Part shown: positions 1-64,000 of the stretch, one piece after another
Numbering within the stretch: the stretch's first letter is position 1
How the letters are laid out: each line of letters starts with the position of its first letter
DNA from: Tetramitus jugosus
Taxonomy: Eukaryota; Protista; Heterolobosea
Direction of reading: 5' to 3'
Length of the DNA stretch: 64,000 nt
Assembly: GCA_937625935.1 (NCBI GenBank)
Contig: OW569355.1
Coordinates: forward strand, 310,001-374,000
Position numbers and translations under genes: made by a program
Notes under the pieces: generated by a model
The model's input: the letters and a program-made list of their open reading frames with translations, nothing else
The model's database searches: none
What the model was told of the DNA's origin: nothing

Positions 1-879
1 TTGTTGTTGTTGTTGTTGTTGATTGGCTTCGGACAATTCAGGATTGGTCTCTGTTTCTTCAACGACAGTGACTGTAGTGACAGAGTGAGGTTGATGAGAG
101 CTACTGTTGTTACTGTTATTGGGTTCTACATTGGTTTTTTCGTCATCTGCTGCTGTTGTTGTTGATTGTTGAGGTGATGATGGTGATGGTTGTTGTGAAG
201 ATGATGATGACGACGATGGTGAGGATGAAGCTTGTTTGAGACTGTTGCGTCTCTTGTTGACTTTTTTGCCAATCGTGTCGCGAATCGTTCCAAGAACACT
301 AGACTCTGTTACAATGGTCTCTTGTCTCACTGTGATGACCTCTGAGAAACGAACGGAACGAGTGAGAACGTCTCTTGGAGTAGCATTACTACTGGAAGAG
401 GTGTTGGTATCTTGTTGTTGTTGTTGTTCAGCTTCAGCTTCTGTTTCTTCCTTATGAGCTACAACTTTTTCTTCTTCTTGTTCGTTGTTGTTGTTGGAAG
501 AAGTGGTAGCTTCAGCAACAGTAGTTGTAGCTTCAGTTGTTGTTGTTGTTGTAGCTATGGTTGACTCATTGTCATTTGTGTTGGTGGTGGTTGTTGGTTG
601 TTGTTGTTCGTCATTTTCGACTTTTTGTATGGATGGTTGTTCATTACCATTGTTGTTGCTGTTTGAATGTTGTTCCTCATCAGCTGATGGGAGTGGTGGG
701 TCAGTGCTCTGTGGAGCTCCAACATCAGCAGCAGTAGGTGATGATGGAGGAGAATTAGGGTTGAGCGGGCTTAATGGTGGTTCATTGTTGGGCTCAATGG
801 TGGTATGATCGTTGTCATCCAGAGTTGGCTTTTGGGTGGTGTTGTCTGGTGAGTGGTGGTTGGTGGCAGTGTCAGACAT
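1..879 (-). CDS. Low-complexity (Q/T/S/N-rich) N-terminal part of a protein that runs off the window start; function unknown
   Basis: ATG at 879 (minus) opens MSDTATNHHSPDNTTQKPTLDDND... with no stop down to position 1. Its composition matches the N-termini of other genes in the window. It is absent from the ORF track because it has no stop here. Confidence 0.7.
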   Translation of the reverse strand, partial: MSDTATNHHSPDNTTQKPTLDDNDHTTIEPNNEPPLSPLNPNSPPSSPTAADVGAPQSTDPPLPSADEEQHSNSNNNGNEQPSIQKVENDEQQQPTTTTNTNDNESTIATTTTTTEATTTVAEATTSSNNNNEQEEEKVVAHKEETEAEAEQQQQQDTNTSSSSNATPRDVLTRSVRFSEVITVRQETIVTESSVLGTIRDTIGKKVNKRRNSLKQASSSPSSSSSSSQQPSPSSPQQSTTTAADDEKTNVEPNNSNNSSSHQPHSVTTVTVVEETETNPELSEANQQQQQQQ

Positions 880-2324
880 GATGTTTTCTTTGTTTGTTGT
901 TGTTGGTGCTGACGGATCTGAATTGTGATGATTTGGTATGGATGTGTCGATGATGTTTTTTTCGAAGGGAATAAAAATCTGACAAACAAAAGGTACTCAA
1001 CACTCGAGTAAAGCAAGTTGGGGTTTTACAAGATTACAACCTTGATTGGATGATGTGTGAACACTACGAGTGAATTTTGCTTGACGGGTGTGGCGGGGCA
1101 CTCAGATATCAAGCTTGGAGAAAGGACGTTGGTAGTTTTCCGTTTGTTTCTACTCGCTCGTCGTTGAGGTTAACTGGATTCTGGGTATGGATTCGGTTCA
1201 ACAACTGTGAAATCCCGATGACAGGTGTCATTTGCGCAATGTCGGAATTTAATCGAGTTTTTCCTGTTCAGGCAATGAATGCTTGGAACACAAGAAAGTT
1301 GAGCGCCAAAACAAACAGTTGAACAACAATGGCGATGGAGAAAGAGCTCGCTGGTTTGAACGTTCCTCTTCTCACTTGTTTCGCTTGTTTTGTCATTGGG
1401 GTGAGGGGAGTGATAGTGCGCATAATTACTGTACAAACTAGAATGATGTTCCGGAGTCAGTTGACCAAAGGATGGTTGATTCGCTTGAGTGTTTTGTTGT
1501 TTTCTTTGATCATTGTTGGTGGCTGATCAAATTTTCTAGTTTCTTATAAATACGATGAGTATGTATGCCATTAATTAATACTGGAATATTAGAGGCGGTG
1601 GTAGAATAGCTGTCTAACTGCAGCCGTCTGCAGTCGGCCTCCGAACGCCAATGTCCCGAGTTGGCACAGCAAATAGCTTTGAGCCAACGAAAAAATCGTA
1701 AAATCAGAGCTAGCACCCCAAAAAAATGAACTGGTCAGGTCTCCAATGTTCCATGCACAGTGGCCAAGAAAAAAAGTCGCGAATGCTTGCTTTTAGCGCA
1801 GGAACATTTTTAACAGCCTAGTTTAAGGGCTTGGTTATCAGCGCGTGTGAATGAAGAAAAGCACTTAATTTGGACAATTCCGTCTTACCCGTCCACTTTT
1901 TTCGTAATTACTCATTGTCTAAGTTGCTCAAACTAGTTCTCTGGGTTGATCAGACTCGACTCCAATTTCCTTTTGTTTGCTTCGAAATAGACCTGAATAC
2001 TTAAGCCACAACACACATTGGTTCAAACAGCAATTTCTTCTTTCACAAAAAGAATAACACCAATCCATCATAGCAACACTTGTGGTCACACCAATCCTGA
2101 ATATTAAAGTGTTAACATACCATTGGCAGAATTCGACATTATCAGCAACGACATTTAAAATACTGATCGACGATAAAAAACCTGTTGTCAGCTTAGTACC
2201 CAATTTTTTGCCTAACTTATTAATAGTCACCCAAAGCAAAGGCCTTGACTTACACACCCAACAACAACTCCAAGTAACAAACAACAAAGGATAGGGTCTC
2301 AAGATCGTTTTCATCATAGGGAGT

Positions 2325-5300
2325 ATGTCCGACCCAGAAGAACAGCAACACCAAGAAGAAATGTTGCACCAACAACAACACCAACAACAATCGCAACAAC
2401 CAGAGTTGCCACAGCAAAGTCATCCATCAATGAATCAAATCGAACTTAGACCTCCTCTCCAAAACAGCGTTGTTCAGCAAACACAGGAAATACAGATCGA
2501 AACATTAACGATAACCGATGTGGTGACACCTCAACACGAAGAATATGGACAATATCAACACTCCCAGCAAGACTCGAAACACTTCCATGACATTAGCATA
2601 ACGCCCATATCACCAGACACTCTTCAAGCTGGAAACATGTTCGTTCTGAATCCAATGAGCAGCGACCACACGAGCGAGTTCTTGAAACGCAAGGAGAATC
2701 TGATACAGAATGCACTTCAGTCGATTGACAGTCGGCACTGGAGCTTTCAAAATCAAGTAGACAAGAAGGCCAGAAACCACTTGATGTCTCTCTTGTTGGA
2801 CCATTGGGAACTTCAAAAGAGTCATTCGATATTGTCCTTTGCTTGGTTCCAGAGAAGGGACAATAGCGGAGCGCCGTCATCTGATTCATCCAACATTGTA
2901 TCAGACGAGGAACTGCAAAAACAGTTTGAGTCGAGCGTAGAAAAGACATACAAGGAAATGATGCGAGAATACAAGAGATGGTGCATTGTTGCGAAGGTAC
3001 CACCTCAATCCACGCCCAATGATACCATTCAAGAGCGAATTGCAGCTCTATTGTTACTGTTAATGATATTCGGAGAAACAGATATTGTTCGAAGTCAAAA
3101 CCATGTGTGCTTCATGTTATTGCACATAGGTTTGCGCATGGCGTTTTCGGATGAACACAAGGCAAAGATGCTGCAAGGTATGCCTCCTGCGATGCCAGCA
3201 ATGGATTACAATCCATATCACAGTCCTATTCAGAGCATACTACCAGAGTTTGAGAGCAGTGATGATTCCATGTCGACAATGGATCAGAACCAGCATCCGA
3301 CAATTGGAGGATTAGTACGAAGAGAGGCTAGATTAGTTTATAATCTAATGTCTCTCATGTTCGATTCCAATAAGAGAAATGACCAATTTTTCGATTGGGA
3401 CGATTTGAATGACTTGTGCTGGACAGAACATTTCGTAAGAAAGTTCATTGTGCCCAGCAAGAAGAACAGAGAACCGATTGAAAGATATCACATTGATCCA
3501 TTAACAAAAATCAATCCATTCTTTATCGGTGGGTTTGAACGTGCTCTGGGCTTAAAAAGGTATCCATTGATGCAGAAGGTGATATCAATGCATCAGGAAG
3601 AGATGCCTCCCTTCATCAAATCAGAGGAAATTGAAAAGAATCTCGGCAAAGAAAAGTTCTGGTTCATGAACAGATGGAAGACCTACTTTGACAGGGCGGG
3701 AGGTATATTAGGATGGAAAGGATACATGACATACTTCTTAAATTGGAGTGCACCAGTGTACTATCAATTGTTCTGTCTAGCAATTGGTCTCGGATGGATG
3801 TTTAACTTCCAGTTCGGTGGAGGCATTGCCAATTATGTGTACGCGGGTATTTCTGCTTTTCCATTGGCACTCATGGTTGTATACTTTGTGTTGAAACATG
3901 TTGTGTTCCGGTGGTGGACATCACCACTTGTTCATCATCCTCATTATTGGAGTATTCCGAGAAGAGATACGATGAGCAGGGGCTATGAGATGGAGGGACT
4001 CGGTATCACAAGTTTCTTCATCGGTCATATTCGCAAGTATCTTCATTGGCGTCATTTAGTATCGATTCCACTCGTAGTGTTAGTAACTGCTTCCTATATT
4101 GCATTCATGAGATGGGTATTGTTTGAGACAGTGAGACAAATCACCTATGATACTATTGAGATAACTGTGAGGTTGGGTACAGGTGCAATAGCTGCTAGTG
4201 TCCTCACTGGTGCAGACTATGCAAACTTGATCCTCACTTACATGGTGTTTGCGCTACTCTGGACATCTATTTTGTTCATGTGCGTGATCATTGCTCCTAT
4301 TCTGCTCCAATGTTGGGTAGGTGTTTTTGGTTTCATCAGAGGTATCCAATTGCAAGTGAATAGAGTCAACTGCTGGGCTGATTTAAGAAGATGCTTCATG
4401 GACAAGAAATTGATTCTGAGCAACTTTAGAAGGAAGATGTTAGCTGGAGTGGATTACAATGACAATGACTTGATCGAATGTTCCTTTGCAACTGTTTGGA
4501 ATGCTATTCTTGACGACTTTTATGAGAACCACCAGCTATCAAAGTCTGAGAGGGATCGATTGTCATACACTTTCAGAACTGGAACCTCGGTACAAATTTC
4601 AAAGCGACCCGAACTTGATACGAGACCCGTCAACAGTCAAGTAAGGCACCACTTGATCAAGTTTGTAAATAATCTATACATGAGAAGTATGCCATCGGAG
4701 AACATCCGAATTATTGATATGAAGAGATTGTGTGTCTTCACGCCAGTTTTCAAGGAGAAGATTTACTATAGCTGGGAGGAGTTAGTCAGACCAGGTAACA
4801 CCAATTCAAGTTTCCTCAAGGCACTTATTCTCAAGTATCCAGAGGATTGGAAGAATTTTAAGGAGAAGGAGTTCCCTAGTGGAAATCGTCTTCGAATCAC
4901 AGTTGATTACATTGAAGCCAAGGTGTTGGCAGGTATTGACATTACAGCTCACAAAGTACATGCATCCACAACTACTCACTTTATGAAGGCCATGATTCGT
5001 TCTTGGGCCTCACAACGTTTCCAACCTGTCAGTAGAACTGTTAAGGGATTCATGAAGGTTCCAAAAGCAATGGCTATTCTATTGAGATTGCAAAATCCAG
5101 AGTTAAGTGATGAACAAGTGAGGTCAATTGTGAGACAAAAGTTCTCCTATGTTGTTGGTGCCCAGTTGTATGATAAGAAGGTTTGGAATCAAACAACGAG
5201 ACACGACACCCTCTCGACCAGTGATCAGAAGAAGAACATTCAAGAGCATAGAGAATACGTTGAAGGTCTGGATGAGTTATGCAAATCAATCGGGGATTGT

Positions 5301-8300
5301 ATGTTAAAGATTGCGTTTGTGAAACAGACGAAAACACCCAGCAAAGTTGACCCAAATGTTGCCCCGAAATACACCTCCGTTCTAAGAACCTTCAATGGTG
5401 ATAGATCTGAAGATGTTTATCAGATTGAATCCTTTGGTAACTTTAGTAGAACCGGTCAAGGAAAGCCAACAAATCAAGCTTTCATGATGCAATTCTTCGA
5501 TGGTAGTTACTGTCAAACTATTGATTGTAATATGGATTCTACATTGAGTCAGTCCTTGTTCGTACCTAACGTTCTCAAGGAGTTTGACAGGGACAGCAGA
5601 GTTAAGATTGTCGGTTGCAGTGAATACATTACAACGAAAGCTTGGTCAAAGGCCGGTTATGCTGCAGCATTTACTGAGAGAGTATTCGGCAGCATGGTTC
5701 AAAGAGTCTGGTACATGATTGGCTTAAGATTCCATTATGGTCATCCTGATTTCATGAGAGGCTTGCACATCATGTTTACGAGTGGTCTATCAAAGTTGAG
5801 TTACATTTCAGAAGATATCTTTAACGGATTCGATTGCTTGTTGAACAATGGCATTTCCAAGCATATTGACTACTTTGAAGTCGGAAAGGCCAGAGATGTG
5901 TGTATGATTTCTACCACAAAGTTTAACAGAAAGATTGCTGGAGGTGGTGCTCAGATTGCATGTAGTAGATATGCCAAGCTCATTCTGACTTCAAGACACT
6001 TGACCTACATTGACAAGCTTCTTTTCTGCTACTCTGTGATTGCTCATTATGCCAATACGACACTGACTATAGCATCTGCTTTTGTCTTGTACTTCTCGAG
6101 ACAAATTATTCTCTTGGCCATCTATATTTATATTAGAGCTACACCATTTGACAGAACAACCATTACAGGATCCGCTATTGGATTAGTCACTCAATCTCTG
6201 AGACTTGTTTCTGATTCAATGTTCTTGTTCCAGGTTGGTATGGCTCTATCATTCCCAGGAATTCTACAAAACGTGTTAGATAGGGGTATCTTGAGAGGTC
6301 TCTATGAGTATATCACTAACTTTGTTTGGTTACTCATCTATTCCATGTTCCAACTGTTGAACACTGCCTTCTATTTCCATAATGGTTTCAATCAATCGGC
6401 CAAGTACATTGCTTCTGGTAGAGTGACAGGTCTAGAACACACTACTATCATTGACACATGGAGAACATTCAAGTCTACTCACTTCATCCCTGCCATTATC
6501 ATGATGTTGTTGTTGATTATTGGATTAATTACAACAACCAATTGGGGATTCGTTGTGTACCATTGTCTCATGATTTTCATCTGGTTCTTTAGTCCTTTCC
6601 TGTTTAACACAGGTGCATTGCCTTATGACGTCAGTGTTTCAGTGTGGAAGCAGTTGTATGCCGAAGATTTGTTCAGAATTAAGACTTGGATCAGAAATAA
6701 TTGCAAGGCACAAGACGTCGAGAAAATCATGTTGAAGAATAGAACTGAGAGACATTTGGGTCTAGAATATGAATTCTATGCTGAGAAGACGCAGGTAGAT
6801 CACTTGGAACTTGATTTAGAGATGGGATACGATAAGAAAGATCAGTTGAAGAACAATCGAACAGAACAACCTCAACTACCGATGATTCAACTCCAATCCA
6901 ACATGCAACATAGAAAGATAAATTGGAAGGGCTCAAGAAAGAACTTTGAAGACAGAGAAGCCCCGACAGCCAACGAAACTCTGGTTAGGTATGGAAAGCG
7001 CAGAAGAGGATTCCACTTCATATTTGTCCAGCCATTCATCTTGATCAAGTTCTGTGTCTTCCTTATACCCAAGCTGTTCTTGTTGTTGATTCTGTATGTC
7101 ACAAAGCTCCTTTCCTACTTGATTTTGCTGTACAAGATTCTCGCTCCATGGACAAGTCCTCCAGACTACCTATCAGCCTATCAAGAACAATATCATGTCA
7201 AGATTACTGAGAGCAGATTGCTCAATATTCAAAGATTGTTCGGCAAGTTCAAGGAAGAGATGACTAGTGGATTGCCTCAGAATGAGTCAAAGATGGGAGT
7301 TGGTTTCTTGGAAGCAAAGAGAAGAAGAGATACAAATTCGAGTGCAACTAACTTGCTGAAACACTCGTCTATATCCTCGGTGAACAGATTTGATAATGCA
7401 ATTCCATCAGCACCGATACTTCCAATTACATCCAAGGACCTTATTACAAGGTTAGAACAGATTAGAGGCCATGACACTATTATCTACCAGGAGCTCTGTA
7501 TCCTGTCCAAGGAAGTTTCCGTTGAGCAAAGCAAGTCAGCTCAAACCACAATCTATCTAACTGCAGTGAAGACAATGAATATGAGAAAGAATGGTCTCTA
7601 TTCTAACAGAGACTTGTTACTCCTATGCGAGCGATGTAGTGATTACACATTCAATCCGAATCACAATGTGAGAGGCTCCATGTCAGTCAAAGAGATCGAA
7701 AGACTACAGCTCATCCATAGTATGGCTATGCTCTATCTCTTCTACCAGTTAGAACAGTTCAAGGTTGAAGTGAAGAGAGTTATTCAGACTGTTGACATAC
7801 TATTGAAGAACAAGGACTCGAGAAAGTTCGAGAAGGCAGCTCAAATTGTTGTCCAAGCTGGAACCAATTTCTTCACGAGAAATCGCACTGCTTATTACAA
7901 TATTCTGATATCTGACAATCCTCAGAGAAAGAAGGTGAATAACATGATGAGAGATCAATTGAATTTATTGCTTGGACAGTTGTGCAAGATTTCACAGACT
8001 CAAATGAAGGAAGCAAAGTCATACTTTAGAGCTTTCAGTATCAAGGAGAATCAGTTGGACCTATTCCAAGTGAAAACTCCAACTATTGGAGCCCCAAGAC
8101 AGCAGTGCTCCACTTGTCAACAAGGTAAGAGATTGATGAAGGTGAAGAATCTCATGGAAAGAACGTTGAACTTCGTCACAAGAATCACTGAGAACAGACC
8201 TTCTTACTCTCATAGAAAGCAATACCAATCCGCCAATGTGACCAGTATTGCTGAATCAAGTGTCTTTGAGAGTGACAATGGCTTCTCCTTGTTCGATCAA

Positions 8301-8669
8301 ATTTTCCCAATTTATGCAGATGAGACACTAGATGTCAAGTACACCGATAGAATTGTGGAAGTGAACAAGGGTTTGTTGTTCGACGATCTTTACCGTCGAA
8401 TGCTCGAACACTTCAATGCCAAGATCTTCTCCATGCTTGAGAATGATTGCTATGACATGCTGGCCTACTTACAAAAGAGAAAGAACGAGCTCGTGTGCAC
8501 TACATGTCAAAGACCTTATGTGAGTAAGGCATTCAACAAGACACCTGTCATTGGTAACGACAAGAATGGATCGGACACTGACAACTCGGATGACGACTCC
8601 TCACCAAGTAATTCAAACGTACATCCGAGAGCTTTTGGTTCAGTTGTCTCTCTATCCTCCAATTCATGA
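2325..8669 (+). CDS. 1,3-beta-glucan synthase (GT48, FKS/callose synthase family), divergent, with a long C-terminal extension
   Basis: 2114-aa intronless ORF with GT48 motifs in the correct order (WASQRFQPVSRTVKG, GQGKPTNQ, QTIDCNMD, RFHYGHPDF, SEDIFNG, EVGKARDV), flanked by hydrophobic TM clusters. Confidence 0.9.
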   Translation: MSDPEEQQHQEEMLHQQQHQQQSQQPELPQQSHPSMNQIELRPPLQNSVVQQTQEIQIETLTITDVVTPQHEEYGQYQHSQQDSKHFHDISITPISPDTLQAGNMFVLNPMSSDHTSEFLKRKENLIQNALQSIDSRHWSFQNQVDKKARNHLMSLLLDHWELQKSHSILSFAWFQRRDNSGAPSSDSSNIVSDEELQKQFESSVEKTYKEMMREYKRWCIVAKVPPQSTPNDTIQERIAALLLLLMIFGETDIVRSQNHVCFMLLHIGLRMAFSDEHKAKMLQGMPPAMPAMDYNPYHSPIQSILPEFESSDDSMSTMDQNQHPTIGGLVRREARLVYNLMSLMFDSNKRNDQFFDWDDLNDLCWTEHFVRKFIVPSKKNREPIERYHIDPLTKINPFFIGGFERALGLKRYPLMQKVISMHQEEMPPFIKSEEIEKNLGKEKFWFMNRWKTYFDRAGGILGWKGYMTYFLNWSAPVYYQLFCLAIGLGWMFNFQFGGGIANYVYAGISAFPLALMVVYFVLKHVVFRWWTSPLVHHPHYWSIPRRDTMSRGYEMEGLGITSFFIGHIRKYLHWRHLVSIPLVVLVTASYIAFMRWVLFETVRQITYDTIEITVRLGTGAIAASVLTGADYANLILTYMVFALLWTSILFMCVIIAPILLQCWVGVFGFIRGIQLQVNRVNCWADLRRCFMDKKLILSNFRRKMLAGVDYNDNDLIECSFATVWNAILDDFYENHQLSKSERDRLSYTFRTGTSVQISKRPELDTRPVNSQVRHHLIKFVNNLYMRSMPSENIRIIDMKRLCVFTPVFKEKIYYSWEELVRPGNTNSSFLKALILKYPEDWKNFKEKEFPSGNRLRITVDYIEAKVLAGIDITAHKVHASTTTHFMKAMIRSWASQRFQPVSRTVKGFMKVPKAMAILLRLQNPELSDEQVRSIVRQKFSYVVGAQLYDKKVWNQTTRHDTLSTSDQKKNIQEHREYVEGLDELCKSIGDCMLKIAFVKQTKTPSKVDPNVAPKYTSVLRTFNGDRSEDVYQIESFGNFSRTGQGKPTNQAFMMQFFDGSYCQTIDCNMDSTLSQSLFVPNVLKEFDRDSRVKIVGCSEYITTKAWSKAGYAAAFTERVFGSMVQRVWYMIGLRFHYGHPDFMRGLHIMFTSGLSKLSYISEDIFNGFDCLLNNGISKHIDYFEVGKARDVCMISTTKFNRKIAGGGAQIACSRYAKLILTSRHLTYIDKLLFCYSVIAHYANTTLTIASAFVLYFSRQIILLAIYIYIRATPFDRTTITGSAIGLVTQSLRLVSDSMFLFQVGMALSFPGILQNVLDRGILRGLYEYITNFVWLLIYSMFQLLNTAFYFHNGFNQSAKYIASGRVTGLEHTTIIDTWRTFKSTHFIPAIIMMLLLIIGLITTTNWGFVVYHCLMIFIWFFSPFLFNTGALPYDVSVSVWKQLYAEDLFRIKTWIRNNCKAQDVEKIMLKNRTERHLGLEYEFYAEKTQVDHLELDLEMGYDKKDQLKNNRTEQPQLPMIQLQSNMQHRKINWKGSRKNFEDREAPTANETLVRYGKRRRGFHFIFVQPFILIKFCVFLIPKLFLLLILYVTKLLSYLILLYKILAPWTSPPDYLSAYQEQYHVKITESRLLNIQRLFGKFKEEMTSGLPQNESKMGVGFLEAKRRRDTNSSATNLLKHSSISSVNRFDNAIPSAPILPITSKDLITRLEQIRGHDTIIYQELCILSKEVSVEQSKSAQTTIYLTAVKTMNMRKNGLYSNRDLLLLCERCSDYTFNPNHNVRGSMSVKEIERLQLIHSMAMLYLFYQLEQFKVEVKRVIQTVDILLKNKDSRKFEKAAQIVVQAGTNFFTRNRTAYYNILISDNPQRKKVNNMMRDQLNLLLGQLCKISQTQMKEAKSYFRAFSIKENQLDLFQVKTPTIGAPRQQCSTCQQGKRLMKVKNLMERTLNFVTRITENRPSYSHRKQYQSANVTSIAESSVFESDNGFSLFDQIFPIYADETLDVKYTDRIVEVNKGLLFDDLYRRMLEHFNAKIFSMLENDCYDMLAYLQKRKNELVCTTCQRPYVSKAFNKTPVIGNDKNGSDTDNSDDDSSPSNSNVHPRAFGSVVSLSSNS

Positions 8670-8809
8670 ATTGTGCAATAAATTGAGCCAATTAGTGACA
8701 TCAGCTGTTTATTTGTAAATAAATTATCTGGCATGTCGGAAGCTTACAAAAAAATGAACTTGTATTTCTCTTCTTCCATTTGCTCAACAACAGCACACTG
8801 TGCATGTGT

Positions 8810-9145
8810 TTAGGCTGTGTTCTTCTTGACAAAAAACTTGACATAGCTCAAGTAACCAACAACAACCAACAATGGGGCAGCAAAATAAAAACTGGCCTTC
8901 ATTCCGATCAAGTACAAAAATCCAAGAGAGAACGCAGCATTGCTACCAATAGAGACACAACTTGTCAACAACTGCATCTTTTGTTGATCAGCTGAAGCAG
9001 CAGGAGTCTTCTTCTTTTGATCAGCAGTTGTTTTTGCAGCAGCAGGAGGGTTCAAATGGTTGATCAATAGACCAACGATCAATCCAATAAAACCACCCAC
9101 GATACCAAAGCCAAAAAGTCGCACGAGAAAGTCAAAGACGGCCAT
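8810..9145 (-). CDS. Small membrane protein (about 3 TM segments), unknown function
   Basis: 111-aa ATG-initiated ORF with three hydrophobic stretches, lying between AT-rich intergenic regions. Confidence 0.6.
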   Translation of the reverse strand: MAVFDFLVRLFGFGIVGGFIGLIVGLLINHLNPPAAAKTTADQKKKTPAASADQQKMQLLTSCVSIGSNAAFSLGFLYLIGMKASFYFAAPLLVVVGYLSYVKFFVKKNTA

Positions 9146-9486
9146 CGTTATTATTCTTATTATATTTTTTTGATTGTTTCACGTGTGATCAAGTTCTTGT
9201 TTTTTAATGAGAGCTTTTCGTTGCGTGAAGCCAAAAAAGGGAGACATTTGACAACTAAACGAGAAGAAGACTACAGTTTATGACTGGTGTTAAACTCGAG
9301 GTAGCTATTCACCTGCTCTGACAGACTCAAGAGTCTGCTTCTTGTGCTTCAACATACGACGTGTGATTGCGGCCAAGCGAAAGTACCTTCTAATTATAAC
9401 TCATCAATCTGCCATCCAATACCCAAATAAAAAACAAAAACACAAAGATCCTTCTTTCAAGAACACACAGTTTACTAAGATCCATC

Positions 9487-10362
9487 ATGTCTGCTGTTGC
9501 CAACAAACTTTCCATCAAGACCGTTGTTCAACTCCACAATGGGATCTCAATGCCACTCTATGGCCTGGGAACATACAAGTCCATCAACACTATTGAACAA
9601 GCCATTCAGACTGCTTATTTCACATGTCAGATGACTCATTTGGACACTGCTGCCTTTTATCAGAATGAAGCTGAGATTGGTTCTGCGATCAAAAATCTAC
9701 AAATTCCACGCCAAAATCTCTTCATTACAAGCAAGTTGTGGTACACGGAGCACGGGTATGAGAAGACGTTGGCTGCGTTCAAGCAAACGATTGAAAAGTT
9801 GGATACGAACTACTTGGATCTCTATTTGGTTCATTGGCCAGGTACAACGGACGAGTCAAACAATGCACAGCTCAGAAGAGAGACCTGGAGAGCCATGGAA
9901 GAGCTGTATCAACAGGGAAAGTGTAAAGCTATTGGTGTGAGCAATTACACGGAGAAGCACTTGAGGGAAATGTTGGACAATGATAGTCCTTCCAAGGTCA
10001 ATGTCGTACCCATGGTCAACCAATTCGAGCTCCATCCCAAGCTCACTCAGAAACCTCTGATCCAGTACTGTAGGGATCACGGTATTGTTGTGGAGTCGTA
10101 TTCACCATTTGCCAAGGGCAAGTTGTTGTCCGATACCAAGTTACAAGAGATTGCCAACAAGTATCAAGTGAACATTCCACAGCTCATTATTCGATGGTTG
10201 TTGCAACAAGAGATTGTCTGTATTCCAAAGAGTGAAAAACCAGAGCGTATCATCGAGAATGCCAATGTTTTCCACTTTGAGATCTCAGAGGAGGACATGA
10301 AGAGAATTGATAACATGAATGAAGATTTCCACTGCACATGGAATCCATATGAAATCGAATAA
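9487..10362 (+). CDS. Aldo-keto reductase (AKR5 / 2,5-DKG reductase-like)
   Basis: Motifs GLGT, LDTAAFYQNE, FITSKLW, YLDLYLVHWP, AIGVSNY, NQFELHP, IPKS. Confidence 0.95.
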   Translation: MSAVANKLSIKTVVQLHNGISMPLYGLGTYKSINTIEQAIQTAYFTCQMTHLDTAAFYQNEAEIGSAIKNLQIPRQNLFITSKLWYTEHGYEKTLAAFKQTIEKLDTNYLDLYLVHWPGTTDESNNAQLRRETWRAMEELYQQGKCKAIGVSNYTEKHLREMLDNDSPSKVNVVPMVNQFELHPKLTQKPLIQYCRDHGIVVESYSPFAKGKLLSDTKLQEIANKYQVNIPQLIIRWLLQQEIVCIPKSEKPERIIENANVFHFEISEEDMKRIDNMNEDFHCTWNPYEIE

Positions 10363-10689
10363 ACTAGTTCTGATCAGAACGTAACTCTTCACACAAAAAC
10401 ATGGGTTGACTCTAGGATTCGTAGCATGTCTATGTGCGACTATTCTCCAGCCACAACTCAGGTTTGGACAACGAATCACAGTGTATGTTCACGGTTTGGA
10501 CTCTCCTGGGGTGGTATTCACTAAGCCGTGAGGCAAAGTGTCATTCCAAGTGAAACGCGAGTGAAGTTTAATAGCTTGTGTGGAACATGTGTATTTTTCG
10601 TTCAAATCGATTTCGAGCGCAAAAGTCAAGAAAGAATATGGGTAATGATTCTGCATGAAAAAAATTTAATGCAAAGGTGTCGTTAAAGG

Positions 10690-12006
10690 TCAGACCGATT
10701 CGAGACTGACTGTATCGGTTGCCTTTGCCTGTGTAGCCTTTGCCTTATTCTTATTATAGTAAAATATGATGGAAATGACTAACAAGGTCGCTCCAAGCAA
10801 GGAACCAATCACAATTGGAACAGTGGTCGTTGTCACTTCTTCCACCTTGGTCACGGCCTTCTCATCTTTAACGAGGCATCCCGTGATCAATACGGCCCAC
10901 GTTTCAAAGTCCAAAATCGCTGATTTGGTGTCTGTTAATCGATTCGAGCTCGATACATGATCAATCTTGAACTGTTTCAGAGCAGCCATCGTCTTCTTAT
11001 CCATCTTTCCCGTGATCAACTTTGGATCAATATCATAGAATCGCTCGGCCAGCAAGTACTGCAACAATTGAATCCGAACATCCAAATCACCCACACGAAC
11101 AATATTGTAACCTCTCAACATTTCACTCCAATTCTCGGGCATCATGACACCATACGACGCAATATAGTTATTCAATTGATACTCAAACAACACTTCTGCA
11201 GTTTCATTGTCAAACACTCCTGAGCGAGTCACATTCAACAAGTATTGTGCCACCAATACTGTGCGTCCCACATCATCCTTTTTCAAACCCGTGAAGGCAC
11301 AGTGGTGATTATACGCGTTACGCACCAGAGACATGAATAGATCCCAGTCCCAATTCGCACCTGGACCCCTCTTCTTGTTCTCCTCCAACAACAGTTCATC
11401 CCTACCAATAATGTGTTGTCGATCAATTGGTACACTGTACTTTTGGCATAAATGAGCCACTAATTGAGCTGATTTTTGATACATTTCAAAATCGAAGCCT
11501 CCATTGACTTGATACGACACTGTACCATTGTTGCTATTGACGATCAAAGCACTTTCATGACTCACGAATAAGCTCTTGCTGTTTGTAGGATTCGCCGGCA
11601 GTACGATATCCTTGTCTTCAATCATTTGGACAATGACATTGTCATACTGGTTCTTACTGTTGGTCGTCGTAGTGGCTGACCAGGGACTCTTCTTGTTCGC
11701 AATCATGTAATGAGTAACATCCATGTTGGATTGAGCTTTGGCACCAGTAGTCGCTTCAATGGAAGAGCTCATTGGGTTCAGTGTGAGTTGCAAAACGATT
11801 TGAGAGATCTCGCCGGAGCTACGAGTCGATTTCTGGTACTTGCTCTCGTGAGCGGGAATCCAAAGGGCGGTCGGTTTTTTGACAGATGAAGCCGTAGTTG
11901 TCGTTGCCTTGAAAAAGAGGAGGAACGATATGAAGAGCAACATTGACACGGCGTAACGCCTGCTCAGCCGGAAAGAGCGTTCGGAACAAGAAGACCTTGG
12001 TATCAT
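10690..12006 (-). CDS. Type I membrane protein: signal peptide, inactive N-acetylmuramoyl-L-alanine amidase (Amidase_2) domain, two peptidoglycan-binding domains, TM helix, short tail
   Basis: Amidase-like blocks IVLQLT, THYMI, IVQMIEDKDI, NSKSLFVSHE, MYQKSAQLVAHLCQKYSVPIDRQHIIGR and GPGANWDWDLFMSLV. PG_binding_1-like repeats LKKDDVGRTVLVAQYLL...GVFDNET...W and VRVGDLDVRIQLLQYLL...TGKMDKKT...TWAVL. TM IVIGSLLGATLLVISIIFYY. Start codon is uncertain (12006 or 12045). Confidence 0.8.
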   Translation of the reverse strand: MIPRSSCSERSFRLSRRYAVSMLLFISFLLFFKATTTTASSVKKPTALWIPAHESKYQKSTRSSGEISQIVLQLTLNPMSSSIEATTGAKAQSNMDVTHYMIANKKSPWSATTTTNSKNQYDNVIVQMIEDKDIVLPANPTNSKSLFVSHESALIVNSNNGTVSYQVNGGFDFEMYQKSAQLVAHLCQKYSVPIDRQHIIGRDELLLEENKKRGPGANWDWDLFMSLVRNAYNHHCAFTGLKKDDVGRTVLVAQYLLNVTRSGVFDNETAEVLFEYQLNNYIASYGVMMPENWSEMLRGYNIVRVGDLDVRIQLLQYLLAERFYDIDPKLITGKMDKKTMAALKQFKIDHVSSSNRLTDTKSAILDFETWAVLITGCLVKDEKAVTKVEEVTTTTVPIVIGSLLGATLLVISIIFYYNKNKAKATQAKATDTVSLESV

Positions 12007-12203
12007 TTTTTCGTTGTTGAGTGTGGAAAACCAATAATAATGCAAAGTTCGAATTCAGAGAGAAGATTCTTTCGACAAGATTTTTCTTGACGGTATAACA
12101 CATTGCCTTTTTCAGAATTTTCGCGCCATTGAAACGACCCTTCGCTCATTGCACAATGATATGAATTTATCAAGCTAGCTTTCAAAAGCACTACACGTAT
12201 GTA

Positions 12204-13450
12204 TTACTTCTTGTTGACAAGAGGGAAGGCAACAAGTTGGTTGATACCACACTTGGACTTTCCTCTCACAAGCTCAAAGTATCCCTTCATTCCCCATGCT
12301 TCTGCCCATGAATTCTTCACAATCCAGTACTTTTGTTTCTCGCCCAACCAATTGGTTCTGACACCGAAGCCAACCAACAGTACAGCATGATCCAAGCTAT
12401 CCAAGTCACCTGGACAGTATGCAGGATCTGATACACCAGAGTGATAGAATTGAAGCCTAAAAAGAATAGAAACAGATAGGTTTAGCTCAATCTGATCTCT
12501 AAAAAGAACATGTAAAATCAACGAAACAACTGAAGTACATACCACATGGCATTCAAAGCAACAGACAGAGGACCATGCTCGACCAGATGTTGAGCAATGA
12601 CATCTTCATCCTGAGACGTAACATTTTGATAGCCAGAGATGAATGCAGAGAGAGTAACATTTGCTTTGCATGTTGTGTTACAGAAAGTTTGTTCGCCACA
12701 GAGTGCAGTGTTAGCAACACAAGGGAAACAAGTACCAAGTGGTGGTATGCAATATCTGTAGTCCCTTTCTGCTGCGATACCACCCTTTGTATTCGCTAGC
12801 AAGTATTCCCATCCATGGAAGTACCATCCACCATAACAACCACAATCCCTATTGTCACAATCGACCAATTGTTGTGGAGCCAACTCAGTCAATGGATTAC
12901 CAGCCAAAAACCATGCACCTTCAATTGCTTGAACTGCAGAGAATGCCCAACAACTGCCACAAGATGCTTGATTCTTCACTGGTGTCACCGCACCATGATC
13001 TCTCCAATCGAATGCATCAGGCAGAGCACCAATTGATGATTTCTTCGTTGGTGATTGATCCTTGGATCTGTTCCACACAGAAGAAGCCAACAAATCACCC
13101 TTGTTTGCAAAGTGCTCTGGTTTCATCAGATAATGTGCCTTGAACTCTTGAACAGTCAAATCCATGAATGGGGTCAAATGACTGTAGACACGAACTTCCC
13201 CATTTCTCTTCTCATTCTCTTCGTTCATCATTTGGACAAGCTTCAAATTCTGAGCAAAGATGGCAGCTCTCTTTGCATGTTCTTGTGAGCTTTCATAGTG
13301 CTTGTTGAACTGGGATTTGAATTCAGAAAACTGAGTCAATTCTTGGTCAGTCAATGAACTCATCATGGACATGCCACTTGCGATCATGCATGCTGTGAAC
13401 AACAACAACACAACGAATAGTGTCGTCTGTAATCTGTTTCCTCTCGGCAT
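12204..13450 (-). CDS. Papain-family (C1A) cysteine protease, cathepsin F/L-like; 1 intron (12457-12542)
   Basis: Signal peptide, I29 propeptide and QASCGSCWAFS. A GT-AG splice gives ...NAMW/LQFYHSG...LDHAVLLVGFG...WIVKNSW. Confidence 0.93.
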
Positions 13451-13567
13451 TTTTTTTTGTCTTTTTGCTGTGAGGATGTCGTTGTTGCAATCTTCCATAA
13501 TCCAACGAGATTTGGTGAAAATGGTCCGACAGGGAAAAACAAGAGGCACAGCAAACATCGAAAAACA

Positions 13568-14083
13568 ATGGTCAACCCACTGCACTGGATTTTCACAAAA
13601 GATATCATTGGAATATTTATCTATCCTCGGATCTTCCTGCATGGCGTTTTTTCTACGATCCGGAATCGTTTCAACAGAGATCCCTTCTTCAATGACTTCC
13701 GGTTCCAACCTCACGATGTAGTGGACTTCAAAATCGAAGAATTAAAGGTCATTAAAAGTCTCAACGATTCAAAGTGGGCCTCTGAGCTTGAAAGCAAGGA
13801 CCAAAAGGTCAGCATCCAAGATGTCAGAGCCACCCTGGAGGAACTCAGAAGATGTGATGTCAATTATGTAGGCTTTGTTCCCCGTGCGGATTCGATTCTC
13901 ATTCTCAAGCTCAAGGATGGAAGACTGATTCATCTGGCCTTGAGTTCCCATGGTCGATCTATTGGTCACGTCGTACCAAGAAGTGCATTCAGCCACTGGT
14001 ATTTCAAGAAAAATGAACCTAACTTGGACTCGTTCTGCACCCTTGTGTCCCATGATCCAAAACAATCTGATTTTGAACAGTAA
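13568..14083 (+). CDS. Hypothetical protein
   Basis: Open frame MVNPLHWIF...SDFEQ, divergent from the cathepsin. Its 3' part is duplicated just downstream. Confidence 0.55.
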   Translation: MVNPLHWIFTKDIIGIFIYPRIFLHGVFSTIRNRFNRDPFFNDFRFQPHDVVDFKIEELKVIKSLNDSKWASELESKDQKVSIQDVRATLEELRRCDVNYVGFVPRADSILILKLKDGRLIHLALSSHGRSIGHVVPRSAFSHWYFKKNEPNLDSFCTLVSHDPKQSDFEQ

Positions 14084-14215
14084 AGCGGTTGTAGTACAAC
14101 TCAAATTGAAATACAATTGAGAGAAACAGCTCTTGAGCACTCATGACCTCTATCAGGATTCAAAGAAGTTTTAGCGGAAATGGCCATCTATCCTCGTTCT
14201 GGGTGGTGTCTAAGA

Positions 14216-14310
14216 AAGCTCAAGGATGGAAGAAGATTCCATCTGGCCTTGAGTTCACATGGTCGTTATACTGGCCACGTCGTACCAAGAAGTGCATTCA
14301 CCGAGTGGTA
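14216..14310 (+). pseudogene. Partial tandem duplicate of the 3' part of the 13568-14083 gene
   Basis: About 95 nt near-identical to 13907-14001 (KLKDGRRFHLALSSHGRYTGHVVPRSAFTEWY vs KLKDGRLIHLALSSHGRSIGHVVPRSAFSHWY). Confidence 0.75.
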
Positions 14311-14653
14311 CTGCAGACAACAGAGCACCCTTAAACTCCTTCTACTCCCTTGTTTCCCACGATCCCAAGTCTACCACAATAAAGTGATAACATTGTTTCG
14401 TTTTTGTGTCTCCACAACAGGTCTTGCGATTTTAGACACCAACCCACCGATCTCTAGAGGTACCACAAAGAATGGTCTTTTCTATTAGATTTTCCCTGCA
14501 TTCTCCTATCTTAAAGTAAGCATTAATGTGATTCAAGTAGTTAAAGGAGTATCTGATTCACCAATTTATTCAAGTGCTGACCTTTTTCTCGTAGATCAAA
14601 GGCAAAGATCGGGGAAGGATGTGGGAACAGAGGTTTGTATAAGTTAACTAAAA

Positions 14654-17284
14654 TTAAAGGGAGGCCAGATTTTCGAGTTGCCCCAAGAGGTCTGCGGGTG
14701 TTTGGACAGCATAATGAGCTCGGCTATAGTTGGCGTGGGTTGAGCCAACTACTATCGTGACAATATGCTTGGCTGCCACTTGAATATCTTGGAGGGATGG
14801 AGAGCGCTTTGGAAGTTGGTGAAGAGAGATTGGAGAACCTGGTGAATCAGCATGAGCGCTATGTGGATGAGAACCAAACTTTTCAGCCTCCTCAAACATT
14901 TCTTCATCAGTGTTATCATCACCAGCACAGAATACAAAGTCTGCTCCACTGGATCTGATCAATCTTCTTGCAGCAATACCCTTGCCAACGTTTGTAGGGC
15001 GAATCTCAATCACTTTCTTTCCCTTGATGATGTCCATTGGTTGAGAACCAAAGCTCTCCTCCAAGTGCAACTTTAGCTCATTTGCTTGCCAATTACCATA
15101 ATCAGGGTCAGAGTTTCTGTAATGGAAAACAAGACTAGATTCCTTGATTTCTGGGAATGATCCAGGTGTTCTTGCAGCTATTTGCTCGAGAATTGGTTTT
15201 ACGTGCTTCATCCATGTGAGATCTACTTCATCAAACTTGTACAGTGAGGTCCATTCATGTTCTCGAGGATGAAGAGTTCTCATACCATGTTCGCACGCGA
15301 AACCCAAACCCTTGATGTGACCCAAAAAGTTTGACATTGTCTCCTTGTCTCTGCCAGTCATGACATAGACTTCATTCTTTGGATCAGAGCACAACTTTGT
15401 CAGTACGTCTTCCAAGTGATTCGTAGGCAATGCAAGAGTTGGATACTTGTGTAACTCAACTATTGTACCGTCATAGTCCAATAATATGAGTCTCTTTTGT
15501 GCACTCTGGTATTGACTTTGGATACTTGAAAAGTCAGAACCGGACTGATTGGCTGTTTGATGGAACAAAGTAGATGCATATTGTACACGGCAGGACTTTT
15601 CAAACTCCTTCATAAAGTTGGAACCCCAGTATGTGGCAGTATTGGTCGACACGATTCTAAAGTTTTGTTCGTGTCTAGCCATTCTTTCAGAGTGACGCAT
15701 CTCAAGTGAGTCAAACATTGCCTTAGCTGTCATTTCAATATCGTAGGGATTGATGATAATAGATCCACCAAGTGATGTAGCAGCGCCAGCAAACTCACTC
15801 AAGATCAGCACACCAATATCCTTGTCACTCAATCCCAGCTTCTTGACTTCATCTTGACACACAACAAATTCTGATGATACCAAGTTCATACCATCACGAA
15901 TCGATGTCACAATCAAAGCATCAGCTATCGAATACAATGCGCACAAATCAGGAAAAGGAACAGACTTGTTGATATAGTGAACAGGGAATCCGTCCAATGT
16001 TCCAAAAGTACTATTGATTCTACCCACGAGTTCATTGACTGTGCATGCCAAGTCTCTGTACTCTTGCACATCTTGTCTTGTGGGCACACCAACCTGAATT
16101 AATACAGTATTCTCCTTGTACTTCGGATATGTGGATAAGAACTTTTCATAAGCCAGAAATTTCATATCAACACCCTTGGTGTAGTCCAATCGATCCACAC
16201 CAACAATTATTCTCTTTCCCTTGTACTTTTCCTGTAAAAAGTATCGGATACGTTCACGACAAACTTGACTCTGGACACCCTTTTGGAACTGAGTAGGGTC
16301 GATACCGATTGGAAAGGCCTTTGTGTTCACATATATTCCATTGTGAATGAAGCCCTTAGGACTCGTATCAATACCCAATGTTCTCGTACATGCACTCATG
16401 AAATGTCTTGCAAAGTTGTGCGTATGGAAAGCGATGAAATTACAGGCCAAAATACCTTCGAGTAACTGTTCTCTCACTGGCAACACTCTATAAATTTCAC
16501 TGCTAGGGAATGGAATATGCAAGAAGAAGGCAATATTGGCATTTGGTCTCTTTGCTCTCAACATTTGTGGCAACAGCATCAAATGATAGTCATGAACCCA
16601 AATCATGTCACCTTCCTTACAATTCTGCAAAATGACATTTGCAAACTCTTGATTCACCTTCTGATAGGCCAACCACTGTTTCTCATTAAACACACTATTC
16701 TTTTCGAACAAGTAGTGAAATAGTGGCCACAGAATTCCATTTGAAAATCCATTGTAATAGTCATCGGCATCCTTGTCTCTCAAGAACACTGGAACACAAT
16801 TGTATTGACTCTCCAAGTCTTTTGTCATGGTTTCACGCTCCTGTGGATCCAATACCTCTGCTCCTGTCCATCCAATCCACTTGAAATCTCGACCGCCCAT
16901 TCCGGTGAGTGCAGTCACGAGACCGCCAGAGCTCTTCTTGTACTGGAACGCACCTGTCGTTTCATCTTTGGATATAGTCATGGGCAACCGATTGGAAACA
17001 ATGATCAAATCACCGAATTGAACATTTTGCACATTCTTCTCATACATGTCATCTTCTTCTTCACCATAGTTGAGTTGTGGATCATTGTGTTCATGATGAC
17101 GATCGTCACTGCTGTTACGACTACCATCGAATGAAACTTGTCTGTGGCTATCGTTGCTACTACTCGTACTGCCGATACAGTTTTGATCTTGTTGTTTTAG
17201 CTTTTGAAGCAACTGGTTTTGTTCTTCGTGTGAGAGGTAAGCTGACGACGTTGGTTGAGGTGCACTGTTGGTAGAGGGATTCAT
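14654..17284 (-). CDS. TPS: Bifunctional trehalose-6-phosphate synthase/phosphatase (GT20 + HAD)
   Basis: VSNRLP, SSGGLV, YYNGFSNGILWPLFHY, WVHDYHL, FFLHIPFP, GVDRLDYTKG, RDGMNLV, SEFAGAA. HAD motifs LDYDGT and GDDNTDE are intact. Confidence 0.95.
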   Translation of the reverse strand: MNPSTNSAPQPTSSAYLSHEEQNQLLQKLKQQDQNCIGSTSSSNDSHRQVSFDGSRNSSDDRHHEHNDPQLNYGEEEDDMYEKNVQNVQFGDLIIVSNRLPMTISKDETTGAFQYKKSSGGLVTALTGMGGRDFKWIGWTGAEVLDPQERETMTKDLESQYNCVPVFLRDKDADDYYNGFSNGILWPLFHYLFEKNSVFNEKQWLAYQKVNQEFANVILQNCKEGDMIWVHDYHLMLLPQMLRAKRPNANIAFFLHIPFPSSEIYRVLPVREQLLEGILACNFIAFHTHNFARHFMSACTRTLGIDTSPKGFIHNGIYVNTKAFPIGIDPTQFQKGVQSQVCRERIRYFLQEKYKGKRIIVGVDRLDYTKGVDMKFLAYEKFLSTYPKYKENTVLIQVGVPTRQDVQEYRDLACTVNELVGRINSTFGTLDGFPVHYINKSVPFPDLCALYSIADALIVTSIRDGMNLVSSEFVVCQDEVKKLGLSDKDIGVLILSEFAGAATSLGGSIIINPYDIEMTAKAMFDSLEMRHSERMARHEQNFRIVSTNTATYWGSNFMKEFEKSCRVQYASTLFHQTANQSGSDFSSIQSQYQSAQKRLILLDYDGTIVELHKYPTLALPTNHLEDVLTKLCSDPKNEVYVMTGRDKETMSNFLGHIKGLGFACEHGMRTLHPREHEWTSLYKFDEVDLTWMKHVKPILEQIAARTPGSFPEIKESSLVFHYRNSDPDYGNWQANELKLHLEESFGSQPMDIIKGKKVIEIRPTNVGKGIAARRLIRSSGADFVFCAGDDNTDEEMFEEAEKFGSHPHSAHADSPGSPISLHQLPKRSPSLQDIQVAAKHIVTIVVGSTHANYSRAHYAVQTPADLLGQLENLASL

Positions 17285-17804
17285 ATTGGTGTGGTATGTA
17301 ATGTCTGGTTCAGTATGGTTCTCTTTTTTGCAAATGTTCAACAACGAGCACCCAACTAACGACTACTAACAATAAATATTTTGTAGGAATTCAGATGTGT
17401 GGTGGTGTTTGAATTTTTTTCATCTCTGTGGAAAAGGAAAATGTTTTTTCGCGGAGGGATGCTTCAGAGATCTGAATCTATTTTTGACTGTCACACGACA
17501 GAATGAGATCGGGCATATGAGGAAACTGCCTTGTCACATGTGAAAATCAGGGAGAAATTCTTGACCTTGGTTGGTATTCGTGGGGTTCATGCAAGGTGCT
17601 AAATCAGTTGGTGATTGGGTTCGAGTGCAATAACCTCGAAAGTATACTGAGACGAAGCTTGGTGTATTCTCATTCCCCTCAACAAGGATGCTTTTTCACT
17701 TGCAACTATAAATACTCGAACGAGTCAACCCTGATCTGAGTTGGAAAATAAATCACTGACAAAATACAATCAATACAAACAACTGAAAATAGTTCAAAGA
17801 AGCA

Positions 17805-18584
17805 ATGTCTCACAACTCTCCCAACAATCACAATCCCAACATTCAATCACAATTTCAACCCTATGTTCAACTGTCGGTTCCTCCTTCGAACAATGGCCAC
17901 ACGACCCAAGGACCCTACCAGAGTTACTATGATCCATCCATGGGTCAGAGTGAAGGTGTGAGTCAGAGCAGTTTCAATCAAGGATATCAATCCACATCAA
18001 GCTTTGCTCCTTCAGCTTCCCTTGCGTCTGATGACGGTTATCCCTATCAATCTGGACACATGTATGCACCTGAACAAAAACAGTACACAATCGTCAGTGA
18101 GTTACATCTCCAGAATCAAATGCACAATTTAGATATGCTCGTAGGTGTAATCTCTCTCGTCCTATTGTTGGTTTCTAGCATTAATCTCCTGTATATCATT
18201 GTGACGATGAGTGTTAGAGCTTTTTGGTCTCACGATAGAGGAATCAAAGTCGCGAGCAATATATTTGGCTCGTTTGTCGCTGTTCTGTTGTTTTTGGTTG
18301 CTGTTCTGGGTCTGGTGAGCCTCAAGGCCAAAAGCATGAGGAGAAAGAGAAGCGCAGCATTTATGCAACTCGGTCTGTTTGCTGTGTTAATACTCGTGAA
18401 CTTGATCCAAATCTGTCTTCAATCGTCTCTCTATTTTGTGACTGCTCATGTCGTGTCTGGATTGTTTTCTCTTTGCTTTGGTGCATGTTGCCTCGGTCTC
18501 TGCTATGGAACGTGTTCTGGAATCGTAGGTTATCGATACTATAAGCTCAAGAACCTTCCAAGTGAAGAGCCGCAATACTTATAA
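17805..18584 (+). CDS. Four-TM membrane protein with a Q/S/P/Y-rich cytosolic N-terminus
   Basis: 259-aa ORF with four hydrophobic helices in the C-terminal half. Confidence 0.7.
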   Translation: MSHNSPNNHNPNIQSQFQPYVQLSVPPSNNGHTTQGPYQSYYDPSMGQSEGVSQSSFNQGYQSTSSFAPSASLASDDGYPYQSGHMYAPEQKQYTIVSELHLQNQMHNLDMLVGVISLVLLLVSSINLLYIIVTMSVRAFWSHDRGIKVASNIFGSFVAVLLFLVAVLGLVSLKAKSMRRKRSAAFMQLGLFAVLILVNLIQICLQSSLYFVTAHVVSGLFSLCFGACCLGLCYGTCSGIVGYRYYKLKNLPSEEPQYL

Positions 18585-18669
18585 ACTACTTTGAATCAAT
18601 ACAAACTGTCAAGATGTCGATCAGTTTTTCCCGAGAATCCCCGACCTGGTTACAGTATAAACAACACAA

Positions 18670-19188
18670 ATGAGTGAGAGGGATCATCCGAACATCTCTC
18701 GGATAGAAACACCTCTTCGTTCGCCAGTATACACGCGGGTTTATGACTCAACTCAGAGATTAGACCTGAGTCCTCCTAAGGGTATCTCACCCGTGAAGAG
18801 ATTGTTGAATGATAAGCAAAAGGAAATCATCAAGAACCGAATACGAGAAATGCTCATGCAAGAAACCAAGTATCCAGAAAGGCACGAACAACAGTCAATC
18901 CGGCAGAGAAACGTGGCAATACTAGAAGCTATACTCAGTGAGATAAAGAGTAATCCAACACTCTTGAAGTGTACGAGTCCCCGGAAAGGAACTCCTGGAT
19001 TACGAACTCCAATGCAAGAAGGAAGTAGGATCGATATCAATTCCTCCCTCAAACCAACAAACCCCTTATCACCAACCCTGCGACATGAAGACCCGGATGA
19101 CGTCTATTCATCATCGATCGAGAGTGAAATGAACCAACTTGACCAACAATTAGAACGATTAAGAAAGAAATTTAACGTACAGAAGTAG
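18670..19188 (+). CDS. Hypothetical protein (SP/TP-rich, C-terminal coiled coil)
   Basis: 172-aa ORF whose ATG follows an A/C-rich leader like those of neighbouring genes. Confidence 0.6.
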   Translation: MSERDHPNISRIETPLRSPVYTRVYDSTQRLDLSPPKGISPVKRLLNDKQKEIIKNRIREMLMQETKYPERHEQQSIRQRNVAILEAILSEIKSNPTLLKCTSPRKGTPGLRTPMQEGSRIDINSSLKPTNPLSPTLRHEDPDDVYSSSIESEMNQLDQQLERLRKKFNVQK

Positions 19189-19524
19189 TGGTCACAGGAA
19201 ATTCTGACGCTTTGATCCGAATCATATCTTTGTTATCTTGGTTTCAAACTAACAACACTTTTTCGAGGAATTCAAACCTCTGAATCCAAAACATGAGTGT
19301 ACTGTTACTACTGAGGTTGAATTTTGTATCCGATTCCATGTCGATGTCTATCTGTTGTAAAGTTTTTGGGAACTGATAAAAATTTCCTGACTTACAAAAT
19401 TCCATAAGCTCCGACAGAAAAGAAGCGGGAAGGAAACCAACAAGAAAAGCACGCAACATATTTGATCATTGGCGTTCTTACACACACCTAAATACATCAA
19501 CCAAAAAACAACTGAGACAATAAA

Positions 19525-21347
19525 ATGGCAAACGCAGGAGCACCAGTGCAAATCTTGAATGAAGGTGGTTTCGAAGAGAAGGGAGAATTGGCCCAAATGG
19601 TATATATCACACAATCAAAATCTATCACCCACAAATCATTTTTTTGTGATGTGTGAACCACCAAACACACGTGAATCACATGCTAACAAAAAATTCTATC
19701 CATTCTTCTTGTAGAGTAACATTGTTGGTGCCATGGCTATCGCTGATTTGGTCAAAACAACCCTTGGTCCAAAGGGTATGGATAAAATTTTGCAAAGTCA
19801 AGGAGGTGGCAAGGTTGAAGTAACAAACGACGGTGCTACTATCCTTAAATCAGTCATGGTTCACAACCCTGCTGCACGTATTTTGATTGAAATTTCAAAG
19901 ACACAGGATGACGAAGTTGGTGATGGTACAACCTCTGTCTGTGTTTTGGCTGGTGAGCTCTTGAGAGAAGGTGAAAAGCTTTTGCTCCAAAAGATTCATC
20001 CTCAAACAATCATTTCTGGTATTGTATCGATCACGTGCTGTGAATACTACAACTTTTTTGTCCAACTGATTGGATCATGAATCATTTGAGCTAACTCTAT
20101 TTTTTTATGTGCTCTACCACTGATTATTCTGCTGTATAGGTTGGAGAAAGGCTTCTGCTGTTGCCTATGACACATTGGTTGCTAGTGCAGTTGACCACAG
20201 CGCTGATCCAGAAAAGTTTAGAAATGATTTGTTGAATATTGCAAGAACTACATTGAGTTCAAAGATTTTGCAACAAGAGAAGGAACACTTTGCTCATTTG
20301 GCCGTTGATGCTGTCTTGAGATTGAAGGGAAGTACCAATCTAGATTCTATTCAAATTTTGAAGAGAGCTGGTGGTTCAATGAGAGACTCCTTCTTGGCTG
20401 AAGGTTTCATCTTGAACAAGTCTATTGGTGTCGGTCAACCAACCTTGATTGAAAATGCAAAGATTTTGGTTGCCAACACTGCTATGGACACTGACAAGAT
20501 TAAGATTCATGGTATGAAGGTCACCACCAGTTCCATCAACTCTATGGCTGAGATTGAAGAAGCTGAAAAGAAGAAGATGAGACAAAAGTGCGAGAAGATT
20601 ATCAATCACGGAATCAATGTGTTCATCAACAGACAATTGATCTATGATTACCCACAAGAGTTCTTTGCTGATCACGGTGTTATGGCCATTGAGCATGCTG
20701 ACTTTGAAGGTGTCGAAAGATTGGCTCTTGTTCTAGGTTCAGAGATTGTTTCTACTTTTGATCATCCAGAACAAGTTCAATTGGGAGGAGCTGCTAGAGT
20801 TGAACAAATCATGATTGGTGAAGACAGATTGATCAAGTTCTCTGGTTGCAAGCGTAACGAAGCATGTACTATTGTGTTGAGAGGTGCCAACTCTCATTTG
20901 CTCGAAGAAGCTGAGCGTTCATTGCACGATGCGCTCTGTGTGTTGTCTCAAACTGTCTTGGAAACAAGAACTGTCTTGGGTGGTGGATGTTCTGAAATGT
21001 TGATGGCTAAGGCTGTTCACGAAGCTGCAAAGAAGACTGCAGGCAAGGAATCCATTGCTATGGAGGCATTCGCTAATGCACTGAAGCAAATCCCAACCAT
21101 TATTGCTGACAATGCTGGTTTGGACTCTGCTGAACTTGTGTCCATCCTCGAAGCTTCTCACTACCAAGATAAGAAGACCACTGGTATTGATGTTGTAAGA
21201 GGTGATGTTGGTGATATGATTGAACTTGGCATCACTGAATCATTCAAGGTGAAGCAACAAGTCCTTTTGTCTGCTTCTGAAGCTGCAGAAATGATTATTC
21301 GTGTCGATGACGTGCTAACTTCTGCTCCTCGTCGTCGTCAAGCTTAA
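19525..21347 (+). CDS. CCT2: T-complex protein 1 subunit beta; exons 19525-19599, 19715-20018, 20140-21347
   Basis: [65 protein letters not shown] introns restore the frame. Confidence 0.95.
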
Positions 21348-21716
21348 ATTGTATAGTGAAACATGCATTTGTCAAAAACAATAATAAAACAAACAATCAA
21401 AGAAGCTTCGGGATTTGTAAAAGTTTCACTCACCAACGGGCAATTTTGTTTTATCGGCGACAAATTTGAGACATCCTTGTCACACGTCAATCACTGTATG
21501 TTCAAGTTTAATCAGAATTGACGAATTATTGATTCGTTGATGACGTAATTGACGTGTGTGATCAACTCAGTTGACTTGCAGTGATCATTTTTCACATTCT
21601 CCACCCAACCACCTATTTAACAGAGCATTTTCATTCGAGCTGTCCTTCTAGACAAACACAAACAAACCCCTGTAAACAAAAACCCTTTGTAATTTAACCC
21701 TCTCTAAATAATAATA

Positions 21717-22844
21717 ATGTGTGACGACGTTCAAGCCCTAGTTGTTGATAACGGATCTGGTATGTGTAAGGCTGGCTTTGCCGGTGATGACGCACCAAGA
21801 GCTGTCTTCCCTTCCATCATTGGTAGACCAAAGCAAAAGTCCATCATGGTCGGTATGGGTAACAAGGATGCCTATGTCGGTGATGAGGCTCAATCCAAGA
21901 GAGGTATCTTGACCTTGAAGTACCCAATTGAACACGGTATTGTGACCAACTGGGACGATATGGAAAAGATCTGGCATCACACCTTCTACAATGAGTTGAG
22001 AGTTGCTCCAGAAGAGCACCCAGTCTTGTTGACTGAAGCTCCTTTGAACCCAAAGGCCAACAGAGAAAAGATGACTCAAATCATGTTTGAGACCTTCTCC
22101 GTCCCTGCAATGTACGTTGCTATCCAAGCTGTCTTGTCCTTGTACGCTTCCGGAAGAACCACTGGTATCGTCTTGGATTCTGGTGATGGTGTTTCCCACA
22201 CTGTCCCTATCTATGAAGGTTATGCTTTGCCTCACGCCATTTTGAGAATTGATTTGGCTGGTCGTGACTTGACTGACTACATGATGAAGATTTTGATGGA
22301 AAGAGGTTACTCATTCGGAACTACTGCCGAAAGAGAAATTGTCAGAGATATCAAGGAAAAGCTTTGCTACATTGCTCTTGACTTTGACGAAGAAATGAAG
22401 AAGGCTGCAGAGTCCTCTGTCGTTGAAAAGTCCTACGAATTGCCTGACGGTAATGTCATCACTGTCGGTAACGAAAGATTCAGATGCCCTGAAGTCTTGT
22501 TCCAACCAAACTTTATCGGTATGGAAGCTGCTGGTGTCCATGAGACCACCTTCAACTCCATTGGTAAGACTGATATTGATATCAGAAAGGACTTGTACGG
22601 AAACGTTGTCTTGTCCGGTGGTACAACCATGTTCGAAGGTATTGCTGAGAGATTGACCAAGGAATTGACCAATATGGCTCCTGCTTCCATGAAGATCAAG
22701 GTTGTTGCTCCACCAGAGAGAAAGTACTCTGTCTGGATTGGTGGCTCCATCTTGGCTTCCTTGTCCACTTTCCAACAAATGTGGATCTCCAAGGAAGAAT
22801 ACGAAGACTCTGGTCCAGGTATTGTCCACAGAAAGTGCTTCTAA
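21717..22844 (+). CDS. ACT: Actin
   Basis: Canonical 375-aa intronless actin; TATA-like TATTTAA upstream near 21614. Confidence 0.99.
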
Positions 22845-23175
22845 ATCTTTTCATAAACAATTTTCTTACATACAACTTCGATCCCTTTTTTATGAGATGC
22901 TCATCTTTGTCAGTTTGGGTTCAAGTACTTCTACTGTCACACCAGAAATCATTTATTGCTATTGTTCTGCAATTCCATCATCCCAAAGCTTATCACTTTT
23001 CAATGATGCGCAAACCTCATCCAAGCTGGAACCAGAGTTTAAACTCTCGACTTCAGCTTGATCACTCAACACAAAGCCCAAGTGGTCAAATTCTTCCAAC
23101 TTTGGGTATTTTCCCTCATATCACTCCCAACTTTGTTCATAACTCCATAGAAGTGCAGAGCAAGGAAGAGAAACA

Positions 23176-24277
23176 GAGGAAGATGAGTTGATTCGGCTCA
23201 TTTGTGAGTTTTGATTTTCTTTTCTTTCCGTAGACAGAGTCCGGCGCCACACCGGAGTAACCAAACACTGTCCAGGTGCAAGCTCTTGTACAGTTCTACC
23301 AAGGTCTCGTACCAGTTATCAATCAATTCAAAGTTTGAAAAACAGAGTAAGAACTATCAGGATGATAATCCGCTCACCAGCGAAAGAGGACAATAAGGAA
23401 GTTTGGAAGCTAACAAAGATTTCCTTCACTGTTGACTCCTATGATTATGAACAATTAAAGGGAATGAAGACAAGAGCCATGCGGGCGGTCGAAGAAAACT
23501 CTATGGACAAAGGGGCCGATATTCTCTTCGGAACAAGAGAGGATCGCAAGGAATACTTTGCCATCATCCAAGGTCAAGATGAAGAACATGATGATAAAAT
23601 AGCTCTCTTTATTGAAAACTTCTTCCTTTTGAATGAAGTCTTCAACAAAACTGTGGTGAGATCAAAGGTCAGTAAGTTCTTGAGAGAAGGGATGAACATT
23701 CAACAGGTCAAGCTGGAATACGAAGATCCTGACAATCAGTACATCTCTGGGGAGGTAGCCTCCCAACCAAAATTTGATGCTGTTGTCTACAAGGAAGCGA
23801 CTAAAAACAGCCTTTTGGCTAAGAAACGAAGGTTGAAAGAGATTTCCGTGAGTGACAGTGCCCCTTCGGAGCAAGAAGCAAATGTGACTCCACCCCAGAA
23901 GAAGCTCAAACCTCAGTTTCCCTTCAACATTGATAGGGGACGTGGGACTAGTTCAATGAGCCATGATAGGCTTGTGGAGAAATATCAAGAAAGGATAGCT
24001 CAGATGACGAGTGAACATCGTGCGGAAGTAGCCCAGTTGAGAAATGAGTACAAGCAGCTTATCAAGGAACACCAAGCGCAGATCTCGGAGTTGACCAATC
24101 AACACCAATTGAAGATTGACGAGATGATCGAGGAACAATACAAGAAGATTGACAAGCTTACCGAGGAACATCGCGAGGAAATGAGAAATATGAAGGAATG
24201 AAGGGTTTAAAAACCGATTCAACCAGATCCAGGAACATTCAATAAATACGTCTTTTATTGAGGCATTCGGTGCTGTG
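23176..24277 (+). repeat. Actin-linked repeated cassette, copy A, containing an ORF (23335-24201) for an unknown protein with NLS-like motifs and a coiled-coil tail
   Basis: Highly similar to the reverse complement of 61586-62508. A polypyrimidine-AG acceptor-like site precedes the ORF. Confidence 0.85.
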
Positions 24278-24372
24278 CCTTGTCCACTTTCCAACAAATG
24301 TGGATCTCCAAGGAAGAATACGAAGACTCTGGTCCAGGTATTGTCCACAGAAAGTGCTTCTAAATCTTTTCA
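24278..24372 (+). repeat. Direct repeat of the actin 3' end (last ~28 codons, stop and start of the 3' UTR)
   Basis: Identical to 22759-22853 (CCTTGTCCACTTTCC...TGCTTCTAAATCTTTTCA). Confidence 0.95.
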
Positions 24373-24403
24373 ACGAATTCAACAAGTGCACAAAACAATC
24401 AAC

Positions 24404-24512
24404 TTAAGGTGGCGGTCTACTGTCCATCAAGCCATAATAAAAACATTATGGTTTCCCGATAAGACACCTTAACGCTCCTACATAATCGGGACTTACATAG
24501 CAGCTTGATGGA
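24404..24512 (-). ncRNA. Putative Fanzor omega-RNA scaffold; the guide would continue into the flank below 24404
   Basis: Complementary pairs: 24423-24432/24503-24512, 24432-24438/24445-24451, 24454-24460/24485-24491, and a pseudoknot 24465-24472/24404-24411. It sits at the element end downstream of, and overlapping, the Fanzor stop. Confidence 0.7.
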
Positions 24513-26960
24513 GTGAGCCTTGGAGGTGTTCCACCATTTTGATTAATTCTTTTGCGACCTTTTTCTTCCTCTTGAAGGCATCGGGACGTGACTGTCCATC
24601 CATTTCTGTTCTCAGTAGATGGAGCATGTTCTTGGCCGCATTGATGTCTCTGTTGTGAGTCACTAAACATTTAGTGGTTGCACACTGTTTAACTCCTCGG
24701 ACGACAGAGACATTCAACGTTCCATTCTTGTCTATTCTCTTATGCTTGACTGGCTTCATGTGAGAATGGCAATGATGACATTTCTGACTTGTCATGAACT
24801 CGTCGATCATTTTCACTTTGAAGTGCTCATTCAACTTTTTCAATAGCTTTCCTTTTGGTGTTGGAGCATGTCCTTTGTAACAATGACCAAAACCAGCATT
24901 GCCCATCCCAATTAACATGGTTCTTCCATTTGTTCTCTTTCGAAAGTCATTCATATCATTGGCAATCGTCTTATCTCTCATTATACAGCTATCCCAATTC
25001 AGTCTCTTCACCTTTGGGGTGCAATAAAAATTCAACAAATCATCCTCGACTTTCAATACAGAATTGATGTGTTCAAGGAACAGACCACTTGTTGGTACAC
25101 CGGCCTGTTTGATTGAGTTATGGAGTTCATCCAAGTTCTTCATTTCGTTCCATTCTGCTTTGTATTTCAACAATCACTTGGAGTTTTTTGAATGGTGGGA
25201 CAGATGTCTATATGTTTTGTTAGAAAACACCCACTTCTTGCCATCTGAATCAGCACAACTCACCAATGTAACAATACCCGGGTCAATCCCAACCAAATAT
25301 TCAGCACCTTCGTTCATACTTGCTTCTTTCTTTCTCTTCTTTGCTTCTTTCTGGCCCTTGGATTCCTTTGCCTTATTGTTCTTGTGATTGCCAACGAGTT
25401 TATGTCTCAAGTGTTTGAATATCGGAACAAAGAAGATTCAAATCGACTCTATCAGAACTGACGGTATTTAGGCCTCTGTTGTATTTCAATTCAATGGTTC
25501 AATAACTTGTACATTACCCTTCTTTTGTCCTCCTGGTTTCTTCTTCTGTTGGAGCATATCTGTCAGTTCCGTTGTACCAATCTCCATGCATCTACATTTG
25601 AAGTGGGACAAGGGCAACAATGCAAATGATTTCGTATCATTGCCAATCAGAAACTGTTGAGCATGCCAGTAAAACTTCAGCATGTTATTGGTGTTGTTGT
25701 TCACAAATGATTCATCAATTACTTCGTCAGTTTTAGCACCACCAAGTGTTCGAACCTCTCGGATCAACCCAGGAACGATCTCAATCAATTTCTTTGGAGG
25801 CAGTTTGACAAAATCATAAACTGGAGTGGCAAATGTCAACTTTCGGATGATGCATTCTATGACTCTTCTGTATTCAGACCTTGGGATTGCTTGGTCATTG
25901 TACAATTGATTCATCCTCACTCAAATACTTTCTCAGTCTTTGTTCCAATGTGAACTTGAGCATGTTAGAAATATTGACATTGAGAGACTTGGCAACGTAA
26001 TTGATGGATTTGGAAAATTTCTCATAAATCTTCCTTAGCTTGATTATTACGTCATCCATGTTGATTGCATGCTCGGCCAGGTGCTTTGCAATCATTCCTG
26101 GATGTTGTTTGGGTAGCCTCTTCTTGATAAATTCACACACTTCTATTCCGTCCAAGCTTTCAAACAGTCCATCACAAGCAACGACAATAAATTGTTCCTC
26201 ATTCGTTTCTGAAGATTTTTCTTGTGATGACACTTTTTCCAACGAAAGAGGTCGTAGATCTGGAGTAACAATCAGAGGTTGTTGTTGAGGTGAAACTCCA
26301 TGCACTTGCTTGTCTTCAAAATCTCCGAATGCTCTACTCATTGCTAAATGACCATCAAGTCTGCTCCGACGAACAAAGCCACCATGAGTCTCTATTCTCT
26401 TCTTTTCCAATGGATCGGTCGGTTTGTGATCCTTTGACAGACCCGTTGATGAGGTTGACATTATCGTCTCTTGTCGGGATAACACAATTGTTCTCCAAGT
26501 GGCTCAAAACGAATATGTTTATAAATCTTGTGAGTCGAAGAGCAATCCTTTTCATCTCCAGAACTTGAGTTTGTATGATTAGTAACAGAGTTGGATGATG
26601 TAACAACAGAGACTTCAGACCGACCTTGACCACGTAATGTGATGAGTGTTTGTCCTTTTCGACAGCTTTTAAACCGAGGTAGATGGCCCTTTCCGTTGTA
26701 AAGACAGTCTCAACGGAAAATTTTACAACTGCACCAATTCCGCAGCTTAGAGGAAACTCACATTTATTGTTGAAGCTACTTGAAGCTTCTACTATCAATG
26801 AAAGTGCTAGCCGCATCAAAACTGGTTTCGTTGAAGTATAATCGTGTTGGAATATTGAACTACATCTTTTGCACTTTAGACAACAGAAAGATGACGTTAC
26901 TCGTTAGGCAAATGCTTTTTTTCTTCTTGGGTGGTGGTTCAATCTCGCGTGGTAGCTCTT
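24493..26960 (-). pseudogene. Fanzor1 (TnpB-like RNA-guided RuvC nuclease), disrupted
   Basis: N-terminal VVKVGLKSLL...MKRIALRLTRFINIFVLSHLE; NISNMLKFTLEQRLRKY; KSFALLPL; RuvC-I LVGIDPG; GHAPTP; RuvC-II IDEFMTSQKCHHC; CATTKC plus RuvC-III HNRDINAAKNM; RPDAFKR. Lesions: PP2C insert, frameshift near 25920, inversion ~25373-25487, in-frame TGA at 25174-25176. The 5' limit is approximate. Confidence 0.88.
26066..26444 (-). pseudogene. Captured fragment of a PP2C (PPM) protein phosphatase inside the Fanzor
   Basis: LSKDHKP...EKKRIETHGG...RLDGHLAMSRAFGD...FIVVACDGLFE. The N-terminal DGHGG and C-terminal GSxDN motifs are absent. Confidence 0.9.
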
Positions 26961-27337
26961 GAAAGAAAACGTGTATTGTTGATATCTAGTCAATGTTTTG
27001 TGTGAGGCTTAAAAATCGGCAATGTTAATCATCGTTATTTCCGTTAGACGTAAAAATGTTTATTGGTGATTGTATGTGGAGTTTTATCATCTATTGTGGA
27101 TGATTAACACTTGTGTATGGATTCTGATGTTTTTTGATCGACCCAATTACGAGGAGTTGGTAGACCGCCACCTTAAAAATCAAAAACTTCTCTTGGTGTT
27201 GTCTCTTTAAAATTGCCCAGATTGCTTGTTCTTGCATTCTTTCAATACAAACAAGATGATCTTCAATACAATGCAATTTAACGGTACTTGCTTATCAAAG
27301 TGTGCTCTGCAATTTGACCATTTATTCTTGTCTTTGA

Positions 27338-29239
27338 TTACTCGTACCTGTTGATCAACCAAGATGATTCCTTTGTCTTTTGCAACCTGTTCATTGCCTT
27401 GTTGATGTAGAAGAGGAAAAGAGCAATACCAACAATGGGTGAGATCACACCCAGGTAGTAATAACCATCGGACATTGTTACACAACTCTCTCCGCTCACG
27501 CAAGACTTTGTCATATCAGTTGTTGAACAACTCCAGCGAGTAACGGATTCAGAAGTGGCGGGAGTGCCAGTTGGGACACAAGCCTTGCTCGTCATTAGAT
27601 CAATAAAGTAGTAGCCAAAGAATCTGGGGTATGTTCCACCCAAGTTGGCCAAAGTATTTAAGAATGTCATGTACGTTCCGCCAATTCTTGGATCGGCAAT
27701 CTTGGCAAAGAAACTGCCTTGTGCGACAACCATAAAATTGGAGCACAGAGAATACACGAGAAAGATGAGTAACACCAGTGCATAATACCCTAATGAAACT
27801 TCTCCTCCGTGTGGGAACGTGTACACGAGTAAAACACCGGCCAGAGCAATAAATGCTCTCATCACATAACCGAGCTTCCAAGGCTTCAGTGGCTCTCCTT
27901 CTCTAGATAGTTTGCCAGCTAGAATCGCAAACAGGAACTCGAATGGAAATGCAATGGTGACCAAAACTGCAAGATTATCCTTTCTGAATCCCTTTTCAAC
28001 TAATTTAAGTGGTGTAATCGAATCGGCAACTACAAAACCGAGTCTGCAAATCATGAGAACAATCATGTACGTTTGCATTGCTTTAATATTTCACATCAGA
28101 TAAAATATAGAATTACGGGTGAGTGTTACTATCATTGTTATCAATATCATGAGGTGAATTCACACAAATCAAACATACCTGGTAACTTGATAATAGATAA
28201 AATATGACGATAGACACTCGCGACATCCAAATCAGCAGCATCTAGTTCAATTTCTTTCTCGTGCTTGAACAGAGCCAACAACATCGTAAATACAATGTAG
28301 ACAATTCCCCAAAAGGCCAAATAACCACCAATGGACAAAACTCCAGTGCTCTGAGGCACAGATCGAAGATAGGCATTCGAAAACTCTGGTGAGTTCAATG
28401 CCAAGAATATCGTGTACGACATAAAGTATCCAATACTAAGTCCAATGGATTGACACGTCGAAGCATATCCAATATTATTCTTGTGCAGAATCTCAAGCGC
28501 CCATCCATCCACAGCAATATCCTGAGTAGCAGTCAACAAAATCACCACAAAGAACAACCCTGTCAAGTAGCTAATTTGAATGTGTTGTGCATGAAAAATT
28601 TCGTCCACGTGACTAGAGATGTACAAGAACAAGAAGCCAACAATTAATTGAATGGGAACAATCCATGATTTTCTACGGCCAAATGATCGAATAAACACAG
28701 AGTCAACAATTGGCGACCACAGCAATTTCAAGCTATAGGGATACGAAGCAAAGGAGAAGATACCTAGATCAGTGTAGCTCGAATTTTGTTGAATGAGAAA
28801 CGGAATGGAGCCAAACACCAAACCAATTGGCACACCTTGAATCGTGTCTACACATGATTACACACAAAAAGCAAAAAAGTAACCAATCAAGTCAATTATT
28901 AATGAGTCGATGATGCGCACGTGTCAAAAAAACAAAATCAACCCATAATAAAGAATGCAATCAACCATAAAACTTACACAATGAAATGAGCAATATCATA
29001 TTGTACAAATCATCTCGCATTGCAACTGCAAAACTTGGTCTTCTTTTTCTTGTCGTAGAATCTTGCTGTTCTTCATCTTCTCTCTTTTGAATCGATACAT
29101 TTTGATGATCCACATTGTCCTTTGCAGTGAGCAACGAAGCATCACTAGAAAGCTGCGAGTGTTGTTTTCGCTTGTTGATGGCTTGCGCACTACCACTTGA
29201 TTGTGGTGGAGGAAGATTTTCCTTGTTCTTGGATGACAT
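27338..29239 (-). CDS. Acetyl-CoA transporter (SLC33A1/AT-1, MFS); exons 29239-28978, 28847-28179, 28080-27338
   Basis: LYTIQGVPIGL, YPYSLKLLWSPIVDS, GRRKSWIVP, ATQDIAVDGWAL, DPRIGGTYMTFLNTLANLGG, DGYY. GT-AG introns keep the frame. Confidence 0.92.
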
Positions 29240-29508
29240 AATTCTTGTTGTGTGAACAGCTGTTCATTTACTTTTTGACTGTGGTTGTGGATGTTTTGAT
29301 TGACTTGTGGAAAACAAAACGGGATCTGAATGGGAATAAGTCGGAGGTTTTACTGGTTAAGATTCCGGTTGTTGTGCGAGGGAAACGTGGTTGAGAGGTC
29401 AAATTGCCCGCGCACCAATCCTCGAGATCCTTAAGTGTGATTGCACACCTGAAAGAAAACAAAGGTGCCTTTTGTGTCCGATTGGGAAAGTAGACTCTTG
29501 TTTCATCA

Positions 29509-30618
29509 TCAAGTGTAGCCCTCAGTCAATGCACTATAGTATCGATCATAAATTTCATTCTTGTTGCTGGCACCTGCGAAATGCACCACAAAGTCACCTT
29601 GTTCGAATCTGCCCTGCTTGCACCTTGGTTCCTTTGTTGTCTCCTCAGGATACGAGTTAAATGTCTTTTGGTGAACAATCTTGAATCGATAATCTCGGTC
29701 GTGCTGTTCCTTGAATCGACTGTAGAGATAGGCAATTGCTGCTTGTTCCCACAGTTCTTTGACACCTGGAACAAAATCAGCATCGTTTGTTCGATATACG
29801 AGATCCAAGAATTGATCCACCCATATGGTATTCTGAAACAAAACACTACCAGAGTTCAATCCATTGCAATCCTCACTAATGATAATGTCATAGGATGGAT
29901 CTGCAATCGATTCCAGTGTTACATTGGGGTTCATTATAATCGTGTCCAGATCCAGTAACCAAATCCAGTGACGCGTCGCCTTTTCATCGTACAAGTGATT
30001 TTGAACGAGTTGAACCTTTGACCATGCATGATCTCTCGTCGGGTCCAAATCCACAGTCTGTACAATCAATCCATACCCATGCTTGATTGCATAATTCTGT
30101 TTTTCTTCCAACGAGCGCCGATAATAATAAGAGTTCCATCGATTTTTCACAGCCATCACCACAATGGTAAAGCTCGTACTGACCCAACTCGATGCATCTT
30201 CAACCGATTCAATGGCAGACACACCATTCGCATCCTTCACTTGATTGCTACTACTACTACTGCTACTGCTACTACTACTACTACTACCGTGTTCCACCAA
30301 TTGTCCAAACTGAGCATCATTCTTGTCTCTTATCCGATATGCATTTCTCTTCTTGACCAGAGAGACCAATGATGACGATGATTGAGGCAATTGCTTAATC
30401 ACTGTATTGTGCATGAGAAAGGTGGATGGAAGATCATTTTGTTCATAGGATGCAACTTCTGTGGCATCCAATCTCTCCGTAATCACAAACACATAGAAGA
30501 ATGTGTACAGTAGAATGATACATGTGCAGCTAATAACGAGAAGACGAGTAATCTTGGATTTGCGTGACATGACACTTCCACCTGGTAAGCCTCCTGGTGA
30601 TAATGTTCTCAAAGTCAT
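29509..30618 (-). CDS. Golgi type II glycosyltransferase, GT34 (GMA12/MNN10-like)
   Basis: N-terminal TM; KQNYAIKHGY, AWSKV, WIWLLDLDTIIMN (DxD), DCNGLNSG, WEQAA, FNSY, GDFVVHFAG. Confidence 0.88.
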   Translation of the reverse strand: MTLRTLSPGGLPGGSVMSRKSKITRLLVISCTCIILLYTFFYVFVITERLDATEVASYEQNDLPSTFLMHNTVIKQLPQSSSSLVSLVKKRNAYRIRDKNDAQFGQLVEHGSSSSSSSSSSSSSNQVKDANGVSAIESVEDASSWVSTSFTIVVMAVKNRWNSYYYRRSLEEKQNYAIKHGYGLIVQTVDLDPTRDHAWSKVQLVQNHLYDEKATRHWIWLLDLDTIIMNPNVTLESIADPSYDIIISEDCNGLNSGSVLFQNTIWVDQFLDLVYRTNDADFVPGVKELWEQAAIAYLYSRFKEQHDRDYRFKIVHQKTFNSYPEETTKEPRCKQGRFEQGDFVVHFAGASNKNEIYDRYYSALTEGYT

Positions 30619-30802
30619 GACCTATATGTGTGTGTGTTTGTTTTCCCAGGAGATGTTACTGTTGTTGTTGTTGATGTGTTTGGGTTTGTTTCTGGTTCGA
30701 TTTGGTTTTTGTTTCGGAAAGACCGAATCAGATGCGAGTGATGGAAGCAGCTAAAAGCAAAGCGCGGAATTTATGGTTGGGTGGGGTGAATGGAATAGCA
30801 TT

Positions 30803-33800
30803 TTACAGCGAGGCCTGACAGAGGCTCACATTGGGGAATTCGATGACCAGATGGTCCATCAGTGTTTGTTTGGAGATGTGTGGTTTTAGTATGGCAATGA
30901 TGTAGCCACCGGATCCAGCACCAATCATGCATGTGCCGTACGTCATATCTTGCATCCGATTGAACAAGGGTTCCATGCTGTGCGATGTTGACATGGACAG
31001 TTCGATATTCAAATCTCGGACTTGTGTCAAGCGATTTCCGATTTGCTCCAGAAGGGTTTCATTGTGTTCTGTGTTTGAGAACCATTCTTGCATGTGAAGG
31101 AACATTTGTTGAGTTACATCTTTCAGTCTAGACAATGTCTCATCAGTGCTTCCCAGAGATACAATATGATTTTCCACTACGTTTGTCAGTACTCCCTTGG
31201 CCAATCTTTGTTTACCAGTAAAGACAACAAACATTCGATCATTAAAGTGTTGTTGCTTATTGGGATTGAGGTCGACATGACTCACACTGTAGGAAAGTGA
31301 AGCAGCATGTGAGGATGGGTCAATGGCGTTACTTTGAATAAGTTTAATGCCTCTAGTCATACCTCCGATCTGATCCTGCCAACCTCCACCAGTCGAGAGC
31401 ACTTGTTCAATTGCTAATCCCATATTCACAGCATCATCAAAGTGTTTGTGTTTCTCTGTGCCAACGATAGATTCATAGAACTTTGGCTTAATGTCGATTG
31501 CAGAGGTTGAGTGGCTCACGAGATATTGTCTTATAGATTCAACACATGCCACGATTAAGATTGATGAGGTTCCAAGACCAGATCCTCGAGGAATTCCTGT
31601 AACCTTTGTGCACAATTCAAAAATAACTGGTTTGTCAGCTAGTTGCAAGAAGAACATATCGGAGAGAGAGTTCCAGTCTAGCTCTGACAGTTCCTGCTCG
31701 TTCATCACACAAAGATTGGGGAATAGAGTGAAGGAAACAACTGCTTTGTGCATTCCAAAGTGTTCTTCTGTTGATATTGTAAACAAGTCTTGCAAATTCA
31801 TGATTGCACTTTCGATCTTATCATCATCATCCTCAATGACAAATACAAATCCACATCTATCGCTCGAGCGAAGTTTGATAGTCGCCTTGACAGGGTGTTG
31901 TCCAGCAATATCTATTGACATATTAAGAACTACACCTCCATGTGTTAGGCAGTAAGGTGGTGTGTCAGTCCATCCACCTGCGAGGTTGATTCTGACAGGT
32001 AATTGAACTGATGAATAAGATGGACGATGTGCTTGCTTCTCGAATCCACAGAGGATGGGAGGCACATGATACTGATCCATACTGAAATGTGGTACCAAAT
32101 AAGGTTGACATATCACTCGCTTCAATATGGATTCAGAGTCTTTTGTCAGGAGGAGTGCCGTTTGGTGTATGTGAGTTGGTTCGAAATGGTTGTTGAGTAT
32201 GTTTCTTATCAGGTAGGCTACACATCTCTTTAACCTCATTAAATCGAGTTGGTTTAATCGAGAGTGAGTTCGAATTAACCCTGATTCAATGAATTCATAC
32301 AATTGAATGGGTCCTTCAGTAACGAGCTTACGCTTGAGAGTAGCAAAAACGTGAGGACATCTTTCTCCCCATTCTGTAACATCAACACGCTGATTAAATA
32401 GCATATTAAGGTCAGTCATGGAAATGGTGTTGTTAAGATCGAGCAATCGTTCAACTTGTTGAACAGAGTCACAGTGTAGTAGAGCCTGTCCAAAGGATAT
32501 TCTTTGTATATCTTTTAAGTTGATCGAGCAATGATGCTTCTCTTGCTTTGATAGACTTGAGATAAAGAGTGCGTAAAATAAACTCTCTGCAGGAGAATCG
32601 GTCAAGATATACAGATTAGCATTCCAAATACTGCATTTCTGATTCAAAACATTCTCTGTACGCCATATTTCATGCGGCAACAAGTACGGAGAGAGTGACT
32701 CTACGATATTTGATGTTCCAAAATACTGTGCCCTATCAGCAGCTGATTCTTTCTTTAAATCATCACCTGTTCCAATTACGAATGTAATATACTTTTTCTT
32801 GCTATTGATCAATAAAGGAATCGTTTGAATAAATACTCGATCTGGGAGATGTAAAATCGTATCGCTGACGTTATGTTTGTGACACATTTCAATTAGTTCA
32901 GATTCTGAAACATCAATTGAGCTAATAATCGAATGCTCGCCAAAGTGTAATCTTTTCTCTTCGTTCGAGAAAACAATTGTCGAGTGTTCTATCACAGTGC
33001 ATTGTTCGAAGCGCTCTGATATCGGAGCACCATTCTTCACTATTGTCTGTATAAAATTACAATTCTTTGGCATCGGGAGATGCATCAAGTGAGATAGTAT
33101 ATTTTGGAAACCGCCAATCTCATTCAAAAACGAATTGTTATCAATGTCTGTTGCTAAATGTTCTATGTACTCTCCCATTGTTCCAATATGATAAAAGAAG
33201 GAAGGTTTGCAGCATATGACCTGGAATGAAATCTTATGCAACACATTAAACAGTTGCTGTTGCATAAAGGACCTGCTCGATGTTTTGTCAATATAACTAT
33301 TTTCGGATTTCAATCCAAGGGCACTCAAGAAGTCTCCATAACAATCCAACTCACACTTAATAACTGGATGATCGTATGCAAATTGAACTAGGACATGTGA
33401 TACATCAGGGAAAAAGAAATAGGAGCTATCTGTATATGCATGGTCTCCATTGATGATTGCTCCATATTCTTTCATTCGCTCCATCGATGGCTTATGAATA
33501 AAGTGATTGCAATCACAGATACAATTTTCGCTCGTATTCATTTCTTCATTCACGTTCTGCGGAAGCACAAATACACCATGTGTCAATCCAATCTCAACAG
33601 GAGAAGGATGAGCAAACGCAACTACTCCTTCATTTCGCTTCAACTTGTGCTTTGCAATGCTCTGAAAGACAAACGAATGATCAAATATACAAATATCATC
33701 GGCACAAGTCACCATGACTCCACCGCCCAAGCAACCTTCCCTCAATCCCTCACCCACACATGCAAACATGGCCAATTTCATCTCGAGCATACTCCACATG

Positions 33801-34267
33801 TTGCATCCATCTGAATGAAACGGCAATGGTGCAAACAGTTTACCCAGGGTCGAATGATTAGGCAATCGCTTACTAAATCCTCCACAATGAATCAACAAAA
33901 TCCTCTGTTGATCCATCCGTTCAAAATCACGTGCAAAAACATGTTCATACAAGTGCTGCATCACATAAATCGTAGCTGAACCACTTCCCATTGTTCCCTC
34001 ACGATCACAAATGACAATAAACTGTAAATCAGATGGAATTGTACCCATTTGCTTCTTGACTTGAACCTGATACTCAAAAATGGACTTTTGAAGTGGGTCT
34101 CTCGCTGTTAGCACACACAGATCAAACGGATATGCACCATTTTCATGAAGATTCTGTGCTTGTTGTTCGTGATTGGGTGTGCTTGCAATGTAACGAGCAT
34201 AGTGATCAATGGCGAATTGATGATATGATTTGAGTGTGTTACTACTAGTACTGTTTGGATTCGTCAT
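30803..34267 (-). CDS. Bifunctional L-fucokinase / GDP-L-fucose pyrophosphorylase (FKGP/FKP-like)
   Basis: LLIHCGGFSKRLP...GKLF, FYHIGTMGEY; GHMP kinase motifs PVRINLAGGWTDTPP, PRGSGLGTSS, GGGWQDQ, GAGSGG. Confidence 0.9.
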   Translation of the reverse strand: MTNPNSTSSNTLKSYHQFAIDHYARYIASTPNHEQQAQNLHENGAYPFDLCVLTARDPLQKSIFEYQVQVKKQMGTIPSDLQFIVICDREGTMGSGSATIYVMQHLYEHVFARDFERMDQQRILLIHCGGFSKRLPNHSTLGKLFAPLPFHSDGCNMWSMLEMKLAMFACVGEGLREGCLGGGVMVTCADDICIFDHSFVFQSIAKHKLKRNEGVVAFAHPSPVEIGLTHGVFVLPQNVNEEMNTSENCICDCNHFIHKPSMERMKEYGAIINGDHAYTDSSYFFFPDVSHVLVQFAYDHPVIKCELDCYGDFLSALGLKSENSYIDKTSSRSFMQQQLFNVLHKISFQVICCKPSFFYHIGTMGEYIEHLATDIDNNSFLNEIGGFQNILSHLMHLPMPKNCNFIQTIVKNGAPISERFEQCTVIEHSTIVFSNEEKRLHFGEHSIISSIDVSESELIEMCHKHNVSDTILHLPDRVFIQTIPLLINSKKKYITFVIGTGDDLKKESAADRAQYFGTSNIVESLSPYLLPHEIWRTENVLNQKCSIWNANLYILTDSPAESLFYALFISSLSKQEKHHCSINLKDIQRISFGQALLHCDSVQQVERLLDLNNTISMTDLNMLFNQRVDVTEWGERCPHVFATLKRKLVTEGPIQLYEFIESGLIRTHSRLNQLDLMRLKRCVAYLIRNILNNHFEPTHIHQTALLLTKDSESILKRVICQPYLVPHFSMDQYHVPPILCGFEKQAHRPSYSSVQLPVRINLAGGWTDTPPYCLTHGGVVLNMSIDIAGQHPVKATIKLRSSDRCGFVFVIEDDDDKIESAIMNLQDLFTISTEEHFGMHKAVVSFTLFPNLCVMNEQELSELDWNSLSDMFFLQLADKPVIFELCTKVTGIPRGSGLGTSSILIVACVESIRQYLVSHSTSAIDIKPKFYESIVGTEKHKHFDDAVNMGLAIEQVLSTGGGWQDQIGGMTRGIKLIQSNAIDPSSHAASLSYSVSHVDLNPNKQQHFNDRMFVVFTGKQRLAKGVLTNVVENHIVSLGSTDETLSRLKDVTQQMFLHMQEWFSNTEHNETLLEQIGNRLTQVRDLNIELSMSTSHSMEPLFNRMQDMTYGTCMIGAGSGGYIIAILKPHISKQTLMDHLVIEFPNVSLCQASL

Positions 34268-34450
34268 GATGCAGAGTCACTTTTGATTTGGTGTGTTTAG
34301 TTTCTATTGGATGGGAGTCAATCCATCTCTCTCTTGTTCATGTTGGGACTATTTTTGCTCATCTGGTGTCAGGTGCGCGCTAAAAATGTGAATCTACGGA
34401 AACTAGGCAAAAAAGTATCAAAAGTTATCATCGCAAAAGTTGGTTGGATC

Positions 34451-35318
34451 ATGTCGCAAATAACACCTCAATACTTGAAACAGCACTGCAGGGAACAAAA
34501 ATTGTACAGTACGCCCTATTTAAATGAAAAATTGTTCTTGCATTTTAAGGGTTTCACAAAGATTGAGAACTTGGAGGAATACACGGGGTTGAGAGTGTTG
34601 TGGTTAGAAGGAAATGGTTAGTTTTCTTTTGTTTAATTGACTATGAGGTTGTGTTCATTTCTTTCTGACTCTTTTCTTTGCAGCAATCAACAAGATTGAA
34701 GGATTAGAGAATCAGAAGGAGCTTCGGTGTTTGTATCTCCATCAGAACTGTGTGGAGAAGATTGAGAACATGGATCACTTGGAATATTTAGATAATTTGA
34801 ATTTGAGTGAGAATTTTATCAAGAAAATTGAAAATTTGAAGAATTTAAGCAAGTTGACCACTCTTTGTATTCAGAACAATAGTTTGACATCATTAGAGGA
34901 TGTGATAGAGCTTGCCGAATGCCAAAACATATCTGTTTTGGATCTTAGTAAGAATAAGATTAATGATCCAGAAATTTTAAATCAAGTGCTAAGTAAGATG
35001 CCAAATTTAAAGGTATTGAAGTTGGAGGGTAATCCAGTTGTTCGAAGTATTCCAAACTACCGAAAGAATATGATTTACGAGTTAAAATCTTTAACATACC
35101 TCGATTCTATGCCTGTGTTTGACGACGAGAGGAGACTCGTGGACGCCTGGAAGAGAGGAGGGATTGAGGAGGAGAAGAAGGAACGACAGATAATTCGAGA
35201 TGAGAAGCGAGAGAAGGAACGACAAAGTTTTATCTCTTTCGAGGCATTGATTCAGGAAGCGAGAGATAAAAGAGCTGACATGAGATCGGATACCTCTATT
35301 GTTGATAGTGTGGAGTGA
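34451..35318 (+). CDS. DNAAF1: Axonemal dynein assembly factor 1 (ODA7/LRRC50), LRR protein; intron 34617-34683
   Basis: [42 protein letters not shown]22-like LRRs, [41 protein letters not shown]. Confidence 0.88.
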
Positions 35319-35354
35319 TTCATTTCTGAGACAAGCGATGAGTGGATGAATTGC

Positions 35355-36898
35355 TCAGAGATTCGCTTCCATAAACATGGGGGATTTCAATAATTCCTCT
35401 TCCAATCTATATTTCTTTCCAATCAAGTTTTCCTCCTTCAGGTTGTATTCTCCTTGGATGGCATCTATTTCTCTCAGAAATTTCTGATAGTCCTGTGATA
35501 GTCGCAAGTCGAGAATCCTACTCTTGGTTGACGATTGCGAGGGTGGTGGATTCCTTCCAACTTCTTGGAACTCCTTACTGTAATTTCTCAACATTCGCAG
35601 AAGATTCCTTAAATTAGTTTCTGTTGCCTCACTATCAAAGTTCGCAAAGACATTCATGATATTTGTCAACATTGAATCATTGGACCCAGAATGATTTCGA
35701 CCGCTAGAAGCTTCAAAATTTCTCAAGAACTGTTGGATTGCTTGCTCCACTTCCTTGATCATTGACCTGCTGTACTGGACTTGAAAATCATGGGATTGCT
35801 TGTAAAAGTTTCTTTCTTCCATTAATGCCTCCTTCTCAATCGTCCATATATTCTTTTGAACATGAAAAGCCCGAACAAGTTCCCGTATGGCTTTCTCACA
35901 GGCTGATTTGTTGCGAGAGAAAGAAGGGAGTCTTGCTAATACTTCGTTCGATGTCAGACTGAGCTCATAGTGTACGTGATTCTCCACTGCAAAATCCACT
36001 TCGTCAGATCGAGCTTGAGATGTTGACGAGTAATGATTCTTGGAGGGAACGATCATTGATAACTCTACCAGATCAGTACTCAATCGGTCGATCATGTTTG
36101 TGGCATCTTGAATTTGTTTCAGTGATTTTGTCTTGGTTATGTTTTCAAAGTTCACAACATTGGGCTCTATTATCGATTGCAAGGAAAGGTGGAGCTTGCT
36201 CAGATGGCGGTATAGGCCAGAAATCTTGTCTTCCAACATCGATACTTGGGATAAGTTCATGTAGGCTAAATCTTGCATCTTCCCTTTGCACATTTCCTGA
36301 ACAGTCATTTCTTCGCTACTGCTCACGAAATCAGACTTCATATAGTATGTTTGGTTCTCGGCCTGCTTTGTGTACACTAGATACTGTTTGATCTTGTTGA
36401 TAACACTGTCAGCCCACCTTTTCACAGACTGTATTCATATCAGGTCAGCAGATGTTCATTGAACACAAGGAAAACCCTGATATTGATGACATACACTAGC
36501 ATTGCTGTCCTCTGAGACCATCTCTTGCAACTGAAGGGCGTAATTTTCGACTTCATTGATTATTTCAGCTCTCATATCAGAGGCAGAAATCAAAAGTTGC
36601 ACCTGTCTCTCCAATTGATAGTTCTTTGCTTTCAATTGCATCATTCTTCGATGTTCAATTTCCGTGTCTTGGTCATTGGTCAGGTTCTGTTGACGAGCAA
36701 GAGTGAACAATGTGAATGAACCAAAATACTCAGGGAATGAAAGGGAAATTTTACCTCGTATAGAGCTTTAAGATCATCTAAACTCTGTTCTAAGGACGCA
36801 TTCTGCTTTTCGAGCTCTGCAATGCGGCTGTCTGTACTAAATTCTTCATTGAAGGTCGACGAGAATGAACGAGACGCAGTGAGTTTTCTCTTTAGCAT
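35355..36898 (-). CDS. Coiled-coil hypothetical protein, probably 2 introns
   Basis: Three consecutive minus-strand coding segments joinable via GT-AG sites (about 36753-36684 and 36495-36429). Exon boundaries are approximate. Confidence 0.6.
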
Positions 36899-36950
36899 TC
36901 TTTACTTTTTGTTTGAAGTTTTGTGTGCGATGTTTGTTTTCGAAACAGCT

Positions 36951-39900
36951 TTAGATAACTTTCCACTCGGTTGAGTCTTGAATTTCGGCAGGAATTTCAG
37001 TTTCGACACCTAGTATAGCAGTTGATCTCAAAGGGTTTTCCTTGCTCAGATACTTGTTGCAGACCTCGACAATATCGTTAGGAGTGGTAGCAAAAATGGC
37101 ATCTCTTCTTTGTTGTCTCATCTCATCAGATATTCCATTGGTGAACAACGAAGCTGCTCTGGAATGTGGAGAAGATGGAGCATCAAGACCTTGGAACACT
37201 TGAAGCTTGGCCTCTTGCATCTCCAAATCAGTAAACTTCTTCTGGTTGACCCAATCGCAAACATTGTTGAAAATATTGACCGTGCGCACTGCGTTTGGAT
37301 CGCGATAAGAAGTGAAGGAAAAGACACCGTTCATACTTTCGTTAGCACTAGATCCATAGGCACCACCCTTCTCTCTGATTTCTTGATGCAAATACAGTGA
37401 ATTGATTAAGTTGGCCGCGATTCTTAACTTGATTGAATCTGGATCACCAAAAGGAGCTGCCACCAATGACTGAGCAACAAAATTGACTGATCCAGGCAAC
37501 TTGACATAGGATTTTTGGCTGTATGGTTGGAACTGAGCTCCTCCATTTCCTTGAATTAGTTGAGCGCTATGTGGAATAGAACCATAGAATTGGTCAAAGG
37601 CCTTACTGGCCTTAGGGACAAAGTCACTCTCGCTTGTGAACAAAATCTTCATATCCTGCTTCACTAACAAATGGTCCTTCATCTGTTGTAATTGGTGTGC
37701 AACTGAAGACACATCATCTGTCGATGCCAATGAATTTAAGAAGTTCAATCCTTGCAAGCCAGAGAACTTGTCCTCCCAGTCGTCATACTGGGTCAGTGAG
37801 GAAGAAGCATACTTCTTCGCAAAACGATTGCCATTCTGAACGATAGAGCTTTGGAACTCCATTGCTGATTGGTCAATCAATGATTTCAAGAAAGCTGGAT
37901 TGCTATCGAGCTTGGGTTCTGTGTAGATAGCATGCATGAGGTCCAGCATTTTCTCAACATTTCTCTCCAAGCACAAGGAGTGGATCTTGAAAACAGGTGT
38001 CATCTTTGTAACATCGTTCAGACTTGGAACCAGACAGAATGATGCACTAATACCACCAGTGTACAATTCAATCTGTTCAATCAACTTTTCACTATCCATA
38101 TCTCTGGCACCCATCTTTACCAGTGCACCTCCAAAAATTGGCAACAGTGGATGTAACTCTTCAGGAATGGCATCAAGTGACAATGGAACTTGAATGGAGG
38201 CATACACAATACCATTGGTCACCTCTCGACTCACATGAATTGGTGAGTCACCCAATCGCTCAACATTAACTGGATCAACAATCTTCTTTGGAATATCAGA
38301 CAGTGACAGAGATGGCAGCAAGTGCTTGTTCTTCTCCAGTTCCTTCTTTAACTCCTCGACCTTGATAGAGTTATTGACAATTTCTTGTTTATCAGCTTCA
38401 GTTAGAGTTGCCTCAATCTTTGAAACCTTTTGTTGTTCAAACTCTTTCAATTTCTCACCGTACTTCTCATCAGGGTTCATCACCACAGTTACCTTGTGGG
38501 AATTTCCAATAAAGTACTTCTTGGCTAAATTCTTCAAGAAATTGCTGTCAGCCAACTTTGACTTCAATTCATCTAACTGTCTGTTGATGTGCAAAACGTT
38601 TGATGGATCTTGAGCATGAATCCAGTTGGATACAATAGGATAACATAGTTCAACACCAAAATTTGGCGATTTCTTCTTCAACGACAATTCAAAGGAATGC
38701 ATAGCGGTGTTGATCAAAGATTCGGAGATACCTTCTCTAGCTACTTGCTCAAATGTTTCTTCGATTACTTTCTCAACCAATGCAACATTCTCCTCCTTAA
38801 TTCCTTGGAATCCAACTGTAAAGGTCGTATCTCTGTGACTTGATGAGTAGCCAACTCCTGGTGCAAAATCAGGTGCGATGCCCTTCTCAATAATATTCTT
38901 GTAGAATGGACCTCTAGGATCATCCAACAGCAGACTACTGAGGAACGACATGGCAATTGTTTCGTCTGAATCAGCACAATCATTCGTCAGGAATGATATT
39001 GCTACCTTTGTTTGTCTTGTAGGCTCGGCAGTCATTGGATCAGGTGGTCCATTCAGATACACTCTCTGAGGCTCAGTGAATCGTGTTACACGATCAATTG
39101 GATGCAATTCAGGCAAAGGCTTAAACTTTCCAAACCCATTCTCGTTCAAGAACCGCAGATGCTTATCCATTGGCAAATCACCATAGGTGTAAATGTACGC
39201 ACGACTAGGGTGATAATGAGTTTCATGAAACTGCTTCAGTTGTTCATATGTAATATTTGGAATGTCTCTTGGTTCACCACCGCTGTTATGCGCATAGATT
39301 GTGTTTGGTAAGACAGCAGCCTGCAAATTTCTCCAAAAGAATTGTGCAGGATCACTCATTGCACCCTTCATCTCATTATAGACTACGCCTTTGATCCTGA
39401 GAGGAGTAGTGCTGTCGTGAGCTTGATCAAACTCCAATCGATGACCCTCTTGCTTAAAATCAGTTTCCAACAATCGAGGGAACAATGTGGCATCCAAGTA
39501 CACAGACATGAGATTATAGTAATCTTGTTCATTTTGGGTAGCAAACGGATAAGTCGTATGATCAGATGCCGTATAAGCATTCATATATGTGTTCATACTG
39601 CGCTTGTACATGTTGAAAAACAAGTCTTGAACCGGGTATTTGTCACTGCCACACAAGGTTGTGTGCTCTAGGATATGAGGTGCACCTGTACTGTCATCCG
39701 GTGGTGTCTGAAACGAGATTGAAAAGGAATTGTTCTTATCGGATGGTGCCTCAACGTGAAAGTATTGCGCACCAGTGGAATCATGAGTCAAATGATAGGT
39801 GTTGACGTGGAATGAGGGAACTTGATCAACCTTGATCACACTCCATCCATCAATCTTATCACCTGTCTTGTATTTCAATGGAGGAAGTGGCATCACTGTC

Positions 39901-40169
39901 GCTGCTGCTTCATATGACATGTTGTTGTTGGTATGAGTGGTGGTGGAATAGGAAGAAGAAGCAAATGACTTGGATTTCATCATCATCATCATCATGTTAT
40001 GATTGTTCATTCTAGTAGTAGAATGTGTGCTCTGCTTTGCGAATGAAGAAGGAACATTGGTGAGTTTAGTGTGATGATGATGGCGATGAGTGATCGCATG
40101 CGTTGATGATGCTACGCATTTCTTTACTTGTTGTTGATGAGCTGTTGTTGACAAGAATTGCTTGAGCAT
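36951..40169 (-). CDS. PITRM1: Mitochondrial presequence protease (PreP/Cym1, M16C)
   Basis: Inverted zinc motif HILEH, MNAYT, FKQEGHRLE, KGVVYNEMKG, IREKGGAYG, SYRDP; N-terminus resembles a targeting peptide. Confidence 0.93.
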   Translation of the reverse strand: MLKQFLSTTAHQQQVKKCVASSTHAITHRHHHHTKLTNVPSSFAKQSTHSTTRMNNHNMMMMMMKSKSFASSSYSTTTHTNNNMSYEAAATVMPLPPLKYKTGDKIDGWSVIKVDQVPSFHVNTYHLTHDSTGAQYFHVEAPSDKNNSFSISFQTPPDDSTGAPHILEHTTLCGSDKYPVQDLFFNMYKRSMNTYMNAYTASDHTTYPFATQNEQDYYNLMSVYLDATLFPRLLETDFKQEGHRLEFDQAHDSTTPLRIKGVVYNEMKGAMSDPAQFFWRNLQAAVLPNTIYAHNSGGEPRDIPNITYEQLKQFHETHYHPSRAYIYTYGDLPMDKHLRFLNENGFGKFKPLPELHPIDRVTRFTEPQRVYLNGPPDPMTAEPTRQTKVAISFLTNDCADSDETIAMSFLSSLLLDDPRGPFYKNIIEKGIAPDFAPGVGYSSSHRDTTFTVGFQGIKEENVALVEKVIEETFEQVAREGISESLINTAMHSFELSLKKKSPNFGVELCYPIVSNWIHAQDPSNVLHINRQLDELKSKLADSNFLKNLAKKYFIGNSHKVTVVMNPDEKYGEKLKEFEQQKVSKIEATLTEADKQEIVNNSIKVEELKKELEKNKHLLPSLSLSDIPKKIVDPVNVERLGDSPIHVSREVTNGIVYASIQVPLSLDAIPEELHPLLPIFGGALVKMGARDMDSEKLIEQIELYTGGISASFCLVPSLNDVTKMTPVFKIHSLCLERNVEKMLDLMHAIYTEPKLDSNPAFLKSLIDQSAMEFQSSIVQNGNRFAKKYASSSLTQYDDWEDKFSGLQGLNFLNSLASTDDVSSVAHQLQQMKDHLLVKQDMKILFTSESDFVPKASKAFDQFYGSIPHSAQLIQGNGGAQFQPYSQKSYVKLPGSVNFVAQSLVAAPFGDPDSIKLRIAANLINSLYLHQEIREKGGAYGSSANESMNGVFSFTSYRDPNAVRTVNIFNNVCDWVNQKKFTDLEMQEAKLQVFQGLDAPSSPHSRAASLFTNGISDEMRQQRRDAIFATTPNDIVEVCNKYLSKENPLRSTAILGVETEIPAEIQDSTEWKVI

Positions 40170-40414
40170 GATGACTATGTTGTTGTTTTGTTTTTTGATG
40201 TTGTTTGCGGAGGTTTTTGTTTGGGAAGCTCTTTTCTTTTCCGCTTGAAAGAGGAAGATCAAACCGGAGAAATGCTAATTATTACGCCGAGGAACAAAAC
40301 ACTGAGAAGAGAACGAAGAATCTCTCACTTCAGCTGCAAATAAATCAAATAACTGCATCTCGGTGCACACCCTGTGGATGAAAAAACAAAATCACTCAGC
40401 ACACAAAAAAAACC

Positions 40415-41554
40415 ATGTTCGCTGCTCTACAATCCCGTGTCTCTGACCTTGTCTCCAACATTAACGACAACTATATCAACAACACTACTGGCCAGATCAC
40501 CAACAATAGTAGTAGTGGTAGCTCTGCAAACAACAATATCAATAATAGCAGCCGAACACATGAAAATCGATCTCTCATGCAATATTCTTCCGAATTTTCA
40601 AGTGAAGAAGAATATGAAGACGATGATGATGAATTCGGTCGTCACCATCACCATCACGCGATTTCAATTGTTGACAATCGAGTCTCTGCAGAGACGACAA
40701 CATCATCGGCAGGTGATACTTTTAAAAATATTACGAATCAGTTGGGTTCTGTTGCTTCCAATGTCGGTGGTTCAATTGCAACCAATGTGAGTCAATGGCG
40801 TCAAAATTGGTTCAATAATGATGCTACTACCACTACTACTACTGCTGCTGCGAATGACTCTATACTACCAGTAACGACAACTACTACCACTACTACCACT
40901 ACTACCATGACAACTGCACCAAAATCAGCAACTGTTACTACTAGTAATAGTGCAAATAACAATACTAGTGAGAGTGGTGAGAGTAGTGGTGCGATTGCCT
41001 ATCTATCTTCTTGGAAAGACACTGCAAACAAGCAATTGGATGATGTATGGGTTCGAATGAGACCAGTGGAACCAGTCAATGAACCCAAGGGCTGGTTCGA
41101 CAGTGTGACAAGCGAGTTGGATCAGTATACGACGATGAGTCGGACGAATCGAATGTACGGTTTTGGGATTACGTTGGGCATTGGAGTGTTGTTTATTGTG
41201 ATTGCCATGGCGTTTTTACCATCGATACTTGTTGCTGCGCGCGCCTTTGGATTGTTTTATACGGTTGGTAATTGTTGTTTGATTGCGAGCACGTTTTTCC
41301 TGGTTGGACCCATGAAACAACTGGGAATGATGTTTGAGAAGGATCGGTTGATACCTAGTGTTTGTTTCTTGTCCTCTCTGTTCTTGACACTGTTTGCGGC
41401 CATGGTTCTCAAGAGTGCACTGCTGGTGTTGATATTGTTGGTTGTGCAAGTCATCAGTTTGGCTTACTATATTCTGTCTTACATACCATTCGGTCAGAAG
41501 ATTGTTGGTGTGTTTGTGAGTTCAATATCAACCGCAATCAGAGCCATGTTCTAA
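40415..41554 (+). CDS. SFT2: Vesicle transport protein, SFT2/Got1 family
   Basis: C-terminal four-TM domain: FGLFYTVGN, FLVGPMKQLGMMF..DRL, YILSYIPFG. Confidence 0.88.
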   Translation: MFAALQSRVSDLVSNINDNYINNTTGQITNNSSSGSSANNNINNSSRTHENRSLMQYSSEFSSEEEYEDDDDEFGRHHHHHAISIVDNRVSAETTTSSAGDTFKNITNQLGSVASNVGGSIATNVSQWRQNWFNNDATTTTTTAAANDSILPVTTTTTTTTTTTMTTAPKSATVTTSNSANNNTSESGESSGAIAYLSSWKDTANKQLDDVWVRMRPVEPVNEPKGWFDSVTSELDQYTTMSRTNRMYGFGITLGIGVLFIVIAMAFLPSILVAARAFGLFYTVGNCCLIASTFFLVGPMKQLGMMFEKDRLIPSVCFLSSLFLTLFAAMVLKSALLVLILLVVQVISLAYYILSYIPFGQKIVGVFVSSISTAIRAMF

Positions 41555-41653
41555 TGGGATGGTCCACAGTGTAAAAGAATTCTGTACAGTTAAATGTCAC
41601 ATGTGTCGATACGTTGTAATTAATAAACACGAAGATGGATGCTTTATTCTTTG

Positions 41654-42418
41654 TCAAAATTTGGTTTGTTGCTGCTGCTCTTGCTTGTGCAAGATTCGAG
41701 CCAAGTTCAAGTCTACATAGCGGAATGTCAATGAGATTCGTCTATAATTCTCATCTCTGATGATATAGTCGTCAGTTGAACCTGGCAAGAGTAGTTTCTT
41801 GGAGCTCTTGATACCATGCTTCCATTGATACCGCGCTTCTCCTCTGAAAACGTATAGACTACACGGTTCCAACAACACTGAGAACTTTGATTTTTCTCGC
41901 TGTTGCAACTCTCCTGCGTTCTTGTCATTCGCTGCTGCCGAAATAGGACTAAATGTCATCACACTCGGCTCCAACAGACTCAATCCAACAATTGTATCAC
42001 CAAACACTTGATCATTGTCCATGTGATCTGCAATATTCTGATTCGACACGTACTCGTTCACCAAGCACTGATTTGGCATATTCCCTTCATGGAAGAAGCC
42101 ATCTTGAATAAAACGATCCATCAAGAATTGAACTTTGGATAATGGATCAACTTCATAATAGGTCTCTGGTTGCACCTCTGGAAGATGATGTCTCGTGTAG
42201 TAATACACCGGACCGTAGAATTGTATTCGCCGCCGAATGGCGGTAAACCATTTCCCCGCATTTACCAGGTCCACAATATTTTCTTGTTCTTTTCGTGAAA
42301 TGTAGTTGGGTATGTATTGGAGACCATCAATGGAGGGTTGATGGCTCGATGTTTGGAAGTGTCTTCGCACAAACTTGAGTGTAGCATTCAACTGGAGTTT
42401 TCGAGCATTTCTTTGCAT
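41654..42418 (-). CDS. AlkB-family 2OG-Fe(II) dioxygenase
   Basis: GLQYIPNYIS, RRIQFYG, NQCLVNEY, HMD, ARYQWKHGI, RRISLTFR. Confidence 0.9.
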   Translation of the reverse strand: MQRNARKLQLNATLKFVRRHFQTSSHQPSIDGLQYIPNYISRKEQENIVDLVNAGKWFTAIRRRIQFYGPVYYYTRHHLPEVQPETYYEVDPLSKVQFLMDRFIQDGFFHEGNMPNQCLVNEYVSNQNIADHMDNDQVFGDTIVGLSLLEPSVMTFSPISAAANDKNAGELQQREKSKFSVLLEPCSLYVFRGEARYQWKHGIKSSKKLLLPGSTDDYIIRDENYRRISLTFRYVDLNLARILHKQEQQQQTKF

Positions 42419-42586
42419 TTTTTGTTCGTGATAAACTTTTGACGGAGTTTCTCCACAGATGTTGCTACCTCAAGAACTTGACAGGGTTGTCTCAGCGAAC
42501 TGAAAACCGCGGGAAAAAGCAGCGCGCTTTCACAAAATGTCTGCTAATTCTCAACTAATTTTCTCAGAGTTTTTGTATCAATCCTA

Positions 42587-43750
42587 AATGGCATGTTGTA
42601 TCGTCGATGTAAAGGAAAGAAGAGCACAAATCGAAATATATTACCAGCAAGTGTTGGAAAACCTCCTGAATCATGGGTCAATGGTGTTCATTTTGTTGAT
42701 ACTGAGGTGAGAGAAGAGAAAGAAGGTACTGATGACTAAGGAAGAAGCGATTGATCTTGTTCGAGCAATGAACCAGGTTAATGGACATTGTGGTCGCGAT
42801 GCTTTAAGAACACTCATGAAGGAACACTACTACTATGGTATAGATAAGATCATTTCATCCAACTCTCAATGCGACGAATGTGATCGACATAAACCATTTG
42901 TAGCCGATGAACAAACATATACTCCAATCATTACCACTTATCCACTGGAAAGATTACAGATGGACGTAACATATCCCAAAGAACTGAGGACAAATGGTCA
43001 TCAGGATATGTGGTTGGCAACAGCAAGGGATCATTTTACAGGTTATTGTTGGGTAAAGGTTATTGAGAATAGATCATCTGAAACCATGGCCAATTTCTAT
43101 AATGGAATCCTCAATAACATTTTGATGATGACAAGTATTGCATTAGTACCAACTATTGTCCAGTACGACCAAGGAACAGAAGGTAGAGGTCTGTTCGAAC
43201 AAGCGGTTGTGAATAGTGGTGCTCGTCTCGTTCGCAGTGGTGTCACTCATCCTCAGAGCAATGGAGGGATAGAGCAGTTTCATGGGAAAATCAAACCACT
43301 AGCAACAATAGTCATGAATGGTAATGGTGGTATGATAGTGCTATTGTTGAGGCAATGAGAATATATATAATCATCGACCATCCAGTGTCACACAGATCTC
43401 CCCATATCACATGTTCATGAATTTGTTGATTTACAATCCAACATATTGGACAACAAGAGGAGCGACCATCAATGAGTCGTTGAGAGCGACTGCGTCACTA
43501 ATTCATAGTTCAGTTGTTAGTTGCAAGGCTAAAAGAAGAAAGCTTGATGCCAAGAAGAGAACAAGGATGGTGAATGATCAGAGGATAAAGGAGGGTGATG
43601 TTGTATAGGTGAAAGATAGAAAGAAAACAAAGTATCTTGGAGAAGTTGTATCTAGATATGACAATGGACGAGTGAAGATTAAATTCACAGATGCGAATGG
43701 TGGACCAAAGGGTGAGACGCATGGAACTGGGCTTGTATATGGCAAGTAAT
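42587..43750 (+). mobile_element. Decayed retroviral-type (rve) integrase, Ginger/Gypsy-like
   Basis: NGMLYR; zinc finger GHCG...CDEC; DDE triad LQMD / QYDQG / HPQSNGGIEQ; frameshifted continuation YNHRPSSVTQISPY; C-terminal IKEGDVV*VKD. Contains several frameshifts and a stop. Confidence 0.8.
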
Positions 43751-44759
43751 TGTCAAAAAAGAGAAACAAGTGAGAGTCAGCTTTCTCGATTAGGTGACAA
43801 GCAAAATGAAGCAAGCAACGATCAAGAGCAAAGTCCTGAAACAATCACTATGGAGTGTAATGAAGAGACATCATATCCAAGTCACCCAGTACGCTCTAGG
43901 AAGGAGATCAAAAGAAGGCGAAGACAAATGGCAGAGAATAACAAGACGTTTTTATTGGCCAAAACTAAAAGTTACACTTTAGTGATTCACAATCCGTTTC
44001 CATCTTTTCCCTCACAGGGCTTATGATAATGTGGCCAGCATGGCACCTATCTCTCCAACAGGGAGTGGCTACCAGTCCCAGACGAATGTCGCCTTGGACC
44101 GCAATGGGAACTGGTGTCGTTACCCTGTTGTTGACATAGCCATCTGTGACACATTATCAATGACGCCTTACAGCATGCGATTTAAGAAGGGCGAAACGGG
44201 ACGGAGTAAAAAAATGTGTTTTTTTTCCGCTGGAACGGTGAAGCTTGGCGCTGTTTCAGGGCGCAGAAATACATCCGGAGAGAAACAGGGTAAGGGTCGT
44301 GGCTTTTTTTCCATACAACCAGAGTGATATCATTCATGATAACGACTGGTGTCTTGTGCACTGCTGGAGGTGGTGGAATTGGCGTAGGTAAACTTGAGAG
44401 TTAAAAAACTCCTCCCACAATCCAACCCATCAGATGGTTCAGCACTGGTGAATATACTGAACTAAATATCTGCAGCATCCAGACTGGGTATAAAAGATTA
44501 ACTTCAATGCTCTTGATCACAGAAGGTCAGTTGCATTATGAACCAATCATTCGAGAATATGCAATAATCTGCAATGGTGAATTATCGTTGCTTGTGACTA
44601 ATGATACTGAAAAAGTTCTCTATCATTATAGTGCCAAGGTGAGAGAATCTGATCTTCTGGGGTCTGTTCTATCAGATGTATGATGTTGCCAATATTGCAG
44701 ATTATATGTCGACGAGTGTCCTTCGACAACAGCTTAACCCTAGTGTTAAAGAAGTGTCT

Positions 44760-45385
44760 TCATTCTTTCAGCTTCTGCTTCCTATGATCCCATGTCAATA
44801 TGTTGTGGTGGAATGCATTGTATTGCTTCTTCATGTACCGAATATACTCTCCTAACTCCTAATGCACGTAAATGTAGATCTTCCTGCTGGAGTAGCAACT
44901 TGATGTTGGTAAGCATCAGATCCTTCACTGGTTTCCACTTCAATGTACATTTAATCTTGAAAAAGAGGATGTATACTAGTACAGGGAAGGTTCAACCCCC
45001 TTGCAGTCAGTTTCTGATATGCTGTGATCAGTGTATTCACACTGACCATCTGGTCGTCAACAACGAGTAGTATGATTCTGGTGTTCTTGATGAGGTGATC
45101 ACAATTGTACAGATGCTCAATGCTTGAATAGCGAGATGCTGCATTCGATCCATCTATATATGAAACAAAGAAAGGCCACATATTCTGTCTGATCTCTTCT
45201 TCACTCATCTGTCCTAGTTCATCTGCGAGTAATAGCTTCTCAAGACCAGAAATATCGACTTTGCCATCCTGCTGTAACTTTTCAAGTCCTCTCATAGGAT
45301 CCACTTCATCCCATTTGATCATGACCGGAATCTTCTCCTTATCAAGTGGTACATCTGGTACCGTATGCCAGAAATCATCTTCCAT
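44760..45385 (-). pseudogene. Decayed coding fragment of unknown origin in the TE-rich zone
   Basis: 144-aa ORF (44951-45385) that continues in a shifted frame (ILFFKIKCTLKWKPVKDLMLTNIKLLL...) and is then interrupted by stops. Confidence 0.35.
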
Positions 45386-46299
45386 ATGGGTGTATATCGT
45401 TGCAGAATTCTATTGTCACATTCTGAAACAATCTTCCCAGACACTGAACAAGGAATGATCCCTCTTCCCAATTCTCACTGCTTTTGATTGCCTTACGTCA
45501 TACATCACCAACAGGTGACTTGTCTGTATGTAGATCTATAAATGCTATGAGTAATAGTTTAGATTCATCACCTGGAAACACTTATCCTTGCGCAATACGG
45601 CCTCTAGAATAGACCTCTGCATTGAATAACAATGATACCATCAATCGCAGACCCTGTCTGACATTCATTACAGACTTGAACTTCATTTCACAGTTGCTGC
45701 CGACTATCTGAACAATGTCGTTTAGAATTACAAATATACAACACACCAGCGTGACAATCTACACTGTATAATACCCAATAACTGAAGCAGTATGGCATCA
45801 ATACTAAATCACAGGTAACTGTTTCACAATCCCTGATATCTGGTAGAAATCGATTAATGTTAATGCTTCAACTCTCTGCGTTACACTGATGAGTATTGAT
45901 AGAAATTGTGAATCAACTAGAATGTGTGGAGAGTAACTGTACAACACACTGCGCATATAGTGAAGACTCGCAAAGAATAAATCGTTGATCAACGAGAACA
46001 TCGTTGACAGTGAACAATGGGTACATCGTCAGAAGTATACTTGATGTTATGCAGTTGATTGGTTTGTTTGCATAATGTCAAGAATTCGCATCATGATGAT
46101 CATCATCGCAGCTATTTTTTTCGATTATAAAGTGTAACGGAGAATTGATTTTGACAAAATTTGAGACACCTTTTGATTTTTTTTTCATTTATCATTTGTT
46201 GCCACTTTATGTGACGTGTTGTCGCTCAGAACTGCAGATGTGTAACACATCTTCGCTACTGAGTCTCTCGGTAGTTACGTAACCGTTTGATGCAATACC

Positions 46300-47050
46300 T
46301 TCATCAATACATTCGGTCGTTTTTTAATACAACGAATGGTGCTCACGCACCACGTTGCGGAACTTTTATTTTTCTTTTGCGTGAGAGTAGGCTTACCTTC
46401 TCTGAACATGATCATGTTCAGTGGAGTGGCAGGTCTACGCAACAGGATTCATTCTCTTCTTGGAATGTTGTTTTGTTCCCTTCTTCAGGGACTCGTTGCG
46501 AGGGCTTCCACTACCATCTGGAGCACCACTGGTGAGATCAGATGGCTCCGTAGTCCTACACAGCCTTGACAGAATCCCGTGGGTGTGGAAGGAAGCGCTT
46601 TGCTTCCATCTACACTGGCATGGATTTAACGTCCCGAAGCAAAGCTTCGGCATATGTTTCGGTCTCCATCACAACAAAGGCGGTGTTGTACTTCTTGAGC
46701 ACGTTCTTGACCTTTGTTGTGCCGAGCACGGCGTTGATGTCGTCCTCCGACTTACCTTTGACACCATGGAGGACGACCTTCTTGGCACAATCAACGTTGC
46801 TTGAGTGCGGCCTTGCAGCCACTCACCTTCTTGTTACGGTTGAAGGTTTCAACAAATGAGTAAATGTTGTCATCAACAACAGTTACAAACGCAACAAACC
46901 TCTTGGAACCTGGTGAGCCATTCACCAAAATCCGAGTCATCACACTTTCCGGTGATGATGACCTCCTTGCTGCTTGGTGCAGTCCCCCTTGGGTTCTCAT
47001 ACGCACGAACAACAAATCGTTCGTTTTTTCGTCGGTTTTTGTCGATTTTT
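46300..47050 (-). mobile_element. Possible decayed non-LTR retrotransposon ORF1 (RRM + zinc knuckles)
   Basis: More GC-rich than its flanks. RRM-like VVLHGV..SEDDI..VLG..VKNV..TAFVVMET..AEAL is followed across frameshifts by knuckle-like FCQGCVGLRSH and CSR/GSGSPRNES. Confidence 0.35.
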
Positions 47051-47113
47051 TTTTGTTCCATACAACCGTGTTTGCTTGCGCAGCAAACATTCAAAAACCG
47101 ACACCCAATATCT

Positions 47114-47196
47114 GCACTCTTGTCCGAGCGGTCAAGGAGCCTGACTAGAAATCAGGTACGGGAAACCGTGCGTAGGTTCAAATCCTACAGAGTGCG
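47114..47196 (+). tRNA. tRNA-Ser (anticodon AGA)
   Basis: Acceptor stem GCACTCT/AGAGTGC with discriminator G; anticodon arm CCTGA-CTAGAAA-TCAGG; long variable arm TACGG-GAAA-CCGTG; T arm GTAGG-TTCAAAT-CCTAC. Confidence 0.96.
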
Positions 47197-47201
47197 AAGT
47201 C

Positions 47202-47207
47202 TTTTTT
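47202..47207 (+). terminator. RNA polymerase III terminator (T6)
   Basis: TTTTTT run 5 nt after the tRNA-Ser. Confidence 0.75.
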
Positions 47208-47333
47208 ATCAAATAATCTTCGACTTTCGGAATAACAAGCCGAACCCCTTTGCCCAATCTGATTAGCAACGAATTCAAACAGACCTCTCCATAACTTTCT
47301 GTGGTGATGGGATTGGTAGTTAAGGAGACGATC

Positions 47334-48654
47334 ATGAACCACGAGCAATTATTCCTTTCTCTTGCTAGTCCCAGTGCCAATCAAAACAACACAATTTGGG
47401 ATTTCACAAAAACCCAGAATGACGTGCTGACGGCCACAAAAGCTTCTGTTGCAGCCATCTCCATTGCATTTTCACTCTGTTTTCTGGTGTATGTATTTCT
47501 GAGGAGTACCATTGGATTGCTGTCCTTCTTTGTCAACAACAGAAAGCTGAGAGGTCAAAATGGCACTGTTGGTGTGTACGACAATGAAACATGGAAGCAA
47601 TACTTTTCTCGGATGCAATACAGTTGCTATATTCTATCGAATCCCATTACTCGCGTGCTCGTCTGTGTTCAATTGGCTGAATTGATGGATGACGCTCAAG
47701 TGATGATTGAAGTGTTTGATCTTGCACAGTACGATTGGGTTTGCACACTGCAAGCAATCATGTTTCAGTACTTTGGCTTTGCAAAGATTACGTGGGGCTT
47801 TATGGTGTCCATTTGGATGATTTGGATTCTGGTCCTGAGAAAGACATCGACCCTTCTCATGTAAGTTTTCACTTTTTAGTTTATTTTAACAATTGCAAGT
47901 AGACACACACGCAACTGCGACTTACACTCAAAATCTGAATTCATTGTTTTGCTGCAGTCTGGAAATCATTTCTCATATTATTGGATGGGGCTTGCCAATT
48001 ATTGTGACAATCGTTCCAATTTTTACGGATTCCTATGGTGATTTGGGACGCTTTTGTTGGATAAAAGGTGATAGAGTTGGTACCTGGTTACGGTTTGCAC
48101 TCAACTATATTCCGTTGTGGGTCATCATTTCAGCTGTTGTACTCATGTACATCTTTACAATCAGTTGCTTGGTTCGGATTCAGTATTTTTCTTATCGGTC
48201 ACTGACATCCACGGCTCGACGTGACAAATTGTCTGCTAGTTTGAGTCTATACATGAAATTGGTATGTGAACAATTGTAAGCTCGCTATTTGAGTACTTCG
48301 AACAAATAGAACTAACCCTGTCACCAATGTTAATAGCTCGGATTACCTCTAATATTCGTATTATTGTGGGTGTTTCCTACTGTAACAAGAATTGTGGAAA
48401 CAGCCACAGGCAGAAAGTACTTTGTGCTCTTCTTTATGATGAATCTGACTCGTTATGGTCACGGATTCTGCAATACTCTGTTACTTGTGTTCTGTGCCCT
48501 CGTGACATCCATCCTGGAGAAAATGAAGCGTGGAAGAAGGAAAGAGTTTGTCGATGCAACTGAACTCGGCGACAAACGAACAATCAATGACGATGATATG
48601 TATGATCAATTCTTGGGTACTGAATTCGAGTTCAACGAGGACGAATACCAATAA
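47334..48654 (+). CDS. 7-TM GPCR, cAMP-receptor/GCR1-like; introns 47861-47957 and 48262-48336
   Basis: CTLQAIMFQYFG...W, HIIGWGLP, YGDLGRFCWI, LRFALNYIPLW, KL/LGLPLIFVLLWVFPTVTRI, HGFCNTL. Start codon uncertain. Confidence 0.85.
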
Positions 48655-48816
48655 CTTCAGACCTTCGACATTTGCTCAACCAACCTTGTAACCACTTGTT
48701 CATTATTAAACATTATTTATCACCATCGGAATCGATTGAGATTCATGGTAGGAAGAATGCACGAGTCCTCTTTTTATTGTTCGACTTGGATAACTTGCCA
48801 ATGTGAGATAAATAAT

Positions 48817-49176
48817 TTATTCCCAACCGAGCAACTCAACTTCAAACAACAGTGTAGCTGAAGGTGGAATCAAACCAGGATAACCTTCTCTTCCATAGGC
48901 ATAGTCATGAGGACACGACAAGATGCACTTCTCACCCTTCTTCATCGACTTGACACCAATGTCCCATCCTCTGATCACTTCACCCACACCAAGCATAAAC
49001 TCAAAAGGTTCCTCTCTGTCTCTAGAGCTATCAAACTTTTTACCATTGGACTCCAATGTTCCTACGTAGTGAACACTGACCATTGTGTGCAGTGGGGGAC
49101 TATCACCAGTACCTTCCTTGAGCACCTTCTTTTTCAATTGACCGTCCTTTGAGACTGGAATCCACTCGTCTGACAT
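48817..49176 (-). CDS. FKBP-type peptidyl-prolyl cis-trans isomerase
   Basis: [39 protein letters not shown]. Confidence 0.96.
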
Positions 49177-49344
49177 GATTCGTTGTTTGTTGTTTAGCTT
49201 GTTGTTTCTTGATTGTCCGTTCGCTTGTTGGAAGAATAAAAAAGTTTTTTGGCACCCAAGTCAACACAGCACATCATCAAACCAACAAAACCAAACCACA
49301 ACACCTACATCAACAACAACAACAACAAATAGTAACACACACAC

Positions 49345-51846
49345 ATGTTTATGCAATGGATTCGACGGTTCACATCTGATACTCATTTGGATGCAAACCA
49401 ACAACAACAACAACAGCAACAACAGCAACAACAAATAGACGAAGAAGATGTCGATGTCAATGCAGATGACATTCTGAGTAAAAGTAGTAGTAGCAGTAGT
49501 AGTATGCTCAGTGATAGTGGTGACAATAATAATGACATTAGTGGTATATTGAGTGGTGGTGGTACCAATCATCATCCTCAACATCACACAAGAAAGCAAC
49601 AGAAACAACAACGAAAATCAAATGTGGACGTGGAGCACGAGGTCAATGTCACTGATTCCAGAGGCCGAAATTTTGTTCAATTGACAGACTTTTATGATCC
49701 ACAGTATCAGCAACAGTACACTCAGAATTTGAATCATCCAATGCACAATCAACAACAACAACAGCTTCATCATCATTCACATCACCGTCACTCTTATGGA
49801 TATCACTCTTCAACATCTTCTCCTTCGTTTCAAAACAATAATAATACTCCTGTCATGATGAGAAAATCAAGTAGTGCCATGTCTCTTCCACAACTGCATC
49901 ATCAGCAACATCACTCTTCTGCGACTACGCCACTCTCGGCTCAGACACTTGAGAGACAGAGACCAAGAAGTACTTCGAACACATCGGCTCACTCGGATGA
50001 ATCGACTTCTACTACTACGACTACGACAACAACGACGACTACGACTACTACGACAACAACAACAACAACAAGTGCATCCAATGCTTCATCCAATGCAATC
50101 AATGGAGGTATTAGTTTAGAAGGCGCAAGATTGAAGAGTAATCCATTTACTGAACTCAATGTGTTGAATGAGGATCGAAGCATTCATAAGGATACGGTGA
50201 GAAAAATGGTTCCCTTGTTTGATGAGATGGATTCATTTTATAGCATGTCTATTCCATTGGCTAACCATCATTCGGAGCAGAGTGGGTGCTTGATTGCATC
50301 GGCGAGTGATGATGGATCTATTGCTGTTTGGGACATGGCATACAATCGCCTCGTTTTCAACTGTATAGGGCATCAAAGGCCAGTCACTTGCCTCAAGTGG
50401 CTCAAGTTTAATTCTAATGGTGATGGAGAGAACAAAGCAAAAGAAGAAGAACAATATGACGATGAATCATTGCAATTCTCCAGCCATCGCAATACGAGAT
50501 CCAACAAGAAACATGATAACAACCTGGATCGAACATTTTTGGGCTATTCAGACCACAAAACAAATTTATCATTGAATAGCGTATTAATCAGTGGAAGCAA
50601 CGATAAAACGATCAAAATGTGGAATTTGGCGGACGGTTCATGCCTTCGAACTCTGCAAGGACATTCATCAAGTGTGAGATCAATATGTGTTTTGGATGAA
50701 AATCGATTCTGCTCTGCAGGTAATGACCCCTTTATTCATGTTTGGGACAATAATGGTCAGTTGTTAGGCACGATTGAGCGTAAAGATGACGAGAATATAC
50801 ATCAACTGCTGCCCTTATCAAACAATCGTATAGTCGTGGCGTCTGACAATGCAGAGAGACTGTTATACGTGTATGATACCGAGAACTTTTCACGGATTGA
50901 TGTTGAGCTTTCAGGACATCAAGATTCAATTCAATGTCTCATAAAGATCAATGAGAACGTGTTTGCCAGTGCATCTATCGATGGTGTAATCATGTTGTGG
51001 GACAGCAAGAATCTTCAATCCTTGCGCACAATAGATGAATCGATTCACAAAAACTTGCCTGAGAATGATGAGTCATCCCATAGCAGAGACAGCGAAGTCA
51101 AAGAAAATGGTAGCGAGTACATGGATGTTTTGGATGCCAGTCGGTCTCCACTTCGCTATGTGAGCCACATGAGTGTAATTAATGTACGATATCTGTGTGT
51201 TGCTATAGGAAAGGGTATCTGTGTTTTTGATATTGATACTGGTGATTGTGTTTTGCGGATACAAGATGCACACGAAGCTAATGTGGTCAAGGTAATATCT
51301 TTGCACAATGGAAACATCCTCGCCAGTTGCTCCGAAGATACTGTGATAAAGATATGGAATACATACAATAGGTTCCCGGTTGCTCCATCTTTAGCAACGA
51401 AGGTCCTCAAAGACTCCTCTCCACGAAAGAATTCCTCCTCACATCTAACCAAGAGCGGTCGCAAAAAGAAGGAAAAGACACATCCAGAGTTTTTGGGTGA
51501 ACTCCCATTCCATTCAGCAGTCGTCCATGATATAATACCTTTATCTCCATACTCGTTTGCGACCTGTGGAGCTGATTGTATGATTATAGTCTGGAAAGAC
51601 AACAGAATTGAGAAAAGAATTAGGAGCTTCTATGCCTTCAAATACCAGGGTCTCTGTTCACACAAGACACGGAACGTTCAAAAGCATAGTAGCAGTGGAA
51701 ATCAACGCTCACCTCCAGCATCACCCAGATATATTGCGCCATTCACTGTGGGTGGAGAGCCATGTCTTGAATCAAAAAAGATTCCTTCTGGTCGTACGGT
51801 TGTCAACTTGCAAAACATCAGGCCAGTGTCAGAAGAGTCTTACTAA
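49345..51846 (+). CDS. WDR41: WD40-repeat protein, WDR41-like, with a long low-complexity N-terminus
   Basis: NPFTELNVL...H.D.VR and ASASDDGSIAVWD...GH resemble the WDR41 N-terminus; multiple GH-WD repeats follow. Confidence 0.7.
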   Translation: MFMQWIRRFTSDTHLDANQQQQQQQQQQQQIDEEDVDVNADDILSKSSSSSSSMLSDSGDNNNDISGILSGGGTNHHPQHHTRKQQKQQRKSNVDVEHEVNVTDSRGRNFVQLTDFYDPQYQQQYTQNLNHPMHNQQQQQLHHHSHHRHSYGYHSSTSSPSFQNNNNTPVMMRKSSSAMSLPQLHHQQHHSSATTPLSAQTLERQRPRSTSNTSAHSDESTSTTTTTTTTTTTTTTTTTTTTSASNASSNAINGGISLEGARLKSNPFTELNVLNEDRSIHKDTVRKMVPLFDEMDSFYSMSIPLANHHSEQSGCLIASASDDGSIAVWDMAYNRLVFNCIGHQRPVTCLKWLKFNSNGDGENKAKEEEQYDDESLQFSSHRNTRSNKKHDNNLDRTFLGYSDHKTNLSLNSVLISGSNDKTIKMWNLADGSCLRTLQGHSSSVRSICVLDENRFCSAGNDPFIHVWDNNGQLLGTIERKDDENIHQLLPLSNNRIVVASDNAERLLYVYDTENFSRIDVELSGHQDSIQCLIKINENVFASASIDGVIMLWDSKNLQSLRTIDESIHKNLPENDESSHSRDSEVKENGSEYMDVLDASRSPLRYVSHMSVINVRYLCVAIGKGICVFDIDTGDCVLRIQDAHEANVVKVISLHNGNILASCSEDTVIKIWNTYNRFPVAPSLATKVLKDSSPRKNSSSHLTKSGRKKKEKTHPEFLGELPFHSAVVHDIIPLSPYSFATCGADCMIIVWKDNRIEKRIRSFYAFKYQGLCSHKTRNVQKHSSSGNQRSPPASPRYIAPFTVGGEPCLESKKIPSGRTVVNLQNIRPVSEESY
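50007..50070 (+). repeat. Coding microsatellite (ACN)n encoding a poly-Thr tract
   Basis: About 20 consecutive Thr codons within the WD40 gene. Confidence 0.85.
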
Positions 51847-51960
51847 AGTTGAATTATTTTGGCGCCCTTTTTCTGACTCTTTTTTCTACGACGAAAAATT
51901 AGCCAAAAGAAAAGCTCAAGTGCGCACGCATGGGCAATGCAACACCATTTGTTGAACAAT

Positions 51961-53302
<1,342 letters not shown>

Positions 53303-53333
53303 AATTGAACACAATAAGTTCATTTTTATGGAA

Positions 53334-54818
53334 TTATACACTTAACTGGAAGGAGTTATGATCAATTATGCTTTGATACTTTTCCAAGACAGGATCAACT
53401 TCCTCTTCTATGAATTCAACAACTTGTTGAGGTGATCTGCCAACGAATTTAGCAGGATCGACCATGGAGTCCAATTGATCCAAAATAGGAGCAAAGTGTT
53501 CTTTGTCATCTCTAATGCGATCCAATAAATCATTGCTCTTTCCTTCTTCTTTGACACCCTTTGCAGCTTCCATTGACATTTGTCTAATGACTTCATGTAA
53601 CTCTTGACGGTCACCACCAGCCTTGACACAAGCCATCAAAATATTTTCAGTTGCCATGAATGGCATCTCCTCCATGACGTGTCTGTGGATCACCTTTGGC
53701 CAAACAACAAGACCATCGATCACATTGTTCACAACATTGAGAATGCCATCAGTGCACAGGAATATCTGGGCAAGTGTTAAACGTCTATTGGCAGAGTCAT
53801 CCAAAGTTCTTTCGAACCATTGATTGGCATGTGTATGGGCAGTGTTATCAACCAGAGATATGACAAATCGACTCAGAGAACAAATTCTCTCACATCTCAT
53901 TGGATTTCTCTTGTAAGCCATAGCACTGGAACCAATCTGATTTCTCTCAAATGGTTCATCAATCTCCTTCAGATTCATCAACAAACGAATATCGCATGCC
54001 ATCTTGTGTGCAGAATGAGAGATTTGTGAAACAGCAGAACAAACCTGATAATCAATCTTTCTAGTGTATGTCTGACCAGAGACACCCACACTTCGCTCGA
54101 ATCCCATCTTCTCAGTGATCAATCGATTCAATTGCTTCACTTTTTCGTGATCTCCATTGAATAGCTCCAAGAAGGATGCTTGCGTACCAGTAGTTCCTCT
54201 CTCTCCTCTCGCTGGCAATCGATCCAACTGATACGTAATGGCCTCAAAATCGTACAAAAAGTCCTGAAGCCACAAGCAAGCTCTCTTTCCGACCGTAGTC
54301 AACTGAGCTGCCTGATAATGTGTGAAACCAAGCGTAGCAAGCTCACGATTCTCCAATGAAAACTTGCGCAACAAACTCAACGTCTTCAACAACTTTTTCT
54401 GCAACAATTGCATGCCTTGTTTCATCTGAATGAGATCCGTGTTGTCACCCACGTAACAACTAGTTGCACCGAGATGAATAATGGGCTTGGCCAATGGACA
54501 ACAATCACCAAACGAGTGCACATGAGACATGACATCGTGTCTAAACTTTTTTTCATATGCTTCCGCACGCTCAATGTCCTCTGCAGTCACACGTTCAAAT
54601 TTTTTCATTTCAGAGATTTGATCCTGAGTAATCTGACTCAATCCCAACTCCATTTCACTCTCTGCCAGAATGATCCATAGTTTGCGCCATGTGGAGAACT
54701 TGTTGGACGGAGAAAAGATGAAGCTCATTTCTTTGCTTGCATACCTGTTGACAAGTGGATTGTCATACACATTGATCATGTTGTTATTGTCGTCTTGTTG
54801 TTGTTGTTGTTGACTCAT
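53334..54818 (-). CDS. ADSL: Adenylosuccinate lyase
   Basis: RHDVMSHVH, IHLGATSCYVGDN, GFTHYQ, GSSAMAYKRNPM, QWFERTLDDSA. Confidence 0.96.
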   Translation of the reverse strand: MSQQQQQQDDNNNMINVYDNPLVNRYASKEMSFIFSPSNKFSTWRKLWIILAESEMELGLSQITQDQISEMKKFERVTAEDIERAEAYEKKFRHDVMSHVHSFGDCCPLAKPIIHLGATSCYVGDNTDLIQMKQGMQLLQKKLLKTLSLLRKFSLENRELATLGFTHYQAAQLTTVGKRACLWLQDFLYDFEAITYQLDRLPARGERGTTGTQASFLELFNGDHEKVKQLNRLITEKMGFERSVGVSGQTYTRKIDYQVCSAVSQISHSAHKMACDIRLLMNLKEIDEPFERNQIGSSAMAYKRNPMRCERICSLSRFVISLVDNTAHTHANQWFERTLDDSANRRLTLAQIFLCTDGILNVVNNVIDGLVVWPKVIHRHVMEEMPFMATENILMACVKAGGDRQELHEVIRQMSMEAAKGVKEEGKSNDLLDRIRDDKEHFAPILDQLDSMVDPAKFVGRSPQQVVEFIEEEVDPVLEKYQSIIDHNSFQLSV

Positions 54819-55167
54819 AATGATACGTTCGTTGATGAATGTGGTTCGTTGTTGTTCGTTGTGTGATCGCAAAAGTTGACAGGATTGAATTTTGTCAGCA
54901 AGGTGTCGGGGCATCCAATCAAGTTCCGTCTGATTTTCCTCCTCCAGAGAAAAAAAAAGATCAGTTCTTCTTTTTGTTGTTGTATGAAGGCAAGGTGGGT
55001 GTAAGTATTGGGTTCCACGTTGAGTCCATCCTGCTGCGGGTGGGTGATTCCAGCTGAAACAGACAAAAAGCTCAAAACAACCTCCATCACCTCATCGCTA
55101 ATCATCATCGTATCTCTCCTTGCTTTTGTCGCCTGACATTATCAATTGTGATAAGTACGCACTCCAC

Positions 55168-58100
55168 ATGACAATAGGAGACTGGTTTCGCAGGAAATGG
55201 GATCACCATTTTCATCATGAGAGCTCAGTGTTGCGCAAGAAACGATTCCTGGCTTACATGAGAAAAAGAAACTACATGAACAACAAGGAGAATCACAATA
55301 CAGTGATGATACCTCCGCCACCCATAATTGGAAATGCGACTACGACTAGTAAAATTGATGTCTATCTCACAAAGCACATGACAGATCACGACATGATGAT
55401 TCTGTTGCCAAGGACTCACTTTTCTCCCATTGAATTCAAACTATTGAAAGAGTATTTTACGCTCATGAGTGAATCCTTGTTGTTGGACATGGAACAGAGC
55501 AAGTGGTTGTTTTTTGCAGAGAGATATAAGCGCAGTGGTGCAGAGTATGCGCAGTACGTGCCCTTTTCGAACGAGGATGAATTTGTGTTGGCACGTATTT
55601 TTAATGCAGTGAATTTGGATCGCGATGGCTACATTTCATTTGCAGAGTTTGTTCAAGCGTTGAGTGTGGCGATACATGGTACGTTTGAGGAGAAGGCTCA
55701 ATTCTCGTTTCGGATATATGATGCGAATCAGGATGGAAGAATTTCGAGACAGGAGATGATCACCTATGTGACACAGTTGCACAGGTTGGGTATTTTGAAG
55801 ATTAGTAGTCGATTGCAGAGAAAACAGACGAGAGGAGATAAGGAGCAGCAACAGCTGGAACGAATGGCGAGTCACAACTCCATGAGTCAATTTAAAGAAA
55901 ATTTGCCAAAGACAGTGTTTGGAGTAGGAGAGCTGGAATTGCAACACGAGATGGCGCCTGATAAGTATCCCATAGCAACAGGTATCCGTAGCCAACAACA
56001 AACGCCACAAAGCGACGCCCAACAAGTCAATTACTCTGATGCTCCATTTGTGCATGTACCGAGCAGAGAGAGTGGAGTGATACCAGTTGCGACAACATCT
56101 CAACTCTCAATACCTGCATCAGCATATCTAAACGAAGAGGTGATTGTGGCTACTGGTATCGATCTATCTCTTTTAGGCGAACCTCAAGTGACGGGCCAAG
56201 AGATTGAAACGCCCAGGATCAACAATAACCTAACTACAGAATCAGATATATCGGACAATAGCTTCATTATTCCAGATATTGAAGAAATTGTGTGTTCAGT
56301 TTCCGAATTTTTCGACGATCGCGAAGAACTAACGTATGAAGATTATTTACGAAAATCAATTGAATACAATTATTTGGTAGAGGGATTAGGTGTCTATGAT
56401 TATGTGTTCTATCCATTTTGGAAAACGATTCATGACTTTCTCTCTGGTCCAGATCCTAAGAGTAAACAGGGTCTGCTTCAAACTGAAGATGAAACCATAT
56501 ACTTTGCTCAGATTAAGGATGGATACTTTTATCTCAAAGATACTGTGACTCAGGAGACCATACAGACAGTTTCACTATCTTCTGTGACTCAGGTATCCTC
56601 TCCGGGTAAGAACAGTTTTTCAATATGCTCCAAACGAAGATGGATACGATATTATTGTCCAATAGGGGACGATGTTCAAGCTTGGATTTTTTGTATAATG
56701 CTCTATTTGATTTCCGAGAAGGACAACAGATTTGATTCATTTGCTCCCGTCAGACCAAATGTTCATGCATATCCGCTCGTCGATGGTGAAGAGGCATATG
56801 AGGCAATCGCTCACGCCATGCTGCAAGCCAAGGATCACATTTATATTACTGGTTGGTGCGTTTCGCCTCACATTTTCCTAGTGCGCAATCGAGATGTCAA
56901 AAATTTGGTCTCCTACCGATTAGACAATATTCTTCAGACAGTAGCCAAGAGAGGTGTCATGATATATTGCATATTGTGGCACGAAACTACCCTCGCTGGA
57001 ATGAATTTGAATACTGTATTGACTCATAAGCTTCTACAATCTCTCCATCCGAATATTCATGTGATCTTACATCCTCCTTCAACGCCATTCATGTGGACGC
57101 ACCACCAAAAGAGTGTTATTGTGGACGATGTTGTTGGATTTTGTGGAGGTCTTGATCTTGCATGGGGGCGATACGATAACTCCAATCATACCCTGATAGA
57201 TAACAATCAATTGATGATGACATGGCCAGGTAATGACTATTACAATGGAGCTGTTAACAGATGTGTAGTCTGCAAGAACAAAACTGACTCTTTTCGTGAT
57301 GGATTTGATAGAGATCGATATCCAAGACTTCCATGGCACGATATTCACTGTGTTGTGACAGGAGCATTAGCACGCGATTTAGCCAGTAACTTCATTGGGC
57401 GTTGGAATCATCACAACTTATCTCCGTTGACATTGAAAATTGGTAACGACGAAGAAGAAATTTTAAGTTTGAGAGGGGGATTGACTGATAACACCAATCG
57501 GTTAAAACTCTATCATTCTTATCTGCCCTCGTGGATCAATCTGGTCAATGTGAAAGGACAGGTCATCAGATCCATTAGCTCCTGGAGTGGTTCGATGAGA
57601 ACGGAGCAGAGTATCCATAATGGATTCATTCGCTTGATACAACAGGCGCAATACTATATCTACATTGAGGTATGTTTGACTTTTGAATATGGGTTTGAAT
57701 GTTAGTTTCAAATAGATCCTAATCCCACTTAATTCAGAATCAATATTTCTGCTCGCATACGGAACTAAGTCACAAGAACCAAAATCTGGTTGCAGCAGCT
57801 TTGATTGAGCGCATCAGCAAAGCAATTACAAATAATGAAGTATTTCGAGTGTATGTTGTGATTCCCATGCATCCTGACGGTGACCCCTTGGACTCCAGCA
57901 TTCAACAAATTATCAAGTATCAGAATAGGACAATACGTGGCATCTATGACGCACTCACATCTCAGCATCCCGATTCCAATCCAGAAAATTACATTTCGTT
58001 CTTCTCTCTGTGCAATTATGGTTATCTCAATGGAATTGCTCACTATAACCAAATTTATGTTCATTCTAAATTGATGATTATCGATGATAAAATAACCATG

Positions 58101-58796
58101 ATTGGATCTGCAAACATTAACGACCGGAGCTTGAATGGTGATAGAGATAGCGAGATTGCTGTTGTGATAGAAGATAATGAGAACACCCAAACGATAATAA
58201 ATGGCAGGATTAGAAGAACTGGAAAATTTGCAAAGAATCTAAGAAAGAAACTATGGAGAGAACACACTGGTTGGAACCCTAAAGAGACAGAGGACAAGAG
58301 ACTGCAGACAAACAATCCAGCTGTTAACCCTGTAGAATCAATCAACCGAGCTCCCATGAGTCCTACAACACTTCGGAACTTTATTCACGGATCTATCATA
58401 CATAACAAACCATCTATGAAGGAACGAATACAGAATCAACGACGGATGATCGGACAGAATGTGAACGAAGCTCTGCTCAAGGATCCAGTATCGGATGTTG
58501 TCTACAACTCGTTTCGAAGGAGAGCAGCAAAGAACACTCGAATTTATGAGCAGGTGTTTGCTCACTATCCAGGCGAGAAACATCCAACCATTGCAGACTA
58601 TAAAAGAGCTCTCGAGCTATTCGACGAAACTGTCGTTGCGAATCAGAGAGGGGAGACAATACCCATTAATTTAAATGAGCAACTTTTGCCTAATATTAAG
58701 GGGCATTTGGTGGAATACCCTCTGTTATGGCTTAACCAGGATCCTTTCAAGAAGGACATAAAATTGAAGGTACTCGATACGAGTGTCTTCTATTAA
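55168..58796 (+). CDS. Phospholipase D with N-terminal EF-hand (NCS/calcineurin-B-like) and PH domains; intron 57670-57737
   Basis: EF loops NLDRDGYISFAE and DANQDGRISRQE; PH-like segment; HKD motifs HHQKSVIVDD and HSKLMIIDD; IYIE/NQYF restored by splicing; GSANINDRS. Confidence 0.92.
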
Positions 58797-58822
58797 GGAA
58801 CCAACATAAAGCTGATCACGCT

Positions 58823-60286
58823 CTACACACCAGATATTTTTCGTTCAAGTGATTCAACTCTCTTCAACAAGCTTGCAACTCGCTCTGAATCTGGATGATC
58901 AAGAGATTTCAGTTCTGGTCTTACTTCATATATGGCCCGAACAACGCTTGCAGCACTGTTTAGTTTTATGTTCACTTCACTTTCTGTTGTAGATTCCTCG
59001 GCCCAATCGAGATCTTGTGTCACACGATCCAAGACACGGTCCAGGAAATTTGAATATAGTACAGTTCGAGCTCGAAGCATTAAATCAGCGACCTTCAGAT
59101 TATAATCTCGCTTGAATTGAATAAATTCACTCTCATCCTTAAATTCATTTTGTTCATCGTTCACTTGCTCCAATGCATGCTCCATCGAGCACACGATATA
59201 TTCTGGTTCAGAATTCAAAATCTGCTCGGATGCTTCTAACGCATATGTGAAATCACCCATAAATTGCTGCAACTTTCTTTGTGTCAGTTTCGTTTGCATC
59301 TCACTACAAAGAACTTGAATTCTCTCTTCACTGTCACTCAGAAACAATTGCAATTCATCTATTGAAAAGTAATTCTGGACAATATTCTTCATCATACGAA
59401 TGGCTCTCTTGTAGTCTCGTAAAATTTTTGTAATCTCGTCTACATAATCACTAGAGCTACTATCTGTATCGCTCTCTATCCGCTGATAGATTGCTTGTGT
59501 CATGTTTCTCACATTCTGAATCTGTAATCGATCAATTGCTAAAATGACTCTCTGTTGCTTGTCGTTCATATCAGTAGCCTCGAAGGTAAAATAAGAGAAA
59601 CTATCGATATTGCCGAATGAAAGATCCTGATCAGATTGATCCTGCACTGTTGCTCCAGTGTTCCATGGTGGCCATAACTTTGTCAATAGTTCCCATGTCT
59701 CATTCTTTCTGTTCCTATACTTGATATCACTCTCACGGCATGGTTGTTTCGCTAAACTTTTGGCCTGCATCAACGCTTTGATCCACTCGCACCTTTGATC
59801 CTCAGACTCTGCTCTCAGATACAGTGTATAGTACTTGTTGCTCATGGGTTTTTGGTAAATGATTGCAAAATCATAAGAACAGCCCTCGTTCGTGCAATCC
59901 TCTGGTACACGATCTGCTATGGACCCAAACTCACCATCATCATCATCGTGTCCTTCCAGCTTCAATGAAAATTCTTCCTTAGTTCTGGCCAGAATACCAA
60001 TCGAATAGACATGAAACATGTCAATGGCACCTTGAGCTCCATCTTGTTGTTGCTGTTGCTTATGATAAGTGAGACAACAAGAGTCATCTTCAGTCATGTG
60101 CTTCAACAGAAAGTGACGATTTCTCCAGGACTTGAAATGTGAGCCTTGCTTGGTCAAGTGACCCAGTTTGAGAAATTGGACCTTGGAAGATGTGGTTGTT
60201 GTTGTTGTTGTTGTTGTTGGCTTCTGTTGACTGTTGTTGCTGTTATCCAACAACGTTGTTGTGCCTTTCCACACCAACCAATTCAT
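58823..60286 (-). CDS. PH-domain protein with a helical C-terminal region
   Basis: KLGHLTKQGSHFKSWRNRHFLL...LYLRAESEDQRCEWIKAL. Confidence 0.85.
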   Translation of the reverse strand: MNWLVWKGTTTLLDNSNNSQQKPTTTTTTTTTSSKVQFLKLGHLTKQGSHFKSWRNRHFLLKHMTEDDSCCLTYHKQQQQQDGAQGAIDMFHVYSIGILARTKEEFSLKLEGHDDDDGEFGSIADRVPEDCTNEGCSYDFAIIYQKPMSNKYYTLYLRAESEDQRCEWIKALMQAKSLAKQPCRESDIKYRNRKNETWELLTKLWPPWNTGATVQDQSDQDLSFGNIDSFSYFTFEATDMNDKQQRVILAIDRLQIQNVRNMTQAIYQRIESDTDSSSSDYVDEITKILRDYKRAIRMMKNIVQNYFSIDELQLFLSDSEERIQVLCSEMQTKLTQRKLQQFMGDFTYALEASEQILNSEPEYIVCSMEHALEQVNDEQNEFKDESEFIQFKRDYNLKVADLMLRARTVLYSNFLDRVLDRVTQDLDWAEESTTESEVNIKLNSAASVVRAIYEVRPELKSLDHPDSERVASLLKRVESLERKISGV

Positions 60287-60397
60287 TTTTTTTTCTCTGA
60301 TGCTGCACACGTTCCCAGGGAGGGAACAAAACAGCCAACATCAAGCTCACACGACCAACCAAAAAGCAAACTCCACTCACAACAACAACAAAAGACA

Positions 60398-61270
60398 ATG
60401 TCATCGCCATCGCCATCGTCAGACGTCAACCACGAAAACGAACACCAAACAAGAGTATTGTGTCTCCATGGCTGGCTCCAATCCAAGCAACGCTTCACTG
60501 AAAAGACTGGTGGTTTCCGCAAGAATGTGCGCAAGTATGGAATGGCACTAGAGTACATTGATGCACCCATTGTCGTAGATGCCTCTACTCTGGAACAGCA
60601 CAACATTCGTCCTCCAACAACTCCAACAACAACGAATGCAACCAAGCAAGAGCTACAACCAGATCCCTATCGTTCGTGGATTCACACAACTTCGAAGGAT
60701 TTCTCCGACTATCAGTTCTGGAAGGAAAGTGTAAAGTATGTGTTGCAATACATGAAAGACAATGGACCATTCCATGGATTGTTGGGCTTTTCGCAAGGTT
60801 GTCTCATTGTTCAACTGATTTGTGTCCTAGTGAAATGGGAGGACATTATGAAAGAACATGGGAGCAGTAATCCGGAAGACCTTCAAGTATTGAATGAGCT
60901 GCACCAAGAATTGACAAAAGAAGATTTGTTGCCTGATCTCTCAGTTTTTCAGTTTGCCATCTTCTCTGGAGGTTTCTTGCCAAATGATTTGCAATTGAAG
61001 CGAATTACGCGTCGTGTTCGAGTGCCACAATTTAACTCGTTGCACATTATTGGTGAGTTGGATCAAGTGATTGAACCACAGAGAAGTGAAGAGCTAGTGG
61101 GTCTCTTTGCAACCAGTGATGGTGATGAATCTAGTGGAAGTGGATCACTTGTGCATAAGCATGTTCATAAAGGAGCTCATTTGTTGCCTCACGACAAGGG
61201 CACTGCCACAGCTGTCAATGAATTTATACGAGCTGTAAAGTCTCAACAGCAGCCAAGTAATAAACAATGA
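60398..61270 (+). CDS. Serine hydrolase, FSH1/OVCA2 family
   Basis: RVLCLHGWLQS, GPFHGLLGFSQG, SLHIIGELDQVI, HKGAHLLP. Confidence 0.92.
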   Translation: MSSPSPSSDVNHENEHQTRVLCLHGWLQSKQRFTEKTGGFRKNVRKYGMALEYIDAPIVVDASTLEQHNIRPPTTPTTTNATKQELQPDPYRSWIHTTSKDFSDYQFWKESVKYVLQYMKDNGPFHGLLGFSQGCLIVQLICVLVKWEDIMKEHGSSNPEDLQVLNELHQELTKEDLLPDLSVFQFAIFSGGFLPNDLQLKRITRRVRVPQFNSLHIIGELDQVIEPQRSEELVGLFATSDGDESSGSGSLVHKHVHKGAHLLPHDKGTATAVNEFIRAVKSQQQPSNKQ

Positions 61271-61477
61271 TTTAAACTATTCATTAAGGTGTTGTATTAG
61301 CTTGTTAAGGAGAAGTATCGAATACAATCAACATTAACTCAGTGAGTTGTTGCAGAAAAAATCCAGCAACATGGTTTAGCACAGAATTCAGCCAGGACAA
61401 TCGGAGCAAATAGATAAGAATTGATTTTCAAGTTGAATGTTGTTATAAAGTTGTTGAATTACGATGATATTTGTGTC

Positions 61478-61585
61478 AGAAAATTGTTTATGAAAAGATT
61501 TAGAAGCACTTTCTGTGGACAATACCTGGACCAGAGTCTTCGTATTCTTCCTTGGAGATCCACATTTGTTGGAAAGTGGACAAGG
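61478..61585 (-). repeat. Second direct repeat of the actin 3' end (108 nt)
   Basis: Matches the actin 3' end and 3' UTR up to ...TAAACAATTTTCT; same 5' breakpoint (GTG|CCTTGTCC) as copy A. Confidence 0.95.
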
Positions 61586-62508
61586 CACAGCACCGAATGC
61601 CTCAATAAAAGACGTATTTATTGAATGTTCCTGGATCTGGTTGAATCGGTTTTTAAACCCTTCATTCCTTCACGATGTTCACTCTTCATCTGAGCTATCT
61701 TTTCTTGATACTTCTCCTCACGTCTATCATGACTCACTGAGCTAGTCCCACGTCCCCTATCAATGTTGAAGGGAGACAGAGGCTTGAGCTTCTTCTGGGG
61801 TGGAGTCACATTTGCTTCTTGCTCCGAAGGGGCACTGTCACTAACGGAAATCTCTTTCAACCTTCGTTTCTTAGCCAAAAGGCTGTTCTTAGTCGCCTCC
61901 TTGTAGACAACAGCATCAAATTTTGGTTGGGAGGCTACCTCCCCAGAGATGTACTGATTGTCAGGATCTTCGTATTCCAGCTTGACCTGTTGAATGCTAA
62001 TCCCTTCACTCAAGATCTTACTGACCTTTGATCTCACCACAGTTTTGTTGAAGACTTCATTCGAAAGGAAGAAGTTTTCAATAAAGAGAGCTATTTTATC
62101 ATCATGTTCTTCATCTTGACCTTGGATGATGGCAAAGTATTCCTTGCGATCCTCTCTTGTTCCGAAGAGAATATCGGCCCCTTTGTCCATAGAGTTTTCT
62201 TCGACCGCCCGCATGGCTCTTGTCTTCATTCCCTTTAATTGTTCATAATCATAGGAGTCAACAGTGAAGGAAATCTTTGTTAGCTTCCTAACTACCTTAT
62301 CGTCCTTTTTAACTGGCGAGCGGATTATCATCTTGATGGTTCTTACTCTGTTTTCCAAACTTTGAATTGATTGGTTACTGGTATGAGACCTTGGTACAAG
62401 AGCTTGCACCTGGACAGTGTTTGGTTACTCCGGTGTGGGCCGGACTCTGTCTACGGAAAGAAAAGAGAATCAAAACTCACAAATCAGCCGAATCAACTCA
62501 TCTTCCTC
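61586..62508 (-). repeat. Actin-linked repeated cassette, copy B (ORF 61618-62409), with an internal deletion of the coiled-coil tail
   Basis: Inverted, near-identical copy of 23176-24277. Confidence 0.85.
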
Positions 62509-62804
62509 GGTTTGTCTCAATAAAATAGAGAACTGTGGTTAGTTCGGTCTCTGTTAAATTGTTTTAAACTTTCTCACTGCCACATCATGGACTCGTTCAT
62601 ACGCCAAGGAATTCGCTGAATCCAATAGCCATAATGACATATTGTGCTGGAACGTCTTGTTCTCCTCTATTTGTTGAATGGGGATGAAATTGAAACCGAG
62701 TAATCATGTTAAGTCAGTCTGATCTCAAACAGAAACTGACAAACATGAGCATCTCATAAGAAAGGGATCGACGTTGTATGTAAGAAAAATGTTTATGAAA
62801 AGAT

Positions 62805-63932
62805 TTAGAAGCACTTTCTGTGGACAATACCTGGACCAGAGTCTTCGTATTCTTCCTTGGAGATCCACATTTGTTGGAAAGTGGACAAGGAAGCCAAGAT
62901 GGAGCCACCAATCCAGACAGAGTACTTTCTCTCTGGTGGAGCAACAACCTTGATCTTCATGGAAGCAGGAGCCATATTGGTCAATTCCTTGGTCAATCTC
63001 TCAGCAATACCCTCGAACATGGTTGTACCACCGGACAAGACAACGTTTCCGTACAAGTCCTTTCTGATATCAATATCAGTCTTACCAATGGAGTTGAAGG
63101 TGGTTTCATGGACACCAGCAGCTTCCATACCAATAAAGTTTGGTTGGAACAAAACTTCAGGGCATCTGAATCTTTCGTTACCGACAGTGATGACATTACC
63201 GTCAGGCAATTCATAGGACTTTTCAACGACAGAGGACTCTGCAGCCTTCTTCATTTCTTCGTCAAAGTCAAGAGCAATGTAGCAAAGCTTTTCCTTGATA
63301 TCTCTGACAATTTCTCTTTCGGCAGTAGTTCCGAATGAGTAACCTCTTTCCATCAAAATCTTCATCATGTAGTCAGTCAAGTCACGACCAGCCAAATCAA
63401 TTCTCAAAATGGCATGAGGCAAAGCATAACCTTCATAGATAGGGACAGTGTGGGAAACACCATCACCAGAATCCAAGACGATACCAGTGGTTCTTCCGGA
63501 AGCATACAAGGACAAGACAGCTTGGATAGCAACGTACATTGCAGGGACGGAGAAGGTCTCAAACATGATTTGAGTCATCTTTTCTCTGTTGGCCTTTGGG
63601 TTCAAAGGAGCTTCAGTCAACAAGACAGGGTGCTCTTCTGGAGCAACTCTCAACTCATTGTAGAAGGTGTGATGCCAGATCTTTTCCATATCGTCCCAGT
63701 TGGTCACAATACCGTGTTCAATTGGGTACTTCAAGGTCAAGATACCTCTCTTGGATTGAGCCTCATCACCGACATAGGCATCCTTGTTACCCATACCGAC
63801 CATGATGGACTTTTGCTTTGGTCTACCAATGATGGAAGGGAAGACAGCTCTTGGTGCGTCATCACCGGCAAAGCCAGCCTTACACATACCAGATCCGTTA
63901 TCAACAACTAGGGCTTGAACGTCGTCACACAT
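62805..63932 (-). CDS. ACT: Actin (protein identical to the 21717-22844 copy)
   Basis: Same 375-aa protein with only a handful of synonymous differences. Confidence 0.99.
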
Positions 63933-64000
63933 GTTTTATATTTAAGAGTTTTGGAGAGAGGTTAAATTACAAGTTTTTGTTTTGTTTTGTTTTTGGAGAG

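Follow-up and report, generated by a model that had tools for sequence, protein, structure and literature searches.

What a Fanzor nuclease does in its own genome is the question raised by a transposon copy at positions 24404-27176 of the window, the 64,000-nucleotide stretch of Tetramitus jugosus DNA that was analysed. The preliminary description, made from sequence alone, had read this copy as a dead Fanzor1 gene in a TIR/TTAA transposon of a heterolobosean. That reading would have been refuted if the protein failed to align with Fanzor/TnpB RuvC profiles, or if the TIR pair never recurred around related sequences elsewhere in the genome. Neither was the case. A search of the assembly (26,350,207 bases in 56 contigs) located about 40 related loci with the same ends, and the RuvC/zinc finger profile, the SpuFz1 match and the fold of an intact sister are described below. 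The window copy is thus a dead member of a Fanzor1 family.

The copy is bounded by arms at 24404-24420 and 27160-27176, each 17 nt long including TTAA and 100% complementary to each other. The left end consists of a TTAA target-site duplication (27173-27176), which is the core of the predicted TAM and is preceded by T,T at 27177-27178 on the minus strand, and a 13 bp TIR starting with GG (27160-27172, minus). The right end consists of a 13 bp TIR (24408-24420, plus) and a second TTAA (24404-24407), which is also part of the predicted omega-RNA scaffold. Each 13-mer occurs only once within the 64-kb window. Between the ends lie the surviving pieces of the gene: an N-terminal (WED-I/REC) piece containing VVKVGLKSLL (26476-26670, minus), with the start codon deleted just upstream and 60 nt deleted just downstream; a REC/WED piece containing KSFALLP (25486-26060, minus), with frameshifts near 25920 and 25495; an internal inversion containing SIRTDG (25407-25482, plus); a RuvC-I piece (25177-25406, minus) with GIDPG at 25276-25290; a premature TGA (25174-25176, minus); and a RuvC-II/III and zinc finger (TNB) piece (24493-25173, minus; PF07282, E 1.7e-10) with IDEFMTS at 24787-24807 and NRDINAA at 24634-24654, closed by the native stop (24493-24495, minus). 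CxxC..Cx4C, GHAPTP and RPDAFKR are also present on the minus strand. As the preliminary description had claimed, the 13-bp TIRs are perfect, with TTAA on both sides at the exact positions given, the three RuvC motifs, the zinc finger and the Fanzor1 blocks are on the minus strand, and there is a TGA at 25174; the one exception is TDG, which is on the plus strand within the inversion.

Alignment to intact sisters showed how the copy was damaged. A deletion of 118-134 nt at 26667/26670 removed the start codon and the first codons. Further deletions are of 60 nt (26475/26476), 2 nt (near 25920), 1 nt (near 25495) and 6 nt (near 25138-25142); 78 nt at ~25407-25482 are inverted, and 112 nt at 26767-26878 are missing from intact copies. 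A further change is a captured fragment of a host PP2C phosphatase gene (26061-26440, minus; PF00481, E 4.6e-28; net insert 373 nt), which is 99.7% identical to the host gene on contig 4 (G000:C4:144002-144381) and has microhomologies of 4 and 7 nt at its joints. With the start lost and a stop, frameshifts, the inversion and the insert in the way, no uninterrupted ORF remains. The last 738 nt, in comparison with intact copies, retain 99% identity. The inversion and the insert had been noticed before, at ~25373-25487 and 26060-26444; both held, with the bounds corrected and the insert now identified. The loss of the start codon, the 60-, 1- and 6-nt deletions and the 112-nt insert had been missed, and the claim that the protein could be predicted from one window was not supported, the start and ~35 codons being deleted. 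As intact sister copies exist, repair of the ORF was unneeded; all searches and the fold rest on one of them, L005 (G000:C16).

A stretch coding for PPPKKKK exists at 26917-26937 (minus), as described earlier; its reading as an SV40-like NLS remnant of the Fanzor was rejected. It lies in the upstream non-coding or cargo part, behind an in-frame stop and separated from the downstream ATG of intact copies by ~200 nt or more, and is therefore no part of the Fanzor protein. Intact proteins begin MPRGVPKDGKRKRKR, with their own basic patch. The surrounding segment, 26758-26958, resembles G000:C6:576495-576700 at 84%. The element sits 31 nt past a unit (21674-24372) in which an actin gene is followed by an ORF of 288 aa and by a duplicated 95 nt from the actin 3' end; this unit occurs twice in the window, inverted (second copy 61474-63982; 95-100% identity), and the 288-aa ORF beside actin has many variants in strain contigs. 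The Fanzor family and the left junction of the window locus are both present in contigs of a groundwater strain, which show presence only.

The intact protein is a Fanzor1 rather than a Fanzor2 or TnpB, with extended REC/WED; this is shown by sequence match and fold, without a tree including reference Fanzors. Among PDB sequences, L005 best matched SpuFz1 (phmmer E 2e-15), and no Fanzor2 or TnpB there matched it. Its AlphaFold2 model (pLDDT 90.7) superimposed on SpuFz with a TM of 0.71 (E 1e-24), on PpFz with 0.64 and on GtFz with 0.60, versus 0.22-0.26 for Fanzor2 and TnpB structures (mimivirus Fanzor2 9B0L 0.22, TnpB 0.23). The comparison with SpuFz1 and GtFz1 proposed earlier was thus made with an intact sister. 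D378, G507, E541, the C4 finger and R591-D592 are invariant in intact copies. The residue constellation that defines Fanzor1 (PMC3627910), D-X(125-275)-[TS][TS]-XX-C4-X(5-50)-RD, is met in intact copies and window pieces by D378, TS, C548/C551/C580/C585 and R591-D592. The rearranged RuvC-II is also present: G507 occupies the canonical site and the catalytic E541 lies seven residues before C548. The features of IS607EU/Fanzor2, IS607-type TnpB similarity, a serine recombinase and absence of TIR and TSD, are not met. That the family performs RNA-guided, TAM-dependent DNA cleavage is inferred; support is indirect (dN/dS, flank bias, junction duplications) and there are no cleavage data.

Nineteen copies retain an uninterrupted full-length ORF of 628-649 aa, 65-98% identical to L005. 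Their dN/dS values are 0.11-0.33, very young pairs included, which shows purifying selection on the intact sisters. One cassette is carried by three TIR sets, A1 (the window type), A2 and an unrelated B type, all of the form TTAA|GG..CC|TTAA with a left subterminal motif in common. The TTAA is a target-site duplication, because removing the element to a single TTAA rejoins long split host reading frames at two copies, C19 and C22 (169+106 and 97+173 codons). Longer copies contain host cargo, such as a Vps35 fragment, and family copies are mosaics. One 320-bp ghost copy (L039, G000:C8:461447-461765) has both ends and the full predicted scaffold without a gene. Two metagenomic homologues (76% and 60% identity) have the same TIR and TTAA ends, and two others (62-64%) end differently. 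Outside a set of six close relatives, identity drops below ~40%; this is a divergent Fanzor1 clade, the nearest outside relatives of which are <30-40% identical.

What kind of element carries the gene? TTAA duplications at all intact ends and 5'-RR..YY-3' termini (GG..CC) with TIRs, seen in all three TIR types and in the two metagenomic homologues, fit the published signature of Kolobok, a superfamily known from Naegleria (PMC9587614). We lean toward a non-autonomous Kolobok as the carrier. Since no matching transposase was found, membership is unproven. Kolobok is not listed among Fanzor carriers in the 2026 review (PMC13565253) or in the surveys searched (Repbase not covered), and the superfamily is likely to be new for Fanzors. 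None of the family copies examined contains a transposase gene, nor do the contexts of eight homologues. A PF20700 profile search of the genome, run without a control, gave no match. PF13843 gave 12 matches, and the two two-copy elements and one single element examined all have other ends. Co-location of PF00929 and PF02037 yielded only the PAN2 host gene and a P-like transposase, without TTAA-GG ends. A TIR scan of metagenome contigs returned 120 matches, none related, and viral contigs contained no matching transposase element.

It remains possible that the carrier belongs to another TTAA-using superfamily (piggyBac-like, Sola2-like or unclassified) and that GG..CC is kept for the omega-RNA stem. 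In favor of this, no Kolobok transposase was found, the genome has piggyBac-type transposases, unclassified Fanzor1 elements with TTAN and 13-bp TIRs are known from insect viruses (PMC3627910), and CCUUAA belongs to the predicted RNA stem. Against it, TTAA with RR..YY is the stated Kolobok signature, Kolobok is present in Naegleria, and piggyBac itself does not fit, the family ends being GG..CC and the examined piggyBac-type elements ending differently. Two of the latter are young two-copy elements, 99.6-99.9% identical (L193/L194 at C18:38.3-40.3 kb and C39:393-395 kb; L195/L196 at C18:148.3-152 kb and C30:265.6-269.2 kb), flanked by AATT/ATTT-like and ATAT sites, not TTAA. The P-element-like transposase (L220, G000:C11:177900-182000, minus) is a frame of >1100 aa fused to a DEDDh exonuclease and a PHD-like finger; the part examined has no TTAA-GG ends.

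The right end of the element is predicted to encode the omega-RNA. The region between gene and element end is conserved and foldable (z -1.6 to -3.4). In the window copy the predicted scaffold occupies 24404-24506 on the minus strand (5' limit approximate) and is 99% identical to intact copies; its predicted fold consists of a small hairpin over the stop codon and a long stem closed by GUUAAGG (24467-24473) and the terminal CCUUAA. GUUAAGG recurs 70-83 nt before the element end in eight lineages, and in seven of these its predicted pairing probability with CCUUAA is 0.7-1.0. This predicted pairing places the duplicated TTAA inside the scaffold and the start of the guide directly past it, where the 2026 review describes the Fanzor1 guide to start (PMC13565253). 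The closing stem is invariant, so the evidence is conservation and not covariation. The consensus that RNAalifold drew from a plain alignment was weak and lacked the long stem, because this alignment misplaces the C32 lineage; Rfam had no match for the scaffold. The predicted guide, ~15 nt long by analogy (PMC13565253), is the host flank at 24389-24403 (minus), and TTAA followed by this sequence is found in the assembly only at the copy's own right end. Among RNA-like contigs there are transcripts over this region and over the 3' half of the Fanzor gene; contigs show presence only and give no small-RNA ends. A functional, expressed guide is therefore an inference, without guide-expression data. 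The window copy cannot make protein, yet with its scaffold and ends undamaged it may remain a source of guide RNA and a substrate for transposition in trans. A scaffold piece of 104 nt followed by TTAA and 15 nt lies on C10 (L040, G000:C10:247190-247310), bracketed by a 9-nt direct repeat, and has the size of a whole omega-RNA; its interpretation as an omega-RNA retrocopy was set aside, no donor site or second guide site having been found.

The left flank suggests what the nuclease would recognise. The base before the left TTAA is A or T at 22 of 23 left TIR ends, and at 28 of 29 when the junction sites discussed below are added (background 0.61, p 1e-5); position -2 is never A. The mirror positions past the right TTAA lack this bias: C precedes the left TTAA in 1/29 sites versus G following the right TTAA in 16/38 (p 2e-4), and A at -2 occurs in 0/29 versus T at +2 in 10/38 (p 0.004). 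A symmetric target preference therefore does not explain the pattern. An oriented preference of the transposase is not excluded and is a possible source of the bias. The filled right end reads CC-TTAA, the CC coming from the element's own end, and with bare TTAA as TAM every filled right end would be a target. From the flank bias, and without cleavage data, we infer a TAM near (Y)W-TTAA that avoids self-cutting at CC-TTAA. A bare TTAA as TAM is unsupported; the family data suggest extra upstream bases. SpuFz1 follows the same logic, its TAM, CA+TA, being the target duplication with additional upstream bases (PMC10432273). The only copy with C before the left TTAA (L019/L216, G000:C24:244738-248274) has a damaged right end, 2 nt short.

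Truncated copies provided a second line of evidence. Right-end-only loci number 18 and left-end-only loci 2 (p 4e-4; variant left ends may have been missed). At five of the 18, the left junction consists of TTAA plus the first nucleotides of the copy's own right flank, that is, of its predicted guide: +9 nt on C48, +11 nt on C52, +12 nt on C3, +9 exact or +16 with one mismatch on C24, and +8, then to +22 with a 1-nt gap, on C25. By chance, a 13-nt match would fall within 25 nt of a junction with a probability of ~4e-7. No such duplication occurs in copies with both TIRs or in the two left-only copies. Twelve of the 18 right-only copies also lack it, and one (C2) is ambiguous and was set aside as a scar because a similar site sits in cargo common to the C22 copy. 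Published Fanzor1 cuts fall 14-21 nt after the TAM (PMC10432273); most of the duplications (9-12 nt) are shorter, and end trimming must therefore be assumed. A similar picture was described by Bao and Jurka (2013) for Fanzor1-Helitrons, which are 3'-biased and 5'-truncated with 7-19-bp duplications that are rare in Fanzor-free Helitrons, and was ascribed to rolling-circle copying (PMC3627910); Craig (2023) speculated on a role of Fanzor in it (PMC10288648). With the same pattern seen in a TIR element, rolling-circle copying no longer explains it, and Fanzor1 is what the two kinds of element have in common. On balance, we regard the junctions as probable in vivo footprints of Fanzor-initiated homing, the cleavage and homing themselves being inferred.

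The homing model, which we favor by a modest margin, describes a young non-autonomous cut-and-paste family whose sole own gene is Fanzor1 and whose element is restored by cutting the empty site. A DDE transposase acting in trans (Kolobok type by the ends, not found) would excise the element, leaving one TTAA. The omega-RNA read from the right end (scaffold, UUAA and ~15 nt of flank) would guide Fanzor1 to the empty site, recognised through a TAM of approximately 5'-(Y)W-TTAA, with the filled right end CC-TTAA spared. A cut 14-21 nt into the flank, repaired from the filled sister or homologous allele, would restore the element. If repair aborted, copying inward from the right flank of the filled allele would stop with the right part only, and this partial copy would be joined to the trimmed broken left end, which still has TTAA and the first guide-matching bases, producing the scars. 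Template switching during such repair may account for the captured host fragments (PP2C, Vps35) and the mosaic copies. The ends, the TTAA duplication, the Fanzor1 fold, selection, flank statistics and junction duplications are shown; Kolobok-type excision, guide expression, cleavage and homing are inferred. Against the model, no transposase with matching ends was found, and no empty allele of the window locus was seen in four contig sets (four runs).

A referee may object that Fanzor1 is merely a passenger: the transposase makes the break, one-sided gap repair with microhomology-primed templated filler from the right flank makes the scars, and the upstream base bias is an oriented target preference of the transposase. 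DDE excision does leave a double-strand break, to which a Fanzor may add little (PMC13565253), the family has many microhomology joints and templated inserts, and short direct or inverted flank pieces occur at two other junctions (C10, C19). However, a transposase break is symmetric, and the family shows an 18:2 excess of right ends with duplications on the guide side only; the Fanzor is under purifying selection; and the same one-sided pattern is seen in Fanzor1-Helitrons and hardly in Fanzor-free ones (PMC3627910). We consider the passenger view unlikely.

Less likely still is that the 5'-truncated copies are retrocopies, formed when the Fanzor transcript or the omega-RNA was reverse-transcribed in a LINE-type or guide-primed manner. 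Truncation at the 5' end with a 13-26-nt duplication is the classic mark of retrotransposition, which the copies resemble, and three short pieces are of omega-RNA size (104 nt on C10, 114 nt on C24, 42 nt on C25). Against this view, there is no poly(A), all pieces end exactly at the TIR, all duplications start with TTAA, and the C10 guide has no second site. In addition, two of the copies, C48 (2.6 kb) and C3 (4.0 kb), extend well upstream of the Fanzor gene, the former stopping only ~40 nt short of the left end. For the short pieces, an RNA template with priming at a Fanzor cut remains possible.

Homing thus remains the preferred reading, and it may be compared with known systems. So far, only TnpB and IscB of bacteria have been shown to carry out restorative homing, and its benefit for DDE transposons is doubted (PMC13565253). 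IS605/IS607 TnpB is alike by inference, in the right-flank guide, left-flank TAM and empty-site cut; the Tetramitus carrier differs in being a TSD-making TIR element, so that TTAA is duplicated at both ends and absorbed into the RNA scaffold. A close known system is Spu-1 of Spizellomyces punctatus, with its SpuFz1 (PDB 8GKH, 9CEU-9CEZ): fold, length (~640 aa) and rearranged RuvC are alike, and Spu-1 is also a single-ORF element between inverted repeats without a transposase, with a right-end omega-RNA and many intact and short ghost copies. The Tetramitus family differs in its 18% identity, TTAA duplication, 13-bp GG..CC TIRs, three interchangeable TIR sets, captured host cargo and heterolobosean host, and guide-matching junction duplications are unreported in the literature sections bearing on Spu-1. 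GtFz1 of Guillardia theta has a measured TTAA TAM, where a TTAA core is predicted in Tetramitus; its loci lack inverted repeats (PMC10432273) and its third catalytic residue is N, whereas the Tetramitus family keeps D and TIRs. The Fanzor1-Helitrons CRe-1, -2 and -3 of Chlamydomonas reinhardtii share the 3' excess, 5'-truncated copies and duplications, tied there to a fixed tetranucleotide, on a Helitron rather than a TIR/TTAA chassis, and are read as rolling-circle one-ended transposition. Non-autonomous Koloboks share the TTAA duplication, RR..YY ends, short TIRs and presence in Heterolobosea; no transposase or KolX was found in the Tetramitus family, and Fanzor is not among the listed Kolobok accessory proteins. 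NlovFz2 of Naegleria lovaniensis, a Fanzor2, shares the host lineage and RuvC/TNB core, whereas the Tetramitus protein reaches a TM of only 0.22 with Fanzor2 structure 9B0L and has no PDB sequence match in that group.

In a bolder reading, which could as easily prove wrong as right, a Kolobok-type family has co-adapted with Fanzor1, with the TSD taken into the RNA scaffold and the TAM extended against the element's own end, and the genome keeps several direct footprints of homing. If true, these footprints would give the first evidence from genome sequence for in vivo cutting of vacated donor sites by eukaryotic Fanzors, evidence that does not depend on Helitron biology, and the "one-ended transposition" duplications of Chlamydomonas would also be re-explained. 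The family bears on the role of Fanzors in their own genomes: it offers 19 intact enzymes, readable guides, a TAM whose self/non-self rule can be tested, and junctions at which the predicted cut sites are marked. The host is a free-living amoeba that can be cultured, and its assembly is chromosome-level and has a second haplotype (PMC11106597).

Some related lineages add observations of their own. The two 62-64% homologues (L067:2437-4560 and L068:1631-3900, JGI 3300042923) share a different right end that lacks CC-TTAA and have small intronless genes as neighbours; the same Fanzor1 clade may ride another element type or a viral region. A Fanzor1 lineage of 40% identity has B-type TIRs (L065, G000:C32:2808-4989), and its insertion and flank recur (L221) in an unrelated sequencing run, SRR7962542. 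The L026, L027 and L028 proteins are 65% identical to the main family overall and identical to it over the last 70 residues and the RNA region, a pattern of 3' ends homogenised across lineages.

What the first reader, a model, noticed from the sequence alone, without database searches (positions are those of the whole stretch)
61421..61468. Paralogous empty site of the Fanzor insertion, with the predicted TAM mutated
Seen: removing the element and one TTAA gives (minus strand) TTGATTT-TTAA-GTTGATTGTTTTGTGCACTTGTTGAATTCGTTGA. The equivalent position next to the second actin cassette reads (plus strand) TTGATTT-TCAA-GTTGAATGTTGTTATAAAGTTGTTGAATTACGATGA. This independently supports the element boundaries. 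The empty paralog has TCAA in place of TTAA (61428-61431), matches the TAM-proximal guide at 9/10 nt, and then diverges. Inference: the element landed in a repeated, actin-linked sequence, so its guide would have aimed at sister loci (a homing or gene-drive-like opportunity). This locus may be an escape allele, or it may have diverged neutrally.
Basis: partly seen in the sequence, partly recalled or inferred. Interest (0 to 1): 0.78.

Follow-up and report, generated by a model that had tools for sequence, protein, structure and literature searches.

The report
Old empty paralog of Fanzor insertion
A short stretch behind one actin gene matches, at 35 of 44 positions, the spot behind a sister actin gene where a broken jumping gene for an RNA-guided DNA cutter (Fanzor) sits, which pins down where it inserted, but the one-letter difference in its predicted recognition motif is likely ordinary old drift between the two gene copies rather than escape from cutting.

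Summary
Observation confirmed; escape and homing not supported. The stretch 61421-61464 is a true paralog of the reconstructed insertion site (35 of 44 columns, score 43, 0 of 5000 shuffles), with TCAA at 61428-61431 and a 9/10 guide match. It supports the element ends (13-bp inverted repeats, TTAA duplication), though only 7 bases are shared on the TAM side. The C looks like background. TAM plus first ten guide positions carry 2 differences in 14 columns against 7 in 30 elsewhere (p=0.70). The actin 5' flanks, far from any target, differ as much (7-12 of 57-58). This element copy is only about 2% from its relatives while the flanks differ by 17%, so most flank differences likely predate the insertion. 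The element is multicopy (roughly ten coding copies by contig depth), a second locus has no actin flank, and this Fanzor copy is broken by seven lesions. Homing into the paralog would lack a second homology arm. TTAA alone is unlikely to be the whole TAM, since the filled junction itself reads TTAA plus a perfect target. No outgroup was found, so which letter is ancestral is untested. Side lead: the ends fit the Kolobok signature.

The parts
61421..61464 (+). Paralogous empty site: outer 3' flank of the second actin locus, homologous to the flanks of the insertion
   Evidence: 35/44 columns, 0 of 5000 shuffles
61428..61431 (+). TCAA at the position of the duplicated TTAA (predicted TAM position)
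61432..61446 (+). Would-be protospacer; ungapped mismatches to the predicted guide at positions 6, 11, 13, 14, 15
61466..61490 (-). 25-nt segment after the actin stop codon that the filled locus lacks
24373..24403 (-). Right flank of the element; source of the predicted guide (first ~15 nt from 24403 down)
   Evidence: sequence; guide position inferred from PMC10711439 and PMC13565253 passages
24404..24407 (.). TTAA target duplication, right end
24408..24420 (-). 13-bp terminal inverted repeat, right (Fanzor 3') end
24389..24495 (-). Candidate omega-RNA region (scaffold, repeat, TTAA, guide); predicted only
   Evidence: position by analogy; fold not better than shuffles, z -1.0
24493..26672 (-). 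Broken Fanzor1 gene (true start somewhat further upstream); RuvC and zinc-finger motifs survive in the pieces
   Evidence: lesions
25408..25482 (.). Short internal inversion in this copy
   Evidence: opposite-strand joint in 4 of 4 runs; opposite-frame tblastn hit
26061..26433 (-). Protein phosphatase 2C fragment inserted in the Fanzor coding sequence of this copy
   Evidence: PF00481 E=1.3e-28; joint 26060-26434 in 4 of 4 runs
27160..27172 (-). 13-bp terminal inverted repeat, left end
27173..27176 (.). TTAA target duplication, left end (predicted part of the TAM)
27177..27183 (-). The only 7 bases on the TAM side shared with the paralog (61421-61427)
21717..22844 (+). Actin gene, locus 1
   Evidence: 1120 of 1128 bases identical to locus 2
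62805..63932 (-). Actin gene, locus 2
23167..24372 (+). Shared inner segment of locus 1: orphan ORF 23362-24201 plus a second copy of the actin 3' end (24278-24372)
61491..62517 (-). Shared inner segment of locus 2: orphan ORF 61618-62331 plus a second copy of the actin 3' end (61474-61585)

Best explanation
The stretch is the outer 3' flank of an actin paralog that matches the insertion site of a broken Fanzor1 transposon behind a sister actin gene, and its TCAA is likely one of several neutral differences that arose before the element arrived. Shown: two actin loci 37 kb apart in inverted orientation share near-identical actin genes and an inner segment, while their outer 5' and 3' flanks are homologous but differ by about 12-21% plus indels. 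Inferred: a dispersed TTAA-specific cut-and-paste family, moved by a transposase encoded elsewhere, landed in the flank that happened to have TTAA; the filled copy is therefore conditioned to show TTAA, and the difference could have arisen on either lineage. Inferred: the guide of this copy would be aimed at its own empty allele or excision site (restorative homing), using Fanzor from other copies, since this copy has decayed. The paralog was likely never a good target and could not easily receive the element, because only 7 bases are shared on the TAM side.
For: No enrichment: 2 differences in 14 TAM+seed columns versus 7 in 30 elsewhere, Fisher p=0.70; with 9 differences in 44 columns a hit in the 4 TAM columns has probability 0.61. 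Internal control: the actin 5' flanks, about 2.5 kb from the target, are homologous (score 45, 0 of 3000 shuffles) and differ at 7-12 of 57-58 aligned bases with 9-19 gap columns depending on gap costs, against 7 of 42 at the site. Clock: this element copy differs from L002 at 14 of 617 bases and from contigs of three runs by about 1.8%; 7 or more substitutions in 42 bases since insertion has p=7e-4, and a post-insertion change in the paralog has about 11% of the available branch length. Dispersal: in run X3 a Fanzor-body contig has depth 130 and a right-end contig 318 against 12.4 for the unique flank contig (table 8); L002 holds another copy whose right flank has no actin or window similarity. 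One arm only.
Against: No outgroup or third paralog was found (0 hits each), so the ancestral letter and the date of this single change are untested. Only 42 aligned bases: 95% interval for the divergence is 7-31%. The clock assumes equal rates and that the copy was not refreshed by conversion. Fanzor1 can be lenient: GtFz1 tolerated most single mismatches and forms a 9-bp duplex (PMC11423790 passage) and SpuFz1 has minimal activity with a 10-nt guide (PMC10432273 passage), so a TTAA version with 9/10 might be cut weakly. Of 23 window sites with at least 9/10 guide match, the paralog is the only one with a 3-of-4 TAM. Depth is not a calibrated copy number, and the L002 end is itself damaged.
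Confidence: 0.75

Rival explanations
1. Neutral change after the insertion: the paralog had TTAA when the element arrived and drifted to TCAA later without selection.
For: About 11% of the branch length is available for it.
Against: Most of the divergence predates the insertion by the same clock.
Confidence: 0.09
2. Selected escape allele: Fanzor made by intact copies loaded this locus's guide RNA, cut the paralog through TTAA plus a 9/10 seed match, and the TCAA variant spread because it is immune.
For: Single TAM changes abolish cutting in SpuFz1 and GtFz1 and single guide mismatches are mostly tolerated in GtFz1. Guide RNAs from protein-less loci work in trans for SpuFz1. Other family copies lack this copy's lesions. 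The paralog is the best near-target in the window.
Against: No enrichment at TAM or seed; same divergence in untargeted flanks; ungapped match falls to 10/15 over a native-length guide (14-15 nt); TAM, guide RNA and activity all untested.
Confidence: 0.07
3. Shared short motif rather than shared ancestry: the likeness reflects a constrained signal behind actin genes or AT-rich chance, so it is not an empty site.
For: Short, AT-rich, and homology stops 7 bases past the site.
Against: 0 of 5000 shuffles, best of 2130 tiles outside the locus, same position behind an identical 182-bp segment. Even if constrained, it still marks the insertion point.
Confidence: 0.05
4. Cleavage scar: the paralog was a perfect target, was cut 14-21 bases from the TAM and was repaired with errors, which made the cluster of differences at guide positions 11-18.
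For: Five of nine differences fall in one 9-column stretch overlapping the published Fanzor1 cut positions.
Against: The clustering is not significant (p=0.16); they are four scattered substitutions and one extra base, whereas SpuFz1 repair in human cells gave larger deletions; it does not explain the C in the TAM.
Confidence: 0.04

Closest known systems
RESite, a paralogous empty site used to confirm transposon ends (PMC2213677; abstract and passages)
   Same: A paralogous sequence that spans the insertion point and lacks the element.
   Different: Here the shared part is short, about 80% alike and only 7 bases long on one side; the element carries an RNA-guided nuclease, so the site could also be an off-target.
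SpuFz1 / Spu-1 element of Spizellomyces punctatus (PMC10432273, passages and Discussion; PDB 8GKH)
   Same: Fanzor1 of similar size in a non-autonomous inverted-repeat element, multicopy with protein-less derivatives; only solved relative found, E=1.9e-21. Conserved bases lie upstream of the left repeat.
   Different: TAM CATA and 30-nt repeats there; TTAA duplication and 13-bp GG-start repeats here; this copy is a pseudogene and no TAM was measured.
Insect-virus Fanzor1 elements HVav-1, SFav-1, PUgv-1, HAgv-1, and HAmv-1, MCi-3 (PMC3627910; passages, Additional file 13 read, file 1 rows seen)
   Same: 13-bp repeats and TTAN or TTAA duplication without a transposase; T precedes the left-hand duplication in 10 of 11 listed copies, as at 27177 here.
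   Different: Their ends start with CC (piggyBac-like); these start with GG. No sequence link was tested.
Kolobok superfamily (PMC9587614, passages)
   Same: TTAA duplication with 5'-RR...YY-3' ends; reported from Naegleria.
   Different: No transposase between the ends here, so membership rests on ends alone; Kolobok is not among the Fanzor carriers listed in PMC13565253 section 5.5.
Restorative homing by TnpB/Fanzor (PMC13565253, sections 5.5 and 6.2 read, other passages)
   Same: Guide from the right flank, 5' duplication part of the TAM, 3' duplication part of the scaffold; aims at the empty allele.
   Different: The finding concerns a non-allelic paralog with one homology arm, which that model does not cover.

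Membership tests
RESite (paralogous empty site) | Paralogous sequence matching both flanks across the insertion point, without the element | tested here: met
   35/44 columns, 0 of 5000 shuffles; only 7 bases on the TAM side
Fanzor1 | RuvC with DPG motif, catalytic E six residues before the zinc finger, C-terminal RD | tested here: met
   Motifs found in the window pieces; feature as described; Pfam PF07282 E=1.7e-10
Fanzor1 | Closer to Fanzor1 than to Fanzor2/TnpB, 600-700 aa | tested here: met
   Relatives of 648-749 aa; only PDB match is SpuFz1; no tree was built
Fanzor1 | Intact reading frame in this copy | tested here: not met
   Two frameshifts, a stop, an inversion, a 373-bp insert and two further losses
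Fanzor1 | omega-RNA running through the right end into the flank | tested here: inconclusive
   Fold z -1.0; only contigs were available, which cannot show RNA ends
Fanzor1 | RNA-guided, TAM-dependent cleavage; TAM identity | not testable with these tools
   Needs a TAM screen; TTAA alone would make the filled junction a perfect target
Kolobok | TTAA target duplication | tested here: met
   Both ends here; TTAA also ends the L002 copy and a related end in X3 (table 7); a TA duplication with 14-bp repeats reads the same at this locus and is not excluded
Kolobok | 5'-RR...YY-3' termini | tested here: met
   GG...CC (definition)
Kolobok | Kolobok DDD/E transposase in the element or an autonomous partner with the same ends | tested here: inconclusive
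   None seen between the ends; no genome was held to look for a partner
Nuclease-resistant (escape) allele | Changes enriched in TAM or seed over background | tested here: not met
   2 of 14 versus 7 of 30, p=0.70; control flanks equally diverged
Nuclease-resistant (escape) allele | Derived state that postdates the insertion | tested here: inconclusive
   No outgroup found; clock gives about 11% prior
Nuclease-resistant (escape) allele | Ancestral version is cut, derived version is not | not testable with these tools
   Needs in vitro cleavage
Homing target | Long homology to the donor on both sides of the cut | tested here: not met
   7 bases on the TAM side, then none; different neighbouring genes

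The most novel reading that the evidence does not exclude
A dead Fanzor copy still supplies a guide RNA that intact copies use in trans to cut a non-allelic actin paralog, and the host paralog fixed a one-base TAM change that made it immune: a natural resistance allele against a eukaryotic RNA-guided nuclease, in a Fanzor1 family carried by Kolobok-type ends.
Probability: 0.07. Interest if true: 0.72.

Novelty: new member of a known kind. Interest (0 to 1): 0.24.

Why it matters
As it stands it is a clean confirmation of the ends of a Fanzor1 transposon, by a standard method, and a caution: a filled site is conditioned to carry the target motif, so one mismatch at a 17%-diverged paralog says nothing about escape. 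If the escape reading were true it would be rare evidence that a Fanzor cuts its host genome in nature, a role that PMC10432273 calls unknown; two searches (listings only) showed no paper on natural escape alleles at paralogous Fanzor targets. Two testable side points have value: the TAM probably extends beyond TTAA, and the ends suggest Kolobok as a Fanzor carrier (one search found one paper with both words, and it does not link them in the passages read).

Tried and rejected
Pattern scans for further empty paralogs or actin 3' ends found nothing: metagenome contigs 0, viral contigs 0, genome contigs 0. The end motif gave 1 hit in viral contigs, L001, one arm in an unrelated GC-rich context, taken as chance. 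Fanzor relatives with DNA context: 0 of 54 candidates in viral contigs, 1 of 203 in metagenome contigs, 0 of 199 in genome contigs; too few left flanks to derive a TAM. Laying contigs of 4 of 20 listed runs on 22900-28500 showed no joint that skips the whole element among the 15 joints listed of 33; contigs show presence, not absence, so this is no evidence that empty alleles are lacking. One X3 contig starts 29 bases inside the left end and runs through the flank, below the tool's 31-base rule: a hint only that the site is filled there too. Folding the candidate omega-RNA gave z -1.0. The orphan ORF found no convincing relative (one hit at E=9.5e-4; 63). Cluster look-up gave no names, so the host is not determined here. 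Rejected: clustering of mismatches at the cut position (p=0.16); the element as actin-specific; the flank likeness as chance. BioRxiv supplements were not consulted; file 14 of PMC3627910 was not searched and supplements of the other Fanzor papers were not read; Repbase entries could already hold a Kolobok-Fanzor case.

Full report
Observation. TCAA is at 61428-61431. The element lies between perfect 17-nt inverted arms at 24404-24420 and 27160-27176, that is TTAA plus a 13-bp repeat at each end. The site computed by removing the element and one TTAA aligns to 61421-61464 with 35 matches, 7 mismatches and 2 single-base gaps. The score, 43, beat all 5000 dinucleotide shuffles (mean 18.4, max 38) and every one of 2130 window tiles outside the insertion locus and the paralog itself (next unrelated tile 29). 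The predicted guide matches 9 of the first 10, 10 of 15 and 12 of 20 positions without gaps. So this is a real paralogous empty site, of the kind called a RESite (PMC2213677, abstract and passages). Its support for the ends is real but lopsided: only 7 bases are shared on the TAM side (chance about 1.6e-4), and beyond them there is no homology (score 14; 2949 of 3000 shuffles as good), with different neighbouring genes, an acetyl-CoA transporter and an FSH1 hydrolase.

The two loci. Both read actin gene, short shared flank, a different spacer, a shared segment with an orphan ORF, a second copy of the actin 3' end, then the outer flank. The actin genes match at 1120 of 1128 bases, the ORF segment at 810 of 847 aligned bases, and the last 182 bases are identical. 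Identity then drops at once: a 25-nt gap, then 7 mismatches in 42 aligned bases. The outer 5' flanks upstream of the two actin starts behave the same way: homologous (score 45, 0 of 3000 shuffles) but with 7-12 mismatches in 57-58 aligned bases and 9-19 gap columns, depending on gap costs. I infer two old actin paralogs whose coding and inner parts are young or homogenised while their outer flanks drifted. The 5' flank is an internal control: no guide points at it, and it has diverged as much as the target region.

The element. It encodes a Fanzor1: Pfam PF07282 at E=1.7e-10; 5 relatives among 464 candidates, four of them 59-76% identical and 648-743 aa long; the only solved relative is SpuFz1, E=1.9e-21; the three catalytic motifs survive. 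This copy is dead: against contigs of other copies it has a 373-bp PP2C fragment inserted, a loss near 26475, frameshifts near 25919 and 25495, an inversion at about 25408-25482, a stop at 25174-25176 and a 6-bp loss near 25138. The family is dispersed: in run X3 one Fanzor-body contig has depth 130 and one right-end contig 318, against 12.4 for the unique flank contig and 21.8 for the orphan ORF (table 8). The tool warns that depth is no copy number, so read this as roughly ten coding copies, more end-only derivatives, and about two ORF segments. L002, 1 confirmed locus of 203 candidates, is another copy, 603 of 617 bases identical; its damaged right end finishes in TTAA and goes on into sequence with only short 14-24-nt matches (E 0.03 or worse) to the window and none to actin. 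The host is not determined by my calls; unreviewed notes on the same genome call it an amoeba of the Naegleria group, which fits my recollection of the actin sequence but was not tested.

The TAM. But of 23 window sites with at least 9/10 guide match, the only one behind TTAA is the filled right junction itself. TTAA alone would make the element cut its own end, so the TAM likely reaches further upstream. SpuFz1 has conserved CA upstream of its repeat, and T precedes the left-hand TTAN in 10 of 11 copies of insect-virus Fanzor1 elements (PMC3627910 Additional file 13; my count, orientation assumed), as it does here. Under either reading of the ends (TTAA or TA duplication) the paralog's C falls inside the predicted TAM, and single TAM changes abolished cutting by SpuFz1 and GtFz1. 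So the paralog is probably immune. The question is why.

Escape or drift. Three tests favour drift. First, placement: TAM plus guide positions 1-10 hold 2 differences in 14 columns, the rest 7 in 30 (Fisher p=0.70); with 9 differences in 44 columns at least one lands in the four TAM columns 61% of the time. Second, the untargeted 5' flanks are equally diverged. Third, timing: this copy is about 2% from its relatives (11, 12 and 10 differences over about 589, 703 and 540 bases in contigs of three runs; 2.3% to L002), an upper bound on its age, whereas the flanks differ by 17% (95% interval 7-31%). Seven substitutions in 42 bases since insertion has p=7e-4, and a post-insertion change in the paralog has about 11% of the branch length. 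There is also an ascertainment effect: the element needs TTAA to insert, so the filled locus must show it, and TCAA is as likely to be the ancestral letter. Against this: Fanzor1 can be lenient to guide mismatches, guide RNAs of protein-less loci work in trans, the paralog is the best near-target in the window, and five of nine differences cluster near the published cut positions, though not significantly (p=0.16). No outgroup or third paralog could be found, so the polarity of the one base is untested, and the second locus was not checked in independent reads.

Homing. Copying an element into a cut site by recombination needs homology on both sides (established knowledge). The paralog offers kilobases on the guide side and 7 bases on the other, and the loci are inverted on one contig, so repair from the filled copy would more likely rearrange the region than move the element (inference). 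The described role, restorative homing, concerns the empty allele or excision site (PMC13565253). I therefore see no drive-like opportunity at this paralog.

What is new. The empty paralog is a new case of a known kind. I found no paper on natural escape alleles at paralogous Fanzor targets in two searches (listings only), so the rival would be notable, but I give it 0.07. A side lead is firmer in part: TTAA with GG...CC ends is the Kolobok signature (PMC9587614 passages), and Kolobok is not among the Fanzor carriers listed in PMC13565253 section 5.5; one paper held both words and did not link them in the passages read. No transposase was seen, so this stays a resemblance. Verdict: observation confirmed, boundary inference supported, escape and homing not supported; interest 0.24.

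Noticed in passing
window 22759-24372 and 61474-62890: At both actin loci an orphan ORF segment sits between two direct copies of the actin 3' end (95 and 112 bp), as if a unit carrying the actin tail had integrated by recombination into two old actin paralogs. The ORF has no convincing relative; the spacers before it differ between the loci.
   Followed up: partly
window 24404-24420 and 27160-27176: Ends fit the Kolobok signature (TTAA, RR...YY); Kolobok is not in the list of Fanzor carriers of PMC13565253. No transposase seen.
   Followed up: partly
window 24404-24480 and 27148-27176: Signs of end-only derivatives and sister families: an X8 contig joins 24477 to 27148 (depth 2), and loose ends in X3 and X6 show variant terminal repeats, one finishing in TTAA.
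   Followed up: no
window 24389-24407: The filled right junction is itself TTAA plus a perfect guide match, so the TAM likely extends upstream of TTAA.
   Followed up: partly
window 26061-26433: A host PP2C gene fragment is inserted in this Fanzor copy only; other copies skip it in 4 of 4 runs.
   Followed up: partly
window 24371 (run X6): One X6 contig shows a poly(A) tail some 30 bases after an actin stop codon and another a spliced-out 98-base intron at 28081-28178, so X6 looks like RNA; it also covers the Fanzor body, a weak hint that other copies are transcribed.
   Followed up: no
window 42732-43358: Integrase core (rve, E=5.5e-5) remnant, probably of a retroelement.
   Followed up: no
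window 13907-14061 and 14216-14368: A direct repeat of about 155 bp at 81% identity.
   Followed up: no
window 2325-8669: A 2114-aa ORF that from memory resembles a 1,3-beta-glucan/callose synthase; not tested.
   Followed up: no
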